Shown: in pieces, positions 1 through 64,000 of the stretch | How the letters are laid out: each line of letters starts with the position of its first letter | Position numbering within the stretch: the stretch's first letter is position 1 | Notes under the pieces: model-generated | Told to the model about the DNA's origin: nothing | The model's input: the letters and a program-made list of their open reading frames with translations, nothing else | The model's database searches: none | Position numbers and translations under genes: made by a program | Origin: Nitrospirota bacterium | Lineage (GTDB): Bacteria > JACPQY01 | NCBI GenBank assembly: GCA_016180645.1 | Contig: JACPAV010000008.1 | Span: 1-64,000, forward strand | Direction: 5' to 3' | Length of the DNA: 64,000 nucleotides

Positions 1-1
1 C

Positions 2-106
2 ACGGCGGCAATGCTGAACTGGCCTAAAGACGTCGCCGTGGACTCGAACGGGGATTTCTACATCGCGGATTCCGGCAACTTTCGCATCCGGAAGGTCGCG
101 CAATGA
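2..106 (+). CDS. C-terminus of NHL-repeat protein (partial, starts before window)
   Basis: Frame 2 reads TAAMLNWPKDVAVDSNGDFYIADSGNFRIRKVAQ*, a typical NHL repeat; its TGA overlaps the next ATG (ATGA). Confidence 0.85.
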   Translation, partial: TAAMLNWPKDVAVDSNGDFYIADSGNFRIRKVAQ

Positions 107-3100
107 ACAAGAGCGTCATGCGCCATGGGTCATGCGTCATGAGCGATGGAGATGTCCGAAGTATTCGTAGGGGAGCATCTTCAGATGCTCCCTCTATTCG
201 GGAGGGTCTAAAGACCCTCCCCTACGTTCTGAAGGGTCTAAAGACCCTCCCCTACATCGCTCTCCTGCTGCTCCTTGCCCCCTCCTGCAACCGAGGACCC
301 CAAACGGCCGATGAACGAGGCTTGTCCATGCAGACCGCCCTGCCGGTCTCGCCGGAAGCGGCGGCGGCCCTCCTGACCATCTCCGAGGCGGACGGGCTGG
401 CGATGGACGTGCAGGTCAACGGCATCCAGGCCGCCTCGGGCGCCTCCATGGGAGTCCGGGCAGGCGTGCGCGGAGGTGTAAGAGGCGGAGTCAGAGGCGG
501 GGTACGAGGCATTCGAGTGCGGTCCGGCGTGATGCCGGCCGTACTCTCGACATTGTCGGTGGACAGTACGTCCGCGATGGGAATGAGAGTGCGGAGACAG
601 GCCCCCGGCGGCTCCGAAGATTGTAGGGGAGCATCTTCAGATGCTCCCTCCGAATCGGCCATACGCCGTAGGGGAGCATCTTCAGATGCTCCCTCCGAAT
701 CGGGCGGATCTAAAGATCCGCCCCTACGTTGCTCCGCACTTCGCACTTCCCCGGAGGAAGAAGCCGAAGTCACCTTCGCACTCGAATCCGACAAACCCGT
801 AACCATTCCGTCGGAGGTCCTGATCGCCGCCCAAGAACCGCCTCCGGTGCAGCCGGCGCCCGATCTCTTCACGGTGATGCGGAAACCTTTGGTGACACTC
901 CGCGTTCGGCCAAAGAGCAGCCCGGAAACGCCCCTGATCGAGGCCAAGGCATCGCTGGACCCCGCTACCACATCAGCGGGGGGCACGGCCTCCGTGCAGC
1001 CCAACGCGGAGGACGTCGAACTGGTAGACTCCGACGGCAACGGTACTTCGTCGCTTATGGAGGTGGCCGTACTCGTAACGAAGGGCCTCCCGCTGGATCA
1101 GGCGGTCCAGATCGCCAACGACCCCACTTCGGAACTGAAGCCCACGGCGGAGGAGGTGAAGACGGCCTTCACGGTCATGGCCGCGAAGCTGGAGCAGAAG
1201 GCGGCCGCCGATCTGAAGGGTCAGGGAATGGAGGTCGAGGCGCCGAAAATCGACGTGGAGACGCTCGATGTCACGCCGCCGGACACGGCGCTGAGCGCCG
1301 TGAGTGGCCAGTCGCCAGTGGTCAGTGGCCAGTCGGTCGCAAGCGGAGAAGAAATCACCTTCACGTTCACCTGTACCAAGCAAGACTGCACATACGTTTG
1401 CGACCTGAGCGGGCCGGCGGGGGCGTTCAAATCGAAGACCTGCGCGACTCCATTCGTCCTCACCACGCCCGGCGCGTCCGCCCTCGGCGCCGCCTCGGCC
1501 GAGTTCACCTTGCGCGTGACCGCCTCCGATTCCATGGGCAACCGCGACACCACCCCCGCGGAATTCAAATACACCATTCAGGCCCCAAAGGGGGACACGA
1601 CGCCGCCGGACACGGCGCTCAGCGCCGTGAGTGGTCAGTCGTCAGTGGCCAGTGGTCAGTTGCTGGACAAGACAGAAATCACGTTTGCTTTCTCCTGCTC
1701 CGATCCGGTAGCCGCACCCTTTACGGGTGCGTTTTCGGACGCAGGCGTGAAGCCTGCGGCTACCTGCACGTTCCTGTGCAAGCTGGACACCCCCGCCGCG
1801 ACGGGCACCTTTGCGTCCTGCGCCTCGCCTTACACCGCCAAGCCGGATAGGAATGGCGCGTACCACTTCGCCGTGGCGGCGGTGGACAAGGCCAACAACA
1901 AAGATTCGACACCGGCCGAGTTCACGTGGACGGCTGCCTTCACCGGGCCCTCCGTAACCATCAGCTCTCAGCCGTCGGCGGCCAGCGGTTCGACCAGCGC
2001 CACGTTTGCCTTCAGCTCCACAGACACCTCCGCCACGTTCGAGTGCGACCTCGACTCCGGCGGTTATGCCTCCTGTTCCTCTCCCCACTTGATCACTGGA
2101 CCACTTTCTTCCGGCTCGCACACTTTTTCGGTCCGCGCGAAAGACACCGTGGGGAACGCCGGTTCCGCGGCCACGGCCACGTGGACAATCGACCTGGCCG
2201 CGCCCACGGCAACGATCAGTTCCACACCGTCATCCGTCAGCGGGTCCACGTCCGCCACGTTTGTCTTCAGCTCCACCGACACATCCGCCACCTTCACGTG
2301 CGACATCGACAGCGGCGGATACTCCTCCTGCACGAGTCCGAAGACCTACACCGGCCTGTCCTCCGGTTCCCACACCGTAAGCGTCCGGGCCACCGATACC
2401 GCCGGCAATACAGGCACGGCCACCTCCACTTGGACGATCGACCTCACCGCCCCCACGTTCGGCGGCCTCACCTCGGCCACCGGCGCCTCAACAACCCAGA
2501 TCAACCTCTCCTGGTCGGCCGCGTCGGACGGCGTCAGCGCCGCGTCTGCGATCGTCTACACCATCTGCCAATCCACCACGACCGGCTCGTGCGGTTCGTC
2601 GTTCACGACAACCTACACGACGTCCGCGGGAGCCACGAGTTACAGCGTGACGGGCTTGGCGGCCGATACGAAATACTTCTTCGTAGCCCGCTCGGAGGAC
2701 GGCGTGGGCAACCGGGATTCCGGCACCACGGAGGTGAACGCGAGAACGAGAGGCTATGTTTCAAGGCTTGCGTCGGTCAACCCCGGCACCACCGGCCTCC
2801 ATATGTGCGCCGTCCTGAACGACAACACGGTGCGATGTTGGGGCAAGAATACCACGGGTCAGTTGGGCCAGGGCGGCACGAACGACCTGGGCGACGGCGC
2901 GAACGAAATGGGGAGCAACCTGGCGGCCGTCAGTCTGGGATCGGGGCGAACCGCCACCGCGGTCGCGCCGGGATCGCAGCACACCTGTGCGCTCCTGGAC
3001 AACGGCACGGTGAAGTGCTGGGGATCCAGCAGCCAAGGTCAGCTCGGTCAGGGCAACGTGAACAGCCTGGGCGATGGCGCGAACGAAATGGGCGACAACC

Positions 3101-4026
3101 TAACCGCCATCAGCCTGGGAACGGGACGGACGGCCACCGCCGTCGCCGCGGGCGACGAACACACCTGCGCCCTTCTGGACAACGCCACCGTCAAGTGCTG
3201 GGGGGATGGGGCGTGGGGACCGCTTGGGCAGGGCAACGTGAACGATCTGGGCGACGGCGCGGGCGAGATGGGCGACAGCCTCTCCGCCATCAGCCTCGGT
3301 ACGGGCCGCACGGCGCTGGCCATCACGGCGGGCGGCGCCCAAACCTGCGCGCGCCTCGACAACAGCACCGTCAAGTGCTGGGGGTTCGGCGGCCAGGGGC
3401 AGCTTGGAACGGGCGCTGCGAACAATCTGGGCGACGGCGCGGGCGAGATGGGAGACAACCTCTCCGCGATCAGCCTTGGCACGGGCAGGACGGCCACGGC
3501 CCTCGCCACCGGGCACGATCACTCCTGTGTCATCCTGGACAACAGCACCGTCAAGTGCTGGGGCTTCAACGACTCCGGCCAGCTCGGCCAGGGCCACGCG
3601 AACGACCTAGGCGACGGCGGGGGCGAGATGGGCGACAGCCTCTCGGCGGTCAGCCTGGGCACGGGCAGGACCGCCACCGCGCTCTCCCTGGGCTACCGGC
3701 ACACCTGCGCGCTCCTGGACAACGCCACCGTCAAGTGCTGGGGATACAACAATGTGGGCCAACTCGGCCTGGGCCACACCAACAACCTCGGCGACGGGGC
3801 GAACGAAATGGGGGACAACCTTTCCGCCGTGGACCTCGGCACGGGGCGCACGGCCTTGGGAATCGCCTGCGGGAACAACTTCTCCTGCGCCCTCTTGGAC
3901 AACTACACCGTGAAGTGCTGGGGGGGGAACGCCTCGGGGCAGCTCGGCCAGGGGAGCACAAACAACCTCGGCGACGGCGCAAGCGAGATGGGAGACAGCC
4001 TCCCCATCATCAGCCTGACGCCTTGA
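103..4026 (+). CDS. Large surface (lipo)protein with Ig-like repeats, FN3 domain and C-terminal RCC1/BLIP-II-like propeller
   Basis: Lipobox-like LLLLLAPSC; DxTPPDT...F.C.LD...C.SP Ig-like modules; FN3-like segment (INLSWSAASD...YSVTGLAADTKYFFVARSED); seven ~60-aa HTCALLDNxTVKCWGxxxxGQLG repeats. Start uncertain because the N-terminus is repeat-derived. Confidence 0.85.
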   Translation: MNKSVMRHGSCVMSDGDVRSIRRGASSDAPSIREGLKTLPYVLKGLKTLPYIALLLLLAPSCNRGPQTADERGLSMQTALPVSPEAAAALLTISEADGLAMDVQVNGIQAASGASMGVRAGVRGGVRGGVRGGVRGIRVRSGVMPAVLSTLSVDSTSAMGMRVRRQAPGGSEDCRGASSDAPSESAIRRRGASSDAPSESGGSKDPPLRCSALRTSPEEEAEVTFALESDKPVTIPSEVLIAAQEPPPVQPAPDLFTVMRKPLVTLRVRPKSSPETPLIEAKASLDPATTSAGGTASVQPNAEDVELVDSDGNGTSSLMEVAVLVTKGLPLDQAVQIANDPTSELKPTAEEVKTAFTVMAAKLEQKAAADLKGQGMEVEAPKIDVETLDVTPPDTALSAVSGQSPVVSGQSVASGEEITFTFTCTKQDCTYVCDLSGPAGAFKSKTCATPFVLTTPGASALGAASAEFTLRVTASDSMGNRDTTPAEFKYTIQAPKGDTTPPDTALSAVSGQSSVASGQLLDKTEITFAFSCSDPVAAPFTGAFSDAGVKPAATCTFLCKLDTPAATGTFASCASPYTAKPDRNGAYHFAVAAVDKANNKDSTPAEFTWTAAFTGPSVTISSQPSAASGSTSATFAFSSTDTSATFECDLDSGGYASCSSPHLITGPLSSGSHTFSVRAKDTVGNAGSAATATWTIDLAAPTATISSTPSSVSGSTSATFVFSSTDTSATFTCDIDSGGYSSCTSPKTYTGLSSGSHTVSVRATDTAGNTGTATSTWTIDLTAPTFGGLTSATGASTTQINLSWSAASDGVSAASAIVYTICQSTTTGSCGSSFTTTYTTSAGATSYSVTGLAADTKYFFVARSEDGVGNRDSGTTEVNARTRGYVSRLASVNPGTTGLHMCAVLNDNTVRCWGKNTTGQLGQGGTNDLGDGANEMGSNLAAVSLGSGRTATAVAPGSQHTCALLDNGTVKCWGSSSQGQLGQGNVNSLGDGANEMGDNLTAISLGTGRTATAVAAGDEHTCALLDNATVKCWGDGAWGPLGQGNVNDLGDGAGEMGDSLSAISLGTGRTALAITAGGAQTCARLDNSTVKCWGFGGQGQLGTGAANNLGDGAGEMGDNLSAISLGTGRTATALATGHDHSCVILDNSTVKCWGFNDSGQLGQGHANDLGDGGGEMGDSLSAVSLGTGRTATALSLGYRHTCALLDNATVKCWGYNNVGQLGLGHTNNLGDGANEMGDNLSAVDLGTGRTALGIACGNNFSCALLDNYTVKCWGGNASGQLGQGSTNNLGDGASEMGDSLPIISLTP
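167..255. repeat. GTAG-REP doublet, family 1, plus an extra half copy, inside the CDS
   Basis: GTAGGGGAGCATCTTCAGATGCTCCC...GGGAGGGTCTAAAGACCCTCCCCTAC; related copies at 623, 60955 and 63059. Confidence 0.85.
623..727. repeat. GTAG-REP triplet, family 1, inside the CDS
   Basis: Two GTAGGGGAGCATCTTCAGATGCTCCC units (623, 668) plus inverted GGGCGGATCTAAAGATCCGCCCCTAC. Confidence 0.85.
1708..1763. repeat. GTAG-REP doublet, family 2, inside the CDS
   Basis: GTAGCCGCACCCTTTACGGGTGCG...CGCAGGCGTGAAGCCTGCGGCTAC; related to 10079, 23196 and 26729. Confidence 0.8.
2800..4010 (+). repeat. Coding tandem repeats (~180-bp period) encoding RCC1-like blades
   Basis: Recurrent GACAACxxCACxGTxAAGTGCTGGGG and GGCGACGGCGCGxxCGAxATGGG every ~180 bp. 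Confidence 0.9.
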
Positions 4027-4043
4027 TCCATCGGCTCATCCAC

Positions 4044-4099
4044 ATAATCGGTGACAGTATACTCTAATTCAACAAATAAAGTATACTGTCACCGATTAT
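4044..4099. terminator. Perfect 20-bp inverted repeat between convergent genes (bidirectional terminator or palindromic element)
   Basis: ATAATCGGTGACAGTATACT-N16-AGTATACTGTCACCGATTAT; the right arm overlaps the relA/spoT stop codon. Confidence 0.65.
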
Positions 4100-6257
4100 C
4101 GGCGGCTTCGCGGACGCGCTCCACGGTGATGACGTCCGGCAGTTTCTCAATCGCCCGGATGACGGTGTGGAGCTGATCCGAATCGGACACCATCAATTCG
4201 AAAATCTGCACGGCCTTGCTGTCCTGCGTGGTGTAGATCCGGGCGGAGAGAATGTTCGTCTTGGTCTTGGAAATCACCTTGCTTACCTTGGCCAGGAGAC
4301 CGATGCGATCGGAAGAAAAGACTTTCACCTTCACGGGCATCGCGTTCCGCTCCTTGACATCCCACTTCACATCCACCCGGCGCTCCGGATCGTGCTTGAG
4401 GGCGTTCGCGCACGACGCGGAGTGGATGCTCACGCCCTTGCCGTAGACCATATATCCCACGATGGCCTCACCCGGCAGCGGGTCGCAGCACCGGCCGAAA
4501 TGAACGAGAACGTCCGACTTTCCTTCGACCTTCACCACGCCCGGTGAACGCCCCATCGCCCTCATGAAGATCGTTTGGATGGGGCTGATGATCTTCTGCG
4601 TGAGGTCCCGCTTCACCTCCACGTTGGGAACGACCCGGTCCGCCACCTCCCCTGCGCTGACCTTGCCGAATCCGATCTTCTGATAGAGCCTCTCGATCTG
4701 GCCCGTTTTGAGTTCCGCCAGGAGGCCCGTCAAGGCGCCGTTGTTCATGACTTGATCCAGAGTCAGCTCCCGCTTGAGCAGCTCTTTCTCCAGCAACTCC
4801 TTCCCCAAACCTTCGCTCTTGGTCCTTTCCTCCCGTTTGACCCACCGCCGGATATGGCTCCGAGCCCGCGCGGTGACCACGAAATCGAGCCACTCCTTCA
4901 ACGGCATCTGCTCGGCATTCGTGATGATCTCGACCGAATCGCCGTCGTTCAGCTCGTGCGAGAGCGACACGAGCCGGCCGTTCACCTTCGCGCCCACGCA
5001 GTGGCTTCCAAGATTGGAGTGGACGCTGTAGGCAAAATCGAGGGGCGTGGCGCCTTTGGGAAATTGCCGGATATCTCCCTTCGGAGTAAAGACAAAAATA
5101 TCGTCTGCATAAAGATCTACGCGCAACGTATCCAGGAACTCATTAGGATCTTGGATGGACTTCTGCCATTCGATCAGCCGCCGGAGCCACGAGAAAGCCT
5201 CGTCCTCTTTGCTCAGGTCGTACCGCCCCTCCCGGTACCGCCAGTGCGCTGCGATCCCCTCCTCGGCCACCCAGTGCATGTCCTTCGTCCGGATTTGAAC
5301 CTCCATCCGCACGCCGGCCGGACCGATCACGGAGGTGTGGAGCGATTGGTACAGATTCGCCTTCGGGAGCGCCAAATAGTCCTTGAATCGGCCGGGGATG
5401 GGTGTGTACAGCGAATGCACCAGTCCCAGCGCCTGATAGCATTGGTTCACATTCTGCGTGATGATCCTGAACCCCAGGATGTCGTACAGCTGCTCGAAAT
5501 CGAGCCCTTCCTCGTCCATCTTTCTCTGAATGCTGTAGACGTTCTTCATTCTGGACTGGAACTCATGTTCGATGCTCATCTCACGCAGCTTCACCGACAC
5601 CGTCTCGGCCACCTGGGAAAAGAGCGCTTCGTGCTGGTCCTTCAGCTTCTTCAGCTTCAGGCTGATGTTTTTGTACGGCTCGGGCTTGAGGGCCTTGAAG
5701 CAGAGGTCCTCCAACTCGCGCCGAATCCAGTCCACTCCCAGCCGATGCGCCAGCGGGGCGTAGATGTCCGTCGTCTCCACGGCGATCTTCTCTCGACGTT
5801 CGGTCGGGAGAGCGTCGAGCGTGCGCATGTTGTGGAGCCGGTCCGCCAGCTTGATGAGAAGAACGCGATAGTCCCGCGCGATGTGGAGGATCATTTTCCG
5901 GAAGTTTTCGGCCTGTTTCTCCTCCTTGCTCTTGAAGTCGATGCGGTTCAGTTTGGTGAGGCTCTCCACCATGTTGAAGATTCGCCGCCCGAACTGTTGC
6001 TCAATCTGTTCGGGCGTGGTGGGGGTGTCCTCCAGCGTATCGTGGAGGAGCGCCGCGGTGATGGACTCCGGGTCCATCTTCATCTGCGTCAGGATGTGCG
6101 CGGTTTCGACGAGATGATTCAAATACGGTTCGCCGGAAACGCGAACTTGCCCCTTGTGGGCGCGGGAGGCGAAGACAAACCCCTCCTTGACGGTATCCAG
6201 CTGGTCCGGGGTGTACCGCTGGTCGAGGCCTTGGAGGATGTCGCTAAATCGTGCCAC
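4089..6257 (-). CDS. spoT: Bifunctional (p)ppGpp synthetase/hydrolase (RelA/SpoT)
   Basis: HD motif (ALLHDTLED), [12 protein letters not shown], synthetase YQSLHT/EVQIRT, TGS and ACT domains. Confidence 0.95.
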
Positions 6258-6468
6258 CTTCCCCGGGGGCCTCCGGCGACGGCACTCGCTTCTTGACCAC
6301 GCCTTCGGCGATCTCGCGCAGCGCCGTCACAATTTCCTTATTGTCGCACTCGACCTGCGGGCGCGCCTGCCCTTGGAGAAGCTGCTTGACCCGCTGGCTG
6401 GCCATGATGATCAGCTCGAAGCGGTTGTCGATTTTCTCGAGGCAATCCTCGACGGTAATACGAGCCAT
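6244..6468 (-). CDS. rpoZ: RNA polymerase omega subunit
   Basis: [26 protein letters not shown]...ALREIAEG; gmk-rpoZ-spoT synteny. Confidence 0.95.
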
Positions 6469-6517
6469 CAAACCTCCTGACGAAAGAATTGAATCATGGG
6501 TTCATTGTTTCAATTAA

Positions 6518-7123
6518 TCATTTCCCGGACCGGACGGACCCAACGCGTTGCCGCTCGGCTGCGACGATGCTCCGCAAGGCATCGACCGTTTCGTGGATGT
6601 CGTTGTTCGTCACGCGGTAATCATACCTCTTTGCGCGGAGAAGTTCATCTCGCGCCACCCTCAGTCGTTTTCGAACCTCCTTTTCCGGCAGGGCGCCCCG
6701 ATTCCGAAGCCGATGCTCAAGCTCCCTCATCGAGGGCGGGAACATGAAAATCAGAACCGTGGAGGGATCACGGCGCTTCAGCGCTCGCCCCCCCTTCACG
6801 TCGATCACACACACGACGTCCTTCCCTTTCTTCCAAATCCGCTTCACTTCACCCATGGGAGTGCCGTAGAAGAAGCCGAAGACTTTCTTCCACTCGATGA
6901 ATGCGCCGCGCCGCGCCTCGGACCGGAACCGGGCGGGTGTCACATACTCATAGTCCCGCCCGATCCTCTCGCCCGGACGCGGCCCCCGGGTGGTCCACGA
7001 GACACTCCGCGCCAACCGCGGGTCTTTCCGCAGAAGCCGGCTCACCACCGTGCTCTTCCCCGTTCCCGAGGGCGCCGAGACCACAAAGATCAGACCCCTT
7101 CCGCGAGGCATCGGCCTCCTCAT
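6518..7123 (-). CDS. gmk: Guanylate kinase
   Basis: SAPSGTGKST P-loop, SWTTRGPRPGE..GRDY, FYGTP. Confidence 0.95.
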   Translation of the reverse strand: MRRPMPRGRGLIFVVSAPSGTGKSTVVSRLLRKDPRLARSVSWTTRGPRPGERIGRDYEYVTPARFRSEARRGAFIEWKKVFGFFYGTPMGEVKRIWKKGKDVVCVIDVKGGRALKRRDPSTVLIFMFPPSMRELEHRLRNRGALPEKEVRKRLRVARDELLRAKRYDYRVTNNDIHETVDALRSIVAAERQRVGSVRSGK

Positions 7124-7533
7124 TTCAACTCACCGAAGTGACGCAGCACGTCCAAGGACTTCCCGCCGATGCCCGGGACGCGGTCGATATCGCCCCACGT
7201 GAGAGGCCGGCCCAACGCTTCGCGAAGGTCCACGATCCGCGATGCCGCGGGCCCGTCGATTCCAGGGAGGGCGGACAGATCGTCGCGCCCCGCCGATCGG
7301 AGATCCATTTTCATGAAGAAGAGAAGGCCCCGAACCGGCTGGATCGGGCTCACGTCGAGACGGGTGCCTACCGGGACGACCGCTGGTTTTCCCGTCGAGT
7401 TCATTTCGGCCCAATCGCCGCCCGCGGCTTCGGAAACAACCGCGACGGCTGCGTGGGATGCCAAGGCGCTGCTCGCGGCCTGGATGAGGATTCCCATCCC
7501 GGCCAAGGCCGCCAACACGCTGTTCCGATCCAC
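7120..7533 (-). CDS. ComEA-like helix-hairpin-helix protein
   Basis: N-terminal hydrophobic segment; two HhH motifs (LPGIDG, RVPGIGGK). Confidence 0.7.
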   Translation of the reverse strand: MDRNSVLAALAGMGILIQAASSALASHAAVAVVSEAAGGDWAEMNSTGKPAVVPVGTRLDVSPIQPVRGLLFFMKMDLRSAGRDDLSALPGIDGPAASRIVDLREALGRPLTWGDIDRVPGIGGKSLDVLRHFGELK

Positions 7534-7534
7534 G

Positions 7535-9112
7535 CTACGCGCGTTTCCGGTCTTTGTGGAGCTTGTAGGCGAGACTGTCGACGAGCGCCTGCCACGACGC
7601 CTCGATGATGTTGTGGGACACGCCCACCGTGCTCCACGTGTCCTTGTGGTCGCCGGATTCGATCAGCACGCGCACTTGGGCACCCGTCCCCTCGGCCCCG
7701 CTGATGACGCGCACTTTGTAGTCGCGCAGCTCCACTTCGCGGATGGATGGATAGAATCTTTCGAGCGCCTTCCGCAGCGCCTGGTCCAAGGCATTCACAG
7801 GACCATTCCCCACGGCCGCCGTGTGCTCCACTTCACCATCCACTTCGATCATGATCGTCGCCTCTGCATAGGGCGGCTCGTGCTCGCTCCGTTTCTCGTC
7901 GATCACGCGAAAACCCACCAGCTTGAACACCTTGGAACCCTTCCCCATCGCCCGGCGCATGAGCAGCTCGAACGAACCCTCGGCGCCCTCGTACTGGTAG
8001 CCGCGATTTTCGAGATGCTTCAGTTCGGTGAGGAGGCTCTTGACGGCTTTGTCCTTTGAATGGATGTCAATGCCGTACTCCTGCGCCTTCGAGACGATGT
8101 TTCCGCTCCCCGAGAGGTCCGATACCAAAATCCGCCTGCGGTTGCCGATGAGGGCCGGATCGATATGCTCATACGATTTCACGTTCCGCCGGACGCCGCT
8201 CACGTGCATGCCGCCCTTGTGCGCGAAGGCGGCGTCCCCCACGAACGGCTGGTGCTTCGGCGGCACCATGTTGGTCAGCTCGAAAACCGTTCGCGAGACC
8301 TCTCTCAATCGACGAAGATTCTCCCTGCCGATCGTCGCACGGCGCATTTTTAACTCCAGATTGGGAATCACCGAACACAGGTTGGCATTCCCGCACCGCT
8401 CGCCGATCCCGTTGATGGTCCCGTGCACCTGCGTGGCGCCCGCCCGAATGGCCGCCAACGCGTTCGCCACCGCCAGCTCCCCATCGTTGTGCGTATGGAT
8501 GCCCACGCCCTGTGTGAACCGGGCGCATACCTCCTTGGTCACTTCCTCCACCTCGATCGGCATGCTCCCCCCGTTCGTATCGCACAGAACGAGCCAGCGG
8601 GCGCCGCCCGATGCGGCGGCTTCCAGCGCCGCCATGACATACTCCGGATTCTCCTTATATCCATCGAAGAAATGTTCCGCATCAAAGATAAGTTCCGATG
8701 AATACTTTGAGAGATACTTCATGGTCTGATGGATGCAGTTCAGATTACGTTCCAGAGAGGTACGCAGCACGTCCCTCACGTGCAGGGTCGATGTCTTGCC
8801 CACGATGGCCAGGGCGGGCACGTGCGCGCCGATGAGGGCCTTGAGCATCGGATCACGATCGGGCTTGATACCGATTCGGTGCGTCATGCCAAAGGCGACC
8901 AGCTTGGAGTGGCGCAGACGTGATTTCCGGGCCTTCTTGAAAAACTCGATATCGCGCGGATTCGATCCGGGGTACCCCCCTTCGATGTAGTCGATGCCCA
9001 ATTCATCCAGCAGGTGCGTGATCTTGAGTTTGTCCGCCGCGGAGTAGGCCACATCCTCGCCCTGCGTGCCGTCGCGGAGCGTTGTGTCGTAGATGTACAC
9101 TTTCTCGCCCAT
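7535..9112 (-). CDS. cimA: Citramalate synthase (LeuA family)
   Basis: YDTTLRDGTQGE, DAEHFFDGYK, LCDTNGG, AFAHKGGMHVSGV, GNGPVNALD. Confidence 0.92.
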   Translation of the reverse strand: MGEKVYIYDTTLRDGTQGEDVAYSAADKLKITHLLDELGIDYIEGGYPGSNPRDIEFFKKARKSRLRHSKLVAFGMTHRIGIKPDRDPMLKALIGAHVPALAIVGKTSTLHVRDVLRTSLERNLNCIHQTMKYLSKYSSELIFDAEHFFDGYKENPEYVMAALEAAASGGARWLVLCDTNGGSMPIEVEEVTKEVCARFTQGVGIHTHNDGELAVANALAAIRAGATQVHGTINGIGERCGNANLCSVIPNLELKMRRATIGRENLRRLREVSRTVFELTNMVPPKHQPFVGDAAFAHKGGMHVSGVRRNVKSYEHIDPALIGNRRRILVSDLSGSGNIVSKAQEYGIDIHSKDKAVKSLLTELKHLENRGYQYEGAEGSFELLMRRAMGKGSKVFKLVGFRVIDEKRSEHEPPYAEATIMIEVDGEVEHTAAVGNGPVNALDQALRKALERFYPSIREVELRDYKVRVISGAEGTGAQVRVLIESGDHKDTWSTVGVSHNIIEASWQALVDSLAYKLHKDRKRA

Positions 9113-9121
9113 AGGTGCGCG

Positions 9122-9150
9122 ATCTTACTCGGCTTGACCGGCGACGTCAA
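9122..9150 (-). promoter_or_regulatory. sigma70-type promoter for the cimA operon
   Basis: Minus strand TTGACG-N17-TAAGAT, 9 nt before the ATG. Confidence 0.6.
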
Positions 9151-9166
9151 AATCCGCTCATTGCCA

Positions 9167-9348
9167 AGCGTTCAGCTATCAGCAGTCAGCTTTCAGCTTC
9201 GGGACAGGAAGGAAGTGCTCGTGTCTTGTATTCCCCTCCTGATCCGAAGCTGTGTCACATGCCGCGTCGTCCTGAGCGCGGCGACATTGCACGGTCCCAT
9301 GCCTTCCGTAGCATGGGGCTGATGGCTGAGAGCTGACCGCTGAACGCT
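9167..9348. repeat. Inverted arrays of AGCNNTC heptamers flanking a ~120-bp core
   Basis: AGCGTTC AGCTATC AGCAGTC AGCTTTC AGC at 9167-9197; complementary array at 9318-9348. Confidence 0.7.
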
Positions 9349-9356
9349 TACCCTCA

Positions 9357-9385
9357 TTGAAAGGCACATCGGATGGGGGTAACGT
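9357..9385 (+). promoter_or_regulatory. Putative sigma70 promoter for leaderless queC
   Basis: TTGAAA-N17-TAACGT, 7 nt before ATG 9393; no SD. Confidence 0.5.
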
Positions 9386-9392
9386 TTCCTCC

Positions 9393-10082
9393 ATGGCCAA
9401 GAAAGCCGTGGTGCTGTTAAGCGGCGGTGTGGATTCGGCCACGACGCTCGCCGTGGCCAAGGGGAAAAACTACCTTCCCTACGCGCTGACGTTCGACTAC
9501 GGACAGCGCCACGCCGTGGAGATTGAAGCGGCCAGGAAGGTGGCGGCGGCGATGGGCGCGGTGGAACATCTCGTGGTGAAGTTCGATCTCAGGGGCATCG
9601 GCGGCTCGGCGCTCACGGCGGATATCCCCGTTCCGAAGAATCGCGACGACAAGACGATCCGCTCCGGCATCCCGGTCACCTACGTCCCCGCCCGGAATAC
9701 GATTTTTCTCTCCGTGGCTCTGGGCTGGGCGGAAACGCTCGGTGCGCGCGACATCTTTATCGGAGTCAATGCTCTGGACTACAGCGGCTACCCCGATTGC
9801 CGCGCGGAATTCGTCCGCCAGTTCGAAAGCCTCGCCGCCGTGGCCACGAAGGCCGGCGTAGAGGGGGCCATCTTTCGCGTCCATGCGCCGCTCATCGAGC
9901 TTTCCAAGGCTGAGATCATCCGCCGCGGAAGCGGGCTCGGCGTCGATTTCTCGCTCACTCACAGTTGCTACGACCCTGCCCCGACCGGCGCCGCCTGTGG
10001 GGCCTGCGACTCCTGCATCCTCCGGCGAAAGGGCTTCGAGGAAGCGGGCCTGCCGGATCCGGCGTGGGGATCACTCCGGTAG
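9393..10082 (+). CDS. queC: 7-cyano-7-deazaguanine synthase
   Basis: [34 protein letters not shown]...CGACDSC. Confidence 0.96.
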
Positions 10083-10132
10083 CCGCAGGCTTTAGCCTGC
10101 GCTTGAAGACGCAGCCTAAAGACTGCGCCTAC
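10079..10132. repeat. GTAG-REP doublet, family 2; supplies the queC stop codon
   Basis: GTAGCCGCAGGCTTTAGCCTGCG...CGCAGCCTAAAGACTGCGCCTAC. Confidence 0.85.
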
Positions 10133-10160
10133 CGAGGCAAGCGATGCAGGGGGTAGCGGG

Positions 10161-10907
10161 GTGAAAATCAGCGAGATCTTCGCCTCCATCCAGGGCGAAG
10201 GAAAACTGGCCGGCAAGCCGTCCGTCTTCGTTCGAACCAGCTTCTGCAACCTCCGCTGCCGGTGGTGCGACACCCCCTACACAAGCTGGGAGCCCGAATT
10301 CGTGACCCGTGACACGTCTCTCGTGCTCCAAGAGGTCCTGGACCTGTGCCGAACGAAGGGCATTCGCCACGCGGTCATCACCGGTGGAGAGCCCTTCCTC
10401 CAAGCCCACGATCTCGCCTCGATCAGTTCCGATCTAAGGCATGAGGGAATCCATGTAACCATCGAGACTAACGGTACTATATTCTATCCAGCTCAAGCCG
10501 ACTTGTTCTCAGTCAGTCCGAAGCTCCGCGGCTCCGTGCCCCAGCCGCCATCATCATCGAACGGCGATTCCGCACCCATCCATTGGCATGATCGTCTCCG
10601 GCTCAACGCGGATGCGCTTAAGATGTTTATCGCTCACGCAGGCGCAAATGGAGCTTCGACGCTCGAATTGACCAACCGGATCCAATTCAAGTTCGTGGTG
10701 GAGGCCGACCGTGATCTGGATGAAATCGATTTTCTCTCCCGCACACTTCCCATTGATCCGCGGCTTATCCTCCTGATGCCGCAGGTCACAACCCAACCCG
10801 ACATCGAGATCGCCTATACCCATGTCCGGCGCATGTGCGAACGTTCGGGGTACGGCTTCTCGCCGCGCCTGCACATCGAGAGATTCGGGAACGTCCGCGC
10901 CCACTGA
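10161..10907 (+). CDS. queE: 7-carboxy-7-deazaguanine synthase (radical SAM)
   Basis: EIFASIQGEG, FVRTSFCNLRCRWCDTPY, ITGGEP, IETNGT, SPRLH. Confidence 0.93.
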   Translation: MKISEIFASIQGEGKLAGKPSVFVRTSFCNLRCRWCDTPYTSWEPEFVTRDTSLVLQEVLDLCRTKGIRHAVITGGEPFLQAHDLASISSDLRHEGIHVTIETNGTIFYPAQADLFSVSPKLRGSVPQPPSSSNGDSAPIHWHDRLRLNADALKMFIAHAGANGASTLELTNRIQFKFVVEADRDLDEIDFLSRTLPIDPRLILLMPQVTTQPDIEIAYTHVRRMCERSGYGFSPRLHIERFGNVRAH

Positions 10908-10919
10908 GAGACTGCTTTG

Positions 10920-10948
10920 TTGACTCATGAGGTAATCTTAAATACACT
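10920..10948 (+). promoter_or_regulatory. Putative sigma70 promoter, leaderless
   Basis: TTGACT-N17-TACACT, 6 nt before ATG 10955. Confidence 0.55.
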
Positions 10949-10954
10949 CCCCGA

Positions 10955-11695
10955 ATGACCGGCCCCGAATCCACGAAAGCACCCGCATCGCCCGAGACCA
11001 GGAGGCAGTACGTCAACTTCAGGTTCCTTCGGTTGGACCCCGCTTTTCGAAGGCTTCCGCCCGCCCAGCGCAAGAAGGGAAAGCAGGAGTTCCTCGGCGT
11101 GTGCGGCCGCTGGGACAAACGCATGATGGTCTATTCGTATTCCACGGTTGGGATTAGGGCCGATTGCGATCTCATGCTCTGGCGCATCTCCTATCGTCTG
11201 GAAGATTTCCAGGAGATGTCCTCTGAAATCTTTTCGACGGGCCTGGGGAAGTATCTGACTCCTTCGTACTCCTATCTGGCCATGACCAGCCGTTCAACCT
11301 ACGTCAAGGAACATTCCCATGAAGACGGCCACGCCAGCCGACTGGAAATCATTCCGGCACAATACAAATATCTCTTTGTTTATCCCTTCACCAAGACACC
11401 CGACTGGTATCTCCTGCCCTTCGAGGAACGGCAGAAAATGATGGACGCCCATTTCGCGTACGGCCACAAATACCCCTCCGTCAAGGTCAACACGACATAT
11501 TCGTTCGGGCTGGACGACCAGGAGTTCGTCGTCGCCTTCGAGACCAACAAACCGGGAGATTTCCTGGATCTCGTGATGGAAATGCGGGCCACCGCCGTTC
11601 GCAAGTACACCCTCAAAGACACGCCCATCTTCACGTGCGTCAAGGAGGAGCTTCCGACCATCGCGGACCTTCTGGACTCCGGCGCCCGCTCCTAG
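10955..11695 (+). CDS. Chlorite dismutase family protein, probably coproheme decarboxylase (ChdC/HemQ-like)
   Basis: YPFTK..WYLLPFEERQKMM..H...GLDDQEFVVAFE; YP motif present; Cld distal Arg apparently absent. Confidence 0.8.
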   Translation: MTGPESTKAPASPETRRQYVNFRFLRLDPAFRRLPPAQRKKGKQEFLGVCGRWDKRMMVYSYSTVGIRADCDLMLWRISYRLEDFQEMSSEIFSTGLGKYLTPSYSYLAMTSRSTYVKEHSHEDGHASRLEIIPAQYKYLFVYPFTKTPDWYLLPFEERQKMMDAHFAYGHKYPSVKVNTTYSFGLDDQEFVVAFETNKPGDFLDLVMEMRATAVRKYTLKDTPIFTCVKEELPTIADLLDSGARS

Positions 11696-11730
11696 TATTC
11701 TCACACCGGCCCCGCGTCCGGGGTCGGCCG

Positions 11731-12486
11731 ATGCAAGAAGACATCACGCTCCTGCAACGCGGAACGACGGCGTTCCATCTCCGTCGCGGATGGGAGGATA
11801 TCGCCCAAGTCATCCCCCTTCCCGCCTTATGGAACCAGCATCGCGGAGAAGCACTGGCGTTTCCCGCGCAAAACGGGACCGTACGAGCCAAGCGTAAATG
11901 CCGCGGCGGCCTTCTCGCGCCCTTGCTTCCGGACCTTTATCCCCCATGGAGGGTCGATGCGCTGCTCGCCCGCTACTCGGAAGCCTACCGAAGAGGCTTG
12001 CCCTCGGCGCGGCTTGTGGGAGTGGTTTCAGAGCCGGCGGGTCCGCTCATCGTCCGCCTGGCCGTCATCACGGAGGAAATCGCGCCGGCCGAAACGCTCT
12101 CCCAGAGGCTCGCGTCGGGCCGTGCCTCCGAAAAAGACATGATCGCCCTCGGAGGGGAGGTCCGCTCGTTGCACCGCGCCGGATTCCTCCACGGCGACTT
12201 GAATACGATGAATGTGATCATGCCTTCCCAGGACCGCCCGACCCGACTCCTCGATCTCGACGACGCCCGGTATACCGCCGGCCCGGCTCCCTCCTCCGCC
12301 TCCGAAAAAGAAATCATCCGGCTCGCGCGCTCCATCGTGAAAGGGATGCACGCGTCGGACATTTCTTCCCCTGACCCTCTTGCGCGGAGCCTCTTCCGAG
12401 GCTATGCGGATGGCGCCGACGACCGGGTCGAAGCCCTTGCGAAGAAATTGGCCGCGACCGTTCGGTTCAGGCGGATCTTCTGGTAG
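11731..12486 (+). CDS. Lipopolysaccharide/Kdo kinase family protein
   Basis: KCRGGLLA, LHRAGFLHGDLNTMNV, LLDLDDA, RLARS motifs. Confidence 0.7.
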   Translation: MQEDITLLQRGTTAFHLRRGWEDIAQVIPLPALWNQHRGEALAFPAQNGTVRAKRKCRGGLLAPLLPDLYPPWRVDALLARYSEAYRRGLPSARLVGVVSEPAGPLIVRLAVITEEIAPAETLSQRLASGRASEKDMIALGGEVRSLHRAGFLHGDLNTMNVIMPSQDRPTRLLDLDDARYTAGPAPSSASEKEIIRLARSIVKGMHASDISSPDPLARSLFRGYADGADDRVEALAKKLAATVRFRRIFW

Positions 12487-12601
12487 GACGCCGCCCCCCC
12501 CCTTCGGGGGAAGGCCGCTCCGGCCGGGATGCGGCGCCGACGGCTCCGGTTCATTGAAGCATTGAGCACGGAAGGCGTTTGTGGTACGGGTACAGACAGC
12601 C

Positions 12602-13369
12602 ATGTGGACACGCACGTTCCTCGTAATTCTGTGCCTGCTCACCCTCCCCCCGGCGTTCGCCGAAGAGCTTACCGTCGATCACATCGTCGAGCGAGCCAAG
12701 CAGAATGAATTTCCGGACAACATGAGCGCCACGATCAAGATGGTTCTCCGGGACAAGGAAGGCAACGAACGACTGCGCGAGTTCCAGATCAAGCGGCGGG
12801 GTCAAGGCGATGACGGCGATGCCGTGATCCGCTTTGTGGCCCCGCCCGAGGTCGAAGGCACCGCTTTTCTCATGAAGAAGGAGAAAGACAAGGACGCCGA
12901 GATCTACATGTTCATTCCCGAGTTGAAACGTACCCGGCGCATCGCCGGTGCCGAGAGCAATCGAAGTTTCGTGGGGAGCGACTTTTCCTATTCCGACATT
13001 CAACTCTCGCATTTTTCAAAGGGAACACATCGGAACCTCAGGTCGGAGGCCATCGATGGCGCCGACTGCCACGTGGTTGAATCTTCCATTCCGAAAACAG
13101 AGGACGAGCCCTACGACCGGATCGTCGCGTGGATCCGGAAGGACAATTTCCTCCCGGTCCAGGTTCTTTTCTACAGCGGTTCCGATCAGCCGAAGAAAAA
13201 GTTCACCATCCAGAAGTTTGAGAAGCAGGGGCAGACGCTGGTGGTCACCGATAGCACCATGCAAACGGTGCAGAAGGGACACACCACCCAGATGCAACTG
13301 CGCGATCTGAAGCTGGGCGCCCCTCTCAAGGATTCCGAGTTCACCCTGCGCGCGCTTGAGCGCGGGTAA
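12602..13369 (+). CDS. Outer membrane lipoprotein-sorting (LolA-like) protein
   Basis: Signal peptide; F..PPEVEGTAFL, YMFIPELKRTRRIA, SFVGSDFSYSD. Confidence 0.8.
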   Translation: MWTRTFLVILCLLTLPPAFAEELTVDHIVERAKQNEFPDNMSATIKMVLRDKEGNERLREFQIKRRGQGDDGDAVIRFVAPPEVEGTAFLMKKEKDKDAEIYMFIPELKRTRRIAGAESNRSFVGSDFSYSDIQLSHFSKGTHRNLRSEAIDGADCHVVESSIPKTEDEPYDRIVAWIRKDNFLPVQVLFYSGSDQPKKKFTIQKFEKQGQTLVVTDSTMQTVQKGHTTQMQLRDLKLGAPLKDSEFTLRALERG

Positions 13370-14931
13370 TGATCTCCGCGGAGCCTAAAGGCTCCGCAAC
13401 GCAATTGGGAAACCGTCATCGACCCTTCCAGGCATCACACGCAGCCATCGGTTTCCGGCCGGCCGGCTTCCTGTTCATGGCCGTCCTCGGTTCGCTCGCG
13501 CTTCCCGTTACTGGAAGCGCCGTGGAGGCCCGGCTGAAAGGCTACGCGAAAACCGCACTATCGAGAGATCTTCGCGACGATTCCCCACGGGAGGACTACT
13601 CCCAGAACGCCGCAAAAGTCTTCGCCGAGGCGAAGCTCAATGCGGGCGAATCGTCCTCCCTCGTCCTTTCGGGGAAGCTGCGATACGACGTCTTTCTCTC
13701 GCGCCGGCTGGATCCCAAGACCGAAGGCGCGGTCGAGGCCGGCCTCCACGAGTTGTATGGCGACTTCTCCCGCGGCGACCTGGATGCGCGCATCGGCTAC
13801 CAGACGATGACCTGGGCCGAGAACCTTTTGCTCAGCCCCATCGACACGTTGAATCCGCCCGACATCCGCACCCTTCTCGATCCGGATTCCGACGAACTCA
13901 AGCTTCCGCTCCTAGCGGCGAAACTCCAATACTACCCTCTGCCGGACCTCAAGCTTGAAGGGGTCTGGATCCCTTTTTTCCGCGAGGCTGGATTCGATCT
14001 CTTTGCGCGCGATCAGGCGATGCTGAAACACGAAACCATCACCGTCGAGGCACCCGGGGAGCTGTTGATCCTGGGCGACGACCCCCAGTCGATCTTCCGC
14101 GACCCCCAGCTGCAGCACCGCGCCAACAGCGTCTTCAAGGCCACCGACTTTCCGGAGGACGATCTTTCCGCAAGCGAGCTGGGCGCACGGGCGACCTTCT
14201 CGCTCGATCCTCTGAGCGCCGCCGCGTCCTACTTCTACACGCACGACGATCTCCCCGCCGTGGATGCGAATCCGGCCCTGGTCCGGTTCATCAAGGACGC
14301 CTTCATCAGCCAGACCGAACTCCTTCAGATCACCCAGATGGAGGACCCCTTCCGGATGACTTTTCCCCGCCACCATGAAGCGGGGATCTCGCTCAATGCC
14401 ACCCTCCTCGACACCAACCTCGGGATGGACACGCTATACACCAGCCGGAGAGCCGTGTATGACCGGGACCTTGCACGATTCGATCGCGCGGATTTCACGT
14501 TCGGAGTGGGCGGCGATCGCGTGCTCTTCAGCAATCACGTGATGATCGGTCTGGAAGCCCTGGGCGTCTGGTTCCCCGACCTCCCGAAACAGAAACTGTC
14601 CGGCGCCGACCTGGTCCCCGTGGACCTTCTCCTGATCCGAAACCCCCTCTACACCGTGATCGGGTTGGCGCGCCTCATGCTTCTCGACGAGGACCTCACG
14701 ATCGAGGCGCGCGCTCTGGCGCTGCCCTCCTTCGGCGAGTCGCTTTGGACGCCGAGGTGCGAGTATACCTTCTCCGACCAGTGGAAGGCTTTTGCCGCTG
14801 CCACCTATTTCGTCGGAAAACCGGGAAAGCTCCTGGGGGTGGGCGAGAACGACCCCCTCCCCGATCTCCACCCCATCGGGTATCTGAAGGAAAATTCCAA
14901 TCTGATCCTCGGACTCAAGTACCTTTTCTGA
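13369..14931 (+). CDS. Putative outer membrane beta-barrel protein (DUF1302-like)
   Basis: ELYGDF...RIGYQTMTW...PIDTLNPPD; C-terminal LKYLF; next to the LolA-like gene. Start may be later. Confidence 0.6.
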   Translation: MISAEPKGSATQLGNRHRPFQASHAAIGFRPAGFLFMAVLGSLALPVTGSAVEARLKGYAKTALSRDLRDDSPREDYSQNAAKVFAEAKLNAGESSSLVLSGKLRYDVFLSRRLDPKTEGAVEAGLHELYGDFSRGDLDARIGYQTMTWAENLLLSPIDTLNPPDIRTLLDPDSDELKLPLLAAKLQYYPLPDLKLEGVWIPFFREAGFDLFARDQAMLKHETITVEAPGELLILGDDPQSIFRDPQLQHRANSVFKATDFPEDDLSASELGARATFSLDPLSAAASYFYTHDDLPAVDANPALVRFIKDAFISQTELLQITQMEDPFRMTFPRHHEAGISLNATLLDTNLGMDTLYTSRRAVYDRDLARFDRADFTFGVGGDRVLFSNHVMIGLEALGVWFPDLPKQKLSGADLVPVDLLLIRNPLYTVIGLARLMLLDEDLTIEARALALPSFGESLWTPRCEYTFSDQWKAFAAATYFVGKPGKLLGVGENDPLPDLHPIGYLKENSNLILGLKYLF

Positions 14932-15001
14932 ACCTGACACTTTGAGGCGGCCGCCTCTTGTCGTCAGGTTCACAGAAGATCGAGGCGTGAGTAGAGGTTT
15001 C

Positions 15002-15259
15002 CTACATCCGCAATTCTTCGAGACGCTCCGCGAAACGGTCGAGATTGCGTCGCAGGCGGGTTTCCACGTCGTGCCCGAGGTCGATCAGGTTGTCCGCGAG
15101 GCGGACTCCGCGGGAGAGAATATCGATGGCCACGTGGATGGGCTCTGGAAGCAGATCCGCGGCTGCGCGGTCCCAGGAGAAACCGACCTCGCGTCCGAGC
15201 GCCCGGTCCTTGACGCGGCGCGAACCGGCGGATGGTTTTCGCTTTACCCCTTTATTCAT
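15002..15259 (-). CDS. Hypothetical small protein
   Basis: 85-aa ORF following the DGC gene, purine-rich upstream, helical C-terminus. Confidence 0.4.
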   Translation of the reverse strand: MNKGVKRKPSAGSRRVKDRALGREVGFSWDRAAADLLPEPIHVAIDILSRGVRLADNLIDLGHDVETRLRRNLDRFAERLEELRM

Positions 15260-15292
15260 CCCCTTCCCCCCTTTCGAACGGTCTACTCCATC

Positions 15293-16168
15293 TTACGCCG
15301 CCTTCTTCACTCTGTACATGGCCGCATCGGCCGCCCGGCAGAGGGACTCCTGGTCGTACGCGTCCACCCAGAAGACCGCCGTGCCGATGGAGGCGGACAC
15401 GGGGATCCACTGGCCCTCCGGCGACCGAACGGAGCGGTCCCGCCCGATCATCCATCTGAATCGCTGCGCGTATTGGTCGGCTCCGGGCCTCCGCGTTTCC
15501 ACGAGAATGACGGCAAACTCGTCTCCTCCGATGCGCGAGGGAAAATCGGCTCTCCTGCACGTCGCCTTCACGGCCTTCGCCACGGCCTGGATGTATCGAT
15601 CCCCCGTGACGTGCCCAAACGTATCGTTGATCTGCTTCATGCCGTCCGCATCCACATAGGCGAGCGCCAGCGGCCGCCGGTACCGCCTGGAGCGTGCCAC
15701 CTCCAGGGTCAGCGTTCGCCCAAATGCCCCTCGATTCCACAATCCCGTGAGCGGATCCATTTCAGAGGCGCGCCGCACTTCGTCCAGTTCCGCTTTCTCC
15801 CGCGCCGCCGCCATCACCCTTGCCGCGAGCTCCCTCGGATCGAACGGCTTGCTGACGTAGTCCACCGCCCCGCTCCCCAGTCCCTTGAGCCGGTTCTCCG
15901 TGGACGACAAAGCGGAGAGAAAGATCACCCTCGGATGGTCGGGAGTCGCCAGGATCTGCCGAAGCACCGTGTACCCATCCACATCGGGCAGCATGACGTC
16001 CAGCACAATGACGTCGAACTTGCCGTTTCGAATTTGTTCAAGCGCCGATCGGCCGTCTCTTGCCTCCCCCACCATCCAGCCCGACCCCTTGAGGCGTGTC
16101 ACCACCGTCTGGAGGACGTCCGGATCATCGTCCACCACGAGGACCTTCCCGGACTGAACGTTTTTCAC
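15293..16168 (-). CDS. Response regulator diguanylate cyclase (REC-GGDEF)
   Basis: REC domain; DPLTGLWNR, NDTFGH..GD, RRAD I-site, GGDEF. Confidence 0.92.
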   Translation of the reverse strand: MKNVQSGKVLVVDDDPDVLQTVVTRLKGSGWMVGEARDGRSALEQIRNGKFDVIVLDVMLPDVDGYTVLRQILATPDHPRVIFLSALSSTENRLKGLGSGAVDYVSKPFDPRELAARVMAAAREKAELDEVRRASEMDPLTGLWNRGAFGRTLTLEVARSRRYRRPLALAYVDADGMKQINDTFGHVTGDRYIQAVAKAVKATCRRADFPSRIGGDEFAVILVETRRPGADQYAQRFRWMIGRDRSVRSPEGQWIPVSASIGTAVFWVDAYDQESLCRAADAAMYRVKKAA

Positions 16169-18063
16169 GTTCGTGCCTCCCCTGCCGCAACCGCTTCGAC
16201 CCGGGGATCGGACCCCACGAGAGGCAGGACCAGCGCAAACCTCGCCCCTCCGATCTCATCCGACAAGTTCTCAGCCCACACCTTTCCCCCTTGGGCCTCC
16301 ACGATCGCCCGGACGATGGACAGCCCCAAACCCGTGTGGGCTTTTTCTCCCGCTCCCTTCACCACGCCGAAGCGGTCGAAAATGCGGTCCATCGCATCCA
16401 TCGGGATGCCCGGCCCATCGTCCTCCACGGCCAAGTGCGCCTCCTGCCCCACACTCTCCAGCCGTACCGTGACGCGACTTCGGGCGAATCGAATCGCGTT
16501 GTCCACGAGATTCGACACGACCTGCGCCATGCGGTCCGGATCGATTTCCGATACGACCGAGGCATCGGGCAGGCGCAAATCCAGCGCCATCCCCGACTTT
16601 CCGACGAGCGATTGCAGGTCTTCCACGGCCAGTCGCACGGAATCCCGCAGATCCGTCCTCCGCCGGCGGAATTCCATCCGGCCCGCATCCATCTTGGAAA
16701 GGTCCAGAAGATTGTCAATCAACCGGGCCAGCCGCTTGGAGTTCCGCAGGGCGACCTTGAGCGCGCTCTTCTGCTCCTCGCTCACCGGACCCAGGAACCC
16801 ATCGAGAAGGTTCTCCGTAGATCCCTTGATGGCCGTCATCGGCGTCCGGAGTTCGTGCGAAACGGTGGATACAAACTCATCCTTGAGCCGGTCCACTTCC
16901 TGGAGCCGATCGTTGGCCGACCTCAGGTTCGCTCGAGCCCCATCCAGGTCCTCGATCAGGGACAGGAGGACATGCCGCACATCCTCCGCATCTTTGAGCC
17001 GCATCGCCCAGGATTCGGCGCCGTTGCCCGGCGCCTGCGGCTTCGCCAACACCATGGCCTGAGACTCGCCCTCGAGAAACCCGACGCCGCTGATCGTGAT
17101 GTGCAGCGGCGGATGCAGCCCCGAGTTGCCCGGCCAATGGATTTCCATGTCTTCCGTTCCCCCGGCTTTCGCCACAAAGGCAATCCGCTCACGAATCCTC
17201 GGCATGGCCGGGAAATCCGATGGGAAAGCCGAGGGGAGATCCCCGATGGAGCTTCCGGAGTTCGGAACGGCAAAGAAGGATATCCACGCCCGATTGCACG
17301 TGATCCGCCCCTCTGATGCGGAGGCCAGGAGCATCGCCGAAGGCAATTCGTCGAAGACCTTCTCGTAGAAGTGGCGCAGGGGGCGTTCCAAGGCCAGATG
17401 GATCCGATCCATCAAACGTTTCAGATGAACCGGTTTCTCCAGCACGAAATCCGCGCCACCGGGGTTGACGCCGGGAGATCCCGTCAGGACCCCCACGGGA
17501 CATCCGAAATCCAGGCAGAGTTTCCCGACCCACCCCGGGTCCGTCCGTCCCTCAAACACCGTTTCCGTGAGAACCACATCGAAACGTTCCCCCTCCGGAT
17601 CCGGAAGCTCCTCCGGGCGCCTGATCTTCATGACTTCGAACCCGTTTGATTCGAGGAGGATTTCCACCAGGGACGCAAGATCCGCATCCGGCTCCACGTG
17701 GAGCGCCCGCCGCCGGGGCAGCGTGGCCAACGCCTCGTCCACCGAGGCGTGCGCCGGCAGGATGTGGTCCATCTGCATGGCCGCGATCAGCTTCCGCAGG
17801 TGGCCCGGTCCCGCCACGAGTTTGAAATGATGAACGTGCGTTCCCCATTGCGAACGGTGCGCCTTCTTCAGCTCCAGGAGCAGCCCGACCACGTCCCAGT
17901 CGATGCTCCTGAGGGCGGAGAGATCCAGGATGATGAATTTCGATTCCTTGACCGCCGCGTGGAGCTGGGCGCGCACTTCGGTTCCGGCCATGAGATCCGT
18001 ATCGGTCGCCGGCGTGACGACCATGGCGCGATCCCGCTTCTCCACCGCGATGCCCGCCGTCAT
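16165..18063 (-). CDS. Histidine kinase: STAS, degenerate REC, PAS-like, HisKA, HATPase
   Basis: N-terminal STAS-like (IILDLSALRSID...SVDEAL); VSHELRTPM; NLVDNAIRF; DDGPGI; TGLGLSI. Confidence 0.85.
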   Translation of the reverse strand: MTAGIAVEKRDRAMVVTPATDTDLMAGTEVRAQLHAAVKESKFIILDLSALRSIDWDVVGLLLELKKAHRSQWGTHVHHFKLVAGPGHLRKLIAAMQMDHILPAHASVDEALATLPRRRALHVEPDADLASLVEILLESNGFEVMKIRRPEELPDPEGERFDVVLTETVFEGRTDPGWVGKLCLDFGCPVGVLTGSPGVNPGGADFVLEKPVHLKRLMDRIHLALERPLRHFYEKVFDELPSAMLLASASEGRITCNRAWISFFAVPNSGSSIGDLPSAFPSDFPAMPRIRERIAFVAKAGGTEDMEIHWPGNSGLHPPLHITISGVGFLEGESQAMVLAKPQAPGNGAESWAMRLKDAEDVRHVLLSLIEDLDGARANLRSANDRLQEVDRLKDEFVSTVSHELRTPMTAIKGSTENLLDGFLGPVSEEQKSALKVALRNSKRLARLIDNLLDLSKMDAGRMEFRRRRTDLRDSVRLAVEDLQSLVGKSGMALDLRLPDASVVSEIDPDRMAQVVSNLVDNAIRFARSRVTVRLESVGQEAHLAVEDDGPGIPMDAMDRIFDRFGVVKGAGEKAHTGLGLSIVRAIVEAQGGKVWAENLSDEIGGARFALVLPLVGSDPRVEAVAAGEART

Positions 18064-19064
18064 GTGCTCGGCCTCAACTTTGCCAATCGGCGTTCCAGCT
18101 CCCGCCGGGTTTCATCGGACAAACCGGGAGTCTGCACCCCGAGCCGACGCTCGTATTCGGCGATGCGCGATTTGAGCATGATGATCGCGTTCTCCCGTTC
18201 GAGGAAAAACTTTTGCAGGCGTTCCATTTCACCGAGGCGGAGTTGGAGGGCCATTCTCACCTCCACCAGCTCGCTGATATCCGTCACCACCAGCAGGCAC
18301 GCTTCGTACTTTCCCAGCTCGGTGTGGACGGCGCTGCCGGAGACCAGAACGGACCGCCCTCTCGCCCCGTTCCCCACGGGATTCCTAAGCCGTCCCTCGA
18401 AATTCACCGGCCCTGCCAACGGGGAATCCGCCACCTCCTGGCGGAAGGCCTGAACCCGCTTTCCCGTCGGCGCATCAAACAGATCGGCCACGTTCCGGCC
18501 CAGCAGATCGCCCGTGGAGACGCCCAGCATCCTCCCCGCGGCCTCGTTGGCGAAAGTGACGATCCCGAATACATCCACGAGCACGCACCCTTCGTTCATC
18601 GTGGCCAGAAGAGCGGCATGGACCCGTTGACTCGCCTCTCCGACATATCTCGCCTGGATCCCCTTTCGCCGGTCCGTCCGCGGCGCGTCCTGCCGCGCGC
18701 CCAACGTGTCCGTCACTACGGCCAGAAGTTCCTCCCTCATGCGGTCCTTCAGCAGATATCGTTCGGCCCCCTTCTTGAGCACGGACACTTCGAGGACCTC
18801 GTCTTCGCGCCCCGTCAGGATGATGACCGGCGTGGCGGGATGGTCCCTTCTCAGATCATCCAGGAGCCGAAGACTGTTCGAATCCGGCAGGCCGTGATCC
18901 AGCAGAATCAGGTCGAACCGTTCCGCCGCCAACCGTTCCCGCGCCGCTTGGGCATCTGGAGCCCACGCCACCGGATATTGGGCCACCGGGAGGAACTCCC
19001 GCGCGAGACGGACATCATCCTCGTTGTCTTCCACGTACAGAATCCAGGACCGCGCGGCAGGCAT
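18060..19064 (-). CDS. Response regulator REC-PAS-coiled coil
   Basis: ILYVEDNEDD, LILLDHGLPD, PAS (GIVTFANEAAGRMLG); ATG 19064 overlaps the upstream TGA. Confidence 0.8.
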   Translation of the reverse strand: MPAARSWILYVEDNEDDVRLAREFLPVAQYPVAWAPDAQAARERLAAERFDLILLDHGLPDSNSLRLLDDLRRDHPATPVIILTGREDEVLEVSVLKKGAERYLLKDRMREELLAVVTDTLGARQDAPRTDRRKGIQARYVGEASQRVHAALLATMNEGCVLVDVFGIVTFANEAAGRMLGVSTGDLLGRNVADLFDAPTGKRVQAFRQEVADSPLAGPVNFEGRLRNPVGNGARGRSVLVSGSAVHTELGKYEACLLVVTDISELVEVRMALQLRLGEMERLQKFFLERENAIIMLKSRIAEYERRLGVQTPGLSDETRRELERRLAKLRPST

Positions 19065-19936
19065 CACGCTCCCCCCATCACCGTCTGGCCCGCCATGAAG
19101 GGAAGCCAGAACGAGAGCTTCCGGACGGTCGATTGGAACTCTTCGAAGCGCGCGGGTTTCGTCACGTACAGGCACGCCCCCCGCTCATACGATTGCCGGA
19201 TGTCCTCCTCCCGATCGCTGGTGCTGAAAATAACCACCGGGAGATCCCAGAGTCGCGGATTGGTCTTGATGCGATGCAGAACGTCCAGCCCATCCCGACG
19301 GGGTAGATGGAGGTCCAGCACGACCAACGACGGGCGCCTTGCCTGCGCGTAGACGCCTTCCTTCAAGAGATAACTCATCGCTTCATCCCCATCCTTGATG
19401 AACCGGCAGGACGCCTCCCATCGTGCCCCCGCGAGGGCTTCGCGAAACAGAAGGACATCGTCGTCGTTGTCCTCAACGATGAGAATCTCACCCCCGGTCT
19501 CCTCGCCCGTGCCGGCCGCCTTCAGGGCGGCGCCATCCCTCAGATGCAAACGCAGAGCCTCGCGGAGCACGGCCGGGCTGAGCGGTTTCATGAGATAAGC
19601 ATCGGCCCCCATCTCGATCCCCTGCTCCACCCAGCGAGAGTCCGACAAACCGGTCAGGACCAGCTTCGGCAAGCGGCTCAATTCCGGGTCTTTCCGCATG
19701 TACTGGAGCACCTCAAATCCCGTGACTTTCGGGAGTCCGAGATCGAGAAGCACGAGGTCGGGCGTCGGCGCTTCCTTGTACTTGCCATGCTTCATGAGAA
19801 ATCGCAGGGCCTCCAGACCGTCCCGCGCGATGTGCAGGGACACCGTCAGCCGGCTGTCCGCCAACATCTCTTTGAGGCAGACGACATCGTCTTCGTTGTC
19901 TTCCGCCAGCAACACGTGAAGCCCTTCATTCCGCAC
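19064..19936 (-). CDS. Tandem double-REC response regulator (Rcp1-like)
   Basis: Two REC domains (LLAEDNEDD..LLDLGLP; ILIVEDNDDD..LDLHLP..STSDREEDI). Confidence 0.85.
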   Translation of the reverse strand: MRNEGLHVLLAEDNEDDVVCLKEMLADSRLTVSLHIARDGLEALRFLMKHGKYKEAPTPDLVLLDLGLPKVTGFEVLQYMRKDPELSRLPKLVLTGLSDSRWVEQGIEMGADAYLMKPLSPAVLREALRLHLRDGAALKAAGTGEETGGEILIVEDNDDDVLLFREALAGARWEASCRFIKDGDEAMSYLLKEGVYAQARRPSLVVLDLHLPRRDGLDVLHRIKTNPRLWDLPVVIFSTSDREEDIRQSYERGACLYVTKPARFEEFQSTVRKLSFWLPFMAGQTVMGGA

Positions 19937-21879
19937 TAATCACCTCCATTTGATGCAAATGTGACCACGAACTCCGAACCGCCTCCAGCCCGGGGTTGCA
20001 CCCAGGCCGAACCTCCATGGCGCCGGGCGATCTCGCGCACGATGGCCAGACCCGCGCCGGTGCCGTCGATTTCCCGGCCCACGCCCCGTTGAAAGAGTTG
20101 AAAGATGCGGTCCATCTGCTCAGCCGGCACTCCGGGGCCGCGGTCGCGGACCACGACTCCTATGGACCCGGCGCCGCCGTTCGTGCCCGCGTAACCCGCC
20201 ACTTCGATGTCCGGAGACACCCCGCTGACCGTGAACTTCAGGGCGTTCTCGACCAGGTTGTAGAGCGCCTCGACGGCCCAGGCTTTTTCCACGCGCAGCC
20301 GCGGCAAATCGTCGGCAATACGGACGCGGGCCTTCGTCTGCCGGATCCGCATATCCAGCCGGCTGATGGCTTCCGAAACCACGAGCCGGGCGTCCACTTC
20401 CTCCATCGATGCTTCCATCCGGCGGACCCTCGACAGCACAAGGATATCGTTGAGCAGCTCGCTCATCCGGCCCGCGCCCCGGACCACCCGATTCAAGAAA
20501 TCCTTTCCTTTCTCATCCACCTCCGAACCGTACCGATCGCGGACGAGTCTCGAAAAGTTCTCGATCGCCCGGAGCGGTTCCTTGAGGTCGTGAGAAATCA
20601 CATACAGGAGCGTCTCGAGATCGCGGTTCACCTGCGAGAGTTCGTTTGTCCGCTCCTCCACCCGCTCCTCCAGTTCGTCATGAGCGGCCTTGAGTTTCAG
20701 ATGCGCCTTGGCCAGGGCCTGCTCGATCTGCATCCGCTCCGTGATGTCATGACAGATAACCACGGCGTGGCTCACGTTTCCCCGCCCATCGAAATAGGGG
20801 TGATAGGACACGTCGAAACTCCGGATGCCCAGCGCCGGGAACGGGAAAGACGCCTCATAGGTCACTTCATTCCCCGCAAAGCAGGTGTCGAACTTCGGCT
20901 TCAGCGTCGTTTCAAAAAGCTCCCTGCCCCACACGTCCTCCGCCGTCCGCCCCACAATCTCCTCGCGCCGCCTGCCGTGGGCAAAGCAATACGCGTCGTT
21001 CACCGCTTCATACGTGTAGCTTCGGTCCACCAGGGTCATGAAGGTCTCGCTGGTGTTGACGATGAATTCGTATTTCTGGCGGGCGTCCTCCAGATGCTTG
21101 CGCGCGGTGATGTCCCGAATGATCGCCGTGAATGCCTTGGGGTCGCCTCGTTCATCTCGAACGAGCGAAGCGTCCAATTCGGCGGAGTACCGGGATCCGT
21201 CCTGACGGAGCAGGGTGTATTCGCGATTGCGGACGACTCCCGTCTGGAGCGTCACCATCATGCCCTCGCGGGCCGACAGGTGGTCTTCGGGCGCGATCAG
21301 GTCGAAGGCGTTCTTCCCCAGTAATGCCTCGGGTCGGTCGAATCCGCCATTCACGGCGGCCTGACGGTTGGAGAGAATGATCTTCGGCTCAAGGTCGGTC
21401 ATGACGATGGCGTCCGGGCACGTCTCGATGATGCTGCGGAACCGTTGTTCGCTCTCGCGGAGCGCTTCCAAGGCAGACTGCCGTTCCGCCGCATAGCGGA
21501 CCGCCCTTTGGAGGAGTCCCGGAGTCAAATCGGTCTTGACGAGGTAGTCCTGCGCGCCTTCGTGGACGGCCTGCACCGCCAGTTGGTCGTCCTGCACTCC
21601 CGTCAGCACGATGATCGGGACATGCGGTACCACGGAACGCAGTTTCAGAAATGTCGGAAGGCCCTGGCTGTCGGGCAGCGTGAGGTCGAGCAGAATGACG
21701 TCGATTCCTCCCTCCGCGGCGCGCCGGATCCCCTTCATGAGCGATTCGGCCCAGGCCCACTCGAACGGAGGCGTGCCCGTGGAACGATCGGCATATTGGG
21801 AGGCGAACGTATCCCGGATCCAACGCGCATCCGCCTCGCTGTCTTCGATCAGGAGAATCCGGACGGTCTTCTGGTCCAC
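19936..21879 (-). CDS. Hybrid sensor kinase REC-PAS-PAS-HisKA-HATPase
   Basis: ILLIEDS, two PAS/PAC domains, ISHDLKEPLR, NLVENALKF, DRGPGV, GTGAGLAI; GTG start inferred. Confidence 0.88.
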   Translation of the reverse strand: MDQKTVRILLIEDSEADARWIRDTFASQYADRSTGTPPFEWAWAESLMKGIRRAAEGGIDVILLDLTLPDSQGLPTFLKLRSVVPHVPIIVLTGVQDDQLAVQAVHEGAQDYLVKTDLTPGLLQRAVRYAAERQSALEALRESEQRFRSIIETCPDAIVMTDLEPKIILSNRQAAVNGGFDRPEALLGKNAFDLIAPEDHLSAREGMMVTLQTGVVRNREYTLLRQDGSRYSAELDASLVRDERGDPKAFTAIIRDITARKHLEDARQKYEFIVNTSETFMTLVDRSYTYEAVNDAYCFAHGRRREEIVGRTAEDVWGRELFETTLKPKFDTCFAGNEVTYEASFPFPALGIRSFDVSYHPYFDGRGNVSHAVVICHDITERMQIEQALAKAHLKLKAAHDELEERVEERTNELSQVNRDLETLLYVISHDLKEPLRAIENFSRLVRDRYGSEVDEKGKDFLNRVVRGAGRMSELLNDILVLSRVRRMEASMEEVDARLVVSEAISRLDMRIRQTKARVRIADDLPRLRVEKAWAVEALYNLVENALKFTVSGVSPDIEVAGYAGTNGGAGSIGVVVRDRGPGVPAEQMDRIFQLFQRGVGREIDGTGAGLAIVREIARRHGGSAWVQPRAGGGSEFVVTFASNGGD

Positions 21880-21890
21880 GTTCGCGCTCC

Positions 21891-22343
21891 TCAATTTTGC
21901 TTCGCGTGGGCCTCGGCAGGCACCGCGGCCGCGAGTCCCCAATAGAGGGCCACCTGTTTCATGACCCGCACGAAGTTCTTGTATCGATACGGCTTGGTGA
22001 TAAACGTGCTCGCCCCTTCGGAGTAGGAGCGGACCACGTCCTCCTCGCGATCACTGGACGTCAGGATTAAAACGGGGATGGACCTGAGGTCCGGGTCGGC
22101 CTTGAGTTCCCGGAGAACTTCGAAGCCGTCCATTTTCGGCATGTTGATATCCAGCAGAAGGAGATTGGGACGAGGCGCTCCCCGGAACCGGCCATCGCGC
22201 CGGAGATAGGACATCGTTTCTTCTCCGTCGCGCACGACGTCGAGAAGGTGCGCCAGGCGAGTGGCCTGGAATGCCTCCCGGACTATGAGCGCGTCGTCCT
22301 CGTTGTCCTCCACGAGAAGAACTCGGACCGCGGGGCTATACAT
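21891..22343 (-). CDS. Single-domain response regulator (Rcp1-like)
   Basis: LLVEDNEDD, LLDINMPKMDG, LTSSDREEDV, FITKP. Confidence 0.9.
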   Translation of the reverse strand: MYSPAVRVLLVEDNEDDALIVREAFQATRLAHLLDVVRDGEETMSYLRRDGRFRGAPRPNLLLLDINMPKMDGFEVLRELKADPDLRSIPVLILTSSDREEDVVRSYSEGASTFITKPYRYKNFVRVMKQVALYWGLAAAVPAEAHAKQN

Positions 22344-23040
22344 TCGGACCTCCTTTGCTCCGCCCTCCGAAACCTTCCTTCGACTCCGACAAATCCCCCG
22401 TGCCACCTGCCGCCGCCTCGATGGCATGGCGAGGGAGCACTCGATCGAGAAGCTCCCCCAGCGCCTCGGGTTCGAACGGCTTGAAAAAAACATCCATGGC
22501 GCCCGCCGATTTGAGCGCCTCCACGTCCCGCCGCTCGCGATAGGCCGTGAGGCCCACCACCCGCGAGGATGCGGTCGCCGGATCGGCCCGCAGCATCCTG
22601 CACACCTCGATGCCGTCCATTCCGGGCATCCGGATATCCAGGAGAATCAGCGCCGGTGCCGTCGAGCGGACAAGAACTCCGGCCTTGAAGCCGCTGTCGG
22701 CCGCAAGCACCTTCAGGTCCGGACGCATGCCCCGGATCCGAACGGCGAGCGTTTCAAGCACATCCGGCTCGTCGTCGATCACCAGCACCGTCCGACTGGA
22801 AACCGGGATCTCACCCAGCAGCGGCAATCCTTTCGCGTGGGCCATTTCAACCAAGTCCCGCATCTGGATTCGCCGATGCCCACCCAAGGTTCTGTGGGCG
22901 GGGATATCGCCGGAATCGATCCATCGCTGAACTGTAGACAATCCGACGCCAAGGAGTTGTGCCGCGTGGCGAGTTCCTATAAGGGATTCTTTTCCATCAC
23001 GTGTGGACAGACCCCCGTTGCCCATGTTTGAATCTCTCAT
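22336..23040 (-). CDS. Excisionase-like HTH (HTH_17) fused to REC
   Basis: AAQLLGVGLSTVQRWIDSGDIPAHRTLGGHRRI followed by a REC domain. Confidence 0.88.
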   Translation of the reverse strand: MRDSNMGNGGLSTRDGKESLIGTRHAAQLLGVGLSTVQRWIDSGDIPAHRTLGGHRRIQMRDLVEMAHAKGLPLLGEIPVSSRTVLVIDDEPDVLETLAVRIRGMRPDLKVLAADSGFKAGVLVRSTAPALILLDIRMPGMDGIEVCRMLRADPATASSRVVGLTAYRERRDVEALKSAGAMDVFFKPFEPEALGELLDRVLPRHAIEAAAGGTGDLSESKEGFGGRSKGGPNV

Positions 23041-23104
23041 TTAGCCCCTTGCCTCATCTAACCCCCTTGGCCTGTTGGTTTGGCCAAGATGACTGTCTTG
23101 AACG

Positions 23105-23133
23105 ATTCTAGGCTTGTGGACTGCGCGTGTCAA
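23105..23133 (-). promoter_or_regulatory. Near-consensus sigma70 promoter for the signalling operon
   Basis: Minus strand TTGACA-N17-TAGAAT; AT-rich tract upstream at 23154-23192. Confidence 0.7.
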
Positions 23134-23195
23134 GGTAGGACAGATGCCCAGGCATGTATTGTAACATATTATTAATAGTACGTAATATTTACTCG

Positions 23196-23248
23196 GTAGG
23201 CGCGGGCTTCAGCCCGCGTCCGGAACGCAGCCTGAAGGCTGCGGCTAC
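23196..23248. repeat. GTAG-REP doublet, family 2
   Basis: GTAGGCGCGGGCTTCAGCCCGCG...CGCAGCCTGAAGGCTGCGGCTAC. Confidence 0.85.
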
Positions 23249-23263
23249 CAGGATTGGAGTTCC

Positions 23264-23355
23264 GTCATTCCGGCGAAGGCCGGAATCCAGAGTGGCCATG
23301 AGGCCTGGACCCCGGCCGGAGTTCACCCCGTAGCTTCATACGGGGCCGGGGTGAC
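23264..23355. repeat. GTCATTCC-type palindromic element with nested hairpin
   Basis: GTCATTCCGGCGAAGGCCGGAATCCAG...CTGGACCCCGGC...GCCGGGGTGAC. Confidence 0.7.
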
Positions 23356-23451
23356 AAGCAAACAGAGATTTCTCTTTCGGACACACCTCCTTCGTCACAA
23401 TCTGATTCCGGTCAATGTTCCCCGCTGAATCTCTGGCACAGTGGCAATTCG

Positions 23452-24564
23452 ATGCCCGAACGGTCAGAAGACTCACCAAGACCGCCAAGTCGCAGCGCCG
23501 TCATGGCGGAGGCCCGAAATCGGAATCAGAAAATCGCCGCCGTGATGCCGTATCACTACCCGAGAGCTCTCCTGCGCGCCCACGGAATCCACCCGATCGA
23601 AGTGTGGGGGCCGCCCGGCGTCGATTCCTCAGCCGGCAATCAACATTTTCAGGCCTATACCTGCGCGCTCGTTCGCCAGGCGGCGTCCTTCCTCATCGGC
23701 CAGGGACCGGGCATGATCGATCTTGTCCTCATCCCCCACAACTGCGATGCCCTCCAGGGCATGGGATCGGTCCTTCGTGATTTCGCGGGACTGCCCTCTC
23801 CCGTCCTCACCGTCTACCTCCCGAAGGGACGGCGCGAGGCCGACCTTCAGTATCTTTCCAAGGAACTCCGTCGTCTCGCTACGGTCCTGGGGGAAATCTC
23901 CGGCCGTTCGCCCTCGGACACCGAACTCTGCGAGGCCATCGCCATCGAGTCGGCCGCTGACGAGGTTTTTTCCGACGCCTGTCTCCATCGTCGTCGCTAT
24001 CCGGTGAGCGATCGCACGTTTTACCAAGCCCTCCGATCGCGCGAGTACCTTCCACCCGGCCAGTTTGTGGAATTCTTCCGATCTCTGCCCGCGAACCCCC
24101 AGGATGGAGATCCCGTCCCCTCCAGAGTCAAACTCCTCCTCAGCGGCATTGTTCCGGAACCGATGGACCTCTTCGACAGGCTGAATGAAATGGGCGCCGA
24201 GGTGGTATCGGATGACCTCGCCTGTGGAAGCCGGCGCCTCTACCGCACTCCTCATAACGGACCCCAGGATCCGTACGACCTGATGGCCGCGACGCTCATG
24301 GGCGTCCCACCCGATCCCATTTCCGGAGCCCCGATCCCGGACCGCATCGAATACCTGCTCGCCCGCGTTCGCGAAAGCGGCGCCCGCGGCGTGCTGGTGT
24401 ACGACGTCAAATTCTGCGAACCGGAGCTGTTCGATCTCCCGCAGGTGCGCGACGCCCTCACGTCCGCCGGGTTTCCCTTCTTGTATGTGGAGCACGAGTT
24501 GGGCGCCACCCTTTCCGGCCAGGCCCTGACTCGAATGGAAGCCTTCGTGGAGATGCTCCGATGA
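23452..24564 (+). CDS. 2-hydroxyacyl-CoA dehydratase / benzoyl-CoA reductase family subunit
   Basis: PHNCDALQ, DDLACGSR, KFCEPELFD, TRMEAFVEML. Confidence 0.85.
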   Translation: MPERSEDSPRPPSRSAVMAEARNRNQKIAAVMPYHYPRALLRAHGIHPIEVWGPPGVDSSAGNQHFQAYTCALVRQAASFLIGQGPGMIDLVLIPHNCDALQGMGSVLRDFAGLPSPVLTVYLPKGRREADLQYLSKELRRLATVLGEISGRSPSDTELCEAIAIESAADEVFSDACLHRRRYPVSDRTFYQALRSREYLPPGQFVEFFRSLPANPQDGDPVPSRVKLLLSGIVPEPMDLFDRLNEMGAEVVSDDLACGSRRLYRTPHNGPQDPYDLMAATLMGVPPDPISGAPIPDRIEYLLARVRESGARGVLVYDVKFCEPELFDLPQVRDALTSAGFPFLYVEHELGATLSGQALTRMEAFVEMLR

Positions 24565-25946
24565 ACCCACCACCCCCTCCCCCGTCTCAGATCTCAAATA
24601 TCGAACCTCGGAAAAGTGGCGGCCTGAGCCTGATCTCGGTCGCCTCCTACGTGTTCAACTATCAACTCGTGGGAAAACCATTCCTCGCGTATCAACGGCA
24701 TCAGGATGAGCGCAAACTCAAGGCCCTGAAACAGAAACCCCAACAGCTCCTGGCCCCGCCGCTCGTACGCACCGCACGCATGAAAGAGATGATGTCCAGA
24801 CACTACCTCCAGGCGCGATACGCAAACGGCGTTCGGAAAGTCGCCTGGGTCACTTCGGGAGCGCCCGTGGAAATTCTCCAGGCGCTCGGATTCGTCCTCA
24901 TCTATCCCGAAAACCACGCCGCGTTGTGCGGCGCCCGGAAGAAAGCGGAGGAGATTTGCACGGAGGCCGAAAACGCAGGGTACTCACGCGACCTCTGCTC
25001 CTATGCCCGGACCGATCTCGGCACCCTGCTTTCCGGCAAAACCATTGTCGGCCGGCTGCCGAGACCGGACCTCCTCCTCTGCTGCAACAACATCTGTCAG
25101 ACCGTGCATCTGTGGTACCGGGTACTGGCCTCTCGGATGAAGGTTCCCCTCGTCCTCATCGACACTCCTTTTCTCTACGAACCCGCCCAGCCCCACCAGA
25201 TCGAATTCGTGAAGCGCCAGATCGAGGAGATGATCCCCGTGGCCGAGCGCGTGGCGGGGAAATCCCTCTCGATGGCCCGCCTCAAAGAGGTGGCCCGGTA
25301 CAGCAAGGATGCCGCCGAGTTGTGGCTGGAGATTCTCAACCGGGGCCGCCAGAAGCCCTCTCCCATCACGGCGTTCGACGGATTCACGAACATGGGGCCC
25401 ATCGTCGATCTGCGCGGAGAGGCCGAGACGGTCGAATTTTATCGGAGCCTGCTTGAGGAAATCGACGAGCGGATCGCCGCCGGCATTCCCGCCGTCAAAG
25501 GCGAAAAATATCGGGTCCTTTGGGACAACCTCCCCATCTGGTATCGAATGGGATGGCTCTCCAAGACGCTCGGCAAGCAGGGCATCAACCTCGTGGCCTC
25601 CGACTACACCTATGCCTGGGGTGAACTCGCGCCCATGATGGACGTGGAAAAACCTCTGGACACGGCGGCCCGCGTCTATCTCCATCCGATTCTCAATCGG
25701 TCGACGGGGGACAAACTCCGCTCGATGAAACGGATGGTCAAGGATTTCGACCTCCACGGGGTGATCCTTCACTCCGACCGGTCCTGCAAACCCTATTCCC
25801 TGGGCCAGATCGACCAGCGCGACCGCCTCACCAAGGATCTCGGTCTTGCGGCCGTTCTCCTCGAAGCCGACCACAATGATCCCCGCGCTTTCTCCGAGGA
25901 ACAGGCGCTCGGCCGCATCGAAGCTTTCGCGGAGATGCTGCACTGA
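24561..25946 (+). CDS. 2-hydroxyacyl-CoA dehydratase family subunit
   Basis: YPENHAA, GYSRDLCSYAR, NNICQT, HSDRSCKP, EADHNDPR, RIEAFAEML. Confidence 0.88.
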   Translation: MNPPPPPPSQISNIEPRKSGGLSLISVASYVFNYQLVGKPFLAYQRHQDERKLKALKQKPQQLLAPPLVRTARMKEMMSRHYLQARYANGVRKVAWVTSGAPVEILQALGFVLIYPENHAALCGARKKAEEICTEAENAGYSRDLCSYARTDLGTLLSGKTIVGRLPRPDLLLCCNNICQTVHLWYRVLASRMKVPLVLIDTPFLYEPAQPHQIEFVKRQIEEMIPVAERVAGKSLSMARLKEVARYSKDAAELWLEILNRGRQKPSPITAFDGFTNMGPIVDLRGEAETVEFYRSLLEEIDERIAAGIPAVKGEKYRVLWDNLPIWYRMGWLSKTLGKQGINLVASDYTYAWGELAPMMDVEKPLDTAARVYLHPILNRSTGDKLRSMKRMVKDFDLHGVILHSDRSCKPYSLGQIDQRDRLTKDLGLAAVLLEADHNDPRAFSEEQALGRIEAFAEMLH

Positions 25947-26758
25947 TCTCGGCCGGCATCGCCGCGGTCGGAATCGATTCCGGATCCACTACCTGCAAAC
26001 TCGTGGCGGTGGATTCCACGGGCGCCATCGTCGGGTCCCGGCTGGAAACGGCTCTCCCACGGATCGAGGATCAGACGTCCGATCTTCTCGATGCCATGGC
26101 GGCCTCCCTCCACTTCGAAGTCGCCTCCATTCCCGTCGTCGCCACCGGCTACGGCCGGAAACTCGTCCGCCGGGCGTCGCGCCAGGTCACTGAAATCACG
26201 TGCCACGCGCGCGGGGTCTTTGAATTGCTCAAGCACGAGGGCACCCTGGTGGACGTCGGTGGACAGGACAGCAAGGTCATCGTCATCGGTCCGCAGGGGC
26301 GCGTCATCGATTTTACGATGAACGACAAGTGCGCGGCCGGAACGGGGCGATTCTTGGAACACACGGCCGCAAGACTCGGCGTGAACCTCGAGGAAATCGG
26401 CCCACGTGCCTTGGGGGCGCCTCGCGAAGAAGCCATCACCAGCACGTGCACCGTGTTCGCGGAGTCGGAGATCATCTCTCTCCTGGCCCACAACGTGGAA
26501 ATTGGACCGATTCTCAAAGGGCTTCACCGTTCTCTCGTCAGCCGCGTGAGCGCCATGGTTCGCGCGGTCGGGATTCGGCCTCCACTCATGCTTTCAGGGG
26601 GAGTCGCCCGAAACGACGCCTTTCGTGTAATGCTCGGCGACACTCTCGAACAGCCGGTCCAGCTCCCGGATGAGCCGCAGCTCATGGGGGCCTTCGGCGC
26701 CGCCCTGCTCGGCTTGAGTTTTTCTGCCGTAGGCGCAGGCTTCAGCCTGCGAGAATGA
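25943..26758 (+). CDS. Acyl-CoA dehydratase activase (BadF/BadG/BcrA/BcrD ATPase)
   Basis: GIDSGSTTCK upstream of the ORF-track start, ATGYGR, EITCHARG, DVGGQDSK, MNDKCAAGTGRF, STCTVFAESE; CTG start inferred. Confidence 0.9.
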   Translation: MISAGIAAVGIDSGSTTCKLVAVDSTGAIVGSRLETALPRIEDQTSDLLDAMAASLHFEVASIPVVATGYGRKLVRRASRQVTEITCHARGVFELLKHEGTLVDVGGQDSKVIVIGPQGRVIDFTMNDKCAAGTGRFLEHTAARLGVNLEEIGPRALGAPREEAITSTCTVFAESEIISLLAHNVEIGPILKGLHRSLVSRVSAMVRAVGIRPPLMLSGGVARNDAFRVMLGDTLEQPVQLPDEPQLMGAFGAALLGLSFSAVGAGFSLRE

Positions 26759-26782
26759 GCGCGGCCTGAAGGCCGCGGCTAC
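26729..26782. repeat. GTAG-REP doublet, family 2, overlapping the activase 3' end
   Basis: GTAGGCGCAGGCTTCAGCCTGCG...CGCGGCCTGAAGGCCGCGGCTAC. Confidence 0.85.
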
Positions 26783-26829
26783 CCGTGACAAATGGGGACA
26801 TTCTGCTTTTCCGGGTATATGATCGCTCC

Positions 26830-27516
26830 ATGACCCCCGCTGTAAATCTCGACGCGTACCTCAGCGGTACGTTTTACATCGACACGGATCACCCGCAAGT
26901 CCGCGCATTCGCCATGGACACCGTCGCCGGAATCCAATCCGTTTCCGAGAGGGCGGTGAAACTTTTCTACGCCGTCCGCGATTCCATCCGCTACGACCCC
27001 TACTCGCTTCGGCCCAACCCCGAGTGTTTCAAAGCCAGCACCGTGCTCGAGGCCGGGGCGTCCTTCTGCGTCCCCAAGGCCGTCCTCCTCGCCGCCGCCG
27101 CCCGTGTCGTCGGCATTCCGGCCCGGCTCGGGTTCGCCGATGTGCGGAATCACCTGGCCACAAAGAAACTTCTGGACCGCCTCGGCTCGGACCTCTTCAT
27201 CTTTCACGGCTTCACCGAACTGTTTCTTGCCGACCGCTGGGTCAAGGCCACGCCCACGTTCAATCTCGCTCTTTGCGAGAAGTTCGGCGTGAAGGCACTC
27301 GACTTCGACGGCGCACATGACTCCCTCTTCCACGCCTTCGACAAGGAGGGCAAGAAGTTCATGGAATACGTGCGGTACCGCGGTTCGTACGCGGACGTGC
27401 CCTTGGACGAAATGTTCGCTGAATTCCAGCGGGCCTACCCCGGCTTTGCGGAACGCTTCCTTGCGCAGCAAGGCGCCGCTCGCGACTTCGATTTCGAGAA
27501 AGAAATCGACCGGTAG
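26830..27516 (+). CDS. Transglutaminase-like cysteine protease family protein
   Basis: FYAVRDSIRYDPY, CVPKAVLLAA, GFADVRNHL, FHGFTE, WVKATP. Confidence 0.88.
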   Translation: MTPAVNLDAYLSGTFYIDTDHPQVRAFAMDTVAGIQSVSERAVKLFYAVRDSIRYDPYSLRPNPECFKASTVLEAGASFCVPKAVLLAAAARVVGIPARLGFADVRNHLATKKLLDRLGSDLFIFHGFTELFLADRWVKATPTFNLALCEKFGVKALDFDGAHDSLFHAFDKEGKKFMEYVRYRGSYADVPLDEMFAEFQRAYPGFAERFLAQQGAARDFDFEKEIDR

Positions 27517-27524
27517 CCGGCCGG

Positions 27525-28316
27525 TCACTCCCCCGTAAAAACAGCCTTCCGCTTCTGGATGAAAGCCGAGACCCCTTCGACGACATCTTTCGACGCGTAA
27601 AGCCGTTCGACCTCCTCGCGCTCCATGGCCGTCGAATTTGCCAGTGGAAGCAGGACACCGTCCGACACGACTTTCAACACCGAGCGGACCGCCCGTGGAG
27701 GCAAAGACGCAAGATGCTCGGCGAATTCCATGGTCTTGGCCTTGAACTCAGCCGCCTCGAATATGGCCGTGGCAAGGCCCCACTCCAGCGCCTCCGCAGC
27801 CGCTATCGGCCTGGCCCTTACCAGCGCATCGAGGGCGCGGGGCCGCCCCACCAGTCGAGGCAGAATGGAAGTTCCACCCCACGCCGGAAACAATCCCAGG
27901 TCCATTTCCTTCCACCACAGCGAGGCCGTGGATGCCATGATTCGGAAGTGACAGGCCACGGCCAATTCGGCGGATCCCCCGATCGCGGTTCCGTTCAAGG
28001 CGGCCACGATCGGCTTGGGGAAATGGAACATCGATTCGATCAGGGCGTGGCGGTTCCGAATCATCTCCAAGGTGCGGCCTTCCGCGGCAATTTGCGGCCA
28101 TTCCTTGATGTTGGCCCCGACGCTGAAATACTCCATCCCCGAGCTGGCCAGCACGACACATCGGATCCCCTTGTCCTCCCGAGCCTTCCTGAGGGACGTG
28201 TCCAGCGCGTCCATCACGGCCTCGGACAGGGGATTGCGAGGCGGGTTGTTCAAGGTCAGCACGAGCGCCTTCCCGTCGCATTCCCGATGTTGGGCAATGA
28301 GAGGTCGATCCGTCAT
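27525..28316 (-). CDS. Enoyl-CoA hydratase/isomerase family protein
   Basis: FSVGANIKE, KPIVAALNGTAIGGSAELAVACHFRI, EGVSAFIQKR. Confidence 0.9.
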   Translation of the reverse strand: MTDRPLIAQHRECDGKALVLTLNNPPRNPLSEAVMDALDTSLRKAREDKGIRCVVLASSGMEYFSVGANIKEWPQIAAEGRTLEMIRNRHALIESMFHFPKPIVAALNGTAIGGSAELAVACHFRIMASTASLWWKEMDLGLFPAWGGTSILPRLVGRPRALDALVRARPIAAAEALEWGLATAIFEAAEFKAKTMEFAEHLASLPPRAVRSVLKVVSDGVLLPLANSTAMEREEVERLYASKDVVEGVSAFIQKRKAVFTGE

Positions 28317-28384
28317 CGGTCTAACCTAGTGCGGTTTGGCATCTATCAGCACCATCGATCTCTCCCAGGGATCCGTCGGAGAAG

Positions 28385-28498
28385 CGGAGAGGGTGGGATC
28401 CTGAAACGGCAATCCTGCCGTTTCCCAGCATCCCTGTGGAGGTCGCACATCCAGTGCTCCCTGAAGATCTCTCCGCTTGACTTCGCGGACTTGTCAAT
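28385..28498 (-). repeat. tRNA 3'-linked unit ending in a duplicate of the tRNA-Ser 3' end
   Basis: Minus strand ends ATCCCACCCTCTCCG, identical to the tRNA 3' end; GGA-loop hairpins inside. Confidence 0.75.
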
Positions 28499-28584
<86 letters not shown>

Positions 28585-28665
28585 AAATGTGCGCCTGACG
28601 GCGCGAGGCCATCCTGGCCTCGATGGTGCGCGACCGCACCGTCCTGGCTGGTCACGCACCTCTCC
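28585..28665 (-). repeat. tRNA 5'-linked unit starting with a duplicate of the tRNA-Ser 5' end
   Basis: Minus strand GGAGAGGTGCGTGA (tRNA nt 1-14) followed by CCAGCCAGGACGGTGCGG. Confidence 0.75.
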
Positions 28666-28718
28666 GACCGAACATGGATCGTGAATTGTGAATCGTGAAT
28701 CGTCAAGAGGCGGCCGCT

Positions 28719-29888
28719 TCACTCGAACGCCGGAATGCCGGTGAGCTCCTGACCGACGATCAACGTGTGGATGTTGTGCGTCCCCTCGTACGTTTTCACC
28801 GTTTCGAGGTTCATCAGATGCCTGATGGTTTGGTACTCGTCGAGGATACCGTTCGCTCCGAGGATGTCCCGCGCCATGCGGGCCACGTCCAGCGCGATAT
28901 TCACGTTGTTCATCTTGGCCAGCGACACATGCACGGGCCGGGAAACCCCATCCGCTCGCAATTGGGCCAGGCGTCTCAGGAGGAGCTCGGCCTTCGTGAT
29001 CTCGTTGGCCATCCAGACGAGTTTTTCCTGAATGAGCTGGTGCCCCGCGATTGGCTTCGAGAATTGAATACGGGTCTTGGCATAACCGAGGGCCTCCTCG
29101 AAACAGGCCTTGGCGGCCCCGATGGCGCCCCAGGCGATTCCATAGCGGGCCTGGTTCAAGCAACTCAGCGCCGACTTCAGTCCCTCGGACTTCGGCAAGA
29201 TCGCCTCCTCCGGCACGCGGACGTCATCCAGCGCCAATTCCGATGTCACGGACGCCCGCATCGAGAACTTCCCGTGCATGTCGCGCGCCGTGAAGCCCGG
29301 CGTCCCTCTGTCCACGAGAAATCCCCGGATGCTCTCTTGTGACTTGTCTATCTTGGCCCACACGACGGCCACGTCGGCCAGCGTGCCGTTCGTGATCCAC
29401 ATCTTCGCCCCATTCAGGAGAAAACCCCCGGAGGTCTTTCTTGCCGTCGTCCTCATCCCGGCGGGGTTCGACCCGAAATCCGGCTCGGTGAGGCCGAAGC
29501 ACGCGAATTTCTCCGCACGCGCCAGACGGGGAAGCCAGGCCGTCTTCTGTTCCTCGGAACCGAACTGGTGGATGGCCGTCATGCACAGTGAGCTCTGCAC
29601 CGAGACGAAGCTCCGCAGTCCCGAGTCACCCCGCTCCAGCTCCTGCATCATGAGACCGTAGGCCAGCGGACCGAAGCCCGGGCAGCCATATCCTTTCAAG
29701 TGCGCGCCGAAAATCCCCAACTCCGCCATCTGGGGTGCGACCGACATGGGAAAAGTGCCTGCACGATGATGGTCCCGAACGATCGGCATGAAATCCCGCT
29801 TCACGAATTCGCGAACGGCATCCCGAACCGATCGCTCTTCCGGCGTACCCAGATCATCCAGGCGATAGAGATCCAGCGGATTTTCCAT
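28719..29888 (-). CDS. Acyl-CoA dehydrogenase (glutaryl-CoA dehydrogenase-like)
   Basis: ELERGDSGLRSFVSVQSSL, CFGLTEPDFGSNP, NGAKMWITNG, TYEGTHNIH. Confidence 0.9.
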   Translation of the reverse strand: MENPLDLYRLDDLGTPEERSVRDAVREFVKRDFMPIVRDHHRAGTFPMSVAPQMAELGIFGAHLKGYGCPGFGPLAYGLMMQELERGDSGLRSFVSVQSSLCMTAIHQFGSEEQKTAWLPRLARAEKFACFGLTEPDFGSNPAGMRTTARKTSGGFLLNGAKMWITNGTLADVAVVWAKIDKSQESIRGFLVDRGTPGFTARDMHGKFSMRASVTSELALDDVRVPEEAILPKSEGLKSALSCLNQARYGIAWGAIGAAKACFEEALGYAKTRIQFSKPIAGHQLIQEKLVWMANEITKAELLLRRLAQLRADGVSRPVHVSLAKMNNVNIALDVARMARDILGANGILDEYQTIRHLMNLETVKTYEGTHNIHTLIVGQELTGIPAFE

Positions 29889-29898
29889 TCGCCCTCTC

Positions 29899-31539
29899 CT
29901 ACTCCTTCGGCGTGTACCATTCAACCAGGCGTGAAGGGCTCAACTCGTCGACCTCACCCCCGATGAGAACCACCTCCCCGTTGGGAAGGATGTCTACGGT
30001 GTGACCGATTCTCCTGGCCTGGGAAAGGACATTGAACGAGAAAGAGACTTCGCGGGTTTCCGGCGTGAAATACATCCAATCCAACAGTCGGACCTCGCCC
30101 TTGAATCCCAGGTCGTATCCCGTGCCGCCGGCCAACAGGATCCGCCCATCCCTGAGCTCCACGACCTTCATCCCCCCTCGGGCCGCGGCCTTGACATCCC
30201 GATCTCCGATGCGCTGCGGAATGAGGATTCGTTCAAATCCCGAGATTCCCCTCGACGCAGGGTCAAACGCGACGAGATCGAGGTAGTTGACCGAGGCCAC
30301 CTTCCCGGTATCTTTCCCGGCTTCGTCCAGCTCCCGCCTGAAGCCGCCGATCAGGGCCAGACGTTCGATGGACGGCAGGTATACGGCCGCCATCCCGGAA
30401 CGCCCCACCCAAGTGCTCTGTCCGTCCGACGGAATCATGGCAGCCGCCTCAAAGCGGCGCCGATCGGGATAGTAGATCTCGACACAGTCGGCCGGTCCGC
30501 CATCACTCGTCACCCCGCCCGCCAGAACGACCACATCCATCCCAGGAATGTACGTGGCCGTGTGGCCGGCACGCGGGCAGACCATGGCTCCCTCGCGCAG
30601 AGCCGTATCGGACATCGCGTCCACATCGATCAGTTCGGCTCCGGCCGACATTTCACCCGTCTTCTCATTCGGGAACGGCATGACCTTGCCGGGCAATCGC
30701 GCCCTCCCCTCACCCCCGAATCCGCCGGCCACCAAGATCGTTCCGTCGCCCAGAAGCGTCGCGGTGTGTTGTCGACGCCCAAACGTCAGCTTGGGCCCCT
30801 GCCCCAGTCGCGCCAACGTCTGCCGGGGATCGAAAATCTCAACGTCGTCGCGCAACTCGCCGTCTTCGGCATTCGCCTGAGAAGGCTGTTTGTTCGCACC
30901 GCCGATGAGGACCACTCGACTGTCCTGATTCACGGTGGCCGTGTGTTGAGAGCGCGCGTTGGGCGAGAATCCAAACCGCGGCTGGAGCGCAACAAGTTCA
31001 AGCGAATGCGCATCCAGCAATTCATACAAACCCACCGAGCGCTTCGCCGTGCCACCCCCCAAGGACTCCGCGATCTCCCCCCCCGTCACGAGCAAGTCCC
31101 CGCTCGGAAGGACGGCCGTGGCATGATGGGCGCGCGCCGAGCTGATCTCGGCAAACGGCGAAAAGCCCTCCACATCCCCCAGAAACAGCGTCACCACCAT
31201 GGAGGTATCCCCCCTTGCAGCCCCGAGATCGATCGGCCCCGCCTTGCCTCTCCGGGTTTCGCCCGCCACCGTTTCCCCCTCCAGAACGATGTAGGCGTTG
31301 GAGATCGGGCCCACGTTGCCCAATTCGTACTCATCCAGTCTGCTGAAGGTCCGTTCCTTCACCACTCGGCCGTCCCGCTCCACTCGCACCGTAAGCTGCC
31401 GCACTCCGGCCAGCGGGCGGGCATACTGGGCCGGAGGCTGCGCGAGTTGGATGAATACCGTGCCGACGTTTTCCGGGCATCCGGCACCGACCGCCAAGAC
31501 CGGCAGCATCACCGACAAGAGGCGAATTCCGAGCTTCAT
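29899..31539 (-). CDS. Kelch-repeat lipoprotein
   Basis: Lipobox VGAGC; repeated R..HTAT.L.DG.ILVAGG kelch motifs. Confidence 0.8.
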   Translation of the reverse strand: MKLGIRLLSVMLPVLAVGAGCPENVGTVFIQLAQPPAQYARPLAGVRQLTVRVERDGRVVKERTFSRLDEYELGNVGPISNAYIVLEGETVAGETRRGKAGPIDLGAARGDTSMVVTLFLGDVEGFSPFAEISSARAHHATAVLPSGDLLVTGGEIAESLGGGTAKRSVGLYELLDAHSLELVALQPRFGFSPNARSQHTATVNQDSRVVLIGGANKQPSQANAEDGELRDDVEIFDPRQTLARLGQGPKLTFGRRQHTATLLGDGTILVAGGFGGEGRARLPGKVMPFPNEKTGEMSAGAELIDVDAMSDTALREGAMVCPRAGHTATYIPGMDVVVLAGGVTSDGGPADCVEIYYPDRRRFEAAAMIPSDGQSTWVGRSGMAAVYLPSIERLALIGGFRRELDEAGKDTGKVASVNYLDLVAFDPASRGISGFERILIPQRIGDRDVKAAARGGMKVVELRDGRILLAGGTGYDLGFKGEVRLLDWMYFTPETREVSFSFNVLSQARRIGHTVDILPNGEVVLIGGEVDELSPSRLVEWYTPKE

Positions 31540-31549
31540 CCGAAATCCC

Positions 31550-31578
31550 TTGAACTGTTGCGGGGGTATTGTACAATA
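31550..31578. promoter_or_regulatory. Palindromic bidirectional -10 element
   Basis: TATTGTACAATA palindrome (31567-31578) gives TACAAT on both strands in a 48-bp divergent gap; TTGAAC at 31550. Confidence 0.5.
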
Positions 31579-31587
31579 ACCTGCGCG

Positions 31588-32010
31588 ATGGCGTTACCCG
31601 ATATCACAATCCGCATCTTGGTTGTAGACGATTTCCAGCCCATGAGGAAGATCATCCGCAACCTTCTCAAACAGATCGGCTATGAGAACGTCTCCGAGGC
31701 CGTGGACGGCATCAATGCCTTGGAGACGCTGAAGGCACAGACCTTCGACCTTGTGGTTTCCGACTGGAACATGCCTCGCATGACGGGGTTGGAGATGCTG
31801 AAGGCCATCCGGGCCGACGATCAACTTCGAGCGCTTCCCGTTCTAATGGTGACGGCTGAAAACGAAATGGAAAAAGTGAAGGACGCTATCGAAGCCGGCG
31901 TGAACTACTACATCGTCAAGCCTTTCACGGCCAAAACTCTCTTGGAGAGACTCGGTCAAGTCTTCACCAAGCCCGCACCCGCCGGCGCCAAGCCCCCGGG
32001 CGCCTCGTAG
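31588..32010 (+). CDS. cheY: Chemotaxis response regulator
   Basis: ILVVDDFQPMRKIIRNLL, SDWNMPRMTGLE, LPVLMVTAE, YIVKPFT. Confidence 0.93.
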   Translation: MALPDITIRILVVDDFQPMRKIIRNLLKQIGYENVSEAVDGINALETLKAQTFDLVVSDWNMPRMTGLEMLKAIRADDQLRALPVLMVTAENEMEKVKDAIEAGVNYYIVKPFTAKTLLERLGQVFTKPAPAGAKPPGAS

Positions 32011-32049
32011 GCGCTCCCTCCCCCGCGTGGGGATGACGATCCCGCATTC

Positions 32050-34115
32050 GTGGACGACGACCTAAAAGAAATTGCCGCGGACTTCATCCGCGAGTCCAAC
32101 GATCTCCTCGGAGCTCTCGATCAGGATTTTGTCGAACTCGAGAAAACCCCGGATGACTCCGAGCTGATCAACCGGATTTTCCGCGGCTTCCACACGGTCA
32201 AGGGAGGAGCCAGCTTCCTCGGCTTCCAGCGATTGGTAGATCTCTGCCAGCACGCGGAAAGCCTCATGAGCAAGGCCCGCAACAAAGACCTGCGCATGAC
32301 ACCGGGAATCATCGACGTCGTTTTCCAAGCCCTCGATCTGGCCAAGGCGTGCCTGAAGACCATTGAGGAAGGAAACCCCGACGCCGTGGAAGTGGAGGCC
32401 CTCATCCAACAATTGGACGCGGCGGCCCAGTCCAAGCCGGCCGCGGCGCCGGCGGCTCAACCTCCGACGCCTCCCCCCCCCCAACCACCGCCGTCCCCTC
32501 TGCGCCGGCCGCCGCGCCCTCCGTCACTGCCGCGCCGCCGAGCTCCCCGGCGGCGGCCGACGCCCCATCGACGCCCGCTCCGTCCACCCGGATCGAATCG
32601 GCGACGACCGCTCCACCCTCGGCCCCCCCCCCGTCGGCCGTCGCGGATCAGGCGGCCATGGCTCCCGCGCCCACCCCCCACCTCCCCGCCGATCGCGAGG
32701 CGAAGAAGAAGATGCTCGGCGAAATCCTCATCGATCTTGGAATCATTACGGACAAGGAACTTCATGACGTCCTGGAGGAACAGCGCGGACATCCGGAACC
32801 GCCCCGCCTGGGCGACCTCCTCGTCAAGAGAGGCCTCGCGACGCAGAACGATATTCATGAAGCCATCAAGGTCCAGCAAGCCGCGCACAAACCGGAGGTG
32901 GCCAAAGAGGTCGAAACGACCATTCGGATCGACGTCGAGCGACTCGATGAGATCATGAACCTCGTGGGCGAACTGGTGCTCAGCCGCAACCGGCTGATGA
33001 AACTTTCAAGCGATTTGGAATCCCGCCTGGCCGAGGACGAGCGCTACGAATCGCTCGTCGAGACCGTTTCCCATCTCAACATCATCACCACCAACCTCCA
33101 GATGGGCGTCATGAAGACGCGGATGCAGCCCGTCCGCCGCCTCCTGAACAAGTTCCCCCGGATGGTCCGAGATATCGCCAAGAAACGCGGCAAAGAAATC
33201 GAGTTCGTCGTCGAGGGCGAGGAGACCGAGCTGGACAAATCGGTGCTCGACGAGATCGGCGATCCCCTCATCCACCTGGTGCGCAACTCCATCGACCACG
33301 GCATCGAGGAGCCCGACGTTCGCGTCCGAAACTCCAAACCTCCGAAGGGCCGCGTGACGTTGAGAGCGTTCCACGAGGGGAACCGCATTGGAATCTCCAT
33401 CTCGGACGACGGGCGTGGGATGGACATCGCGCGCATCAAGCAAAAGGCCCTGGAGACCGGCAAAGTCACGACGGACGACCTGGAGAGGATGACCCGCGAC
33501 GAGATCTTGAATCTCATCTTCCTCCCCGGCTTCAGCACGGCCAAGCAGGTCGACGACGTGTCCGGCCGCGGCGTGGGCATGGATGTGGTGAGAAACAACG
33601 TATCCAAACTGAACGGCACGATCGAGATCAACACGGAGGAAGACAAAGGGTCCACCATCACCCTCCGGCTGCCCCTCACCATCGCGATCATCCAAACCCT
33701 TCTCGTGCGCGAGTGCGGGCAGGTGTTTGCGCTCCCCCTGACCTCCGTCTTGGAGATCGCCAAGCTTCGCGCCGAGGAAATCCGACTGGTCAACCGGCGC
33801 CGGGTGCTCAACCTGCGAAACCACATTCTTCCCCTCTCCAGCGTCGGAGAAAAATTTGGCTTGCATGGCGCGCGTTCTCTGGAAGAATGCGCCTACGTGA
33901 TTGTCCTCGGCATAGCGGAAAAACGGGTAGGTCTCGCCGTCGGCGAGCTCCTGGGCGGCGAGGAAATCACCATCAAATCGGTGGGCAAAGTCATGACGGA
34001 CGTGCGAGGAATCGCAGGGGCAAGCATTACGGGGGACGGACAGATCGTCCTGGTTGCGGATCTGCCCGAGCTCTTCTCCGACCTCGCCGTGGGCTTCCAC
34101 GAGAAAGCGGCGTAG
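32050..34115 (+). pseudogene. cheA: Chemotaxis histidine kinase CheA, frameshifted at C10 tract 32473-32482 (phase variation or sequencing error)
   Basis: Hpt (FRGFHTVKG) in one frame; linker, MshEN, dimerisation, HATPase (HLVRNSIDHG, SGRGVGMDVV) and CheW domains in another; one added base rejoins them. Confidence 0.9.
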
Positions 34116-34180
34116 CGATCCCATGGTATCTCCAATCGCCGTCCTTGAAGCCTTGCGGAGAAGGGCGGCGTAGGGATCCC

Positions 34181-35227
34181 ATGGACGTCATCGGACGGAA
34201 GCTTCGCGTGGTCGTCGTGGATGACTCCATCTTCATCCGCAAGGCCCTGAAGGACATGATCGAGTCCGACGGCACGATCTCCGTCGTCGCCGAAGCGGCC
34301 AACGGGGCCGACGGAGTGGACAAGATCAAGCAGATCAAGCCGGACGTGGCCACGATGGACATCGAAATGCCGGTCATGACCGGGCTTCAAGCCGTCAAGA
34401 AGCTCATGCAGGAATTTCCCGTGCCGATCATCATGGTCAGCTCGCTCACCATCGAAGGCGCGAAGGAGACCATGGAGGCGCTGGAGTCCGGCGCGGTGGA
34501 TTTCATTCCCAAGAATCTTGAAGGCAAAACGCTCAACATCCTCCGGCTCAAGCAGGACCTGATCGAGAAGATCAAGCGCGTGGCCGGGTCGCGGGTCCTC
34601 GGCGCCCGGAAAAAGGCCGAGACGCCGGGCATGGTCGTCCTTCCACCGAAAACCACCCATCGATTCAAGGTCATCACCATCGGCGCCTCCACGGGCGGGC
34701 CTCGAGCGGTGCAGGAAATCATTCCCAGGCTGCCCAAGGATTTTCCCGTGCCCATTCTGATCGTTCAACACATGCCGTCCCCCTTCACCCAGATGTTCGC
34801 CGAACGACTGGCTCAGATGAGCCAGATCCAAATCCTGGAAGCCCGCGCCGGCGAGAAGTTGATGGAGGGTCACGCCTACGTCGTCCCCGGAGACTATCAC
34901 CTCACCATCAAGAAACGAGGCCCCGACGGATTGATCCAATTGTCCAAGGAGCCGGCGGACGCGCCCTACAAGCCCTCGATCAACACCGCGATGCTGTCCA
35001 TGGCGGACGCTTACCCCTCCACCTGCATGGGCGTGTTGCTCACCGGAATGGGAAATGACGGCGTGGAAGGTCTCCGCGCCATTCGCCGCGTGCGGGGCTA
35101 TACCGTTGCGCAGGACGAAAGTTCCTGCGTGGTCTATGGAATGCCCCGCGCGGCCGTGGAGGCCGGCGTCGTGGACAAGGTCCTCCGGCTCGACCAGATC
35201 GCGCCGGAGATGGCGCAAAATGCCTGA
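34181..35227 (+). CDS. cheB: Chemotaxis methylesterase
   Basis: REC plus IGASTGGP, VQHMP, LTGMGNDG, QDESSCVVYGMP. Confidence 0.95.
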   Translation: MDVIGRKLRVVVVDDSIFIRKALKDMIESDGTISVVAEAANGADGVDKIKQIKPDVATMDIEMPVMTGLQAVKKLMQEFPVPIIMVSSLTIEGAKETMEALESGAVDFIPKNLEGKTLNILRLKQDLIEKIKRVAGSRVLGARKKAETPGMVVLPPKTTHRFKVITIGASTGGPRAVQEIIPRLPKDFPVPILIVQHMPSPFTQMFAERLAQMSQIQILEARAGEKLMEGHAYVVPGDYHLTIKKRGPDGLIQLSKEPADAPYKPSINTAMLSMADAYPSTCMGVLLTGMGNDGVEGLRAIRRVRGYTVAQDESSCVVYGMPRAAVEAGVVDKVLRLDQIAPEMAQNA

Positions 35228-35272
35228 GACCTCGGAGAGGGTTCCCACCGGAGGCCGCCCCCCCCGCCCCCA

Positions 35273-35680
35273 GTGAGTGACCACAGACAATTCCATCGCC
35301 TGCCCAGACAATTCGATGTCGAATTTGCGGAACTGAAATGGGGAGAAGAAGCGAATGTCGCAGGAACGACGCAAAACGTGAGCGCCACCGGAGTTCTGCT
35401 CCGCGCGCCCGCCCCCGTGGCCCTCGGCACCTTGATCAAGATGAAATTCAACGTGTCGGGAATCCACCGGTTTCGGCCGGGCTTTTTCAAGCCCGATTCG
35501 GCGCAGGCTCAGCAGGTGGTGGTCCTCGGACGCGTCGTCCGCGTGGACGAAATCGAGCCGGGCCGGCTCTACGACCTCGGTATCCTTTTCATCAACATCG
35601 ATCCGGACGATCAGGAGGCCCTGATGAGCTACATTGAAGCCAAGAAACAAACCCCCAGCACGAAGGAGGACACGGTATGA
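35273..35680 (+). CDS. PilZ domain protein
   Basis: RQFHR (RxxxR) and NVSATG ([D/N]xSxxG), GRVVRV, GILF. Confidence 0.8.
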
Positions 35681-36921
35681 GCCCAGAAAACCCCACCCCC
35701 ACACGGAGCCGCCATGGAGGACTGCTCCTCAAGCCCGGACGCAGCATTCTCGACCGGCTCATCCTCTTCCTGATCCTCTCAGGACTCGGCGGCGGCGTCC
35801 TGCTTGCCCTGTTCGCCTACCTGTTCATTCCCGCCATGACCCCCGTGAACATGACCTTCTTCGTGGCCGGCTCGATCTTCATGGGACTCTTGATGGCCCT
35901 CGTCAGTTTCCTGCTCATGAACCTCATCGTTCTCCGGCCGCTCGGCCACATGGTCGGCATGCTGCGCACCTTCGCGGAGGGCGAACCCAACCTGCGCGAA
36001 CGGCTCGCCCTCGAATCCGCCGATCTGATCGGCGACATCGTCCACTGGTTCAATGCCCATCTGGACCGCCTGGTCGTTCTGGTCCGGAAAATCCTCCAGT
36101 CCACGGAGCTCGTCTTCTCTTCCACCAAACAGGTTTCCTCCGTCACCGAGGATATCGCCAAGAAAGCGGATGAGTCCGCATCGAAGGTCGGCCAGGTGGC
36201 GACCAGCGCGGAAGAGATGTCCGCCACCGTCCTGGAAATCGCCCGGAACGCCCACGACGCGGCGCTGGCCGCCGATGAAGCCAAGAAAACGGCCGTTCAC
36301 GGAAGCGACGTGGTCTCGGAAACCGTCACGCGCATGCAGGAGATTTCCGCCGTCGTAAAGGAAAGCGCCCAGACCGTTCGACGGCTCGGCGAGAAATCCG
36401 AACAGATCGGCAAGGTGGTCCAGGTGATCGACGACATTGCGGACCAGACCAACCTCCTCGCCCTCAACGCGGCCATCGAGGCGGCCCGCGCCGGGGAACA
36501 GGGCCGCGGCTTCGCCGTCGTTGCCGATGAGGTGCGCAAACTCGCCGAACGCACAACACGGGCCACGAAGGAGATCGCCGAAACCATCCGCACGATTCAG
36601 ATGGAGACCTCCGGCGCCGTCGACGCCATGCGCCGCGGCGTGGAGAAGGTGGACGAGGGAAGCACGTTTGCGACGAAGGCCGGCGAGGCCCTCAGCAACA
36701 TCCTTCAGGGCGTCGAGAAGGTGGCCGACATGATCGGCCAGATCGCCGCCAGCGCCGAACAGCAGTCCGCCGCCACCGAGGAAATCTCTTCGAACATCAC
36801 GGACATCTCCAAACTCTCAAAGGAGACGGCCAGCGGGATCACGGAGGTTTCCCAGGCCGCGGAGGAGCTGAAGAAACTGACCGTCGAGCTGATGAATCTG
36901 GTGACGGCATTGAAGGTGTGA
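35677..36921 (+). CDS. Methyl-accepting chemotaxis protein
   Basis: Two TM helices with a very short loop, [42 protein letters not shown]. Confidence 0.95.
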
Positions 36922-37008
36922 GGAAAGGGTGACCCCACCACCTGCAACCGGCCCTTGGGGCCGAAGGAAACTGGCCGCACCGCAGGGTGCGGCGTTGCAG
37001 GGGGTGGG

Positions 37009-37467
37009 GTGAAATTCGTCATCTTCCGGATCGCCGATTTGGAGTTCGGCATGGATATCGCCCAAATTCAGGAGATCATCCGCCCCATCGGCATCACCCC
37101 TCTCCCCCAATCCCCGGAGTATATCGAAGGGGTCATCAACCTCAGGGGCAACATCATCCCGGTCATGAACCTCTCCCGAAAACTGGGTCTTCCAGGGGAG
37201 AATCCGGACGAGGTCAGGGAGCGGTTCATCATCTCCCTCTTCGGCGGATCGTCGGTCCAGGGTCCTCGCGTCGCGTTTCGCGCGCACGCCGTTTCCCAGG
37301 TGGTCGACATCGATCCGGCCAACGTGGAGCCGCCTCCGCGAAATTTCACCCATCTTCCCGAGAAAGCCCTTCTCGGCGTGGGCAAGCTCGACGAACGCAT
37401 CGTATTTCTCCTCGTCGTTCACGAGCTGCTGACACCCGACGAACAGCTCTACCTCCAGCGCGTGTAA
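37009..37467 (+). CDS. cheW: CheW adaptor
   Basis: FGMDIAQIQEII..ITPLPQSPEYIEGVINLRGNIIPV. Confidence 0.9.
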   Translation: MKFVIFRIADLEFGMDIAQIQEIIRPIGITPLPQSPEYIEGVINLRGNIIPVMNLSRKLGLPGENPDEVRERFIISLFGGSSVQGPRVAFRAHAVSQVVDIDPANVEPPPRNFTHLPEKALLGVGKLDERIVFLLVVHELLTPDEQLYLQRV

Positions 37468-37482
37468 GATCGAGGGTCTTCC

Positions 37483-38253
37483 ACGAGAACCATCGCGTTC
37501 ATGAATGAGAAAGGCGGCAGCGGCAAGACGACTCTCGCCGTGCATTGTGCCGCCTTCTTTGCGCTTCAGAAACGGCGGGTGCTGCTCGTCGACATGGATC
37601 CGCAGGGGCATGCGGGCAAGGCGCTGGGGAAAGACGTGAACGCACTATCGGCCACGCTGCTGGACGCTCTGGTGGGCGCCGGCATCGGTCTGGGCCCCGT
37701 GGTTCGGACCACGGCGATCGCGGGACTCGACCTGGCCCCCTGCAACAAGACGATGAGCGATTTCGCCCTCAATGCCTTCCGTCATCCCGACCGCCACCTC
37801 AAGCTCAGCCACACACTCCGCGAGGCGGCAGCCTACGACGCCGTTTTCATCGATTCGCCTCCCTCCCTGAGCCTGCTGACCATCAACATCCTCATGGCCG
37901 CGGAGGAAATCGTGATTCCCGTTTCGTGCACCTATCTCGCCTTGGACGGATGCGCGGAAATCCTGAAAACCATCCAGAAGCTCAAGTCGCATTTTCCGCA
38001 AAAGAAACTCGACATCGTCCTCGTGGTGCCAACCCTGTTCCGCGACACCCCCGTCGCTCGCGCCGTGGTCGATCGGCTCGGGCGCTATTTCGGCTCGCGG
38101 CTCTCGGCGGACGCGATTCCACACGACGACACGGTCGATCAGGCCCAGAGCTACGGACAAACGTTGTTCCAATTCGCACCCGAAAGCCTGACGACGCAGG
38201 CGTTCACCCGGATCGGAAGCCGTCTTCTGGCCGGAAGAATCGGCCATGCCTGA
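37483..38253 (+). CDS. ParA/Soj family ATPase within the che operon
   Basis: RTIAFMNEKGGSGKTT, VLLVDMDPQG, IDSPPSL; start inferred at ACG 37483 (first ATG is 37501). Confidence 0.85.
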   Translation, partial: TRTIAFMNEKGGSGKTTLAVHCAAFFALQKRRVLLVDMDPQGHAGKALGKDVNALSATLLDALVGAGIGLGPVVRTTAIAGLDLAPCNKTMSDFALNAFRHPDRHLKLSHTLREAAAYDAVFIDSPPSLSLLTINILMAAEEIVIPVSCTYLALDGCAEILKTIQKLKSHFPQKKLDIVLVVPTLFRDTPVARAVVDRLGRYFGSRLSADAIPHDDTVDQAQSYGQTLFQFAPESLTTQAFTRIGSRLLAGRIGHA

Positions 38254-38977
38254 ATCCAAAGAACCGCCCTCCCCGCTCGGCCGTGATCCTCTCGAGGCCC
38301 TGGATCGCGACAGCCTATGGGCTTTCGATCCCGCCCCGCCCAACCCTCCCGGCGGGGGACCGCACCAGTCGATCCTTCCGGCGCCTTCCGGCGCCATGCC
38401 TCTTCCCATGCCAACGCCCGTCCCCTCACCCCCTGCACAAGGGAACGTTCAAAAACCGCCTTCGCCGAAGCCCGCCCCATCGCCCCTCCACCACCTGGTC
38501 ACCTTCAGCCTCGGAGCCGAGTTGTTCGGGATTGACATCAAGCAGATCCAGGAAATCATCCGTCACCAGGAAGTTTGTCCCGTCCCCAATTCACCGCCCT
38601 ACATGGAGGGCCTGATCAACCTGCGCGGACGTATCCTGCCCGTCATCAGCCTGCGCCGAAAACTCGGCATGATGGACACCGAGCGCGGAGTCTCCGGTGG
38701 CGCAGCGCGCGAACCGTCCCCGACGGCGGATGCGGAGGGCGAGCGGCCCGAGGACACCCGCACCCGCCGCATCATCATCGTTTCCGCCAAGGGATCCCTA
38801 ATCGGCCTGCTCGTGGATTCGGTGAAGGAAGTCATGCACCTCCCCGTCAGTGTGGTGGACCCCCCCGGCACCGTAGCCGGCCCGGAGGCCATGGAATACA
38901 TCATCGGGGTGGGCAAGCTGGAGGATTCCCACCTTCTCTCCATTCTCGACCTCGAGAAGCTGCTTGCGGATCTCTAG
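38246..38977 (+). CDS. cheW: CheW with Pro-rich N-terminal extension
   Basis: [43 protein letters not shown]. Confidence 0.88.
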
Positions 38978-39017
38978 GAAACCAAGCATTCTGATGCCCA
39001 TGGCCCCACCACCCGCC

Positions 39018-41195
39018 ATGAAATCCCAAATCTCAAATCTCAAATCTCAGATGGATGGCGGGGCGGCCCACCCCTCCGGTCCCGAATCTCAAGGCGGCTT
39101 CCGATGGAGGATCGTGGGCCTTGCCGCCGCCGGCGTGGTCCTCACGGCCGCGGCAGCGTTTGTCCTGGTTCACATCGTCCTCCGCGATCCGTTGCGGGAG
39201 GCATGGCTGGCGCGAACCGAAACCCTGAATCGAACCGCTTCCGCCGTCGTCCGCTCCACGCGGGAAGACGTGCTGGGCGCAACCCTCGCGCCACTGACGG
39301 CGGACCCGGACCTCGCCTGGCTGGAAATCTATCGCTCGGACGGAACCCTCGCCTTTCAGCACCTTCAGTCCAAACCTCCGACGGCCGCCCTGGATCCGGT
39401 CCGTGCCCTCCCGACGGATCGGCTCCAGATCCGGGAAGAAGCCGAGGCATTCGATGTCTGGAGCAAGCTCGTCACCGTCACGATCCATGAGGACGGCAGC
39501 ACGGCCGAGTCCATCTACTTCATCCGTTCCGGCATCACCAAGAATTTTCTCTCCGTCTGGAGCCGTCGGATCGCGGCTCGCTCAGGGATCGCGCTGGGGG
39601 CCGTGGCGCTGCTCCTGATCGCCGTTTCCCTTCCCCTCGCCGCGCGGCTGGTTCGCCCGATCAACGAAATGGCCGAGATCGCCTCCGGAATCGGCCGAGG
39701 CGATTTTCGGCGGCTCGCGCGCGACGACCGAGGCGACGAGGTGGGCGCCCTCGCCCGAAACCTCAACCTGATGCTCGGCGGACTCGCGCAGGTCCTCGAC
39801 CACACCCACGCCGCGCTCCGCGCCATCCGCGACACCTCCGAGTATCTTCAATCGTCCGCGGCCGCCCTGAAAGACGGCTCCGCGGCCCAGCGAGAGGAGT
39901 TCGAGAGCACCCGCGCCGCAACCACCGGCCTGGCCCAGGTTCTCCACTCGATTGCAGGACAGACGGAAACGATCGAGCAATCGGCCTCCCACATCGGTTC
40001 CTCGGTCCACGAATTGACCACCTCCGTCCGCGAGATGAAGAAGTACTTCGCCACCCTTTCCGATCTCCTCGCGCAGACCGTCACCAGCATCCGGCAGATG
40101 GCGGCTTCCATCGCCGAAGTGGCGCAAAGCGCCAAGACGCTCAAACACGTAAGCGAGGAGTCCACTCTGGCCACGAAGTCCCTCGCAGCTAAAACGGACG
40201 AGATATCCCGCCGCTCCCTGGACACCGCTCGACTTTCGCGTGACGCGCAAGCGGCCGCGGAACGGGGCAGCGAAATCCTCAAGAACACCCTGTCCAGCTC
40301 CAACGAAATCTTCCAAACGTTCACCGTGATCAAGGATCACACCCAGATTCTCGACACGGAGCTCCGGAAGATCACGGAGGTCGTGCAGGTCATTGAAGAT
40401 CTGGCCGACAGGACCAATATTCTTTCGCTGAACGCCGCCATTATCGCGGCCCAGGCCCGGGAGCATGGAAAGGGCTTTATGGTGGTGGCGGACGAGATCA
40501 AGAAACTGGCCACGTCCACCACCCATTCCCTCCGCGTGATCGAGTCCACCGTTTCCTCGGTTCAGGACAAGGGCGTGCAGGTGCGCAAGGCCGTCGAAAT
40601 GGGCGAAGACCGCGTCAAACGCGGCATCGGTCTTTCCGAAGAACTTGAACGGTCTCTCCGGGAGATTCTGGAAGCCTTGGCCGTCGGGGCCGAGATGGCC
40701 CAAGAGATCAGCAAGCTCACCCAGGCTCAGAAGGAAAGCACGGACGGGGTGCGTATCACCATCGAACAGGTCGACCGCATGGCCCGGTCCATCTCCACCG
40801 CCACCGGCGAGCAGGCCCAGACCTCCGAGACCATCAACCGCTCCTGTGAAGAGCTTCGCGACATCGCCGATCGAGGCACACGCATGATTGCCGAACAGTC
40901 CGAGGCCGGCAATACCGTGGCCAAAGGAGTTGAAACGATCGTCGATCTCTCTCGCGCGCTCGGCGCCTCGAAGAGCCAGGGTCTGGAGCGCTACGGCCTG
41001 ATCGAACTGGCCGTTGAGAAATTGGAGGAGGTTGCCCTTCTTTCCCTGGAAAACATCGACACGATGCGCCAGAAAATCGATGAATTGGCTCGATTGGCCG
41101 AAACGCTTGAGGCCGAGATTTCGCGGTTCAACGTCCCCGGCCCGTCCGTCGCCTCTTCGCAGCCCCTCCCCGCCACCCCCTCGACTTTGCACTGA
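39018..41195 (+). CDS. Methyl-accepting chemotaxis protein with long cytoplasmic domain
   Basis: Two TMs, periplasmic domain, HAMP ([11 protein letters not shown]), [33 protein letters not shown]; start uncertain. Confidence 0.9.
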
Positions 41196-41220
41196 GCAGA
41201 GCGTCTGATAATCTGAGCCG

Positions 41221-42162
41221 GTGGAGCACCATCACCACCCCCGTCTGGAGAACCACGATCCCGATTCCGACGAGGCGGCATGCAAGCCTCGGGAGCAGGT
41301 TTCCACCCGCCTCCTTTGGATTGTAGGCATTTCGGCCGCCATGATGGTGGTTGAAATCGTCGGCGGCCTGCTCTCCAACAGCCTCGCCCTGCTCTCCGAC
41401 GGATTCCACATGTTCACCCACGTGGGTTCGATTCTCATCAGTTACATTGGAATCCTCGTGGCCACTCGTCGGGAATCCGAGAACCAAACCTTCGGCTACT
41501 GGCGCGCCGAAATTCTCTCCGCCTTGTTCAACGGCGTGACGCTCCTGCCGATTGTCGGATACATCGTTTATGAGTCGATTCAGCGCTTCAGGCATCCCGA
41601 TGTCGCTCACGTCAACGCCAAAGTGAGCCTGGCCATCGGGGCCGCGGGCCTCGCGGTCAATCTCGTCGGCGCCCTGCTCCTTCACCACAAGCACGAGGGC
41701 GACCTCAATGCGCGCTCGGCCTTTCTCCATCTTTTGGGCGACATGTTCTCCTCCGTCGGCGTGGTCGTCGCAGCCATCATGATCATGTTCACGGGATGGG
41801 ACCTCCTGGATCCCCTCATGAGCCTGGCCATCGGTTTCATGATCCTCCTCTGGTCGGGGCGCCTCATTCGCGAGTGCGTGGGGATTCTCCTTGAATCGGT
41901 CCCGAAAGGAATTCGTGTTCCGGACGTTCGGGAAGCCATTCTCAATGTCGGCGCCGTGCGAGAGGTCCACGATCTCCACATCTGGCAGATTACCAGTGGA
42001 ATGCCGATGCTCACCTGTCACGTGGTGGTCGATGACATGCCCCTGGCCCAAAGCGAGAGCGTCGTGAAGGATATCCATACGCTGCTCGATCGCCGCTACG
42101 CCATCTCCCACTCGAACATCCAGGTGGAGTCCGTTGCGGCGACGCCGCCCCCTACAGGTTGA
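41221..42162 (+). CDS. Cation diffusion facilitator (CzcD/ZitB-like)
   Basis: SNSLALLSDGFHM, TFGYWRAE, DLNARSAFLHLLGD, VHDLHIWQI. Confidence 0.92.
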   Translation: MEHHHHPRLENHDPDSDEAACKPREQVSTRLLWIVGISAAMMVVEIVGGLLSNSLALLSDGFHMFTHVGSILISYIGILVATRRESENQTFGYWRAEILSALFNGVTLLPIVGYIVYESIQRFRHPDVAHVNAKVSLAIGAAGLAVNLVGALLLHHKHEGDLNARSAFLHLLGDMFSSVGVVVAAIMIMFTGWDLLDPLMSLAIGFMILLWSGRLIRECVGILLESVPKGIRVPDVREAILNVGAVREVHDLHIWQITSGMPMLTCHVVVDDMPLAQSESVVKDIHTLLDRRYAISHSNIQVESVAATPPPTG

Positions 42163-42197
42163 CTCTTCACTCATCACTCATCACTATTCACCTCCGT

Positions 42198-42412
42198 GGA
42201 GAGGTGGCCGACCAGCCATGGACGGCGCGGCACTTGCCGACTCAGGTCGAGCAGGATAGCGAGACAAGAGCAACGGCAAGTGGCGGAGCGAGGCCAAGTA
42301 ATTTGGGAGAGGTGGCCGAGCGGCCAGCCACGGAAGGTGCGGCACCTGCCGCAAGAAAGCCGAGCGTGACGCGAGGCAGTGCCAACGGCAGGTCAGCGAG
42401 GCCGGGTAAATT
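42198..42412 (+). repeat. Two tandem units (108 and 107 nt), each starting with the tRNA-Ser 5' end
   Basis: GGAGAGGTGGCCGA at 42198, 42306 and 42413 (the tRNA itself); homologous structured bodies. Confidence 0.85.
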
Positions 42413-42501
42413 GGAGAGGTGGCCGAGCGGTCGAAGGCAGCCGCCTGCTAAGCGGCTGGGCTGAGAAATCGGTCCCGTGGGTTCAAATCCCACCCTCTCC
42501 G
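42413..42501 (+). tRNA. tRNA-Ser(GCT)
   Basis: GGAGAGG/CCTCTCC acceptor stem, anticodon arm GCCGC-CTGCTAA-GCGGC, long variable arm, GGTTCAAATCC T-arm; CCA not encoded. Confidence 0.93.
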
Positions 42502-42622
42502 TACATGGATGTACGGCCCTTGAAGATGCCGGGAGGGTCAGGGCGACCCGGAAGGCTGCGGAAAGGGCCGCGGAAGTGAACCGAAATGCGGGAATGCAAT
42601 CCGTTGAATCCCTCCCTCTCCG
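42502..42622 (+). repeat. GGA-rich tRNA 3'-linked unit ending in a near-duplicate tRNA 3' end
   Basis: Ends GAATCCCTCCCTCTCCG versus tRNA AAATCCCACCCTCTCCG. Confidence 0.75.
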
Positions 42623-42627
42623 ACTCC

Positions 42628-42657
42628 TTGACCCTTTCCCCTTGGGCAGGTTAGACT
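42628..42657 (+). promoter_or_regulatory. Putative sigma70 promoter for the rSAM gene
   Basis: TTGACC-N18-TAGACT, 10 nt before GTG 42668. Confidence 0.45.
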
Positions 42658-42667
42658 ACCCATACCC

Positions 42668-43798
42668 GTGAGGGAAACAGAGACCGTCAATCGAGAGAAC
42701 TCCGTTCTCGCCAAGGTGCGGCGGACCGTCTTCGAGAAGTGTATTCCGATCAACGCCACGCTCGAAATCACTCTCCGTTGCAACCTCCGCTGCCACCACT
42801 GCTACAACTTCGACCGCGCGGAACCGTATTCCGCCCATCGCGCGGGGTTTGAGCTTGCCACCGCGGAAATCTTCAGAATCATCGACGAATTGGCGGAAGC
42901 AGGCACACTCTATCTCAATCTCACGGGTGGTGAAGCCACGCTCCGCCCTGATCTCATGGACATCATTCGTCGGGCACGGCAGCGACACATGATGGTCAAG
43001 ATCAAGTCCAACGGACTCAGGCTCGACCCGTCGAGGGCTCGGGACATAGCCTCGGCTGGGGCGTACGGGGCAGACATCAGCCTGTATGGCTTCAGCGAGG
43101 CCACCTACGCATCCTTCACCCGGACTCCCGGCTCTTTCCGCCGCGCTCTGTTGGGGATTGGGGCAGCGCGAGAGGCGGGACTCCGCGTCCATCTTTCCAT
43201 ATGTATCCTCCGAACGAATCTGCACGAAATCGAAACGATGGCAGACTATGCCAAGTCCCAGGGACTTCCTTACAGCCTCGATCCCCAGATCACCGCGCGA
43301 TACGACGGCACCAAGAATTCCTCGGATCTCCGGGTGGACGCCGCCACCCTCGCATCGTTGTACCGCGGCATCCTCCGCGAAACCGTCACGATTCCCAATT
43401 CACCCCCACACCTGCCCCCCCAATGCTCCTGCGCCCGCTCCACGTGCGGCATTACGGCTTTCGGAGAGGTCTACCCGTGTATTGGAGCACCGCTGGCCGC
43501 GGGCAACCTCCGGGAAAGCAGCTTTGCCGACATCTGGGCTCACTCCCCGGTGCTGCAACGGATTCGTGGCCTGACCTTGGAAGATTTCCCGACCTGCAAG
43601 CCCTGCTCCTACCGCGCGCAGTGTCGCAGAAGCTCAGGCGCCGTCTACTCCATTACCGGCGATTACACCGGAGCAGAGGATTGGACGTGCATGGAGGCCG
43701 AGATCCTGCACACGATAGCGCGCGAAACCCCGGGGAACCCGGCTCCATCCGCATCGCCGCAAGGTTCGGTCCGCCGGTTTTCCGTGGAATTGAACTGA
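42668..43798 (+). CDS. Radical SAM/SPASM domain protein, putative peptide maturase
   Basis: CNLRCHHC, LTGGEA, SPASM-like CSCARSTCGITAFGEVYPC...GNLRESSFADIW...CKPCSYRAQC. Confidence 0.9.
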   Translation: MRETETVNRENSVLAKVRRTVFEKCIPINATLEITLRCNLRCHHCYNFDRAEPYSAHRAGFELATAEIFRIIDELAEAGTLYLNLTGGEATLRPDLMDIIRRARQRHMMVKIKSNGLRLDPSRARDIASAGAYGADISLYGFSEATYASFTRTPGSFRRALLGIGAAREAGLRVHLSICILRTNLHEIETMADYAKSQGLPYSLDPQITARYDGTKNSSDLRVDAATLASLYRGILRETVTIPNSPPHLPPQCSCARSTCGITAFGEVYPCIGAPLAAGNLRESSFADIWAHSPVLQRIRGLTLEDFPTCKPCSYRAQCRRSSGAVYSITGDYTGAEDWTCMEAEILHTIARETPGNPAPSASPQGSVRRFSVELN

Positions 43799-43812
43799 GG
43801 GAGGTACCGCTC

Positions 43813-43977
43813 ATGGCAAATGAAAAGCGTTCGGAAGACGGCCCACGGCCGCCCAAGATACCCTACGAGACGCCCCGCATCCAAAGCGAAACGATTTTCG
43901 AGACCCAATCGCTCGTCACCTGCGGAAAAGTCAGCAGCGATCCCGGGTGCGTGACGGACGGTTTCCTCGACAGCTGA
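43813..43977 (+). CDS. Putative RiPP precursor peptide, 54 aa
   Basis: SD GGGAGG; MANEKRSEDGPRPPKIPYETPRIQSETIFETQSLVTCGKVSSDPGCVTDGFLDS; YxxP leader motif; two Cys in the C-terminal part. Confidence 0.75.
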   Translation: MANEKRSEDGPRPPKIPYETPRIQSETIFETQSLVTCGKVSSDPGCVTDGFLDS

Positions 43978-44046
43978 TCCAAGGTGACTTCCCCCTTACC
44001 CCCTTGCCGGAGCGCGAGAACACGAGAGGCTCCAACACGCCCTAGT

Positions 44047-44469
44047 TCAGCCTTTTTTCCCGCCCCGGAGCCAGCTCAGAAAGACGAGGCACAGGAACGC
44101 AATGCTCCCGTCCGTCACACCGTTCACCAAATAGAGGAACGCCTTGGCGCTTCCGAAGTAGAACGCCAGACTCGTCCCCGCCGAAACCCCCTTCGCCACC
44201 GTCAGCGCCCAGAGCGATTTCTTGTTGCCTACCGGGTCGGCCTGTATGAAGAGCGCCAGAAGGGTCACCGTGGCCATGTAGGCCACCGAGAGTGAGAGCC
44301 ACAACAGGGCCCCCGTGTCGGGCACATCGGCGAACATCCCGATCCGGTCGCCGAGATCGTTGAAGAAATGGATGAGTCCATTCGGCGTCCACAGGAAGAT
44401 CAGACCGACAATCAGAAACGATGCCGCATAGATCCGCATGAACAATACGATAATGTCCTGTTTCTTCAT
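44047..44469 (-). CDS. Small multi-pass membrane protein
   Basis: About four hydrophobic helices; SD AGAGAGG; follows the GMC gene. Confidence 0.7.
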   Translation of the reverse strand: MKKQDIIVLFMRIYAASFLIVGLIFLWTPNGLIHFFNDLGDRIGMFADVPDTGALLWLSLSVAYMATVTLLALFIQADPVGNKKSLWALTVAKGVSAGTSLAFYFGSAKAFLYLVNGVTDGSIAFLCLVFLSWLRGGKKG

Positions 44470-44496
44470 GATGTCCTCTCTTTCGATTCCACTTCT

Positions 44497-46422
44497 CTAT
44501 GACTTCACGCCCTCACGCAACCCAAATGCCACTTTCGTGGCCAGCGCCATGATCGTGACTTGCGGGTTGACATGCGGCGTACCGGGCAGGAGGCTCGCAT
44601 CCGCCACGTACAGGTTATCGATTCCGAACACGCGGCCGTCCGCATCGGTGACCCCCTCATCATCGTTCGCCCCCATCCGACACGTTCCCATCGGGTGGTA
44701 GGCCGAGAGCTTGAGCGACGATCCTTTGGCGCGATTCGTTGAGATCTTCGGCACATCCTCAGCGCGACTCACGTCATCCAGTCCCGGAAGGATGGTGAAC
44801 ACGCGCTTCGCACCGGCCGCAAAGTAGATCTGCGCGCCCCACTCGATGGCCTGTTTCATCCGAAGCACATCCTCGGAGGTCATCGAATATCGCATCACCG
44901 GTCCAAAGGGGGTGAAGGAGACACGGCCCTCGCTCCGGTCGGACAGGATGACTCCCAGTGTAGAGACGTTGCGATAACGTGCCACCAATTCCTTGTGCTT
45001 CAACCCCACGAAGGGCAGCGTGCCCGCCGAGTAGCTCACGATCGGCGGCGGGAAGGTGGCCTCGAGGAGGATCCCCTTCTCGTGAAGATCGTGCACGTAG
45101 TAGCACTGCATCACGCCCTTCCATCCCAGGATTTCCTCGTCGAAAAGCGCCGCGATGCCGCATCCAGGATGAATGCGAAGATTGCGTCCGAGCAGCGCGT
45201 GGCGGTATCCGCTGCGGTGAAGGAGCCAAGGCGTATAAATCGCGCCGGCAGCCAGTACGATCCGACGCGCGCGTACCCGGATGCGCCCCGCGGGTCGCTT
45301 CGTTTGCGGATCGAGGAGCTCGGCCTCAAGGCCCACAGCGCGGTTGGCCTGGAACTCCACGCGGGAGACCCGGCACCGGGCCACGATGACGGCGCCCTTC
45401 TCAACGGCGAGGGGGAGGTAGGAGAGGTGCATCGCCTGTTTGGCGTCGGTCGGGCATCCGAAAGCGCACTCGCCTGAGCCGTGGCAGTCGCGAACGGGAC
45501 GCCGGATCGGTCCGTGATCGGAAATGCCAAGCGCCTCCGCCCCCCGTTTGAGCACTTCTCCGTTTCGGCTCATGATCTCGTCCCCTACCGGTTGGATGTT
45601 CAGAATCCGCTCCACCCGATCGAAAAGCGGGGACATGGCTTCCGGGTCCATGCCGGCAATTCCGCGCTCCCCAGCCCACTCCGCCAAAACAGGCTCGGGG
45701 GTCCGGAAGCACGTTCCAGAATTGACCACTGTGGTGCCCCCCACGGCGCAGCCCATGGGGAGCAGAATCGGCGGTGTCCCGAACGTCGTAGTGAACCCGT
45801 GACTGCGGTAGAACCGCCCAACCCGCTCGAGCAAATCGTGACGGTCGAAGTCGGTCCGGGTGGCCGGTCCGCCCTCCTCCAAGATGAGGACCTTGAACCC
45901 CGCCTCGGCCAGCTCCTTGGCTACGATGGCCCCACCTGCTCCCGACCCCACCACGCACACGTCGCATTCCCACTCCTCGTCACGGATGTCCGGATACATC
46001 CGGCAGTGGAGCGATGGGGAGTCGCCGAAATCGCGGGAGCGCGGTTTCTTGGACAGCCCGTCATACCCCACCGCCCTTTGGACCCGCTCGTCGCTCATGT
46101 AGAGGAGTTCGCAAAAGAGCTTGAAGATCATCGCAAGGTTCTTGCGGATGGGGTTCCTGCTCGTGTCAGACTCCCCAAAATAGGCCAAACGTGCCTCCGG
46201 AGTGAGTCGGAGGAAGGTGTGACCCGAGGTCAGGACTACCGACGCGTTGAAAACTCGCAGCAATGTGTCGAACCGCCGGGCCAATCCGCGCGGCATGCGA
46301 TCCAGAATGGATTTGAGTCGCTCCGACATCGGCATGTCCGCCGCGCCCAGCGAAAGATCGCCGCCCTGCGGGAAGAGCGTATCGGCTACAGCCGCCAAGA
46401 TGTCTTCGGGTGTGGTTCTCAA
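44497..46422 (-). CDS. GMC family oxidoreductase with N-terminal gluconate-2-dehydrogenase subunit-3-like region
   Basis: DVCVVGSGAGG, VGGTTVVNSG, C.FGCP, AYHPMGTCRMG, NLYVADAS, VNPQVTIMALA; TTG start overlaps the pfkB stop. Confidence 0.88.
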   Translation of the reverse strand: MRTTPEDILAAVADTLFPQGGDLSLGAADMPMSERLKSILDRMPRGLARRFDTLLRVFNASVVLTSGHTFLRLTPEARLAYFGESDTSRNPIRKNLAMIFKLFCELLYMSDERVQRAVGYDGLSKKPRSRDFGDSPSLHCRMYPDIRDEEWECDVCVVGSGAGGAIVAKELAEAGFKVLILEEGGPATRTDFDRHDLLERVGRFYRSHGFTTTFGTPPILLPMGCAVGGTTVVNSGTCFRTPEPVLAEWAGERGIAGMDPEAMSPLFDRVERILNIQPVGDEIMSRNGEVLKRGAEALGISDHGPIRRPVRDCHGSGECAFGCPTDAKQAMHLSYLPLAVEKGAVIVARCRVSRVEFQANRAVGLEAELLDPQTKRPAGRIRVRARRIVLAAGAIYTPWLLHRSGYRHALLGRNLRIHPGCGIAALFDEEILGWKGVMQCYYVHDLHEKGILLEATFPPPIVSYSAGTLPFVGLKHKELVARYRNVSTLGVILSDRSEGRVSFTPFGPVMRYSMTSEDVLRMKQAIEWGAQIYFAAGAKRVFTILPGLDDVSRAEDVPKISTNRAKGSSLKLSAYHPMGTCRMGANDDEGVTDADGRVFGIDNLYVADASLLPGTPHVNPQVTIMALATKVAFGLREGVKS

Positions 46423-47327
46423 ACCTTCGACAGCGCCAGCAGGTCCATGCGGCGCCGACTCACATCCGCGGCCTTCACATTGGAGAGCCGGTGGACTCCG
46501 AGATCCTCGACGGCGAAGGACGCCGCCGCGGAGCCCGTCACAACGGCCTCGCGAAGAATGCGGTTCGTCACCTTCCCCTTTGAGGCCAACCATCCCATGA
46601 AGGCACCGGCGAATGTGTCGCCCGCGCCCGTTGGATCCACGGCATGTTCCAGGAGAAACGCAGGGGCGAAGAAGGGCTGGTGTCCCTTGACGAACAGGAG
46701 CGAGCCCGCGTCGCCTCGCTTCACGACCAGAATTCTCGGTCCCCATTCGTGAACACGCCGCGCGGCCTGCGGGTAGCCTTCCTCTTCGGTCAGGAGCAGG
46801 GTCTCTTCATCGTTGATCATCAAGGCGTCGACCCGCCGCAACGTGGAGATCAGTTCTTCCCTCCGGGTCCTGATCCAGTGATCGATCGTATCCATTCCGA
46901 CAAACACGGTCCCCTTGGCCTGACGAAGAACGTTGTCCTGAAGTCCGGGTTCGATGTTCGCGAGAAACACGAAGGGTGATCGACCGTAGGCCGCCGGGAG
47001 TGTCGGCCGGAAATCGGAAAACACGTTCAGCGCGAGGTGGACGGTCTCCCGGCTCTTCAATGCCGCGGAATACCGGCCGTGCCACCGGAAAGTCAGCCCT
47101 TTCTCCTTCTTCACCCCTCGGGTATCAATGCCGCTCCGCTTGAACACATTCCAGTGGGAGGCAGGAAAATCATGGCCGATGACCGCCACCACCCGTGTCG
47201 GGACGAACAGTGAACAAGCCAGGGAAAAATAGGTCGCAGAGCCGCCGACGCATTCTTCGACCTTCTGAGAGGGCACCTCAATGGTGTCGAGAGCCACCGA
47301 GCCTACGACGAGAACGGGCTTGGGCAT
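46419..47327 (-). CDS. PfkB family carbohydrate kinase
   Basis: VVGSVALDTI, GGSATYF, VDPTGAGDTFAG. Confidence 0.9.
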   Translation of the reverse strand: MPKPVLVVGSVALDTIEVPSQKVEECVGGSATYFSLACSLFVPTRVVAVIGHDFPASHWNVFKRSGIDTRGVKKEKGLTFRWHGRYSAALKSRETVHLALNVFSDFRPTLPAAYGRSPFVFLANIEPGLQDNVLRQAKGTVFVGMDTIDHWIRTRREELISTLRRVDALMINDEETLLLTEEEGYPQAARRVHEWGPRILVVKRGDAGSLLFVKGHQPFFAPAFLLEHAVDPTGAGDTFAGAFMGWLASKGKVTNRILREAVVTGSAAASFAVEDLGVHRLSNVKAADVSRRRMDLLALSKV

Positions 47328-47415
47328 GAGGCGCAAACTGTAGCACGCGCCCCATCCGTCCCGCAAATATTCACGATCTTGCGAGGAATCTTGAAGACAG
47401 ACGCAGGAAACGAGT

Positions 47416-48306
47416 TCAGGAGCCGACGATACAGCGATCGCGGCCTTCGTGCTTGGCCTGGTAGAGGGCTTGGTCGGCCTTGCGCAGCGCTTCTTCGGAG
47501 GTCCATTCGCGCGAGGCGATCCCCGACCACACGCCGACGCTCGTCGTCACCGAAATGCGCTTTCCCGAGAAAGAGATTCTCATCTCCGCCACTCCACGCC
47601 GGAACTTTTCCGCGAGCTTCTTGGCGGCCTCCGCATCCGTTCGAGGGGCCAAAATGGAAAACTCCTCACCTCCGAACCTGGCGAAGATGTCCTCCTTCCG
47701 GAGGGCGGCACTGCCCACCTTCGCGATTTCTTGAAGGACCTGGTCACCGGCCACGTGGCCATGCTGGTCGTTGATCTTCTTGAAATGGTCGATATCCGCC
47801 AACAGAACGGCCAGATGCACCCCTGACCGCCGCGTCTCACTCAGTTTCTTATCGAGCTGTTCCAACAGGTACCTCTTGTTGTACAGGTCCGTGAGGCCGT
47901 CCCTCGTCGCCATGCGATACATTTCCTCCAAGTAGGCGGCCTCCACGTCATCGGCGAAGAGACACTTCATGGCGGTCGTCCCGATGTGGACTCGATCCCC
48001 GTTCCTGAGCGTCATGCTCGTCACACGCTCTCCGTTCACATAGGTACCGTTGGTGCTGTACAGATCACGTACGACCACGGTTCCCTCTTTCAGCACGAAG
48101 TTGGCGTGAAGCCGCGAGACATACTCGTCGGTGGCCAGCCGGATGTCCGCCTCGGCGCCCCGCCCTACTCGGTTCACACCGTCGTGGATCTCGAAACGCG
48201 TCCCACGCACATCTCCCGTCAAGGCGACAAAGCACATCCTGGCGCCCCCCTTTGGAGCGGCGGCAGGGGCCGGTTGAATGCGTGTCCGGTCTTTCTTTCG
48301 GCTCAT
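47416..48306 (-). CDS. FHA-GGDEF diguanylate cyclase
   Basis: FHA (VGRG..VSRLHA..DLYSTNGTYVNG); DGLTDLYN, DIDHFKKINDQHGH, RKED I-site, GGEEF. Confidence 0.92.
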   Translation of the reverse strand: MSRKKDRTRIQPAPAAAPKGGARMCFVALTGDVRGTRFEIHDGVNRVGRGAEADIRLATDEYVSRLHANFVLKEGTVVVRDLYSTNGTYVNGERVTSMTLRNGDRVHIGTTAMKCLFADDVEAAYLEEMYRMATRDGLTDLYNKRYLLEQLDKKLSETRRSGVHLAVLLADIDHFKKINDQHGHVAGDQVLQEIAKVGSAALRKEDIFARFGGEEFSILAPRTDAEAAKKLAEKFRRGVAEMRISFSGKRISVTTSVGVWSGIASREWTSEEALRKADQALYQAKHEGRDRCIVGS

Positions 48307-48327
48307 GACGTTCCTCCGCGCTCCGGT

Positions 48328-48945
48328 TCAGTCCTTTACGGGTTCGTTGAAACGCCCGTGGCACTTCCAACTCCCCGCGATGGTCTCGCGGACGATGCCC
48401 GGCTCCACAAAATTGCACGAATAGGTTCCCGTTTGAGCCTGGATACTGATCGTGCAGTCCTGCTTGGCATTGAAGAAGCTCATCGCGCCCTTCCCCACCA
48501 AGTATTCGATCCCCTTCTGATCGATGTAGGCATCCACCTGCACGGGCTGCCCATTCTTCACGGCGTAGCCGGACGATCCGAATGTCCGGTAGTCGCCCGT
48601 GACCCCGGGTCCTTCGCCATCAACTCCCGCAAGGACCAGGAGCGGGATGTTCGGCCTGGCCTTGCCCAGATCAGCGATGGCCACGCTTACTTCTTTCTTC
48701 TCCGAACGGCAGATGACATACGGGTCCGTACTTCCGGCGAACACATCATCGAGGTTGGCTTCGACCCTCCCGGAAAACCCCGCTTCACCGGTCCCTCGAA
48801 CCTCCAGAAAGATCTGTTTGGCGCGGGCCTCCTCGACCGCCACGCCGTTGGACGACCCCAGTTCCTCATCGCAGGCCAGTCCCGTCATCGCGGCCAGCGC
48901 CGCGAAGCCGGTGCCAAGACTTCTACAAAAGTGTGGCCGCCGCAC
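48328..48945 (-). CDS. Hypothetical lipoprotein
   Basis: Signal peptide with lipobox GLAC; no recognised domain. Confidence 0.6.
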   Translation of the reverse strand: MRRPHFCRSLGTGFAALAAMTGLACDEELGSSNGVAVEEARAKQIFLEVRGTGEAGFSGRVEANLDDVFAGSTDPYVICRSEKKEVSVAIADLGKARPNIPLLVLAGVDGEGPGVTGDYRTFGSSGYAVKNGQPVQVDAYIDQKGIEYLVGKGAMSFFNAKQDCTISIQAQTGTYSCNFVEPGIVRETIAGSWKCHGRFNEPVKD

Positions 48946-49651
48946 GATCCACCATCCAAACGAGTTTACCCGATTCCGGTTTCACCCTGCCGCTCGGCAG
49001 GGGCTCAAGATCCCGGATGACCCTCTTCAGCGTGTCTGCCTTGTCCGCTCCCGAGACCAGAAACATCACGCATGAGGCGTGATTGATCGCGGGGAATGTC
49101 AGCGTGATGCGAAAGGCCTGGAACTTTTCCACCCACGCCGAGGTCACCCACCTCTCGCGATCCTCAAGGGCGGTCGTTCCTGGAAACAGCGACGCCGTGT
49201 GCCCATCCGGTCCCATGCCCAGGAGAATGAGATCGAACCGTGGCCAACCCCCTCCATCCGAGCTAAAGAACGTTTTCAAATCGGCCTCATAGGAGCGCGC
49301 GGCGTTTGAGGCGTCCGGTTCCTCTGCGGGTACGCGATGAACATTCGATTCCGGCGGACGAACTACGGACAGCAGTGTCTCCCGGGCGACGCGGAAATTG
49401 CTATCCGCGTGGTCCGGCGGGACGTGCCGCTCATCGCCCCAAAAGAAATGGATCTTTTCCCAATCGATTCCATGGTTCGTCGCGAGCAGCGAGTAGAGTT
49501 TTCCCGGCGTGGAGCCGCCGGAGAGGGCCACGGAAAAACGACCTGAGCCGGCGATGGCTTCGCGTGAACGCCGCGAGAATTCCTCAGCCGCCGCCGCCGC
49601 GAGCGCATCGGCGTTTTCGAAGACGCGGATTTCGGCCCCGTGCGGATTCAG
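48923..49651 (-). CDS. pgl: 6-phosphogluconolactonase
   Basis: VALSGGSTP, FWGDERHVP, LLGMGPDGHTASLFP; conserved N-terminus extends to a CTG at 49651. Confidence 0.92.
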   Translation of the reverse strand: MNPHGAEIRVFENADALAAAAAEEFSRRSREAIAGSGRFSVALSGGSTPGKLYSLLATNHGIDWEKIHFFWGDERHVPPDHADSNFRVARETLLSVVRPPESNVHRVPAEEPDASNAARSYEADLKTFFSSDGGGWPRFDLILLGMGPDGHTASLFPGTTALEDRERWVTSAWVEKFQAFRITLTFPAINHASCVMFLVSGADKADTLKRVIRDLEPLPSGRVKPESGKLVWMVDRAAATLL

Positions 49652-50571
49652 GCGGACTCGCCCTTGTAGATGCGCATGACCGTGTCGAGCAGCTTGATCG
49701 CGTCGGCCTTCTTTCGCTGGAAGGAATTGCGACCAATGATCGAACCGAAACCACCGCCCGCATGGATGGCCCGCACCTCATTGAACACGTGCTCATCCGT
49801 TTCCGCGGGGCCTCCCGAGAAGATGACGATCCGCCGGCCGCCGAACGCGCATTGCACGACGTGCCGGATGCGGTCCACCGGCTGCTCGACAGGGATCTTC
49901 TCTTTTTCGTAGACCTTCTTCGCCGCCGCCTGCTCAATGTGGCTCGCGGGAAACTTCACTTTGACAATGTGTGCCCCAAGCTGGCAGGCGATCTGAGCCG
50001 CGTAGCCGCACACATCGATGGCCGTCTCTCCTTCCTTCGTCAGGCCCGTCCCCCGGGGATAGGACCAGACCACCACGGCGAGACCGTTGCGCTTCGCTTC
50101 TTCGGCAATGGCCTGAACGTGCTCATACATGCTGAGACTCTTGTTCGAAGCCGGGTAGATTGTCAGTCCCACCGCGGCGCACCCCAGCCGGAGGGCGGCC
50201 TCCACGCAACCGGTCATCGCCTGATCCGGGTCTTTGTCCTCATGGAGAGAATCCTTGTTGTTGGCCTTGAGGATCAACGGGAGATCGCCCGCAAATTCCC
50301 GAGCGCCCGCCTCCATGAAGCCGAGCGGAGCGGCATAGGCATTACAGCCCGCATCGAGAGCGAGTTGAAAGTGATACCTCGGATCGTATCCGGGAGCATT
50401 GGGGGCGAAACTGCGCGCCGGTCCGTGTTCGAATCCCTGGTCCACCGGGAGGATGACCAGCTTGCCCGTGCCCCCGAGCTTCCCGTGATTCAAAAGCCGG
50501 GCCAGATTGGTCAGCGTCCCCGGATTGTCGCTGCCATACCAACTCAATATTTCGCGTACGCGATCCTTCAT
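49648..50571 (-). CDS. fbaB: Class I fructose-bisphosphate aldolase
   Basis: LVILPVDQGFEHGP, WSYPRG, AHIVKVK, GSIIGRNSFQR. Confidence 0.92.
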   Translation of the reverse strand: MKDRVREILSWYGSDNPGTLTNLARLLNHGKLGGTGKLVILPVDQGFEHGPARSFAPNAPGYDPRYHFQLALDAGCNAYAAPLGFMEAGAREFAGDLPLILKANNKDSLHEDKDPDQAMTGCVEAALRLGCAAVGLTIYPASNKSLSMYEHVQAIAEEAKRNGLAVVVWSYPRGTGLTKEGETAIDVCGYAAQIACQLGAHIVKVKFPASHIEQAAAKKVYEKEKIPVEQPVDRIRHVVQCAFGGRRIVIFSGGPAETDEHVFNEVRAIHAGGGFGSIIGRNSFQRKKADAIKLLDTVMRIYKGESA

Positions 50572-50584
50572 GGTCTCGCCTCCT

Positions 50585-51589
50585 TTATTGCGCCTTTCCG
50601 TTTTGTGAAAACTTGCCAAACAAAGCCACGTCCTCCGCGCTCCCGATCACCAGGGGCACGCGCTGATGGGCCGACTCCGCGCGCAGGTCGAGGATTCGTT
50701 GGTCCCCCGTCGTGGCCTTTCCGCCGGCCTGCTCCGCCACCATCGCCAGCGGCGCACATTCATAGAGAAGCCGCAGTTTTCCACTCTTGTTCTTCGCGTC
50801 CGCGGGGTAGAAGTAGATGCCCCCTTCGAGGAGAATGCGGTGGAGATCTCCTACCAGCGCCCCGGAATACCGGAGCGAGTACGGCCTCTTCGTAGCCGGA
50901 TCCTTTTCCGTGATGTAGTCCACAAACTGCCTGGTGCTGCCGTCCCACGCCCTGTGATTTCCCACATTCGCACTGTAGTACTTTCCTTTCGCCGGGCATC
51001 GAATGTCCGGATGTGTCAAAACAAATTCGCCCACATCGCCATCCAGGGTGAAGCCGTGCACTCCATGCCCAAGGGTCAATACCAGAAGGGTGCTCGTGCC
51101 GTACATGACATACCCCGCCGCTACTTGCTCCGAACCCTTCCGCAAAATGTCCTGCGAGGGATCGAGTGGACCCGCCGACTTCGTGCCATAGATCCCGAAG
51201 ATCGTGCCGACGGACCCGTTGATGTCGGTGTTGGATGAACCGTCGAAGGGATCCGCGCATACAATGAATTGCGCCTCAGCCGCATCGGACAAGACCTGGA
51301 TTTCATCCATTTCTTCGGAAACGAATGCGGCCACTCCGGGAGCGCCTCGGAGGGCTTTGAGTACGATATCGTTGCTGTACACATCCATCTTCTTCTGCTC
51401 GTCCCCGGTGATGTTCGCCTCGCCGGCCGACCCGGTACGATTGTGCAACGCGATTCGGGCCGTCTCCCGCGCGATCACCTTCGAGGCGAGGGCCAATTGG
51501 GACACGATTCCGGCCAGCGCCCCCGGAACCGCGGGATGCGCACGGACCTCCTCCGCAAAGAAGTGCGCGAGTGTTTTCCGAGTCATCAT
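50585..51589 (-). CDS. fbp: Class 1 fructose-1,6-bisphosphatase
   Basis: GDEQKKMD, SEE, DPFDGSSN, SVGTIFGI, LRYSGALVGD, GKLRLLYE. Confidence 0.93.
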   Translation of the reverse strand: MMTRKTLAHFFAEEVRAHPAVPGALAGIVSQLALASKVIARETARIALHNRTGSAGEANITGDEQKKMDVYSNDIVLKALRGAPGVAAFVSEEMDEIQVLSDAAEAQFIVCADPFDGSSNTDINGSVGTIFGIYGTKSAGPLDPSQDILRKGSEQVAAGYVMYGTSTLLVLTLGHGVHGFTLDGDVGEFVLTHPDIRCPAKGKYYSANVGNHRAWDGSTRQFVDYITEKDPATKRPYSLRYSGALVGDLHRILLEGGIYFYPADAKNKSGKLRLLYECAPLAMVAEQAGGKATTGDQRILDLRAESAHQRVPLVIGSAEDVALFGKFSQNGKAQ

Positions 51590-51603
51590 TGTCTTGTCCT
51601 TCG

Positions 51604-52632
51604 TCAGACGCCCAGCCAGGCGCATCGAGCGGCGCCCAGCAGGGCTGCTCGGTCGTTCAAGATGACACGGACCGGCATGTCCTGCAAGAGTGTCCGCATG
51701 CGCCCCTTGGCGGTGAACGCGGCCATGAAAGCAGAACTTTTCATTTTTTCAATGATTTTCGGCGCGATTCCGCCGCCCACACATACGCCTCCTACGGCCA
51801 TCACCTTGAGCGCGAGATTTCCCGCTTCGGCGCCGTAAAGCTCGACAAACAGATCGAGCGCGCGGACACACAGATCCGACCGGGCGGCGAGTGCCGCCTT
51901 CGAGATCGCGACCGAGGGATCTCCCTTGGCCAGATCCTCCTTGAGCCACGAAGGTTCGTCCCCCCGCCCCGCGTCCCGCAAATAGCGATAGATGTTGTGG
52001 AGGCCGGGGCCGGATAGCACTCGCTCCCAGCTCACGTGACCCTGCCCCTTCGACAGAAACGTCCAAAGACCGACCTGAAGTTCGTTGGCGGGCGCAAAAT
52101 CGGAATGGCCGCCTTCACATGCGAAGGGACGATGCAGCGTGCCGTCCCAAAAGAGGCCCGCCTCGCCGAGTCCCGTTCCCGCCGATATGACCGCCATATT
52201 GCCCGTGGCGCCTGCCTTTCCGATATTGAGAATTTCGAAATCAGCCGGTTCCAGCGCCCCGGTCCCATAGGCGTTGGCCTCCAAATCGTTGATCAGCCGA
52301 ACGTGCGGAAGACGGAGCTCCGATGCGAGCCGTTTGGCATCCACCACCCATGGCAGATTGGTGGCCTCGCACCGACCATCCCGAATGGGACCCGCGATCC
52401 CGATGCATGCGCGGTCGAAGCGCAGGCGACGTGAGGACTTAAATGCGGTGACGATCGCATCCAGTCCCGGATGATCACGGCTGGGAACAACTTGCTCGGC
52501 CACGGCCGACCAGCGGCGACCATCCGTATCGTAGCAGGCTAGGCGGGTGTTTGTACCCCCGACATCACCGGCGAGGATGCGGAGGGCTTTCGCGGTGGGC
52601 TTTGATCCGCGGCGCTTGGTGCGGACCCTCAC
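51604..52632 (-). CDS. glk: Glucokinase
   Basis: LAGDVGGTNTR, TNLPW, INDLEA, AGTGLGEA, EGGHSDFAP, GGGIAPK; start uncertain. Confidence 0.92.
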   Translation of the reverse strand: MRVRTKRRGSKPTAKALRILAGDVGGTNTRLACYDTDGRRWSAVAEQVVPSRDHPGLDAIVTAFKSSRRLRFDRACIGIAGPIRDGRCEATNLPWVVDAKRLASELRLPHVRLINDLEANAYGTGALEPADFEILNIGKAGATGNMAVISAGTGLGEAGLFWDGTLHRPFACEGGHSDFAPANELQVGLWTFLSKGQGHVSWERVLSGPGLHNIYRYLRDAGRGDEPSWLKEDLAKGDPSVAISKAALAARSDLCVRALDLFVELYGAEAGNLALKVMAVGGVCVGGGIAPKIIEKMKSSAFMAAFTAKGRMRTLLQDMPVRVILNDRAALLGAARCAWLGV

Positions 52633-52701
52633 CCCCTCCCTCTCCCCTTTCCAGCCTTCGCAGCCGAAGCTGCTTCGGCGGAGTAGGCCAGGGCGAGGGG
52701 G
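52626..52701. repeat. CCCTCACCC...CCCTCTCCC/GGGCGAGGG palindromic element with nested hairpin
   Basis: Outer arms CCCTCTCCC and GGGCGAGGG; inner GCCGAAGCTGCTTCGGC hairpin. Confidence 0.55.
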
Positions 52702-52729
52702 AATGATTTCCGTTCGCCCGATTGGAACC

Positions 52730-54274
52730 TCACTTGCCGCCGCTGTCCTCGATCATCCGCCACTGCCGGCCATCCCGTCTCAGCAATTCATCCGCTTCCT
52801 TCGGCCCCCACGTCCCGCAGGGATAGTTCGGGAACTGCCGCGCCGGCAGCGCCTTCCAGACATCGAGGACGGGCGAGACGACCGTCCAGCCCGCATCCAC
52901 CATGTCTCCGCGCTGGAAGAGCGTGGCATCGCCGATCATGCAATCATAGAGAAGAGTCTCGTAGCCCGTCGTGGGCGCCGCTCCGAAGTAGTCGGCGTAC
53001 CGGAAGTCCATGTTGACCGGACCCATGCGCATCTGTGGCCCCGGGATTTTGGCTTCGAACCGCAGGGAGATGCCTTCGTCCGGCTGGATATGGACCACGA
53101 GCAGGTTGGGCTCGACGAGTTCGACGGGCGTGTCCCGAAACAAGACGTACGGGACCCGTTTGAAGTGAATGGCAATCTCGCTGATGCGTTTGGGCAGACG
53201 CTTCCCTGTTCGCAGGTAGAAGGGAACGCCCGCCCACCGCCAATTCTCGACGAAGAGTTTCAGGGCCACAAACGTCTCGGTGTGCGATTGGGGCGAGACG
53301 TGAGGCTCCGAGCGATAGCCGGGGAGTTTCCTGTCGCCGATCATGCCGTCTCCGTATTGCCCCCTTACGCTGCTTGTCAGGATGTCTTCGGGGGCAAGTG
53401 GATGGATCGACCGAAGAATTTTCACTTTCTCATCCCGCACGGCATCAGCCTCGAAGGAGATCGGCGCCTCCATGGCGGTGAGGGCCAGAAGCTGAAAGAG
53501 GTGGTTGGGAACCATGTCCCGCAATGCGCCCGCTTCCTCGTAATATCCGCCGCGTTGCTCGACGCCCACGGTCTCCGCGACGGTGATTTGGACGTGATCG
53601 ACGAAGTTCCGATTCCACACGGGCTCGTGAATTCCGTTGGCAAACCGGAAGAGAAGCATATTTTGGACCGTTTCCTTTCCCAGGTAGTGGTCGATCCGGT
53701 AGATCTGCTGTTCGTCGAGGACTTTTGTGAGTTCGCGGTTCAGCGCCCGCGCGGAATCGAGATCCCGGCCGAACGGTTTTTCGAAGACCACCCTTCGCCA
53801 CCGGCTGTTGTCTTCGCGCACCAGGCCCGCGTCGCCCAGTTGGCGGACGATTTCTCCGAAGAAGACCGGAGGCGTGGCCATGTAAAACAGTTGATGACCG
53901 TGCGTGCCGTGTTCCTTCTCGGCCTGAGTCAGAACCTCGCCAAGCTTCTTGTACAGCGCCGGATCCTTGAACTCCCCAGGGACGTAATAGATCCGGCGAT
54001 CAAACCATTCCCACATGGCGCCGTCCACGGCGGAGGTGGCGTACTCCCGGATATCCCGATCCATTCGTTTCCGGAATTCTTCCGTTGTCATCGGTTCGCG
54101 GGCGACGGCGATCATCGCGAAATCCCGGGACAGGAGATCGCTCTTTACGAGATTGACGAGGGCCGGCACGAGCTTCCTCTTGGTCAGATCTCCCGCGCCG
54201 CCGAAGATCACAACCGTGCAAGGGTCTCCCGGCCTCTGCGTCCCTTGCGTTGGGGTCAGGTCTTTCGTTACCAT
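52730..54274 (-). CDS. zwf: Glucose-6-phosphate dehydrogenase
   Basis: [31 protein letters not shown]. Confidence 0.96.
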
Positions 54275-54296
54275 ATTTCCCTCTCCCTCTCCGCCT

Positions 54297-55280
54297 TCAT
54301 CCTCCCGTAGGCCGTTCCACATGCCCCCCGAACTTCTGCCGCATGGCGGAGAGGATCTTCTCCGCAAACGTGTGCTCCTGCCTTGAACGGAACCGGGCGT
54401 AAAGCGAGGCCGAAAGAACATCGGCCGGCACCGCCTCCTCGATGGCCGCCTGGATCGTCCACCGGCCCTCCCCGGAGTCTTGAACGAATCCCGTGTAGTT
54501 GGAGAGGCTCTGGTTTTCCACGAGGGCCATCGCCGCCAGGTCGAGAAGCCACGAGCCGACCACGCTTCCCCGCCGCCACAGCTCCGCTATGTCCGCGATG
54601 TCCAGATCGTATCGGCAATCTTCCGCCACCTCTTTGGCGTTGGCATTCCGCAGAATATCGAATCCCTCGGCGTAGGCCTGCATCAGACCGTACTCAATCC
54701 CGTTGTGAATCATCTTCACAAAATGGCCCGCCCCCGCAGGCCCGCAGTGGAGGTAGCCATCCTCCGCGGTTCCCGACTTCTTCTCGCGACCCGGCGTTCG
54801 CGGCGTATCGCCTTTTCCAGGGGCCAGCGTCTTCAGGATTGGCGTGATCGTATCGACCGCATTCTTCGGACCGCCGATCATCATGCAGTAGCCCCTCTCC
54901 AAACCCCAGACGCCTCCACTGGTTCCCACGTCCACGTAGGAAATCCCCTTGGGCTCAAGCGTTTTCGACCGGCGAACGTCGTCTTTGAAATACGAATTGC
55001 CGCCGTCAATGATGACGTCCCCCTTTCCCATGCCTTTGGCGAGCGCCGATACGGTTTCTTCGGTCGGCTTCCCCGCCGGCACCATGACCCAGGCGACCTT
55101 TGGCTTGCCAAGTTTGGAAGTGAAATCGTCGAGGGACGCCGCCCCAGTCGCTCCCTCTTTGGCCATCGCCTTCACATTGTCCGCGCTCAGGTCAAAGACA
55201 ACGCATTCATGCTTGCCTCGAAGGAGGCGCCGAACCATGTTGGCCCCCATCCGGCCGAGGCCGACCATTCCCATCTTCAT
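54297..55280 (-). CDS. gnd: Decarboxylating 6-phosphogluconate dehydrogenase (short form)
   Basis: [40 protein letters not shown]. Confidence 0.95.
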
Positions 55281-55299
55281 ACGTTCCTCCCTTTCGATA

Positions 55300-58155
55300 C
55301 TACCGCAGAGCCTCGCGAATGACTTTCCCCAACAAAGCCAAGCCCGACTCCACATCTTTTCCCAAGTGGACCCGAAGCGCCCGCCGCTCGCGCTCCGCCA
55401 GGACCTCGAAATCGCCCCGGGCCTGGGCGGCTTTCACGACGCCGAACGTGTAGTTCTGCCCCGGTACGGGCAGATCTGCCGCATCGTCGCATGTAACTTG
55501 TAGGAACACCCCGCTGTTGGGTCCACCCTTATAGGCCTGACCCGTTGAATGCAGAAAGCGAGGACCGAAGCCCAGACAGGTGGCCACCCGTTTCGAATCC
55601 CGCACTGCGTGGCGGATCGAATGCAAAGTGCGTTCGTGCGCCTCCGTCATTTCGACGTAGGCCAGGAGCGCGAAGTAGTCCCCCGCACCCAGTCGGTCAA
55701 GATGCGACTTCAAATACACGGAAAGCGTACGCGATTTTCCCACCCCACGATTGAGTGCCGCGGCATTCATTGCGTCCGCGTACAGTGCCAGCCCATCCGA
55801 TCTAAACAGGGGTGTTTCCCCGGGCAGGGTGCCTGACTTCTCATATTCTGACGTCAAGCGACGCGTGGCGATCTTGCTCGCCTCCACATCCGGTTGGTTG
55901 AACGGATGGATTCCCAGGATCGAGCCGGCTACGGCGGTGGCGATTTCCCATCGAAAGAATTCCTGCCCGATTTCGTACGGATCGGCCATGTGGATCCGCA
56001 CGACCGGGTGGCCCGCTTTTTCCAAAGCGTCCACGGCCACATCCTGTTTCGGGTCGGGTGCCGAATCGAGCCGCATATGGACGAACACGCGATCCTGGCC
56101 GTAGGCCGAGGGCGGTCCCGGCTCCTCGATGTCGATCGGGATGAGTCCTTTGCCGGATTTCCCGGTCGATTCCGCCAGCAGTTGTTCCAACCAAGCGCCC
56201 AAGGCCGCCACGGCCGGCGACGCGATGAGTGTCACCTTGTCTTTCCCCTGGCGCACCGCTTCACCGAGAACGATTCCCAGCGCCACGCCGGGATTGCTTT
56301 CAGGCGGCACGCACGAAGCGCACGAATGAACCATCTCCTCGGCCCGATCGAGAACTTTCGATACATCCAGACCCATGATCGCCGCCGGGACCATGCCGAA
56401 ATCGGACAACACGGAATAGCGCCCACCGATGCTCGCCCTTCCGAAAAAGACATGGCCGAATCCATCGCCTTCCGCCACCGCCTGCATCTTGGATCCCGGG
56501 TCCGTAATGGCGATGAATCGACGACCTGCATCCTTCTCGCCCAACGCTTTCCTGGCCTTTTCGAAGAAGTATTGCTTGAAGATATTTGGTTCCAGCGTGC
56601 TGCCGGACTTGCTGGAGACGATGAAGAGGGTCTTGGATAGATCGATCCGCCCCTCGAAGGAGGCGATTTGCGCAGGGTCCGTCGAATCGAGAACGAGCAA
56701 CTCCGGAAATCCTGCGATCCGTCCAAACGTCTTTTTCAGCACCTCTGGACCGAGACTCGACCCCCCCATCCCCAGGAGGAGCGCGTGCAAATAGCCTGCT
56801 GTTCGGACCTCGTCGGACAACCGCTTCAGAGGGTCCAAATGTGCGAGCTGGTCGTCGGTGATGCCGAGCCATCCCATCCAGTTCGATTCATCGGATCTTG
56901 TCCAGAGGCCCGTATCGCGCGCCCAAAGACGGCGGATCTTCCCTCCCTTGCGCCAATCCTCCACGGTCGTTTTCACGGCCTTGTCCAAATCGGGGGGCAG
57001 CGTAAAGGTCTGACGATCCAGGCGCGGTCCCAACACGATCTCGCGTTTTTTCTCAACCGCCGCCAGCAGCTTGTCGAAGGCGTCCGAAAACAGCGTGACG
57101 GCTTCATCCAAAAGCTTGTCGGTCACGCGGTCCATCGAGATGCCGACCTGCTCAAGGATTTCCATCGAGTCGTGGGCCTCTTCCAGATGCTCCTCCAAAC
57201 TCGCCCTCGGCCGGCCGTGCTCGCGATAGGCATCCAGCGTGGCGCCGGGAACCGTGTTCACCGTGTCCGGCCCGATCAGTTCCTCGATGTAGAGTACATC
57301 CCGATACGTGGGGTTCTTCGTTCCCGTGCTGGCCCAGAGGAGGCGCTGCGTCTTGGCGTCCTTGGCCGCGAGCGCCTGCCACCGCTTTGACCGAACGAAC
57401 TCCTTGTAGCGCTGATAGGTCAGCTTGGCATTCGCGATGGCCGTTTTGCCGAGGAGGCTTTTCAGAAGCGACCGGTCGACTGCCCGGATCTCCCCCTTGA
57501 GCCGCGCCTCGATCTGACCATCCACCGCGGAGTCGATCCGGCTGATGAAGAAACTGGCAACGCTGCACACCGAGCCGATTTCGCCGCCCGCGGCCAGTCG
57601 TTTCTCCAGACCTTCCATGAAGGCTTCCGAAACTCGCTCATACATCGCCCGGGCGAAGAGGAGCGTGACGTTGACGTTGATGCCTTCGCTGATGATCTGA
57701 ACGATGGCGGGAATCCCCTCCGGGGTCGCCGGGACTTTGATCATGACATTGTCACGCCCCACGGCATTCCAGAGCCGGCGCGCTTCCTCGACCGTGGCCT
57801 GGGAATCGCGGGCCAGGTACGGAGAGACTTCAAGGCTGACATACCCGTCTCGCTTGGCCGTTTTCTCATAGACGGGCCACAGCACATCGGCGGCATCCTG
57901 GATATCCTTCACGGCCAGTTCCTCGAAGAGGGATTTGGCGTCCAAGTCTTTTCGGCGTTCGACCGCCTTGAGCGCGTTGTTGTAGTCCGGGCTTCCCGAG
58001 ATCGCTTTTTCAAAAATGGCAGGATTGGACGTCACACCTCGGAGTCCATCCTTCTCGACCAGTTGATGGAGTTCGCCGCTGGTGATCAAGCCGCGCCGGA
58101 TGGAGTCGAGCCAGATGGACTGTCCGAGTTCCTGCGTGGCCAGAAGGGGATTCAC
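55300..58155 (-). CDS. Bifunctional transaldolase/phosphoglucose isomerase
   Basis: [23 protein letters not shown]; then [28 protein letters not shown]. Confidence 0.93.
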
Positions 58156-58211
58156 CCCGCCACCTCCATCCATCGAAGAACACCGTGGCGGGCGCAACCC
58201 GGGTACATGCT

Positions 58212-58742
58212 TCAGCGGTGGGATCGGACTCGGCGTGCGGGGGGCGTCCGTTTGGCGGGGGAAGCGGCCGGAGGCCGGACGGGTTCTCCTTGTCTCGAAT
58301 ATTTCTTTTCGAGAGTGTTTACCTTGTTCAGGCGACGCACATGCCGCTCCACGGTACTGAACTCCGTGCTCAAGAACGCGGTGACGAGTTCGCGCGCAAC
58401 CTCACGGCCGATGACCCGTGCTCCCAGGACGAGTACATTCATCGCGTCGTGCGACACGCCCTGCTTGGCCGAATAGGTATCGTGACACAATCCGGCCCGG
58501 ATCCCCGGGAGTTTGTTCGCCGCCACGGAGGCGCCGACCCCGCTCCCGCAGATCACGATCCCTCGATCGGCCTTTCCTTCCCGGATGGCCACTCCGACTT
58601 TCTCCGCGTAGTCGGGATAGTCGGCCGGCTCCGCGCTGTAGGTGCCGACGTCGGCCACCGGATGCTGAAGCTCGCGCAGGACGGCTACGACGAACTGCTT
58701 CAGTTCGAATCCCGCATGATCCGATCCGATGACCACGCGCAT
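58212..58742 (-). CDS. rpiB: Ribose-5-phosphate isomerase B
   Basis: [33 protein letters not shown]. Confidence 0.94.
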
Positions 58743-58855
58743 CAATTCCTCCGTTGGTTACTCATGGGACGCATCAAGGAGCGGGGATCTTACTTCTTTG
58801 CCGCGGCGAATTCGAGTACTCGTTTGTTCCGAAGTTTCATCACACCCCAAGCGTC

Positions 58856-60916
58856 CTATCCCTTGAGGGACAGCTGTGCCCTCGCTCCGTCCACGACCCT
58901 ATCCACGGTGAAGCCGAACTTGGATTGAAGCTCCTTGAGGGGCGCCGAGGCGCCGAAGGAGCGCATGCCGATGACGGCGCCGGTCAAGCCCACGTACCGC
59001 TCCCAACCGAAGGTCGCGGCCTGCTCCACCGCCACCCGCGCTTTCACGTCAGGCGGAAGGACGCCGTCCCGATAGGACACGGTTTGTTGTTCAAACAGTT
59101 CCCAGCAGGGCATGCTGACCACGCGGGATCGCACTCCCGTCTTCGCGAGCTTTTCATGCGCCTCTATGCAGAGGTTGACTTCGCTTCCGCTGCCCATGAG
59201 GATCACGTCCGGCTTGCCGTTCGGCGCGTCGGCGAGCACATAGGCGCCCTTCGTAAGTCCGGAGGCCGACGCGAATTTCGAGCGATCCAGCGTGGGGATT
59301 GCCTGGCGGCTGAGGACGAGCGCCGCCGGCTCATGTTGAAGTTGCATGATCACTTTCCAGGCTTCGACCGTTTCATTGGCGTCCGCCGGGCGGAACGTGA
59401 GTAGGCCCGGTATCGCGCGAAGAGAAGCCAACTGTTCAATCGGCTGATGGGTGGGACCGTCCTCACCAACCCCAATCGAATCGTGTGTGAAAATGTATAT
59501 CACGGGAATTTCCATGATCGCCGCGAGGCGGATCGCGGGACGAGAGTAATCGCTGAAGATGAGAAAGCCCGACCCAAAGGGTCGCACTTTGGAGAGCGAA
59601 AGCCCGTTCAGCACGGCCCCCATCGCGTGCTCACGCACGCCGAAATGGAAATTCCTCCCGCCGGGCGTCGAGGCGGTCGAATCCCCCGCCCCGTCGAACG
59701 TCAGTCGCGTTTTGGTGGAAGGAGCGAGGTCGGCCGAGCCCCCGATCAGCCATGGAATCTCCTTCGCGAGAGCATTCAGGATTTTGGCTGAAGCTTCGCG
59801 TCCCGCAACGCCCTTCACGTCGGGGGCAAACGTCGGAAGATCTTTGTCCCATCCGGCCGGGAGCGCACGTTTCTGCATGTTCAACAAGCTCTCGGCGAAG
59901 TCCGGAAACTTCAACCGGTAGGACTCGAAACGCTCCATCCATTCTTTGCGAAGACGCGAGCCCCGTTCCCCGATCCCCTTGCCGAAGTGTCCGCGTACCC
60001 CGTCCGGCACCAGGAATTTCGCATCCTCCGGCCAGCCGTAGTTCTTCTTCGCCGCCCGGATTTCGTCTTCCCCCAGCGGTTCCCCGTGCGCCGCGCTGGT
60101 GTCCTGTTTGTGGGGCGCGCCATACGCAATGTGACTATCGACGATCACCAGTGTGGGCCGGTCGTTTGTGGCTTTGAACGTACGAAAAGCCCTCTCCAGC
60201 ATGTCCAGATCGTTCGCGTCCCCAACCCGCGTCACGTTCCATCCATAGCCGATGAATCGCGTGGCCACGTCCTCGCTGAAGGCCCAGTCCGTGTGCCCTT
60301 CGATGGTGATCCGGTTGTTGTCGTAGATCCAGCAGAGATTCGACAAACGTAGGTGACCGGCCAACGAGGCCGCTTCGGAGGAGACGCCCTCCATCATGCA
60401 ACCGTCCCCGCAGAGCGCATAGACGCTGTAGTTGAACATTTCGAGATCGGGACGATTGAAGGTCGTCCCCAACCATCGTCCCGCGATCGCCATGCCGACG
60501 CTCGTGGCGACGCCCTGTCCCAATGGGCCGGTGGTGGTCTCCACACCGGAGGTCCAGTGATACTCGGGATGGCCGGGACACCTGCTGTCAAGTTGTCTGA
60601 ACCGCTTGATGTCGTCCAGTCCCACCGACGGCTCGCCCAGACGCTCATATTTCGCATTGACGGCTTTCACACCCGCGAGGTGCAACAGCGAGTAAAGCAG
60701 CATCGAGGCGTGCCCCATCGAGAGGACGAATCGATCCCGGTTCGGCCAGATCGGATCTTCCGGATCGAAGCGAAGAAACCGCTGCCAAAGGCAATACGCC
60801 ACCGGCGCCATGGCCATCGGCGTTCCGGGGTGGCCGGAGTTGGCCTGCTGAACGGCGTCCATGGCCAGCGTTCGAATGGTATTGATGCAGAGTGAGTCCA
60901 GTGACTTATCGTCCAC
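58856..60916 (-). CDS. tkt: Transketolase
   Basis: SGHPGTPM, RDRFVLSMGH, TTGPLGQG, GDGCMMEG, THDSIGVGEDGPTHQP. Confidence 0.97.
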   Translation of the reverse strand: MDDKSLDSLCINTIRTLAMDAVQQANSGHPGTPMAMAPVAYCLWQRFLRFDPEDPIWPNRDRFVLSMGHASMLLYSLLHLAGVKAVNAKYERLGEPSVGLDDIKRFRQLDSRCPGHPEYHWTSGVETTTGPLGQGVATSVGMAIAGRWLGTTFNRPDLEMFNYSVYALCGDGCMMEGVSSEAASLAGHLRLSNLCWIYDNNRITIEGHTDWAFSEDVATRFIGYGWNVTRVGDANDLDMLERAFRTFKATNDRPTLVIVDSHIAYGAPHKQDTSAAHGEPLGEDEIRAAKKNYGWPEDAKFLVPDGVRGHFGKGIGERGSRLRKEWMERFESYRLKFPDFAESLLNMQKRALPAGWDKDLPTFAPDVKGVAGREASAKILNALAKEIPWLIGGSADLAPSTKTRLTFDGAGDSTASTPGGRNFHFGVREHAMGAVLNGLSLSKVRPFGSGFLIFSDYSRPAIRLAAIMEIPVIYIFTHDSIGVGEDGPTHQPIEQLASLRAIPGLLTFRPADANETVEAWKVIMQLQHEPAALVLSRQAIPTLDRSKFASASGLTKGAYVLADAPNGKPDVILMGSGSEVNLCIEAHEKLAKTGVRSRVVSMPCWELFEQQTVSYRDGVLPPDVKARVAVEQAATFGWERYVGLTGAVIGMRSFGASAPLKELQSKFGFTVDRVVDGARAQLSLKG

Positions 60917-60954
60917 GAGTCCTCCCTTGAAGCATTGAGCGGCTAGCAGAACGA

Positions 60955-61013
60955 GTAGGGGAGGGTCTTCAGACCCTCCCGACAGGACGGAGCATCTAAA
61001 GATGCGCCCCTAC
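60955..61013. repeat. GTAG-REP doublet, family 1; supplies the stop of the debranching gene
   Basis: GTAGGGGAGGGTCTTCAGACCCTCCC...GGAGCATCTAAAGATGCGCCCCTAC. Confidence 0.85.
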
Positions 61014-63043
61014 AAATCTGCATTCTGTTGGAGCCTCTTTGTTTTTCGCGAGGTGGGTGCAAAAACGCCCATTTCCAATCGGAGGTACTCCCCGAGGGAC
61101 CACGCCTGGAACGGGCAGCCGCGAGAGATATGTGGCGGCTCGGCATCTGCAATTTCTGAGATGTGCCCCAGTCCCGCTTCGTCCAGGTGCGCCCGGAGTC
61201 CCGGCAGGAAGCGTGACCTCGCCTCCCGTTTCGCGTTCTCCGAACTTCCACGCACCCGAATCCATGCTTCCACGAACGGTCCCATCAGCCACGGCCAGAC
61301 CGTCCCCTGATGATAGGCGCCATCGCGTTGGTGCACCCCGCCTTCGTATCGCGCCGCGTACCCGGATTCGCCGGGGGCCAGAGTTCGCAGTCCCATGGGA
61401 GTGAGGAGCCGGTTTTCTACGACTTCCACAACTTGTGTGGCGGCATTGCGGTCAAGCAATGAGAATGGCAGACCGCCTACCGCAAAGATCTGGTTTGGGC
61501 GAAGGCCTGCGTCATTCCGTCCCGGCTCGTGATCCACGTCGACCACGTCGAAGAGACAGCCGCGACCGGAATTCCAGAATCGTGCTCGAAATGTTTTCTG
61601 TAGGCTCTCGAAGGGGCCGAGGGAGCCTCCCTCCAGTTCGCCCAGGATCCGGACCGCGTTCAACCACAGCGCCTGGATCTCGACCGGTTTTCCGATGCGA
61701 GGCGTGACAGGCCGTCCGTCCACTCTCGCATCCATCCAGGTGAGCTGTGTTCCGGTCTCACCGCATGCGAGAAGTCCGTCGTGGTCCTGATGAATCCCGT
61801 AGCGAGTGCCCCTGGCGTAGCCGTCCAGAATGGCCCGAACCGCCGAAACCAACCGGACGCGCAACTCCTCGGTCACCTTGAATCGCCTTGACGCGGCCAG
61901 GCGCAGAAACTCATAGACCGCCACCACGAACCAGAGCGAGGCGTCCACCGAATTGAATTCCGGCTCTCCGCCCGAATCGGGAAACCGATTCGGAAGCATG
62001 CCCTCCGATACCATGTCTGACCAATTCGAGAGAATGTCGTGAGCCTCCCCGAATCGGCCTGTAGCCAGACACAGTCCTCGGAGCGAGATGAACGTATCCC
62101 GCCCCCAATCGGTGAACCACGGATAGCCGGCCACAAGAGTCTTGCCTTCTCCCCGCTTGGTGGCATCCAGCCAGTCGCGGGACGGCCATGCCGTCCTGGC
62201 GCCGCCTCGTCGCACCAGGTAAGAATCAGCAGACTGGTGGAGCGGCGAGGAGAAACGCTTGCGTCGGTTCAACTCCGCCTTTCGATGAGCCTCAAAGCGC
62301 GACCTCGCGTCAATGGTGGCGTCCACGGATGAACCGGCCTGCTCAGCCGATAGAATCCAGATCGCCGGGCCTGCCGACAGATCCCACTTCATCACACCGG
62401 GCGATCCGAGATCCTCACTGGAATCCAAGCCCCGGTCCCGCTCTTGGGCGTACAGGAAGTTGCCGTACCAGGTCGGCTCATGGCGGTACGTACCGTTCAT
62501 CCGACTGACCACTCGTGGATGGACGGCATAGGGTCTCCAAGACACGTAACCTTCACCCGCCCCTGACTCAAAGTTGAACGATGGGTTGTTGTGGTGCAAC
62601 GAGTGGTAGTCACGACCTGACAGGAAGGGACGGACACGAAGCCGGCCTGGCTGCTTCTTGCCAAGCACTTTCCAGGAGATGCACACGGATTGTGTCTCGT
62701 GCGGCACGAACAGCTCGTGCAGGAGGCGCGTCCCGTTCTCAAACTGGAACGTCCATGTGGGCCACGGGTCGGGCTTGAAGGAATCGATTCGGGTCATTCC
62801 ATCCGGATGCACCACCTCCGGCAGGTATCGCTGGGAGGTGATCGCATAGCTGCCCTCCGGGGTGTCGACCCAGGCGTCAAACCCGTTGACGAGCACCACA
62901 CGGCCGGCGGGGGGATCCGTGGCGACGAGAAGGAGGGCGTGGTAGCGGCGGCTGCGGATTCCGGAAACTGTTCCTGACGCGAACCCACCGAGGCCGTCCG
63001 CCTCCAGCCATTCCGCGTTGGGATCGAAACCAAGACCCTCCAA
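61010..63043 (-). CDS. Amylo-alpha-1,6-glucosidase (glycogen debranching enzyme, archaeal-type)
   Basis: EWLEADGLGGFASG, AGYPWFTDWGRD, NSVDASLW, QLTWMDA, YHQGTVWPW, QAWS. Confidence 0.9.
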   Translation of the reverse strand: MEGLGFDPNAEWLEADGLGGFASGTVSGIRSRRYHALLLVATDPPAGRVVLVNGFDAWVDTPEGSYAITSQRYLPEVVHPDGMTRIDSFKPDPWPTWTFQFENGTRLLHELFVPHETQSVCISWKVLGKKQPGRLRVRPFLSGRDYHSLHHNNPSFNFESGAGEGYVSWRPYAVHPRVVSRMNGTYRHEPTWYGNFLYAQERDRGLDSSEDLGSPGVMKWDLSAGPAIWILSAEQAGSSVDATIDARSRFEAHRKAELNRRKRFSSPLHQSADSYLVRRGGARTAWPSRDWLDATKRGEGKTLVAGYPWFTDWGRDTFISLRGLCLATGRFGEAHDILSNWSDMVSEGMLPNRFPDSGGEPEFNSVDASLWFVVAVYEFLRLAASRRFKVTEELRVRLVSAVRAILDGYARGTRYGIHQDHDGLLACGETGTQLTWMDARVDGRPVTPRIGKPVEIQALWLNAVRILGELEGGSLGPFESLQKTFRARFWNSGRGCLFDVVDVDHEPGRNDAGLRPNQIFAVGGLPFSLLDRNAATQVVEVVENRLLTPMGLRTLAPGESGYAARYEGGVHQRDGAYHQGTVWPWLMGPFVEAWIRVRGSSENAKREARSRFLPGLRAHLDEAGLGHISEIADAEPPHISRGCPFQAWSLGEYLRLEMGVFAPTSRKTKRLQQNADL

Positions 63044-63058
63044 CAGAATGACCTATTC

Positions 63059-63116
63059 GTAGGGGGGCATCTTTAGATGCTCCTCTTATCGGGAGGGTCT
63101 AAAGACCCCCCCCTAC
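63059..63116. repeat. GTAG-REP doublet, family 1
   Basis: GTAGGGGGGCATCTTTAGATGCTCC...GGGAGGGTCTAAAGACCCCCCCCTAC. Confidence 0.85.
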
Positions 63117-63133
63117 CCATTCTGCCAGGGACT

Positions 63134-64000
63134 CTAGATGGCATGTCGGGCCAAGTCTTGAAACAGTTTTGCAACGAGCGCGGTCCAGCCCGTCTGGTGG
63201 CTGGCTCCCAAGCCCTTGCCGGAGTCTCCGTGGAAATACTCGTAAAAGAGAACCAGGTTCTTCCAATCGGGGTCCCGGGCATATCGCGCGTCGTCACCGT
63301 GGCAGGGCCGTCGTCCTTCCGCGTCCGGCAGGAACAGACGGGACAGCCGCGTGGCCAGTTCGTGGGCCACTTCCGACAGATTCATCCTCCGCCCGGACCC
63401 CGTGGGACATTCCACTCGAAACTTGTCGCCGTAGAAATGGTGATACCGTTCCAGAGCCTCGATGAGCAGGTAGTTCAGCGGGAACCAGATCGGCCCGCGC
63501 CAATTGGAATTTCCCCCGAACAACGCCGTGGTCGATTCTCCGGGAACGTACTCCACGCGATATTCGTCGCCGTTCAAGCCGAAGACGTAGGGATCTTCGC
63601 CGTGCGCCTTCGAGAGCGATCGGATGCCGTAGGGCGACAGGAACTCCTTTTCATCCAGCAGGTAGCGCATGACTCGCTCAAGGCGCCGGCGACTCGGGAT
63701 GGCGAGCAGCCGATGGCTGTGATTTCCCTCCTCCACGGACTCCATGTACGAAATGGTCTCCGCAAGATCCTTCCTGTTTTCCAGAAACCACTTCATTCTT
63801 TTCGAGAAACCCTTCAATCGGCCGATGGTTTCCCAATCCAGAACCTCCACGGCAAGAAGCGGGATGATCCCCACCATCGACCGTACCCGCAGCGGGATGG
63901 TTCGTCCGCCAAGCAGGAGCTGGTCGTAGTAGAACCCATCCTCTTCGTTCCAGAGTCCGGTGCCCCCAAGAGTGTTCATGGCGTCGGTTATCGCTACAAA
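63134..64000 (-). CDS. MGH1-like glycoside hydrolase (GH63), C-terminal part
   Basis: LWNEEDGFYYD, GNSNWRGPIWFPLN, FYEYFHGDSGKGLGASHQTGWT; frame open to the window end. Confidence 0.88.
   Translation of the reverse strand, partial: FVAITDAMNTLGGTGLWNEEDGFYYDQLLLGGRTIPLRVRSMVGIIPLLAVEVLDWETIGRLKGFSKRMKWFLENRKDLAETISYMESVEEGNHSHRLLAIPSRRRLERVMRYLLDEKEFLSPYGIRSLSKAHGEDPYVFGLNGDEYRVEYVPGESTTALFGGNSNWRGPIWFPLNYLLIEALERYHHFYGDKFRVECPTGSGRRMNLSEVAHELATRLSRLFLPDAEGRRPCHGDDARYARDPDWKNLVLFYEYFHGDSGKGLGASHQTGWTALVAKLFQDLARHAI

Follow-up and report, generated by a model that had tools for sequence, protein, structure and literature searches.

tRNA genes are classic landing sites of mobile DNA, to our knowledge always by way of their 3′ parts. 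The integrative elements that target them leave part of the tRNA directly repeated on either side of the insert, keep the gene intact and have their junctions in loops; the repeated part is the 3′ part, and the element carries an integrase. Small dispersed repeats form further classes. REP/REPIN (BIME) sequences of the RAYT system are short, structured, high-copy, gene-less and clustered, with a hairpin kept by compensatory change; each is a palindrome of 20–40 nt, their clusters are inverted doublets, and RAYT genes are flanked by their own repeat. MITEs are recognized by terminal inverted repeats, a target-site duplication and an autonomous relative that bears a transposase. Another layout is produced by the Varkud and Mauriceville retroplasmids of Neurospora, which have an affinity for tRNA: the 5′ segment of a gene is followed head to tail by the element and then by the whole gene. 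The hybrid cDNA of these retroplasmids reportedly integrates by homologous recombination. Related work on retroplasmid reverse transcriptases (RTs) is treated in a secondary account (PMC9925561). High-affinity sites of the RNA-binding protein CsrA present GGA in the six-nt loop of a hairpin, with RUACARGGAUGU as the SELEX consensus (PMC7652899), and CsrB/Rsm RNAs are tandem units with GGA in the six-nt loop of a short hairpin.

The window analysed here is a stretch of 64,000 nt from the genome of a groundwater bacterium (own genome, G000; 4.7 Mb in 65 contigs, 97% complete). The original prediction concerned the region upstream of tRNA-Ser(GCT), where the 5′ end of the tRNA was said to recur at 42198, 42306 and 42413. 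Exact copies of its 5′ 14-mer, GGAGAGGTGGCCGA, were confirmed at all three positions, with periods of 108 and 107. The intact gene (42413..42502, + strand; ARAGORN 42412-42502; Rfam tRNA 42413-42501, 59.4 bits), in which CCA is not encoded, begins with the third copy. Positions 42198-42412 hold two units of ~107 nt, each consisting of a copy of the tRNA 5′ part (14 or 18 nt; hereafter the stump), one ~70-nt element that opens with CCAGCC and a tail of 19–23 nt. A genome-wide pattern search with the tRNA-Ser 5′ 14-mer returned 11 matches, nine being tRNA-Ser 5′ ends or stumps and two unrelated.

Stump 1 (42198..42211, + strand) corresponds to tRNA positions 1–14 (14/14 identical). It is followed by element copy 1 (42212..42282, +; nhmmer family match; R1 covariance model 42212-42282, 62 bits), which forms a 5′ hairpin with an ATGGAC loop and then a long hairpin with the inner stem GTC-GA-GC..GC-GA-GAC. 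Tail 1 (42283..42305, +; 23 nt) reads GCGG, identical to tRNA positions 15–18, then AGCGAGGCC and a T-rich end; its similarity to the tRNA past position 18 is not significant. Stump 2 (42306..42323, +) corresponds to positions 1–18 (18/18 identical), so that the tRNA-identical stretch is 18 nt in unit 2 and 14 nt in unit 1. Element copy 2 (42324..42393, +; nhmmer; R1 match 42324-42394, 65.7 bits) is followed by tail 2 (42394..42412, +; 19 nt), which consists of C, AGCGAGGCC and GGGTAAATT. All motifs listed in the original prediction are present, namely the CCAGCC-ANGGAN-GGY hairpin, the inner GNC-GA-GC..GC-GA-GNC stem and AGCGAGGCC, as is the compensatory change in the outer stem (a U-A to C-G swap). 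Unit 1 folded with z = –3.70, which 0 of 200 shuffles equalled, and unit 2 with z = –1.59, equalled by 13 of 200.

A consensus scan found no promoter or terminator within the units. Directly 5′ of unit 1 lies a weak, putatively promoter-like site, TTGACT-N17-CACTAT (42159..42187, + strand), which was seen by eye; the scan, which requires 4 of 6 matches in the second hexamer, did not list it. The site shares sequence with the stop codon that ends the cation-efflux gene. A heptamer tandem repeat, ACTCATC (42162..42191, +; 3.4 copies, TRF), lies between the end of this gene and unit 1. On the other side of the tRNA, a short hairpin GTAC-ATGGAT-GTAC (42501..42514, +) extends from the discriminator base on. 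A-N-GGA-N-loop hairpins at or just past the discriminator base were seen at several tRNAs, at 42501-42514 of the window and at loci L121, L031 and L032 of a sister genome, where they follow tRNA-Asp and tRNA-Ser; these hairpins closely match the published CsrA SELEX consensus.

Two objections that the original prediction had raised against itself, an assembly artefact and a match to a known Rfam family, found no support. The locus is reproduced in contigs of four sequencing runs: those of three runs span 41900-42900 with 0 differences, and that of the fourth spans 41900-42515, likewise free of differences. None of the listed runs that contain the locus is recorded as RNA. All four runs belong to one groundwater study that is possibly the source of assembly GCA_016180645.1, so their agreement with it is not independent; an artefact at this locus is nevertheless unlikely. 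In an Rfam 15 scan of 41000-43500 (both strands, E ≤ 10) only the tRNA passed, and the best match on the units was msiK, which scored 14.1 bits where its gathering score is 33 (E = 5.7).

The unit bodies are neither specific to tRNA flanks nor a private RNA gene: each body is a member of a lineage-specific, dispersed two-hairpin repeat of ~70 nt (hereafter the CCAGCC element), present in 41–50 copies, mostly away from tRNA genes. Searching the own genome with both units gave partial matches on many contigs, and iterated nhmmer converged on 41 copies. The R1 covariance model (E ≤ 0.01, with E-values that are rough) detected 50 copies in G000 and 11 in the sister genome, G001, which is 84% complete, belongs to another genus and is the only other genome compared from the family or phylum. 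All 41 copies open with CCAGCC and share a 19-nt 5′ module, followed by a hairpin of variable sequence. A pattern of the module had 37 matches in G000, 6 in G001 and 0 in 39 other genomes (reversed control, 0), while the exact 19-mer had nine matches, single and unrelated, among 185,579 species genomes. Plasmid and phage collections held nothing resembling the element. A metagenome scan for relatives gave five loci, the best with 48% protein identity; no tRNA lies upstream of the radical-SAM orthologue in G001. With two genomes of the lineage and distant metagenome relatives to compare, it is the dispersed copies that suggest mobility of the element.

We aligned 35 of the 41 copies; of the six left out, two duplicate others exactly, three are truncated and one is atypical. 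Within the 19-nt module 13 positions are invariant. The module is a hairpin of 3–5 bp with a six-nt ANGGAN loop; in GCC-ANGGAN-GGU, G9, G13 and G14 are invariant and G10 and A11 are conserved in at least 90% of copies. The long second hairpin is conserved in structure only, with strong covariation. In the three-helix structure 88.9% of cells are paired, versus 76.2% in shuffles, and both partners have changed at 7 of the 11 pairs in the outer stem and at 4 of the 6 in the inner stem. The covariation score was reached by 0 of 500 shuffles, and pairing fell to 28–48% when partners were slid. RNAalifold independently recovered the outer stem. Two G-U pairs are nearly fixed (32 and 26 of 35 copies), so the fold is strand-specific and belongs to the strand shown. 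The original view of the bodies as structured, with real compensatory changes, holds across these 35 copies.

Ten of 39 loci are head-to-tail arrays of two or three units, and at their joints the final CC(A) of one unit is the opening CC(A) of the next. The 5′ end of the element is constant; its 3′ end is ragged, often reaching from a few to ~20 nt into a further unit. Copies have no conserved left flank and, except at tRNA loci, within arrays and at one tandem composite, no flank repeat of at least 10 nt. Most lie away from tRNA genes without duplication of the host sequence. Replication-strand bias was not seen (18 vs 21 relative to GC skew), and neither was a clear bias towards neighbouring genes: 26 of 43 copies share their strand with the gene downstream, by a crude gene call that is unreliable near GC-rich repeats. 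A rule that the element sits in hairpin loops was tried and dropped, as its flanks paired no better than shuffles did (mean z = 0.16, and z < –2 at 0 of 31 loci). At C57:10279-10530 of the own genome we observed a 142-nt tandem repeat in two copies, each made of a degenerate element-like unit and a full element.

Like REP/REPIN sequences, the CCAGCC family is short, structured, high-copy, gene-less and clustered, with a hairpin kept by compensatory change, and Y1 (HUH) transposase genes exist in G000. Yet the element is ~70 nt long and has two different hairpins and an invariant 19-nt module instead of a palindrome; its clusters are direct head-to-tail arrays instead of inverted doublets; and no copy flanks any Y1 gene of G000 (no element match better than E = 0.34 within 2.5 kb of any of the seven Y1_Tnp genes). 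The MITE hallmarks are lacking as well: the two ends, CCAGCC... and ...GTGCC, do not make terminal inverted repeats, and no target-site duplication is a general feature of the copies. Nor was an autonomous, transposase-bearing relative found, the largest shared context being a non-coding composite of 126–129 nt in which an outer GC-rich hairpin surrounds one element copy (four copies with 84–93% identity in the own genome, at C17:83968, C25:97467, C31:4952 and C62:14321). The Y2_Tnp (IS91-type) profile had no match, and its control also matched nowhere. The family resembles REP/MITE-type repeats yet lacks their defining features.

Most copies are remote from tRNA genes, but the family is enriched next to them. 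At five of 39 loci a tRNA gene is found within 150 nt, versus 0.24 expected (maximum of 3 in 5000 random placements), and all seven copies within 300 nt of a tRNA have its orientation. In a census of 104 tRNA genes the 5′ 14-mer was found repeated upstream in five: Ser-GCT, Ser-CGA, Ser-TGA, Lys-TTT and Gly-GCC; Ser-GGA has a decayed stump with three mismatches. Stumps therefore mark 6 of the 48 tRNA genes that lie outside two tRNA arrays and 0 of the 56 that lie within. All four non-array tRNA-Ser genes bear one, which by our own arithmetic has a hypergeometric chance of ~8 in 100,000. The two dense arrays (C21:21779-25649 and C29:62471-67783) comprise 56 tRNA calls with near-complete isoacceptor sets; they include odd anticodon calls (tta, att), and none of their genes has a stump or an element.

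Every stump begins at tRNA position +1, directly 3′ of a promoter-like region, and the insert follows immediately. The stumps end in loops, after position 14 (three cases), 18 (two), 21 or 36–37, and the exact repeats at the six junctions measure 14, 18, 14, 21, 37 and 18 nt. Inserts are 67–128 nt per unit, too small for any gene. In the inserts of Ser-GCT (both units), Ser-CGA, Ser-GGA and Lys-TTT the CCAGCC module comes first; the Ser-TGA insert has a different hairpin module at a stump junction at 36/37, and the Gly-GCC insert is an unrelated sequence that has no CCAGCC element. After the insert, significant continuation of the tRNA was found at none of the six G000 loci. The second case in the window lies on the – strand: a stump exactly matching positions 1–14 of tRNA-Ser(CGA) (28652..28665, –), a short element variant with its tail (28585..28651, –; 67 nt) that has the CCAGCC..GGTGCGG 5′ module and a different body, and the intact tRNA-Ser(CGA) (28498..28584, –). 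Its layout is nearly identical to that of tRNA-Ser(GGA) on contig C25, with compensatory changes in one hairpin.

Sites resembling the promoter-like one 5′ of unit 1, of the form TTGAC/TTGCT-N17-(C)ACGAT, are found ahead of the stumps at Ser-CGA and Ser-GGA and at the Ser-CGA gene of the sister genome. TTCACGA-like heptamer repeats were observed at the same three genes, between a TTGAC-like hexamer and the start of the tRNA or stump; heptamer repeats upstream of tRNAs may belong to a tRNA promoter layout peculiar to this lineage. A different two-hairpin repeat was seen 3′ of three tRNA-Arg genes, antisense to the tRNA (C12:2040-2120, C3:101930-102010 and C23:15830-15900); one of its hairpins has tandem G-A, the other a GGA loop on the opposite strand.

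The layout resembles that of tRNA-targeting integrative elements: a directly repeated segment of the tRNA brackets the insert, the gene is intact and the junctions lie in loops. However, the stumps repeat the 5′ part, from +1 to the D-loop or anticodon loop, where integrative elements repeat the 3′ part; the inserts (67–215 nt) have no integrase; and, unlike att-bracketed islands, the CCAGCC family lies mostly elsewhere in the genome. A mirror image of island integration would have a circle of element, tail and tRNA positions 1..k integrate in the D- or anticodon loop through a recombinase acting in trans, replacing the 5′ part of the gene as island integrases replace 3′ parts. The direct repeat, which spans from the loop to the gene end, the conserved module placed right at the junction, the arrays beside the gene and the two recurrent junctions 4 nt apart (14/15 and 18/19) are what such a cassette should leave. 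Against it stand inserts of 67–110 nt devoid of an integrase gene, the many copies that are distant from tRNA genes and have no repeat, and an element that was inserted without a 5′ part in the sister genome. Double-stranded circles of 70–110 bp are, moreover, physically unlikely, and we find this explanation hardly likely at all. In the sister genome we also observed att-like repeats at a 3′ end, unlike the 5′ stumps: the last ~15 nt of tRNA-Cys (L114) recur twice within 160 nt downstream.

In G001, 42 Rfam matches yielded 37 distinct tRNAs for examination, of which two have stumps, Lys-TTT and Ser-CGA, so that the layout recurs in two genera. At the Ser-CGA gene of G001 a stump of positions 1–18 is followed by a CCAGCC element, tRNA positions 19–36, a second hairpin module and the intact gene; the second module is the one found at 36/37 in the Ser-TGA stump of G000. 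The CCAGCC element is here a plain insertion in a longer stump, which indicates that the element alone can be the inserted piece. Of the original proposal, a unit that enters the tRNA 5′ part and regenerates the gene, the layout is borne out by its recurrence at other tRNA genes, while the unit is not always the inserted entity. Elsewhere in G001, at L021 (C41:1002-1072), a small two-hairpin repeat is nested in the inner hairpin of an element copy; the same repeat was seen 3′ of tRNA-Ile(TAT) of the own genome (C11:36385-36443).

The continuing stump of G001 Ser-CGA and the element-free Gly-GCC stump also indicate that stumps can exist without the element. This opens the possibility that the stumps came first, as partial tandem duplications of tRNA genes that owe nothing to the element, and that elements settled later in the loops of the disposable copies, hits in the working gene being lethal. 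Both cases fit, as does the second module shared with the Ser-TGA stump at 36/37. The GCGG that follows the element in unit 1 and equals tRNA positions 15–18 points the same way, with a common tail motif and the element on either side of GCGG. But a segmental duplication should also repeat the native leader, and the tails are unlike the sequence upstream of the stump, while all stumps start at +1. Five G000 loci have no significant tRNA continuation after the insert, and a stump that ends exactly where the insert starts is left unexplained. We regard duplication ahead of and apart from the element as decidedly unlikely.

The +1 start of the stumps is also the 5′ end of the RNA, and the order of a gene 5′ segment, a head-to-tail element and a whole gene, together with the affinity for tRNA, recalls the Neurospora retroplasmids. 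A polymerase copying the element RNA could switch to a tRNA or tRNA fragment and run to its 5′ end, and the hybrid cDNA could then recombine with the tRNA gene to give the observed order. Such copying would join the RNA 5′ end head to tail to the fixed 5′ end of the element, and head-to-tail arrays and ragged 3′ ends are in keeping with it. Unlike the retroplasmids, though, our case concerns a gene-less element of 70 nt in a bacterial chromosome for which no RT was found: RVT_1 had 0 matches in the binned sequences of G000 (97% complete) and of G001 (84% complete). A further argument, that the element supplies the CCA of tRNAs and hence passes through an RNA intermediate, started from two tRNAs that directly abut the element and read ..N-CCA-GCC. 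It was dropped, as tRNA-Ala(CGC) of G001 natively encodes CCA and tRNA-Cys of G001 natively ends in CC; the same two genes weaken the idea that the element took its CCA from the 3′ ends of mature tRNAs, and this counts against RNA copying. In the census, 5 of 104 tRNA genes were flagged by the script as encoding CCA, tRNA-Ala(CGC) being mis-registered and unflagged. Lys-CTT of G001, considered as a third CCA-element case, has merely a GGA hairpin. Overall, an origin by copying between RNA ends appears very unlikely. GIY-YIG proteins were also considered as candidate enzymes, and none of the five matches comes closer than 2 kb to a tRNA with a stump; the closest lies 2.9 kb away from tRNA-Ala(CGC).

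The Lys-TTT layout is orthologous between the two genera and bears on whether stumps have a function. Its stump is identical at 17/17 positions and the region of the 5′ module at 25/32 (~78%), while the next 60 columns of the insert are identical at 21/60 (~35%) and the spacer to tRNA-Glu is unconserved. The perfect stump amid saturated surroundings reflects either constraint or homogenization with the gene by slippage or conversion. Under constraint, selection would have kept the stump and the 5′ hairpin because they act in cis within the pre-tRNA. The hairpin with its GGA loop could be a protein-binding site of the CsrA-family type, or the stump and the true 5′ strand could be rivals for pairing with the acceptor 3′ strand, which would tune RNase P processing; dispersed copies would be the same protein-binding module in other transcripts. 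Neutral debris would not have kept the Lys-TTT stump, unless homogenized with the gene, and the 13 invariant module positions and the layout at 4/4 non-array tRNA-Ser genes likewise suggest selection. A csrA gene is present in G000 (C3:150841-150999), and the form of the module fits high-affinity CsrA sites as described in PMC7652899. As a putative CsrA-type site the 19-nt module is a lead, not a result. CsrB/Rsm RNAs themselves differ from the CCAGCC element, which has 1–2 GGA loops per 70-nt unit and at most three units per locus, lacks both a promoter and a terminator by the consensus scan, and is dispersed as a mobile repeat would be.

Several observations count against a selected leader. 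Stumps have decayed at Ser-GGA of G000 (three mismatches) and at Ser-TGA of G001, where remnants only are left, which indicates that the stump state can be lost, and Ser-GGA of G001 has no stump. Junctions vary between genera and between the two units at Ser-GCT (14 vs 18), and the crude gene call gives no clear orientation of copies to neighbouring genes. Finally, a pattern of perfect or decayed stumps would also result from slippage homogenization between direct repeats. We consider a functional leader unlikely, although the stump shared between genera keeps the idea viable.

The reading we prefer, at about even strength for and against, is that the CCAGCC element is a small, non-autonomous, proliferating DNA element whose events in tRNA 5′ loops survive by means of a duplicated 5′ part and give rise to an extended leader transcript. 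A protein acting in trans would read the invariant 19-nt hairpin module, probably its recognition site, and the body would be kept solely as a hairpin. Events in the 5′ loops of tRNA genes (D-loop at 14, 18 and 21; anticodon loop at 36) would be tolerated only where the 5′ part is doubled, insertion and duplication being coupled. One 5′ copy would be left as the stump by the promoter-like region; the other would remain joined to the rest of the gene, so that the gene stays intact. The two-unit array at Ser-GCT may have arisen in two separate events, at positions 14 and 18, or through a single event and a later unequal recombination. Transcription would most likely begin in the region 5′ of unit 1, with the array forming a 215-nt leader that RNase P then cleaves away.

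Full-text searches of mostly open-access literature turned up no account of tRNA 5′ stumps joined to structured inserts in bacteria, and the combination of a stump with a dispersed repeat at tRNA 5′ ends seems to be previously undescribed. Six tRNA genes, including every non-array serine tRNA, retain a spare 5′ copy joined to a structured repeat. A more far-reaching reading, which we hold to be speculative and unlikely, is that they represent an unrecognized class of tiny gene-less elements at the 5′ side of tRNA genes, mirroring the integration of islands at 3′ ends, with the stump and GGA hairpin kept as a working leader. Under it, junctions would be set by tRNA structure or RNA ends (a start at +1 and an end in the D- or anticodon loop), and the outcome would be, for example, a protein-controlled switch on the maturation of tRNA-Ser and tRNA-Lys. 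If the elements are selfish, they would stand for a new way of inserting into essential RNA genes and regenerating them without a gene of their own; if functional, for a new kind of pre-tRNA leader. Either way, a structure supported by covariation and an invariant 19-nt motif are open to testing at the bench.

Follow-up and report, generated by a model that had tools for sequence, protein, structure and literature searches.

The tRNA-Ser(GCT) gene of a Nitrospirota bacterium is flanked by non-coding units that carry the triplet GGA in predicted hairpins, raising the question of whether these flanks are RNAs that sequester the regulator CsrA/RsmA or have another origin. The original prediction, which concerned positions 42501–42622, was that the tRNA flanks are packed with GGA-loop hairpins and that tRNA processing could release them as CsrA-titrating RNAs. 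We addressed this in the window, i.e., the whole 64,000-nt stretch of DNA that was analyzed, and in the genome that holds it (G000; 4.7 Mb, 61% GC, 97% complete); a phylum-wide search took in two genomes, G000 and G001, both of one family. We conclude, with a probability of about 0.58, that the stretch is a mosaic of two tRNA-attached repeats, i.e., half of a trailer cassette and a 69-bp, CC-bounded element whose insertion at tRNA ends likely takes place at the DNA level, and that its CsrA-type loop probably binds CsrA on the tRNA precursor, with a regulatory effect that is likely minor.

Results

Anatomy of the two tRNA loci

ARAGORN and Rfam placed two tRNAs in the window, tRNA-Ser(GCT) and tRNA-Ser(CGA). 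At both loci, copies of the tRNA 5' end lie upstream and copies of the 3' end downstream. The first reading of the sequence missed these tRNA-end copies, and also the membership of the units in genome-wide repeat families, which we named A (leaders), B (the type at 42499–42569) and C (trailers ending in a tRNA copy).

42198–42305 (+): leader unit 1, a 14-nt copy of the tRNA 5' end (42198–42211), then a family A element from 42212 with loops ATGGAC and AGGATA
42306–42412 (+): leader unit 2, an 18-nt copy of the tRNA 5' end (42306–42323), then a family A element from 42324 with first loop ACGGAA and a second loop without GGA
42413–42501 (+): tRNA-Ser(GCT), intact, CCA not encoded
42499–42569 (+): family B element with a 69-bp period from CC to CC; the final three bases of the tRNA lie within it, and its parts are the ATGGAT hairpin (42501–42514), the basal stem (42515–42521/42563–42569) and the inner hairpin (42535–42549)
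42572–42622 (+): T-arm-like 3' half of a family C cassette, closed by a 17-nt copy of the tRNA-Ser 3' end (42606–42622)
42628–42657 (+): sigma-70-like promoter match for the downstream radical SAM gene, marking the end of the trailer region
28586–28665 (−): leader unit of tRNA-Ser(CGA), a 14-nt copy of the tRNA 5' end (28652–28665) plus a family A-like module with two AGGAY hairpins
28499–28584 (−): tRNA-Ser(CGA)
28385–28474 (−): complete family C cassette of 90 nt, with an acceptor-like basal stem, two GGA-loop arms, a T-stem-like helix and a 15-nt copy of the tRNA 3' end (28385–28399)

The trailer at 42501–42622 is a family B element followed by the 3' half of family C; the 5' half of C is absent, and the inner hairpin loop of the B element has become AGGGC, with loss of its GGA. 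The terminal tRNA copy is identical to tRNA-Ser(GCT) at 15 of 17 positions, and lies inside an 18/18 match to tRNA-Ser(TGA) on contig C65. The locus was contiguous in contigs of two sequencing runs from one study, labeled groundwater metagenome and possibly the source of the window DNA, which ruled out an assembly artefact; no empty allele was seen in the contigs of those two runs. A prophage att-site scar was also rejected, there being no integrase among the flanking genes scanned and a spacer of ~100 nt.

The radical SAM/SPASM gene (42668–43977, +) is followed by a 54-aa ORF with no Pfam match and two Cys near its end, and the two look like a peptide-modification pair. Upstream of both tRNA leaders, heptamer runs of the TCATCAC and ATTCACG types, which were found genome-wide, fill the spacer 3' of TTGAC hexamers at 42168–42190 and 28680–28705.

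GGA content and predicted folding

All of the motifs originally quoted for 42501–42622 are present, i.e., six GGA, GTAC-ATGGAT-GTAC, TGC-GGGAAT-GCA and a GGCCCTT/AAGGGCC stem, as are the seven GGA of the tRNA-Ser(CGA) trailer and the hairpins named for both leaders. Whether the flanks are packed with GGA beyond chance depended on the part considered. The claim held for the count in the tRNA-Ser(CGA) trailer (p = 0.023, dinucleotide shuffles) and for the loops of the two leaders (looped-GGA p = 0.003 and 0.0003), but not for six GGA in 122 nt, which gave p = 0.24 (3000 dinucleotide shuffles) and was equaled or exceeded in 966 of 13,970 intergenic windows of that length. Looped-GGA enrichment had p = 0.039 at 42501–42622 and p = 0.087 in the tRNA-Ser(CGA) trailer. 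The 122-nt trailer folded no better than its shuffles (z-score 0.00); at tRNA-Ser(CGA) the z-scores were −4.0 for the trailer and −7.4 for the leader.

In the predicted ensemble of the tRNA-Ser(GCT) trailer, one GGA occupied an apical ANGGAN loop (ATGGAT), three lay in internal loops, and two were mostly paired, with unpaired probabilities of 0.01–0.23. One of the latter is that of TGC-GGGAAT-GCA, which had been put forward as a GGA-loop hairpin; its letters are there, but its GGA is predicted to be mostly paired. With apical loops holding one of the six GGA here and two of the seven in the tRNA-Ser(CGA) trailer, the multi-loop hallmark of CsrB/RsmZ-type RNAs invoked in the original prediction did not emerge.

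The ATGGAT hairpin is predicted to include G42501, the last base of the tRNA. Its GGA was unpaired with a probability of 0.97 in the predicted fold of the precursor and 0.31 in that of the excised trailer, because a cut at the tRNA 3' end takes away part of the stem. No terminator-like site was found between tRNA-Ser(GCT) and the trailer, so that read-through would give the tRNA precursor a single high-affinity CsrA site together with a small number of weak GGA sites; the strong site may form best while still attached to the tRNA.

In predicted folds, the pairing partner of the 3' copy at 42606–42622 is either the 5' strand of the tRNA itself or an upstream 5' copy. Such pairing, and the inclusion of G42501 in the ATGGAT hairpin, would suit a role in cis in tRNA maturation, with the duplicated ends as decoy acceptor stems, the GGA hairpin covering the discriminator base, and CsrA, or folding by itself, tuning how the precursor is processed or how stable it is; for the E. 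coli TLR repeat, a role as an RNase E site has been proposed, according to the available part of PMC8144298. A cis role nevertheless seems very unlikely to us, since the pairing comes from predicted folds, such a hairpin is absent from both strands at 21 of the 46 core stable-RNA loci, and the elements sit at different tRNAs in G000 and G001.

Families A and 0 are dispersed through the genome

Exact pattern matches to family A numbered 31 in G000 and four in G001, with none for the reversed control. A fuzzy search gave 61 matches, some of them spurious (20 in divergent spacers, 13 tandem antisense, 12 tandem sense, 12 in called genes and 4 convergent). Most copies lie away from tRNAs, and several are antisense inside long open frames; copies in long open frames of G000 with the GGA strand antisense to the mRNA are at C53:92368, C42:30431, C17:83968, C25:97467 and C62:14321. 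A pattern scan of GTDB found eight loci, two in a record titled 'Nitrospirae bacterium' and six singletons in unrelated taxa, the latter taken as chance matches; csrA was present in none of the five genomes tested among those with matches. A further family, family 0, sits inside GTAG-type REPs in G000. For the largest family, the split between leading and lagging strands by local GC skew was 52 vs 38.

Some tRNA loci are composites. In the tRNA-Ala(CGC) trailer (G000 C53:66127–66305), a family A element at the CCA is followed by one of family B, whose inner hairpin contains a family 0 element in antisense. In the leaders of tRNA-Ser(TGA) in G000 (C65) and tRNA-Ser(CGA) in G001 (L023:590–800), the upstream tRNA copy (37 nt in the former, split as 18 + 21 nt in the latter) extends to the anticodon loop, and its D loop and anticodon loop are interrupted by repeat modules.

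Family B is a 69-bp, CC-bounded element

All four family B copies in G000 lie behind stable RNA genes, i.e., tRNA-Ser(GCT), tmRNA (two copies) and tRNA-Ala(CGC), while the G001 loci examined contained four copies, at tRNA-Ser(TGA), tRNA-Asp and on both sides of tRNA-Ser(GGA). The CC-to-CC period was 68–70 bp in each of the five copies measured. We also scanned for the architecture irrespective of sequence (CC, GGA hairpin, GG-started stem, closing CC), obtaining 72 matches for the GGA core, some of them double counts or chance matches, against 6–20 for seven other loop cores. The period was 69 in 26 of the 72, which span families A, B and the REP-nested family 0 and include the element at 42499–42569. 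Family B stems covary: in an alignment of seven related rows, one of them misaligned at the 3' stem, 87% of cells were paired and eight cells changed on both sides, above all slid controls and with 0 of 500 shuffles, a figure that is not a probability because there are only seven related sequences.

The copy upstream of tRNA-Ser(GGA) in G001 is fused to the reverse complement of the tRNA 5' end, i.e., it is antisense. The precursor there would carry TCC, not GGA, and an antisense copy glued to a tRNA 5' end points to insertion at the DNA level. The copies are dispersed, of fixed length, with defined junctions and at different sites in relatives, as is characteristic of a non-autonomous mobile mini-element. 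The arrangement at tRNA-Ser(GCT) likely arose when a B plus half-C trailer was transferred from tRNA-Ser(TGA) through recombination of Ser 3' ends that are nearly identical, since the 3' copy matches tRNA-Ser(TGA) at 18 of 18 positions and, in G001, family B is followed by family C at tRNA-Ser(TGA).

A search for the mobilizing enzyme returned seven Y1 transposase and three IS110 matches, none with a copy of family A, B or 0 in its 150–400-nt flanks, and no reverse transcriptase; the seven Y1 genes are flanked by other repeats. Neither an autonomous partner nor an excision intermediate of the 69-bp element was found in the enzyme flanks or in the contigs of the two runs. HUH-type single-strand transposition is familiar from the biology of IS200/IS605 and RAYT elements, and by analogy an unlinked single-strand (HUH-type) transposase would most likely move the 69-bp element.

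Two large tRNA arrays, C21 (21779–25649) and C29 (62471–67783), with 30 and 26 ARAGORN calls, lie beside the core set in G000 and are probably on mobile DNA; the former contains two GGA-hairpin repeats. In G001, a GIY-YIG nuclease ORF lies directly 3' of tRNA-Pro(GGG) (L050:532–831), and a similar-looking ORF follows tRNA-Leu(GAG) in L025.

The loops carry a CsrA-type signature in both orientations

Intergenic C-A-(N)-GGA-N-G hairpins with at least five pairs numbered 168, against 17.6 ± 4.8 in 20 shuffles, placing this core top of 64. ANGGAN hexaloops were 12-fold more frequent than in shuffles (115 vs 9.6); with either G or the last A changed, the counts were 23 vs 20, 19 vs 15 and 38 vs 28. 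The CsrA consensus is ANGGAX on a stem, according to the accessible text of PMC4005645, and CLIP data place AUGGA in the apical loop (PMC5207318, available portion). The fixed and free positions of the ANGGAN loops coincide with this consensus, and we therefore refer to a CsrA-type signature. Judged by its sequence, the ATGGAT loop would probably bind CsrA when transcribed.

The enrichment of GGA loops on the sense strand, offered in the original prediction as a check, did not appear. With genes called by our own hexamer model, hairpins between co-oriented genes were evenly distributed (69 sense vs 61 antisense, or 103 vs 96 with a wider loop definition). Nor was there a significant bias at the 46 core stable-RNA loci (15 sense, 8 antisense, 2 tied and 21 without; p = 0.21), a set that leaves out 56 array tRNAs and three doubtful calls and counts shared spacers for both neighbors.

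This lack of orientation bias between genes, together with the antisense copies at tRNAs and in open frames, is what might be seen if the loop were read on single-stranded DNA by the mobilizing enzyme or another host protein, its match to the CsrA consensus being coincidental. Inner loops, moreover, are often without GGA and tolerate ACGAT or GTGAT, such non-GGA pentaloops being 2–3-fold enriched, and median ratios for a 12-nt hairpin pattern (counts of 109 vs 13 in G000 and 42 vs 4 in G001) were equal in genomes with and without csrA (2.5 vs 2.45 in a Pseudomonadota sample, 2.01 vs 2.0 in a domain-wide one). We nevertheless find a reading on DNA distinctly unlikely, given the position-by-position agreement with the consensus in the accessible text of PMC4005645 and the presence of the same loops in family C, which has a different architecture. 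The extreme tail of the distribution also argues against it, being csrA-positive only: ratios of at least 6 were found in 12 of 61 csrA-positive vs 0 of 40 csrA-negative Pseudomonadota genomes (201 searched, at least 20 hits) and in 2 of 24 vs 0 of 25 domain-wide (300 searched). Pooled, strong expansions occurred in 14 of 85 vs 0 of 65 genomes. This is a weak test, in that the cutoffs of at least 20 hits and a ratio of at least 6 were set after the first sample was seen, at least one genome is apparently in both samples, related genomes are not independent, and the pattern is dominated by coding matches; the tail-only association of loop expansions with csrA is thus weakly supported.

The host genome encodes CsrA next to FliW

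The prediction called for a csrA gene in the genome, and one was found at C3:150640–150999 (PF02599, 80 bits), with fliW (PF02623) following directly; G001 likewise has the csrA–fliW pair. There were eight matches to flagellin-domain genes in G000, and GGA counts in flagellin leaders were 1–8, against a genome mean of 2.8. Residues Leu2, Leu4, Arg6, Val42, Arg44 and Ile47 of the G000 protein resemble the pattern of E. coli CsrA. Its RNA specificity is not guaranteed, because the activity of CsrA homologs varies even where sequence is conserved (PMC13443453, in the part available).

Family C cassettes are predicted to fold like tRNAs

A model of family C matched nine sites in G000 and two in G001. 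Eight of the former, which were the training set of the model, lie behind Ser, Pro and Gly tRNAs, all in sense. The ninth is in a gene leader, and this only copy without a tRNA (C45:29368–29461) lies between a promoter-like stretch and the gene start and has no acceptor-like ends. With strict filters on 61 genomes, the model matched none of the 59 outside G000 and G001, and 10 of its 11 matches were training sequences. A metagenome pattern scan was uninformative on distribution: among 80 of at least 119 stretches, none had the match within 260 nt behind a tRNA, and those examined look like chance matches in coding DNA.

Each cassette contains four to seven GGA. In seven complete units, with start points picked by eye, the first six bases equal or nearly equal those of the host tRNA (exact in four; 4–5 of 6 in three Gly units), so that the core common to the units is flanked by ends that fit Ser, Pro or Gly. 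The six-base copy lies a constant 14–15 nt before the conserved module and is complementary to the duplicated acceptor strand; the basal stem was 6 bp in four of seven predicted single-unit folds and 4–5 bp or broken in the other three. At other G000 loci the 3' copies are of 15–17 exact nt, except for 13 at tRNA-Pro(TGG). Double-sided changes were seen at 7 of 15 pairs, and the predicted folds are tRNA-like. The host-matched ends may have been selected because tRNA nucleases process them, or may simply stem from a duplicated tRNA gene that was remodeled.

It is for family C that the idea of a dedicated sponge is strongest, i.e., that cassettes are kept at tRNAs since processing releases GGA-rich, CsrA-titrating RNAs with tRNA transcription. 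The sense orientation behind tRNAs, the GGA content, the double-sided changes and the acceptor-like stem matched to each host tRNA all favor it, as does the presence of csrA. The density of GGA hairpins is also 2.5 times higher in spacers that flank tRNAs (23 in 24.4 kb) than in other spacers (216 in 584 kb), and those near tRNAs are 35 sense vs 19 antisense, in counts that are not independent. Most copies of the GGA-hairpin repeats are far from tRNAs. We think a dedicated sponge doubtful, for several reasons. The tRNA-Ser(GCT) copy has lost the 5' half of C and the GGA of its inner B loop, and excision is predicted to weaken its best hairpin; few GGA of the tRNA-Ser(CGA) trailer are apical; and the sense bias is not significant at the level of loci. 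In addition, the csrA gene is linked to fliW, and CsrB/C-type RNAs and FliW are reportedly anti-correlated (PMC4894983, available text), while 19 TLRs of E. coli tRNA operons scored below 0.01 as CsrA binders, i.e., are predicted non-binders, in the part of PMC8144298 available.

A further-reaching proposal is that family C rebuilds the acceptor stem of its host tRNA but has CsrA-binding hairpins in place of the inner arms; tRNA-processing nucleases would then release a stable ~90-nt CsrA sponge with tRNA synthesis. Such an RNA antagonist, in a lineage of the FliW type and distant from Gammaproteobacteria, would have been recruited from mobile hairpin repeats which exploit CsrA in their own right. 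We regard this as unlikely.

Comparison with known systems

At gathering thresholds, Rfam identified only the tRNAs in the window; relaxed E-values gave partial, tRNA-driven matches (e.g., sX4) below threshold. There was no match to TwoAYGGAY (RF01731) at gathering or at E up to 1–5, and none to the CsrB/C or RsmX/Y/Z models.

The closest counterparts are TLRs and TwoAYGGAY-like repeats, and the repeat at tRNA-Ser(GCT) works like a cross between the two. E. coli TLRs (RrA/B/F) have been known since 1978 and are described as having no known function; those of rRNA operons bind CsrA in vitro, and deletion or overexpression of RrA/B/F caused minor, same-direction changes only (all from the accessible part of PMC8144298). 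Like the units described here, TLRs are non-coding units in tRNA transcription units, with a 15–18-nt copy of a stable-RNA 3' end and tandem copies (same partial source). The unit at tRNA-Ser(GCT) lies downstream of a gene in a tRNA operon, as TLRs do, and its 17-nt copy, 15 of 17 identical, is of the same kind as the 18–19-nt TLR 3' repeat, but shorter and inexact. Unlike TLRs, the present units have upstream mirror units with 5'-end copies, family C begins with near or exact copies of the host's first six bases, and the parts belong to dispersed, genome-wide families.

For TwoAYGGAY, CsrA binding has been proposed (PMC4333381), and for TwoAYGGAY-like repeats a mobile-like spread (bioRxiv 10.64898/2026.09.22.753630), in the available text of each. 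Going by those texts, the shared features are two GGA-loop hairpins, many copies per genome, REP association, and proposed CsrA binding and mobile-like spread; what differs here is the CC-bounded 69-bp unit with one hairpin outside a long stem, the docking on tRNA and tmRNA ends, and the phylum. As for topology, family C has two arms with AGGAY/TGGAT loops, while in family B one of the hairpins lies outside the stem, and the second loop is degenerate at 42499–42569.

The ANGGAN loops closed by C-G on short stems resemble those of CsrB/CsrC and RsmX/Y/Z (PMC4005645, accessible text). Unlike those RNAs, each unit has one or two apical sites rather than many, lies in either orientation and has no terminator of its own that we could find; unlike in their hosts, CsrA here is FliW-linked. 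REP/REPIN sequences with RAYT (TnpA-REP) and non-autonomous IS200/IS605 derivatives are short palindromic non-coding repeats that are dispersed, in tandem and sometimes in-frame within genes; families A and B differ in having no GTAG foot, and no cognate transposase was found. The 3'ETS-leuZ, a tRNA trailer that base-pairs with small RNAs and so acts as their sponge (cited in PMC8144298 and PMC5207318, available portions), is a precedent for a tRNA-trailer sponge, but its target is small RNA rather than CsrA, and it is no repeat. A search of openly available literature listed no report of tRNA-shaped CsrA-binding trailers, and in the main texts examined we found no earlier description of 5'-end mirror units, the CC-bounded 69-bp architecture or a host-matched acceptor stem.

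Discussion

From what was observed directly, i.e., the anatomy of the locus, the repeat families, their two orientations, the stem covariation, the ANGGAN signature and the csrA–fliW pair, we propose that the 69-bp hairpin element, being non-autonomous, would land at a CC at the foot of a stem, here the CC that ends the acceptor stem, beside a trailer cassette. Acceptor ends would offer a CC on either strand as a landing site. Titration of CsrA would then be a by-product of where the element lands, and the effect of the trailer on CsrA is probably small, by analogy with RrA/B/F of E. coli.

Along with the negative searches for a mobilizing enzyme and an empty allele, the following counts against a mobile element. 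In G000, all four copies of family B are behind stable RNA genes and eight of nine copies of family C are behind tRNAs in sense, a confinement to stable RNA trailers that fits selection as well as targeting; and there is no obvious reason for purely selfish DNA to keep a CsrA-exact loop.

If binding of CsrA is incidental, the element would be an ordinary repeat, and a caution that GGA loops near a tRNA do not by themselves make a sponge. Both mobility and regulation have been considered for TwoAYGGAY-like repeats, and G000 brings together fixed-length, likely mobile units, an exact CsrA loop signature, docking at tRNA ends and a tRNA-shaped trailer. The short, defined RNAs of this organism would suit tests of whether CsrA sponges may originate from mobile repeats, and of whether RNA antagonists of CsrA may exist beside FliW.

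Follow-up and report, generated by a model that had tools for sequence, protein, structure and literature searches.

The window, the whole 64,000-nucleotide stretch of DNA analysed here, carries a radical SAM/SPASM enzyme gene followed by a 54-aa open reading frame (ORF), and we consider it highly probable that the two form a genuine precursor-enzyme pair. The adjacent enzyme is likely the maturase of the peptide, and the pair probably acts with partners encoded in trans. As judged from sequence comparison, the peptide family is conserved and is unnamed in the libraries and papers that we searched. The pair appears to represent a widespread RiPP-like system: 31 of 401 genomes sampled across bacteria matched a profile of 125 enzymes at E ≤ 1e-60, as did 13 of 201 genomes from the phylum of G042, and a profile search for the peptide recovered 471 representatives at E ≤ 1e-3 among 1.84 billion.

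The enzyme gene occupies positions 42668-43798 of the forward strand, starts with GTG and encodes 376 aa in which PF04055 and PF13186 both score over their cut-offs. The peptide gene (43813-43977, +) begins with ATG at 43813, 14 nt past the enzyme stop, and is preceded by the Shine-Dalgarno sequence GGGAGG at 43799-43804 (+) with an 8-nt spacer; the first-pass annotation had described both the short ORF and this site, and both are present. As it had also remarked, the peptide is missing from the ORF track, because it is the tail of a 258-aa ORF that starts at 43201 in the same frame and masks it. With a codon model of the genome, the peptide frame scored +5.4 and the remaining five between -3.0 and -19.8. 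GC3 was 0.72 in the peptide ORF and 0.73 in the enzyme gene, and GGAGG is found upstream of 341 of the 4037 called genes in the genome. By codon score, GC3, rarity of the Shine-Dalgarno sequence and the HMM match given below, the 54-aa ORF is more than a chance reading frame.

A sigma-70-like promoter match, TTGACC-18-TAGACT (42628-42657, +; a match to consensus only), ends 10 nt before the enzyme GTG, so that a nearly leaderless mRNA would result; two such matches were found in 2 kb where 0.4 were expected. We looked for a terminator-like site and a significant RNA fold downstream of the peptide and found neither, and tRNA was the sole Rfam match over the gathering score. The neighbouring genes encode a CDF transporter, a small membrane protein and a GMC oxidoreductase. 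None of these is a RiPP partner, and their domains agree with the earlier remark that RRE, protease and transporter are not adjacent to the pair. Upstream of the enzyme lies tRNA-Ser(GCT) (42412-42502). Within 42198-42622, two degenerate copies of its 5′ end precede it with a spacing of 107-108 nt, and a 16-nt copy of its 3′ end lies 121 nt beyond it; these copies just before the enzyme gene can be read as decayed remnants of tandem tRNA units or as the scar of an old integration.

When the peptide alone served as query, a word-based homologue search recovered nothing but the peptide itself, and a profile search was needed to find relatives. tblastn of the peptide against its own genome identified two paralogues, on contigs C11 and C23, and further family peptides were found at the loci of radical SAM homologues. 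An HMM was built from 146 representatives, with the listed peptides of the own genome excluded, and searched against 83,774 ORF tails. It matched the window peptide with E 8e-8, compared with E 1.8 for the best reversed-sequence control, in a test that is not fully independent because the source profile of the representatives included the peptides of this genome. Exactly four family peptides were detected in the genome (C23, C25, C11 and C44; E 7e-11 to 8e-8), the next match had E 1.2, and a further search agreed with this count. The proposal that a precursor-like peptide is conserved beside radical SAM homologues is thus borne out, both by the 471 representatives and by the peptides at orthologue loci. 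Pfam and NCBIfam hold no model for the window peptide or for ten relatives, and the ESM Atlas returned 54-57-aa clusters without names at 0.91 and no usable family.

The peptide has a leader motif, YxxPxI followed by IFET, at residues 18-31 (43864-43905, +), recognized from its sequence, its likeness to the leader consensus of linear polyphosphorylated peptides (LPPs) and the structural model. This segment is predicted to bind an RRE and to be recognized by a peptidase. By analogy with LPPs we infer that the leader is cut after Thr31, which would leave a predicted 23-aa core of residues 32-54 (43906-43974, +) with C37, C46 and a terminal S54; the CGK-x6-C motif reported in the first-pass annotation reads as written and comprises C37 and C46. 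The calculated mass of the unmodified peptide is 5911.8 Da (monoisotopic), and that of the predicted core, taken as unmodified, is 2314.0 Da. In an alignment of 29 peptides, Y18, P21, C37 and C46 are invariant and S54 is nearly so.

We compiled family statistics from the best 149 of the 471 representatives, after one 1945-aa repeat protein had been removed from 150. The C-terminal residue is Ser in 122 and Thr in 18 (140 of 149 together), two Cys are present in 98 and three in 49 (147 of 149 have two or three), the first Cys lies 17-19 residues past the Tyr in 140, exactly 7 residues follow the last Cys in 103, and YxxP..FE occurs, as in the window peptide, in 69, all of these shares being inflated because the representatives came via the seed profile. 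No feature of the family is better conserved than the terminal Ser/Thr, which the earlier annotation had overlooked. The two Cys are separated by a highly variable loop, a conserved acceptor residue is absent from the core, and a Ser near the core start, unlike the terminal Ser/Thr, is not conserved among relatives. The peptides of C44, C11, C23 and the sister genome G001 have one extra residue before the first Cys, giving the spacing [AS]LV[STA]CGK, which among the 149 representatives is seen only in the two from this genome. In the family peptides of L102 and L103, the core between the Cys is long and rich in Ser, Gly and aromatic residues.

Two other readings of the precursor were rejected. 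In lasso peptides of the paeninodin type the macrolactam is formed with an Asp/Glu at core position 7-9. No acidic core residue is conserved here, Asp falls at position 6 when Thr36 is taken as -2, and no lasso cyclase was seen in those close-clade loci whose genes were listed. The LxxC-like segment was considered as a lipoprotein signal and rejected for want of a hydrophobic stretch.

The enzyme carries a CxxxCxxC radical SAM motif (C38, C42 and C45; 42779-42802, +) that is kept in 125 of 125 sequences of alignment A2. It lacks a fused RRE, its structure was predicted with a pLDDT of 93.8, and a free RRE is predicted to dock on its N-terminal helix. The cut-off of every NCBIfam model was missed: the best scores were those of AhbD (138.4, cut-off 500) and MftC (TIGR03962; 137.5, cut-off 265), and further scores were those of NirJ (111, cut-off 515), ScmE (104.5, cut-off 400), PqqE (96, cut-off 381), AhbC (91.4, cut-off 650) and ScmF (82.7, cut-off 400). 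The top Foldseek matches were PqqE (6c8v) and SkfB (6efn) at 21-23% identity. Scoring of 7998 candidates gave 532 enzyme homologues at E ≤ 1e-30. In a quick IQ-TREE of 105 rows, midpoint-rooted, with long branches and with SH-aLRT as its only support measure, a branch with support of 99 split 71 family rows, chosen with the family's own profile, from 17 AhbD-like and 17 ScmE/F-like rows. An AhbD-like gene of the same genome (contig C5, 314 bits) joined AhbD in this tree, apart from the window enzyme. A grouping with AhbD or NirJ had been raised earlier as a possible objection; it was not seen, as judged from the separate AhbD-like branch and, for NirJ, from score only. The enzyme also falls outside MftC by cut-off and outside the SynChlorMet enzymes ScmE/F by cut-offs and clade.

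The SPASM domain (43424-43690, +) contains seven conserved Cys: C253, C255, C271, C310, C313, C319 and C341. In the 125 close homologues the first six are invariant and C341 is kept in 121. The CxxCxxxxxC-RRSSG tail with Ser in place of a Cys, noted previously, is present (C310, C313 and C319), and the replaced Cys corresponds to residue 322 (43631-43633, +), which the alignment of homologues identifies as Ser, Asn or Thr in all 125. All 36 of the remoter family rows have Cys at position 322, and 1 of them has Cys at position 255. The first-pass annotation had taken the Ser to suggest an open coordination site. The Ser is real, but Ser alone makes no extra open site: the Cys count stays at seven, as in relatives, because the clade that lost Cys322 gained Cys255. 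Read from these alignments, Ser322 is one half of a clade-wide ligand swap in which a CxC was gained and the crossover Cys lost. An open AuxI site is nevertheless plausible because seven Cys serve two clusters. In CteB, seven Cys serve two clusters and the open AuxI is bound by a substrate Cys, and non-Cys ligands such as Ser are also known (PMC6231123). Seven SPASM Cys are likewise found in AhbD-like decarboxylases. Both SPASM types adjoin the same peptide types, with one of each at locus L028, which suggests similar chemistry. The strict swap offers a natural experiment on AuxI ligation versus chemistry. Family enzymes at L044-L046, L068 and L076 have lost at least one AuxII Cys, suggesting from their sequences Twitch-like reduced forms.

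We then examined 8-20 kb around 11 of 13 and 18 further of 35 enzyme-profile matches, together with L002-L004, L024 and L028. The 12 long loci of the closest clade, 11 of them from one phylum, encode the peptide in 12, an RRE in 12, a kinase in 12, an NTP_transf_5 protein in 10 and an S24/S26 peptidase in 10, as counted with partner HMMs that were partly trained on the same loci and with examples confirmed by Pfam. In 22 other family loci, the corresponding counts were 9 (peptide), 18 (RRE), 16 (kinase), 9 (NTP_transf_5) and 10 (S24/S26). The peptide lies within 1.5 kb of the enzyme at 16 of 43 family loci and at 0 of 23 short control loci (0/14 AhbD-like and 0/9 ScmE-like). In place of the DD of lasso kinases (DD motif: PMC9266682), the kinases of the family have DE. 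At L028, a PRMT-like methyltransferase gene (9567-10694) follows the peptide in a cassette with two radical SAM genes and is a possible extra tailoring step. At L001, a repeat of ~150 nt (5597-5746 and 7097-7247) lies on both sides of the orthologous enzyme gene.

In the genome of the window, the corresponding parts are scattered over five contigs. The first-pass annotation had left the choice between partners in trans and a minimal system; trans candidates were found, and the system is not minimal, because an RRE, a kinase, a nucleotidyltransferase and an S24/S26 peptidase are all present, dispersed. Genome-wide, PqqD genes comprise C31:99260, two on contig C25 and one fused gene, and discrete RREs with PF05402 over its cut-off lie in trans on C31 and C25. 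An RRE-fused radical SAM protein of 847 aa (G000:C14:2269-4812) is unrelated to the peptide family. The C31 RRE heads a run of genes for an XrtA-like ATPase, an HD protein and a Wza-like exporter, followed by an S24-like gene at C31:104608, 5 kb from the RRE, which is the only S24-like match in the genome. Its product scores 29.6 with PF00717 (cut-off 23.3) and 29.5 with TIGR02228, below the cut-off of 51.85, and shows motifs with Ser, His and Asp that resemble the ones LppS requires (PMC13381572). An orphan HPrK-like kinase at C46:22270, which has only weak P-loop matches in Pfam, was found with a custom HMM and a tree, where it groups with the cassette kinases (support 95) and the kinases of lasso loci form a separate branch (support 100). 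The only PF14907 (NTP_transf_5) gene is C25:129218.

The NTP_transf_5 gene lies in a lasso-like locus, C25:129218-148160 (L018 and L019), with four asparagine-synthetase-like genes, three kinases, a B2 protein, two RREs and an ABC exporter. This locus holds an inserted second family enzyme, 28% identical to the window enzyme, and the contig C25 family peptide has three Cys and no terminal Ser; the matching locus of G001 is without the enzyme/peptide insert. In G001, which is 84% complete, the orthologous enzyme is 57% identical and the single family peptide is on another contig, no peptide being called in the 153 nt from the enzyme to the contig end. Enzyme and peptide are split in the same way in G285. 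Within G001, the S24 gene is absent from the syntenic place and was not found with the C31 query, an RRE search gave only the lasso-type RRE with a contig break where a C31-type RRE would lie, and only a lasso-type kinase was found.

The enzyme was modelled together with the C31 RRE, residues 10-54 of the peptide and three 4Fe-4S clusters. The complex scored 0.88, compared with 0.03 for the best control and 0.03 when the RRE was replaced. Of 157 solved complexes 116 attained the score mark, as did 2 of 215 mismatched pairs, a calibration that holds only roughly because custom alignments and a ligand were used. Model runs agreed in at least 35% of contacts, with partner pLDDT of at least 89. 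The modelled interface joins enzyme residues 12-28, 76-81 and 107-109 to RRE residues 11-36, and the interface lists include peptide residues 24-29, peptide C46 and enzyme residues 253-254. The score supports predicted binding of enzyme, RRE and peptide. It may also reflect likeness of the model to solved RRE-enzyme pairs of the PqqD-PqqE type, and close RRE cousins such as that on contig C25 could pass the same test.

The mechanism that we favour, with moderate confidence, combines a Cys thioether with phosphorylation of the terminal Ser in the predicted product. In the model, the RRE C31:99260 would hold the YxxP leader and dock on the N-terminal helix of the enzyme. A core Cys, possibly C46, would bind the open AuxI iron and then be joined to a carbon radical. 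The kinase C46:22270 would phosphorylate the terminal Ser, as in paeninodin, the NTP_transf_5 protein C25:129218 may add a nucleotide or sugar to the Ser phosphate, as in pseudomycoidin, and the S24/S26 peptidase C31:104608 would remove the leader by a cut after FET, in the manner of LppS. The sister precursors of C11 and C23 are likely substrates of the same enzyme. Several observations weigh against this scheme: the core lacks a conserved acceptor residue, seven SPASM Cys are shared with AhbD-like decarboxylases, only 9 of the 22 more distant family loci show the peptide, G001 has no S24 gene at the syntenic place and yielded only a lasso-type RRE, and the family kinases have DE in place of DD.

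The same pair might instead perform other chemistry, either an MftC-like decarboxylation or cross-link of the terminal Ser/Thr or formation of a C-C or C-O bond, with the Cys forming a disulfide; we regard this as possible and clearly less likely than the thioether. AhbD and MftC are the nearest NCBIfam models, MftC decarboxylates a peptide C-terminus (PMC10114670), and the terminal Ser/Thr stands at a fixed distance from the last Cys in 103 of 149 peptides with a variable loop between the Cys. Both scores are, however, far under their cut-offs, the kinase at 12 of 12 close loci already accounts for the terminal Ser, and peptide C46 and enzyme residues 253-254 are both listed in the modelled interface. 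We judge it improbable that the working partners come from the lasso/radical SAM locus on contig C25, in place of the RRE and peptidase of C31 or the orphan kinase at C46:22270. Contig C25 has the only nucleotidyltransferase and lacks none of the parts, with two RREs, three kinases, an ABC exporter and a B2 protease, and G001 yielded only the lasso-type RRE and kinase. Against this, C25 owns a separate radical SAM enzyme with a three-Cys peptide, the lasso kinases stand a branch with support of 100 apart from the C46 kinase and the cassette kinases, and the C31 RRE passes the complex test.

Dispersal of the parts over five contigs, together with the failure of S24 and Peptidase_C25 queries to find a match in G001, would also fit the decaying, non-functional relic of a cassette broken up in this lineage. 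We consider that very unlikely: all examined ORFs are intact with full Cys sets, the peptide gene has a strong Shine-Dalgarno sequence, genome-like codon use and three motif-conserving paralogues, and the 84%-complete G001 keeps both enzyme and peptide. It is scarcely credible that the enzyme is a heme or cofactor enzyme (AhbC/D or NirJ) with a chance ORF behind it. The top NCBIfam matches do bear AhbC/D- and NirJ-type names, but with scores of 138, 131 and 111 against cut-offs of at least 500; the genome has a separate AhbD-like gene on C5, which joins AhbD in the tree apart from the window enzyme, and the peptide is at none of the 14 AhbD-like loci.

The sister peptides point to the cell envelope. 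On C23 the peptide gene overlaps the stop of a gene for a 1.6-k-aa secreted protein, on C11 it precedes genes for proteins of 703, 1864 and 4397 aa, and in G001 it follows a gene for a 2.2-k-aa protein; all three lie near HD-domain and Wzc-like genes. In a kin-biased sample of 25 peptide loci, an ORF of at least 900 aa was found within 5 kb at 16 (compared with 1097 of 3877 genes in the own genome) and within 300 nt at 10 (compared with 220 of 3877). The C11 peptide (L021) has a promoter-like TTGACA-17-TTTACT site upstream of 77515, read by eye, and appears from its gene order to head a giant-protein operon. The HD-domain plus Wzc-like module recurs at least five times in the genome (C11, C23 twice, C25 and C47), often beside giant secreted proteins, and occurs in G001 as a tandem pair. 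Peptidase_C25 domains were detected in 5 of 6 giants tested from other cassettes and, in the own genome, in giants on contig C47 and on contig C31, where the giant is 14 kb away from the RRE. A Peptidase_C25 domain shared by the giants beside the genome's own peptides was considered and rejected: the C23, C11 and G001 giants match PPC, fn3, Ig-like or beta-propeller domains only. The query search found no Peptidase_C25 protease in G001. At their ends, the giants of L002-L004, L078, L080 and L083 show a Gly/Cys motif, a hydrophobic stretch and basic residues, an arrangement like that of a C-terminal sorting signal, which may resemble MYXO-CTERM-type signals.

The mature peptide likely acts at the cell surface. 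A far more tentative idea, which we hold to be doubtful, is that the modified peptide is a covalent adapter, linked through its nucleotidylated phospho-Ser to exopolysaccharide and through its freed N-terminus to giant proteins. The N-terminus released by the S24/S26 peptidase would serve as acceptor for a giant Peptidase_C25 transpeptidase of the PorU/gingipain type. PorU, which belongs to the family of gingipains, has been described as a sortase-like transpeptidase that couples proteins to a linking sugar bearing a seryl group (PMC7468200); it is the analogy behind the adapter and not evidence for it. If true, this would be RiPP-based protein-to-polysaccharide anchoring in Gram-negative bacteria. 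It would explain why precursors are found within or next to operons for giant proteins, close to Wzc-like, HD-domain and XrtA-type ATPase genes, and would leave the enzyme genes free to sit anywhere, and it predicts that the exchange of the Cys for CxC moves the open iron of AuxI to another site.

Among described pathways, the closest is that of the LPPs (LppA/K/B/S/D/N) of Paenibacillus alginolyticus (Popov, 2026; PMC13381572). LPP precursors have the leader YxxPxVLxHQxIxFETxxS, an SpI-like peptidase cuts after FET, and an HprK kinase and an NTP transferase are encoded at capsule loci; the products are linear, come mostly from Bacillota and from clustered genes, and are phosphorylated on core Ser3, and the same source states that the biological role of the module is unknown (PMC13381572). 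[quoted passage not shown] The likeness is less clear for the YxxP...FET leader, since the window peptide has YxxPxI and IFET, lacks HQ and is two residues shorter from Tyr to FET, and for the signal-peptidase-like protease, for which C31:104608 is the candidate in trans. The system differs in having a radical SAM/SPASM enzyme, two conserved Cys, a conserved terminal Ser and dispersed genes. LPPs are defined as linear products without a ring-forming enzyme, whereas here a radical SAM/SPASM enzyme adjoins a peptide with conserved Cys. The main text of the LPP paper contains neither 'radical' nor 'rSAM', and the co-occurrence matrix in its supplement lists Radical_SAM and Peptidase_C25 among 834 columns (PMC13381572), so some outlier LPP loci may be of the kind found in the window.

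In paeninodin and pseudomycoidin, a kinase acts on the C-terminal Ser and hexosylation depends on PsmN (PMC9266682). The present system shares with them the YxxP leader, the RRE, the C-terminal Ser with a kinase and a nucleotidyltransferase-like enzyme, but no lasso cyclase is tied to the peptide and no ring Asp/Glu is conserved; a radical SAM enzyme and Cys are present instead. Like the thioether-forming SPASM/Twitch enzymes of the CteB/SkfB/AlbA type (PMC6231123), the window enzyme has seven Cys for two clusters, a Cys-containing candidate substrate and a predicted RRE dependence, so that the combination expected of sactipeptides and ranthipeptides, a radical SAM/SPASM enzyme with seven auxiliary Cys and a Cys-containing precursor, is present. 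It shares only 18-23% identity with them and differs by a separate RRE, AuxI ligands of C-x-C plus one and Ser at the crossover Cys. SynChlorMet (TIGR04248-TIGR04251), compared by model names and scores, likewise brings together a PqqD-like protein, the kinase-like ScmC and radical SAM/SPASM enzymes, but ScmE/F stay under their cut-offs here and lie on the other side of the branch with support of 99, and the peptide is within 1.5 kb at 0 of 9 ScmE-like loci.

We found no description of the peptide family in the literature searched, to which most subscription journals and bioRxiv supplements did not belong. What appears new from sequence and modelling is that several precursors occur in a dispersed layout, that the ligand swap extends across the clade, and that an RRE in trans is modelled with the enzyme. 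Dispersed copies of this kind would escape neighbourhood-based mining, and the genome of the window provides a compact test set of one enzyme and three sister precursors, with a single candidate for each of RRE, kinase, peptidase and nucleotidyltransferase. The system works like LPP or paeninodin with an added radical SAM step and belongs to neither, joining their kinase-peptidase-nucleotidyltransferase module to radical SAM chemistry.
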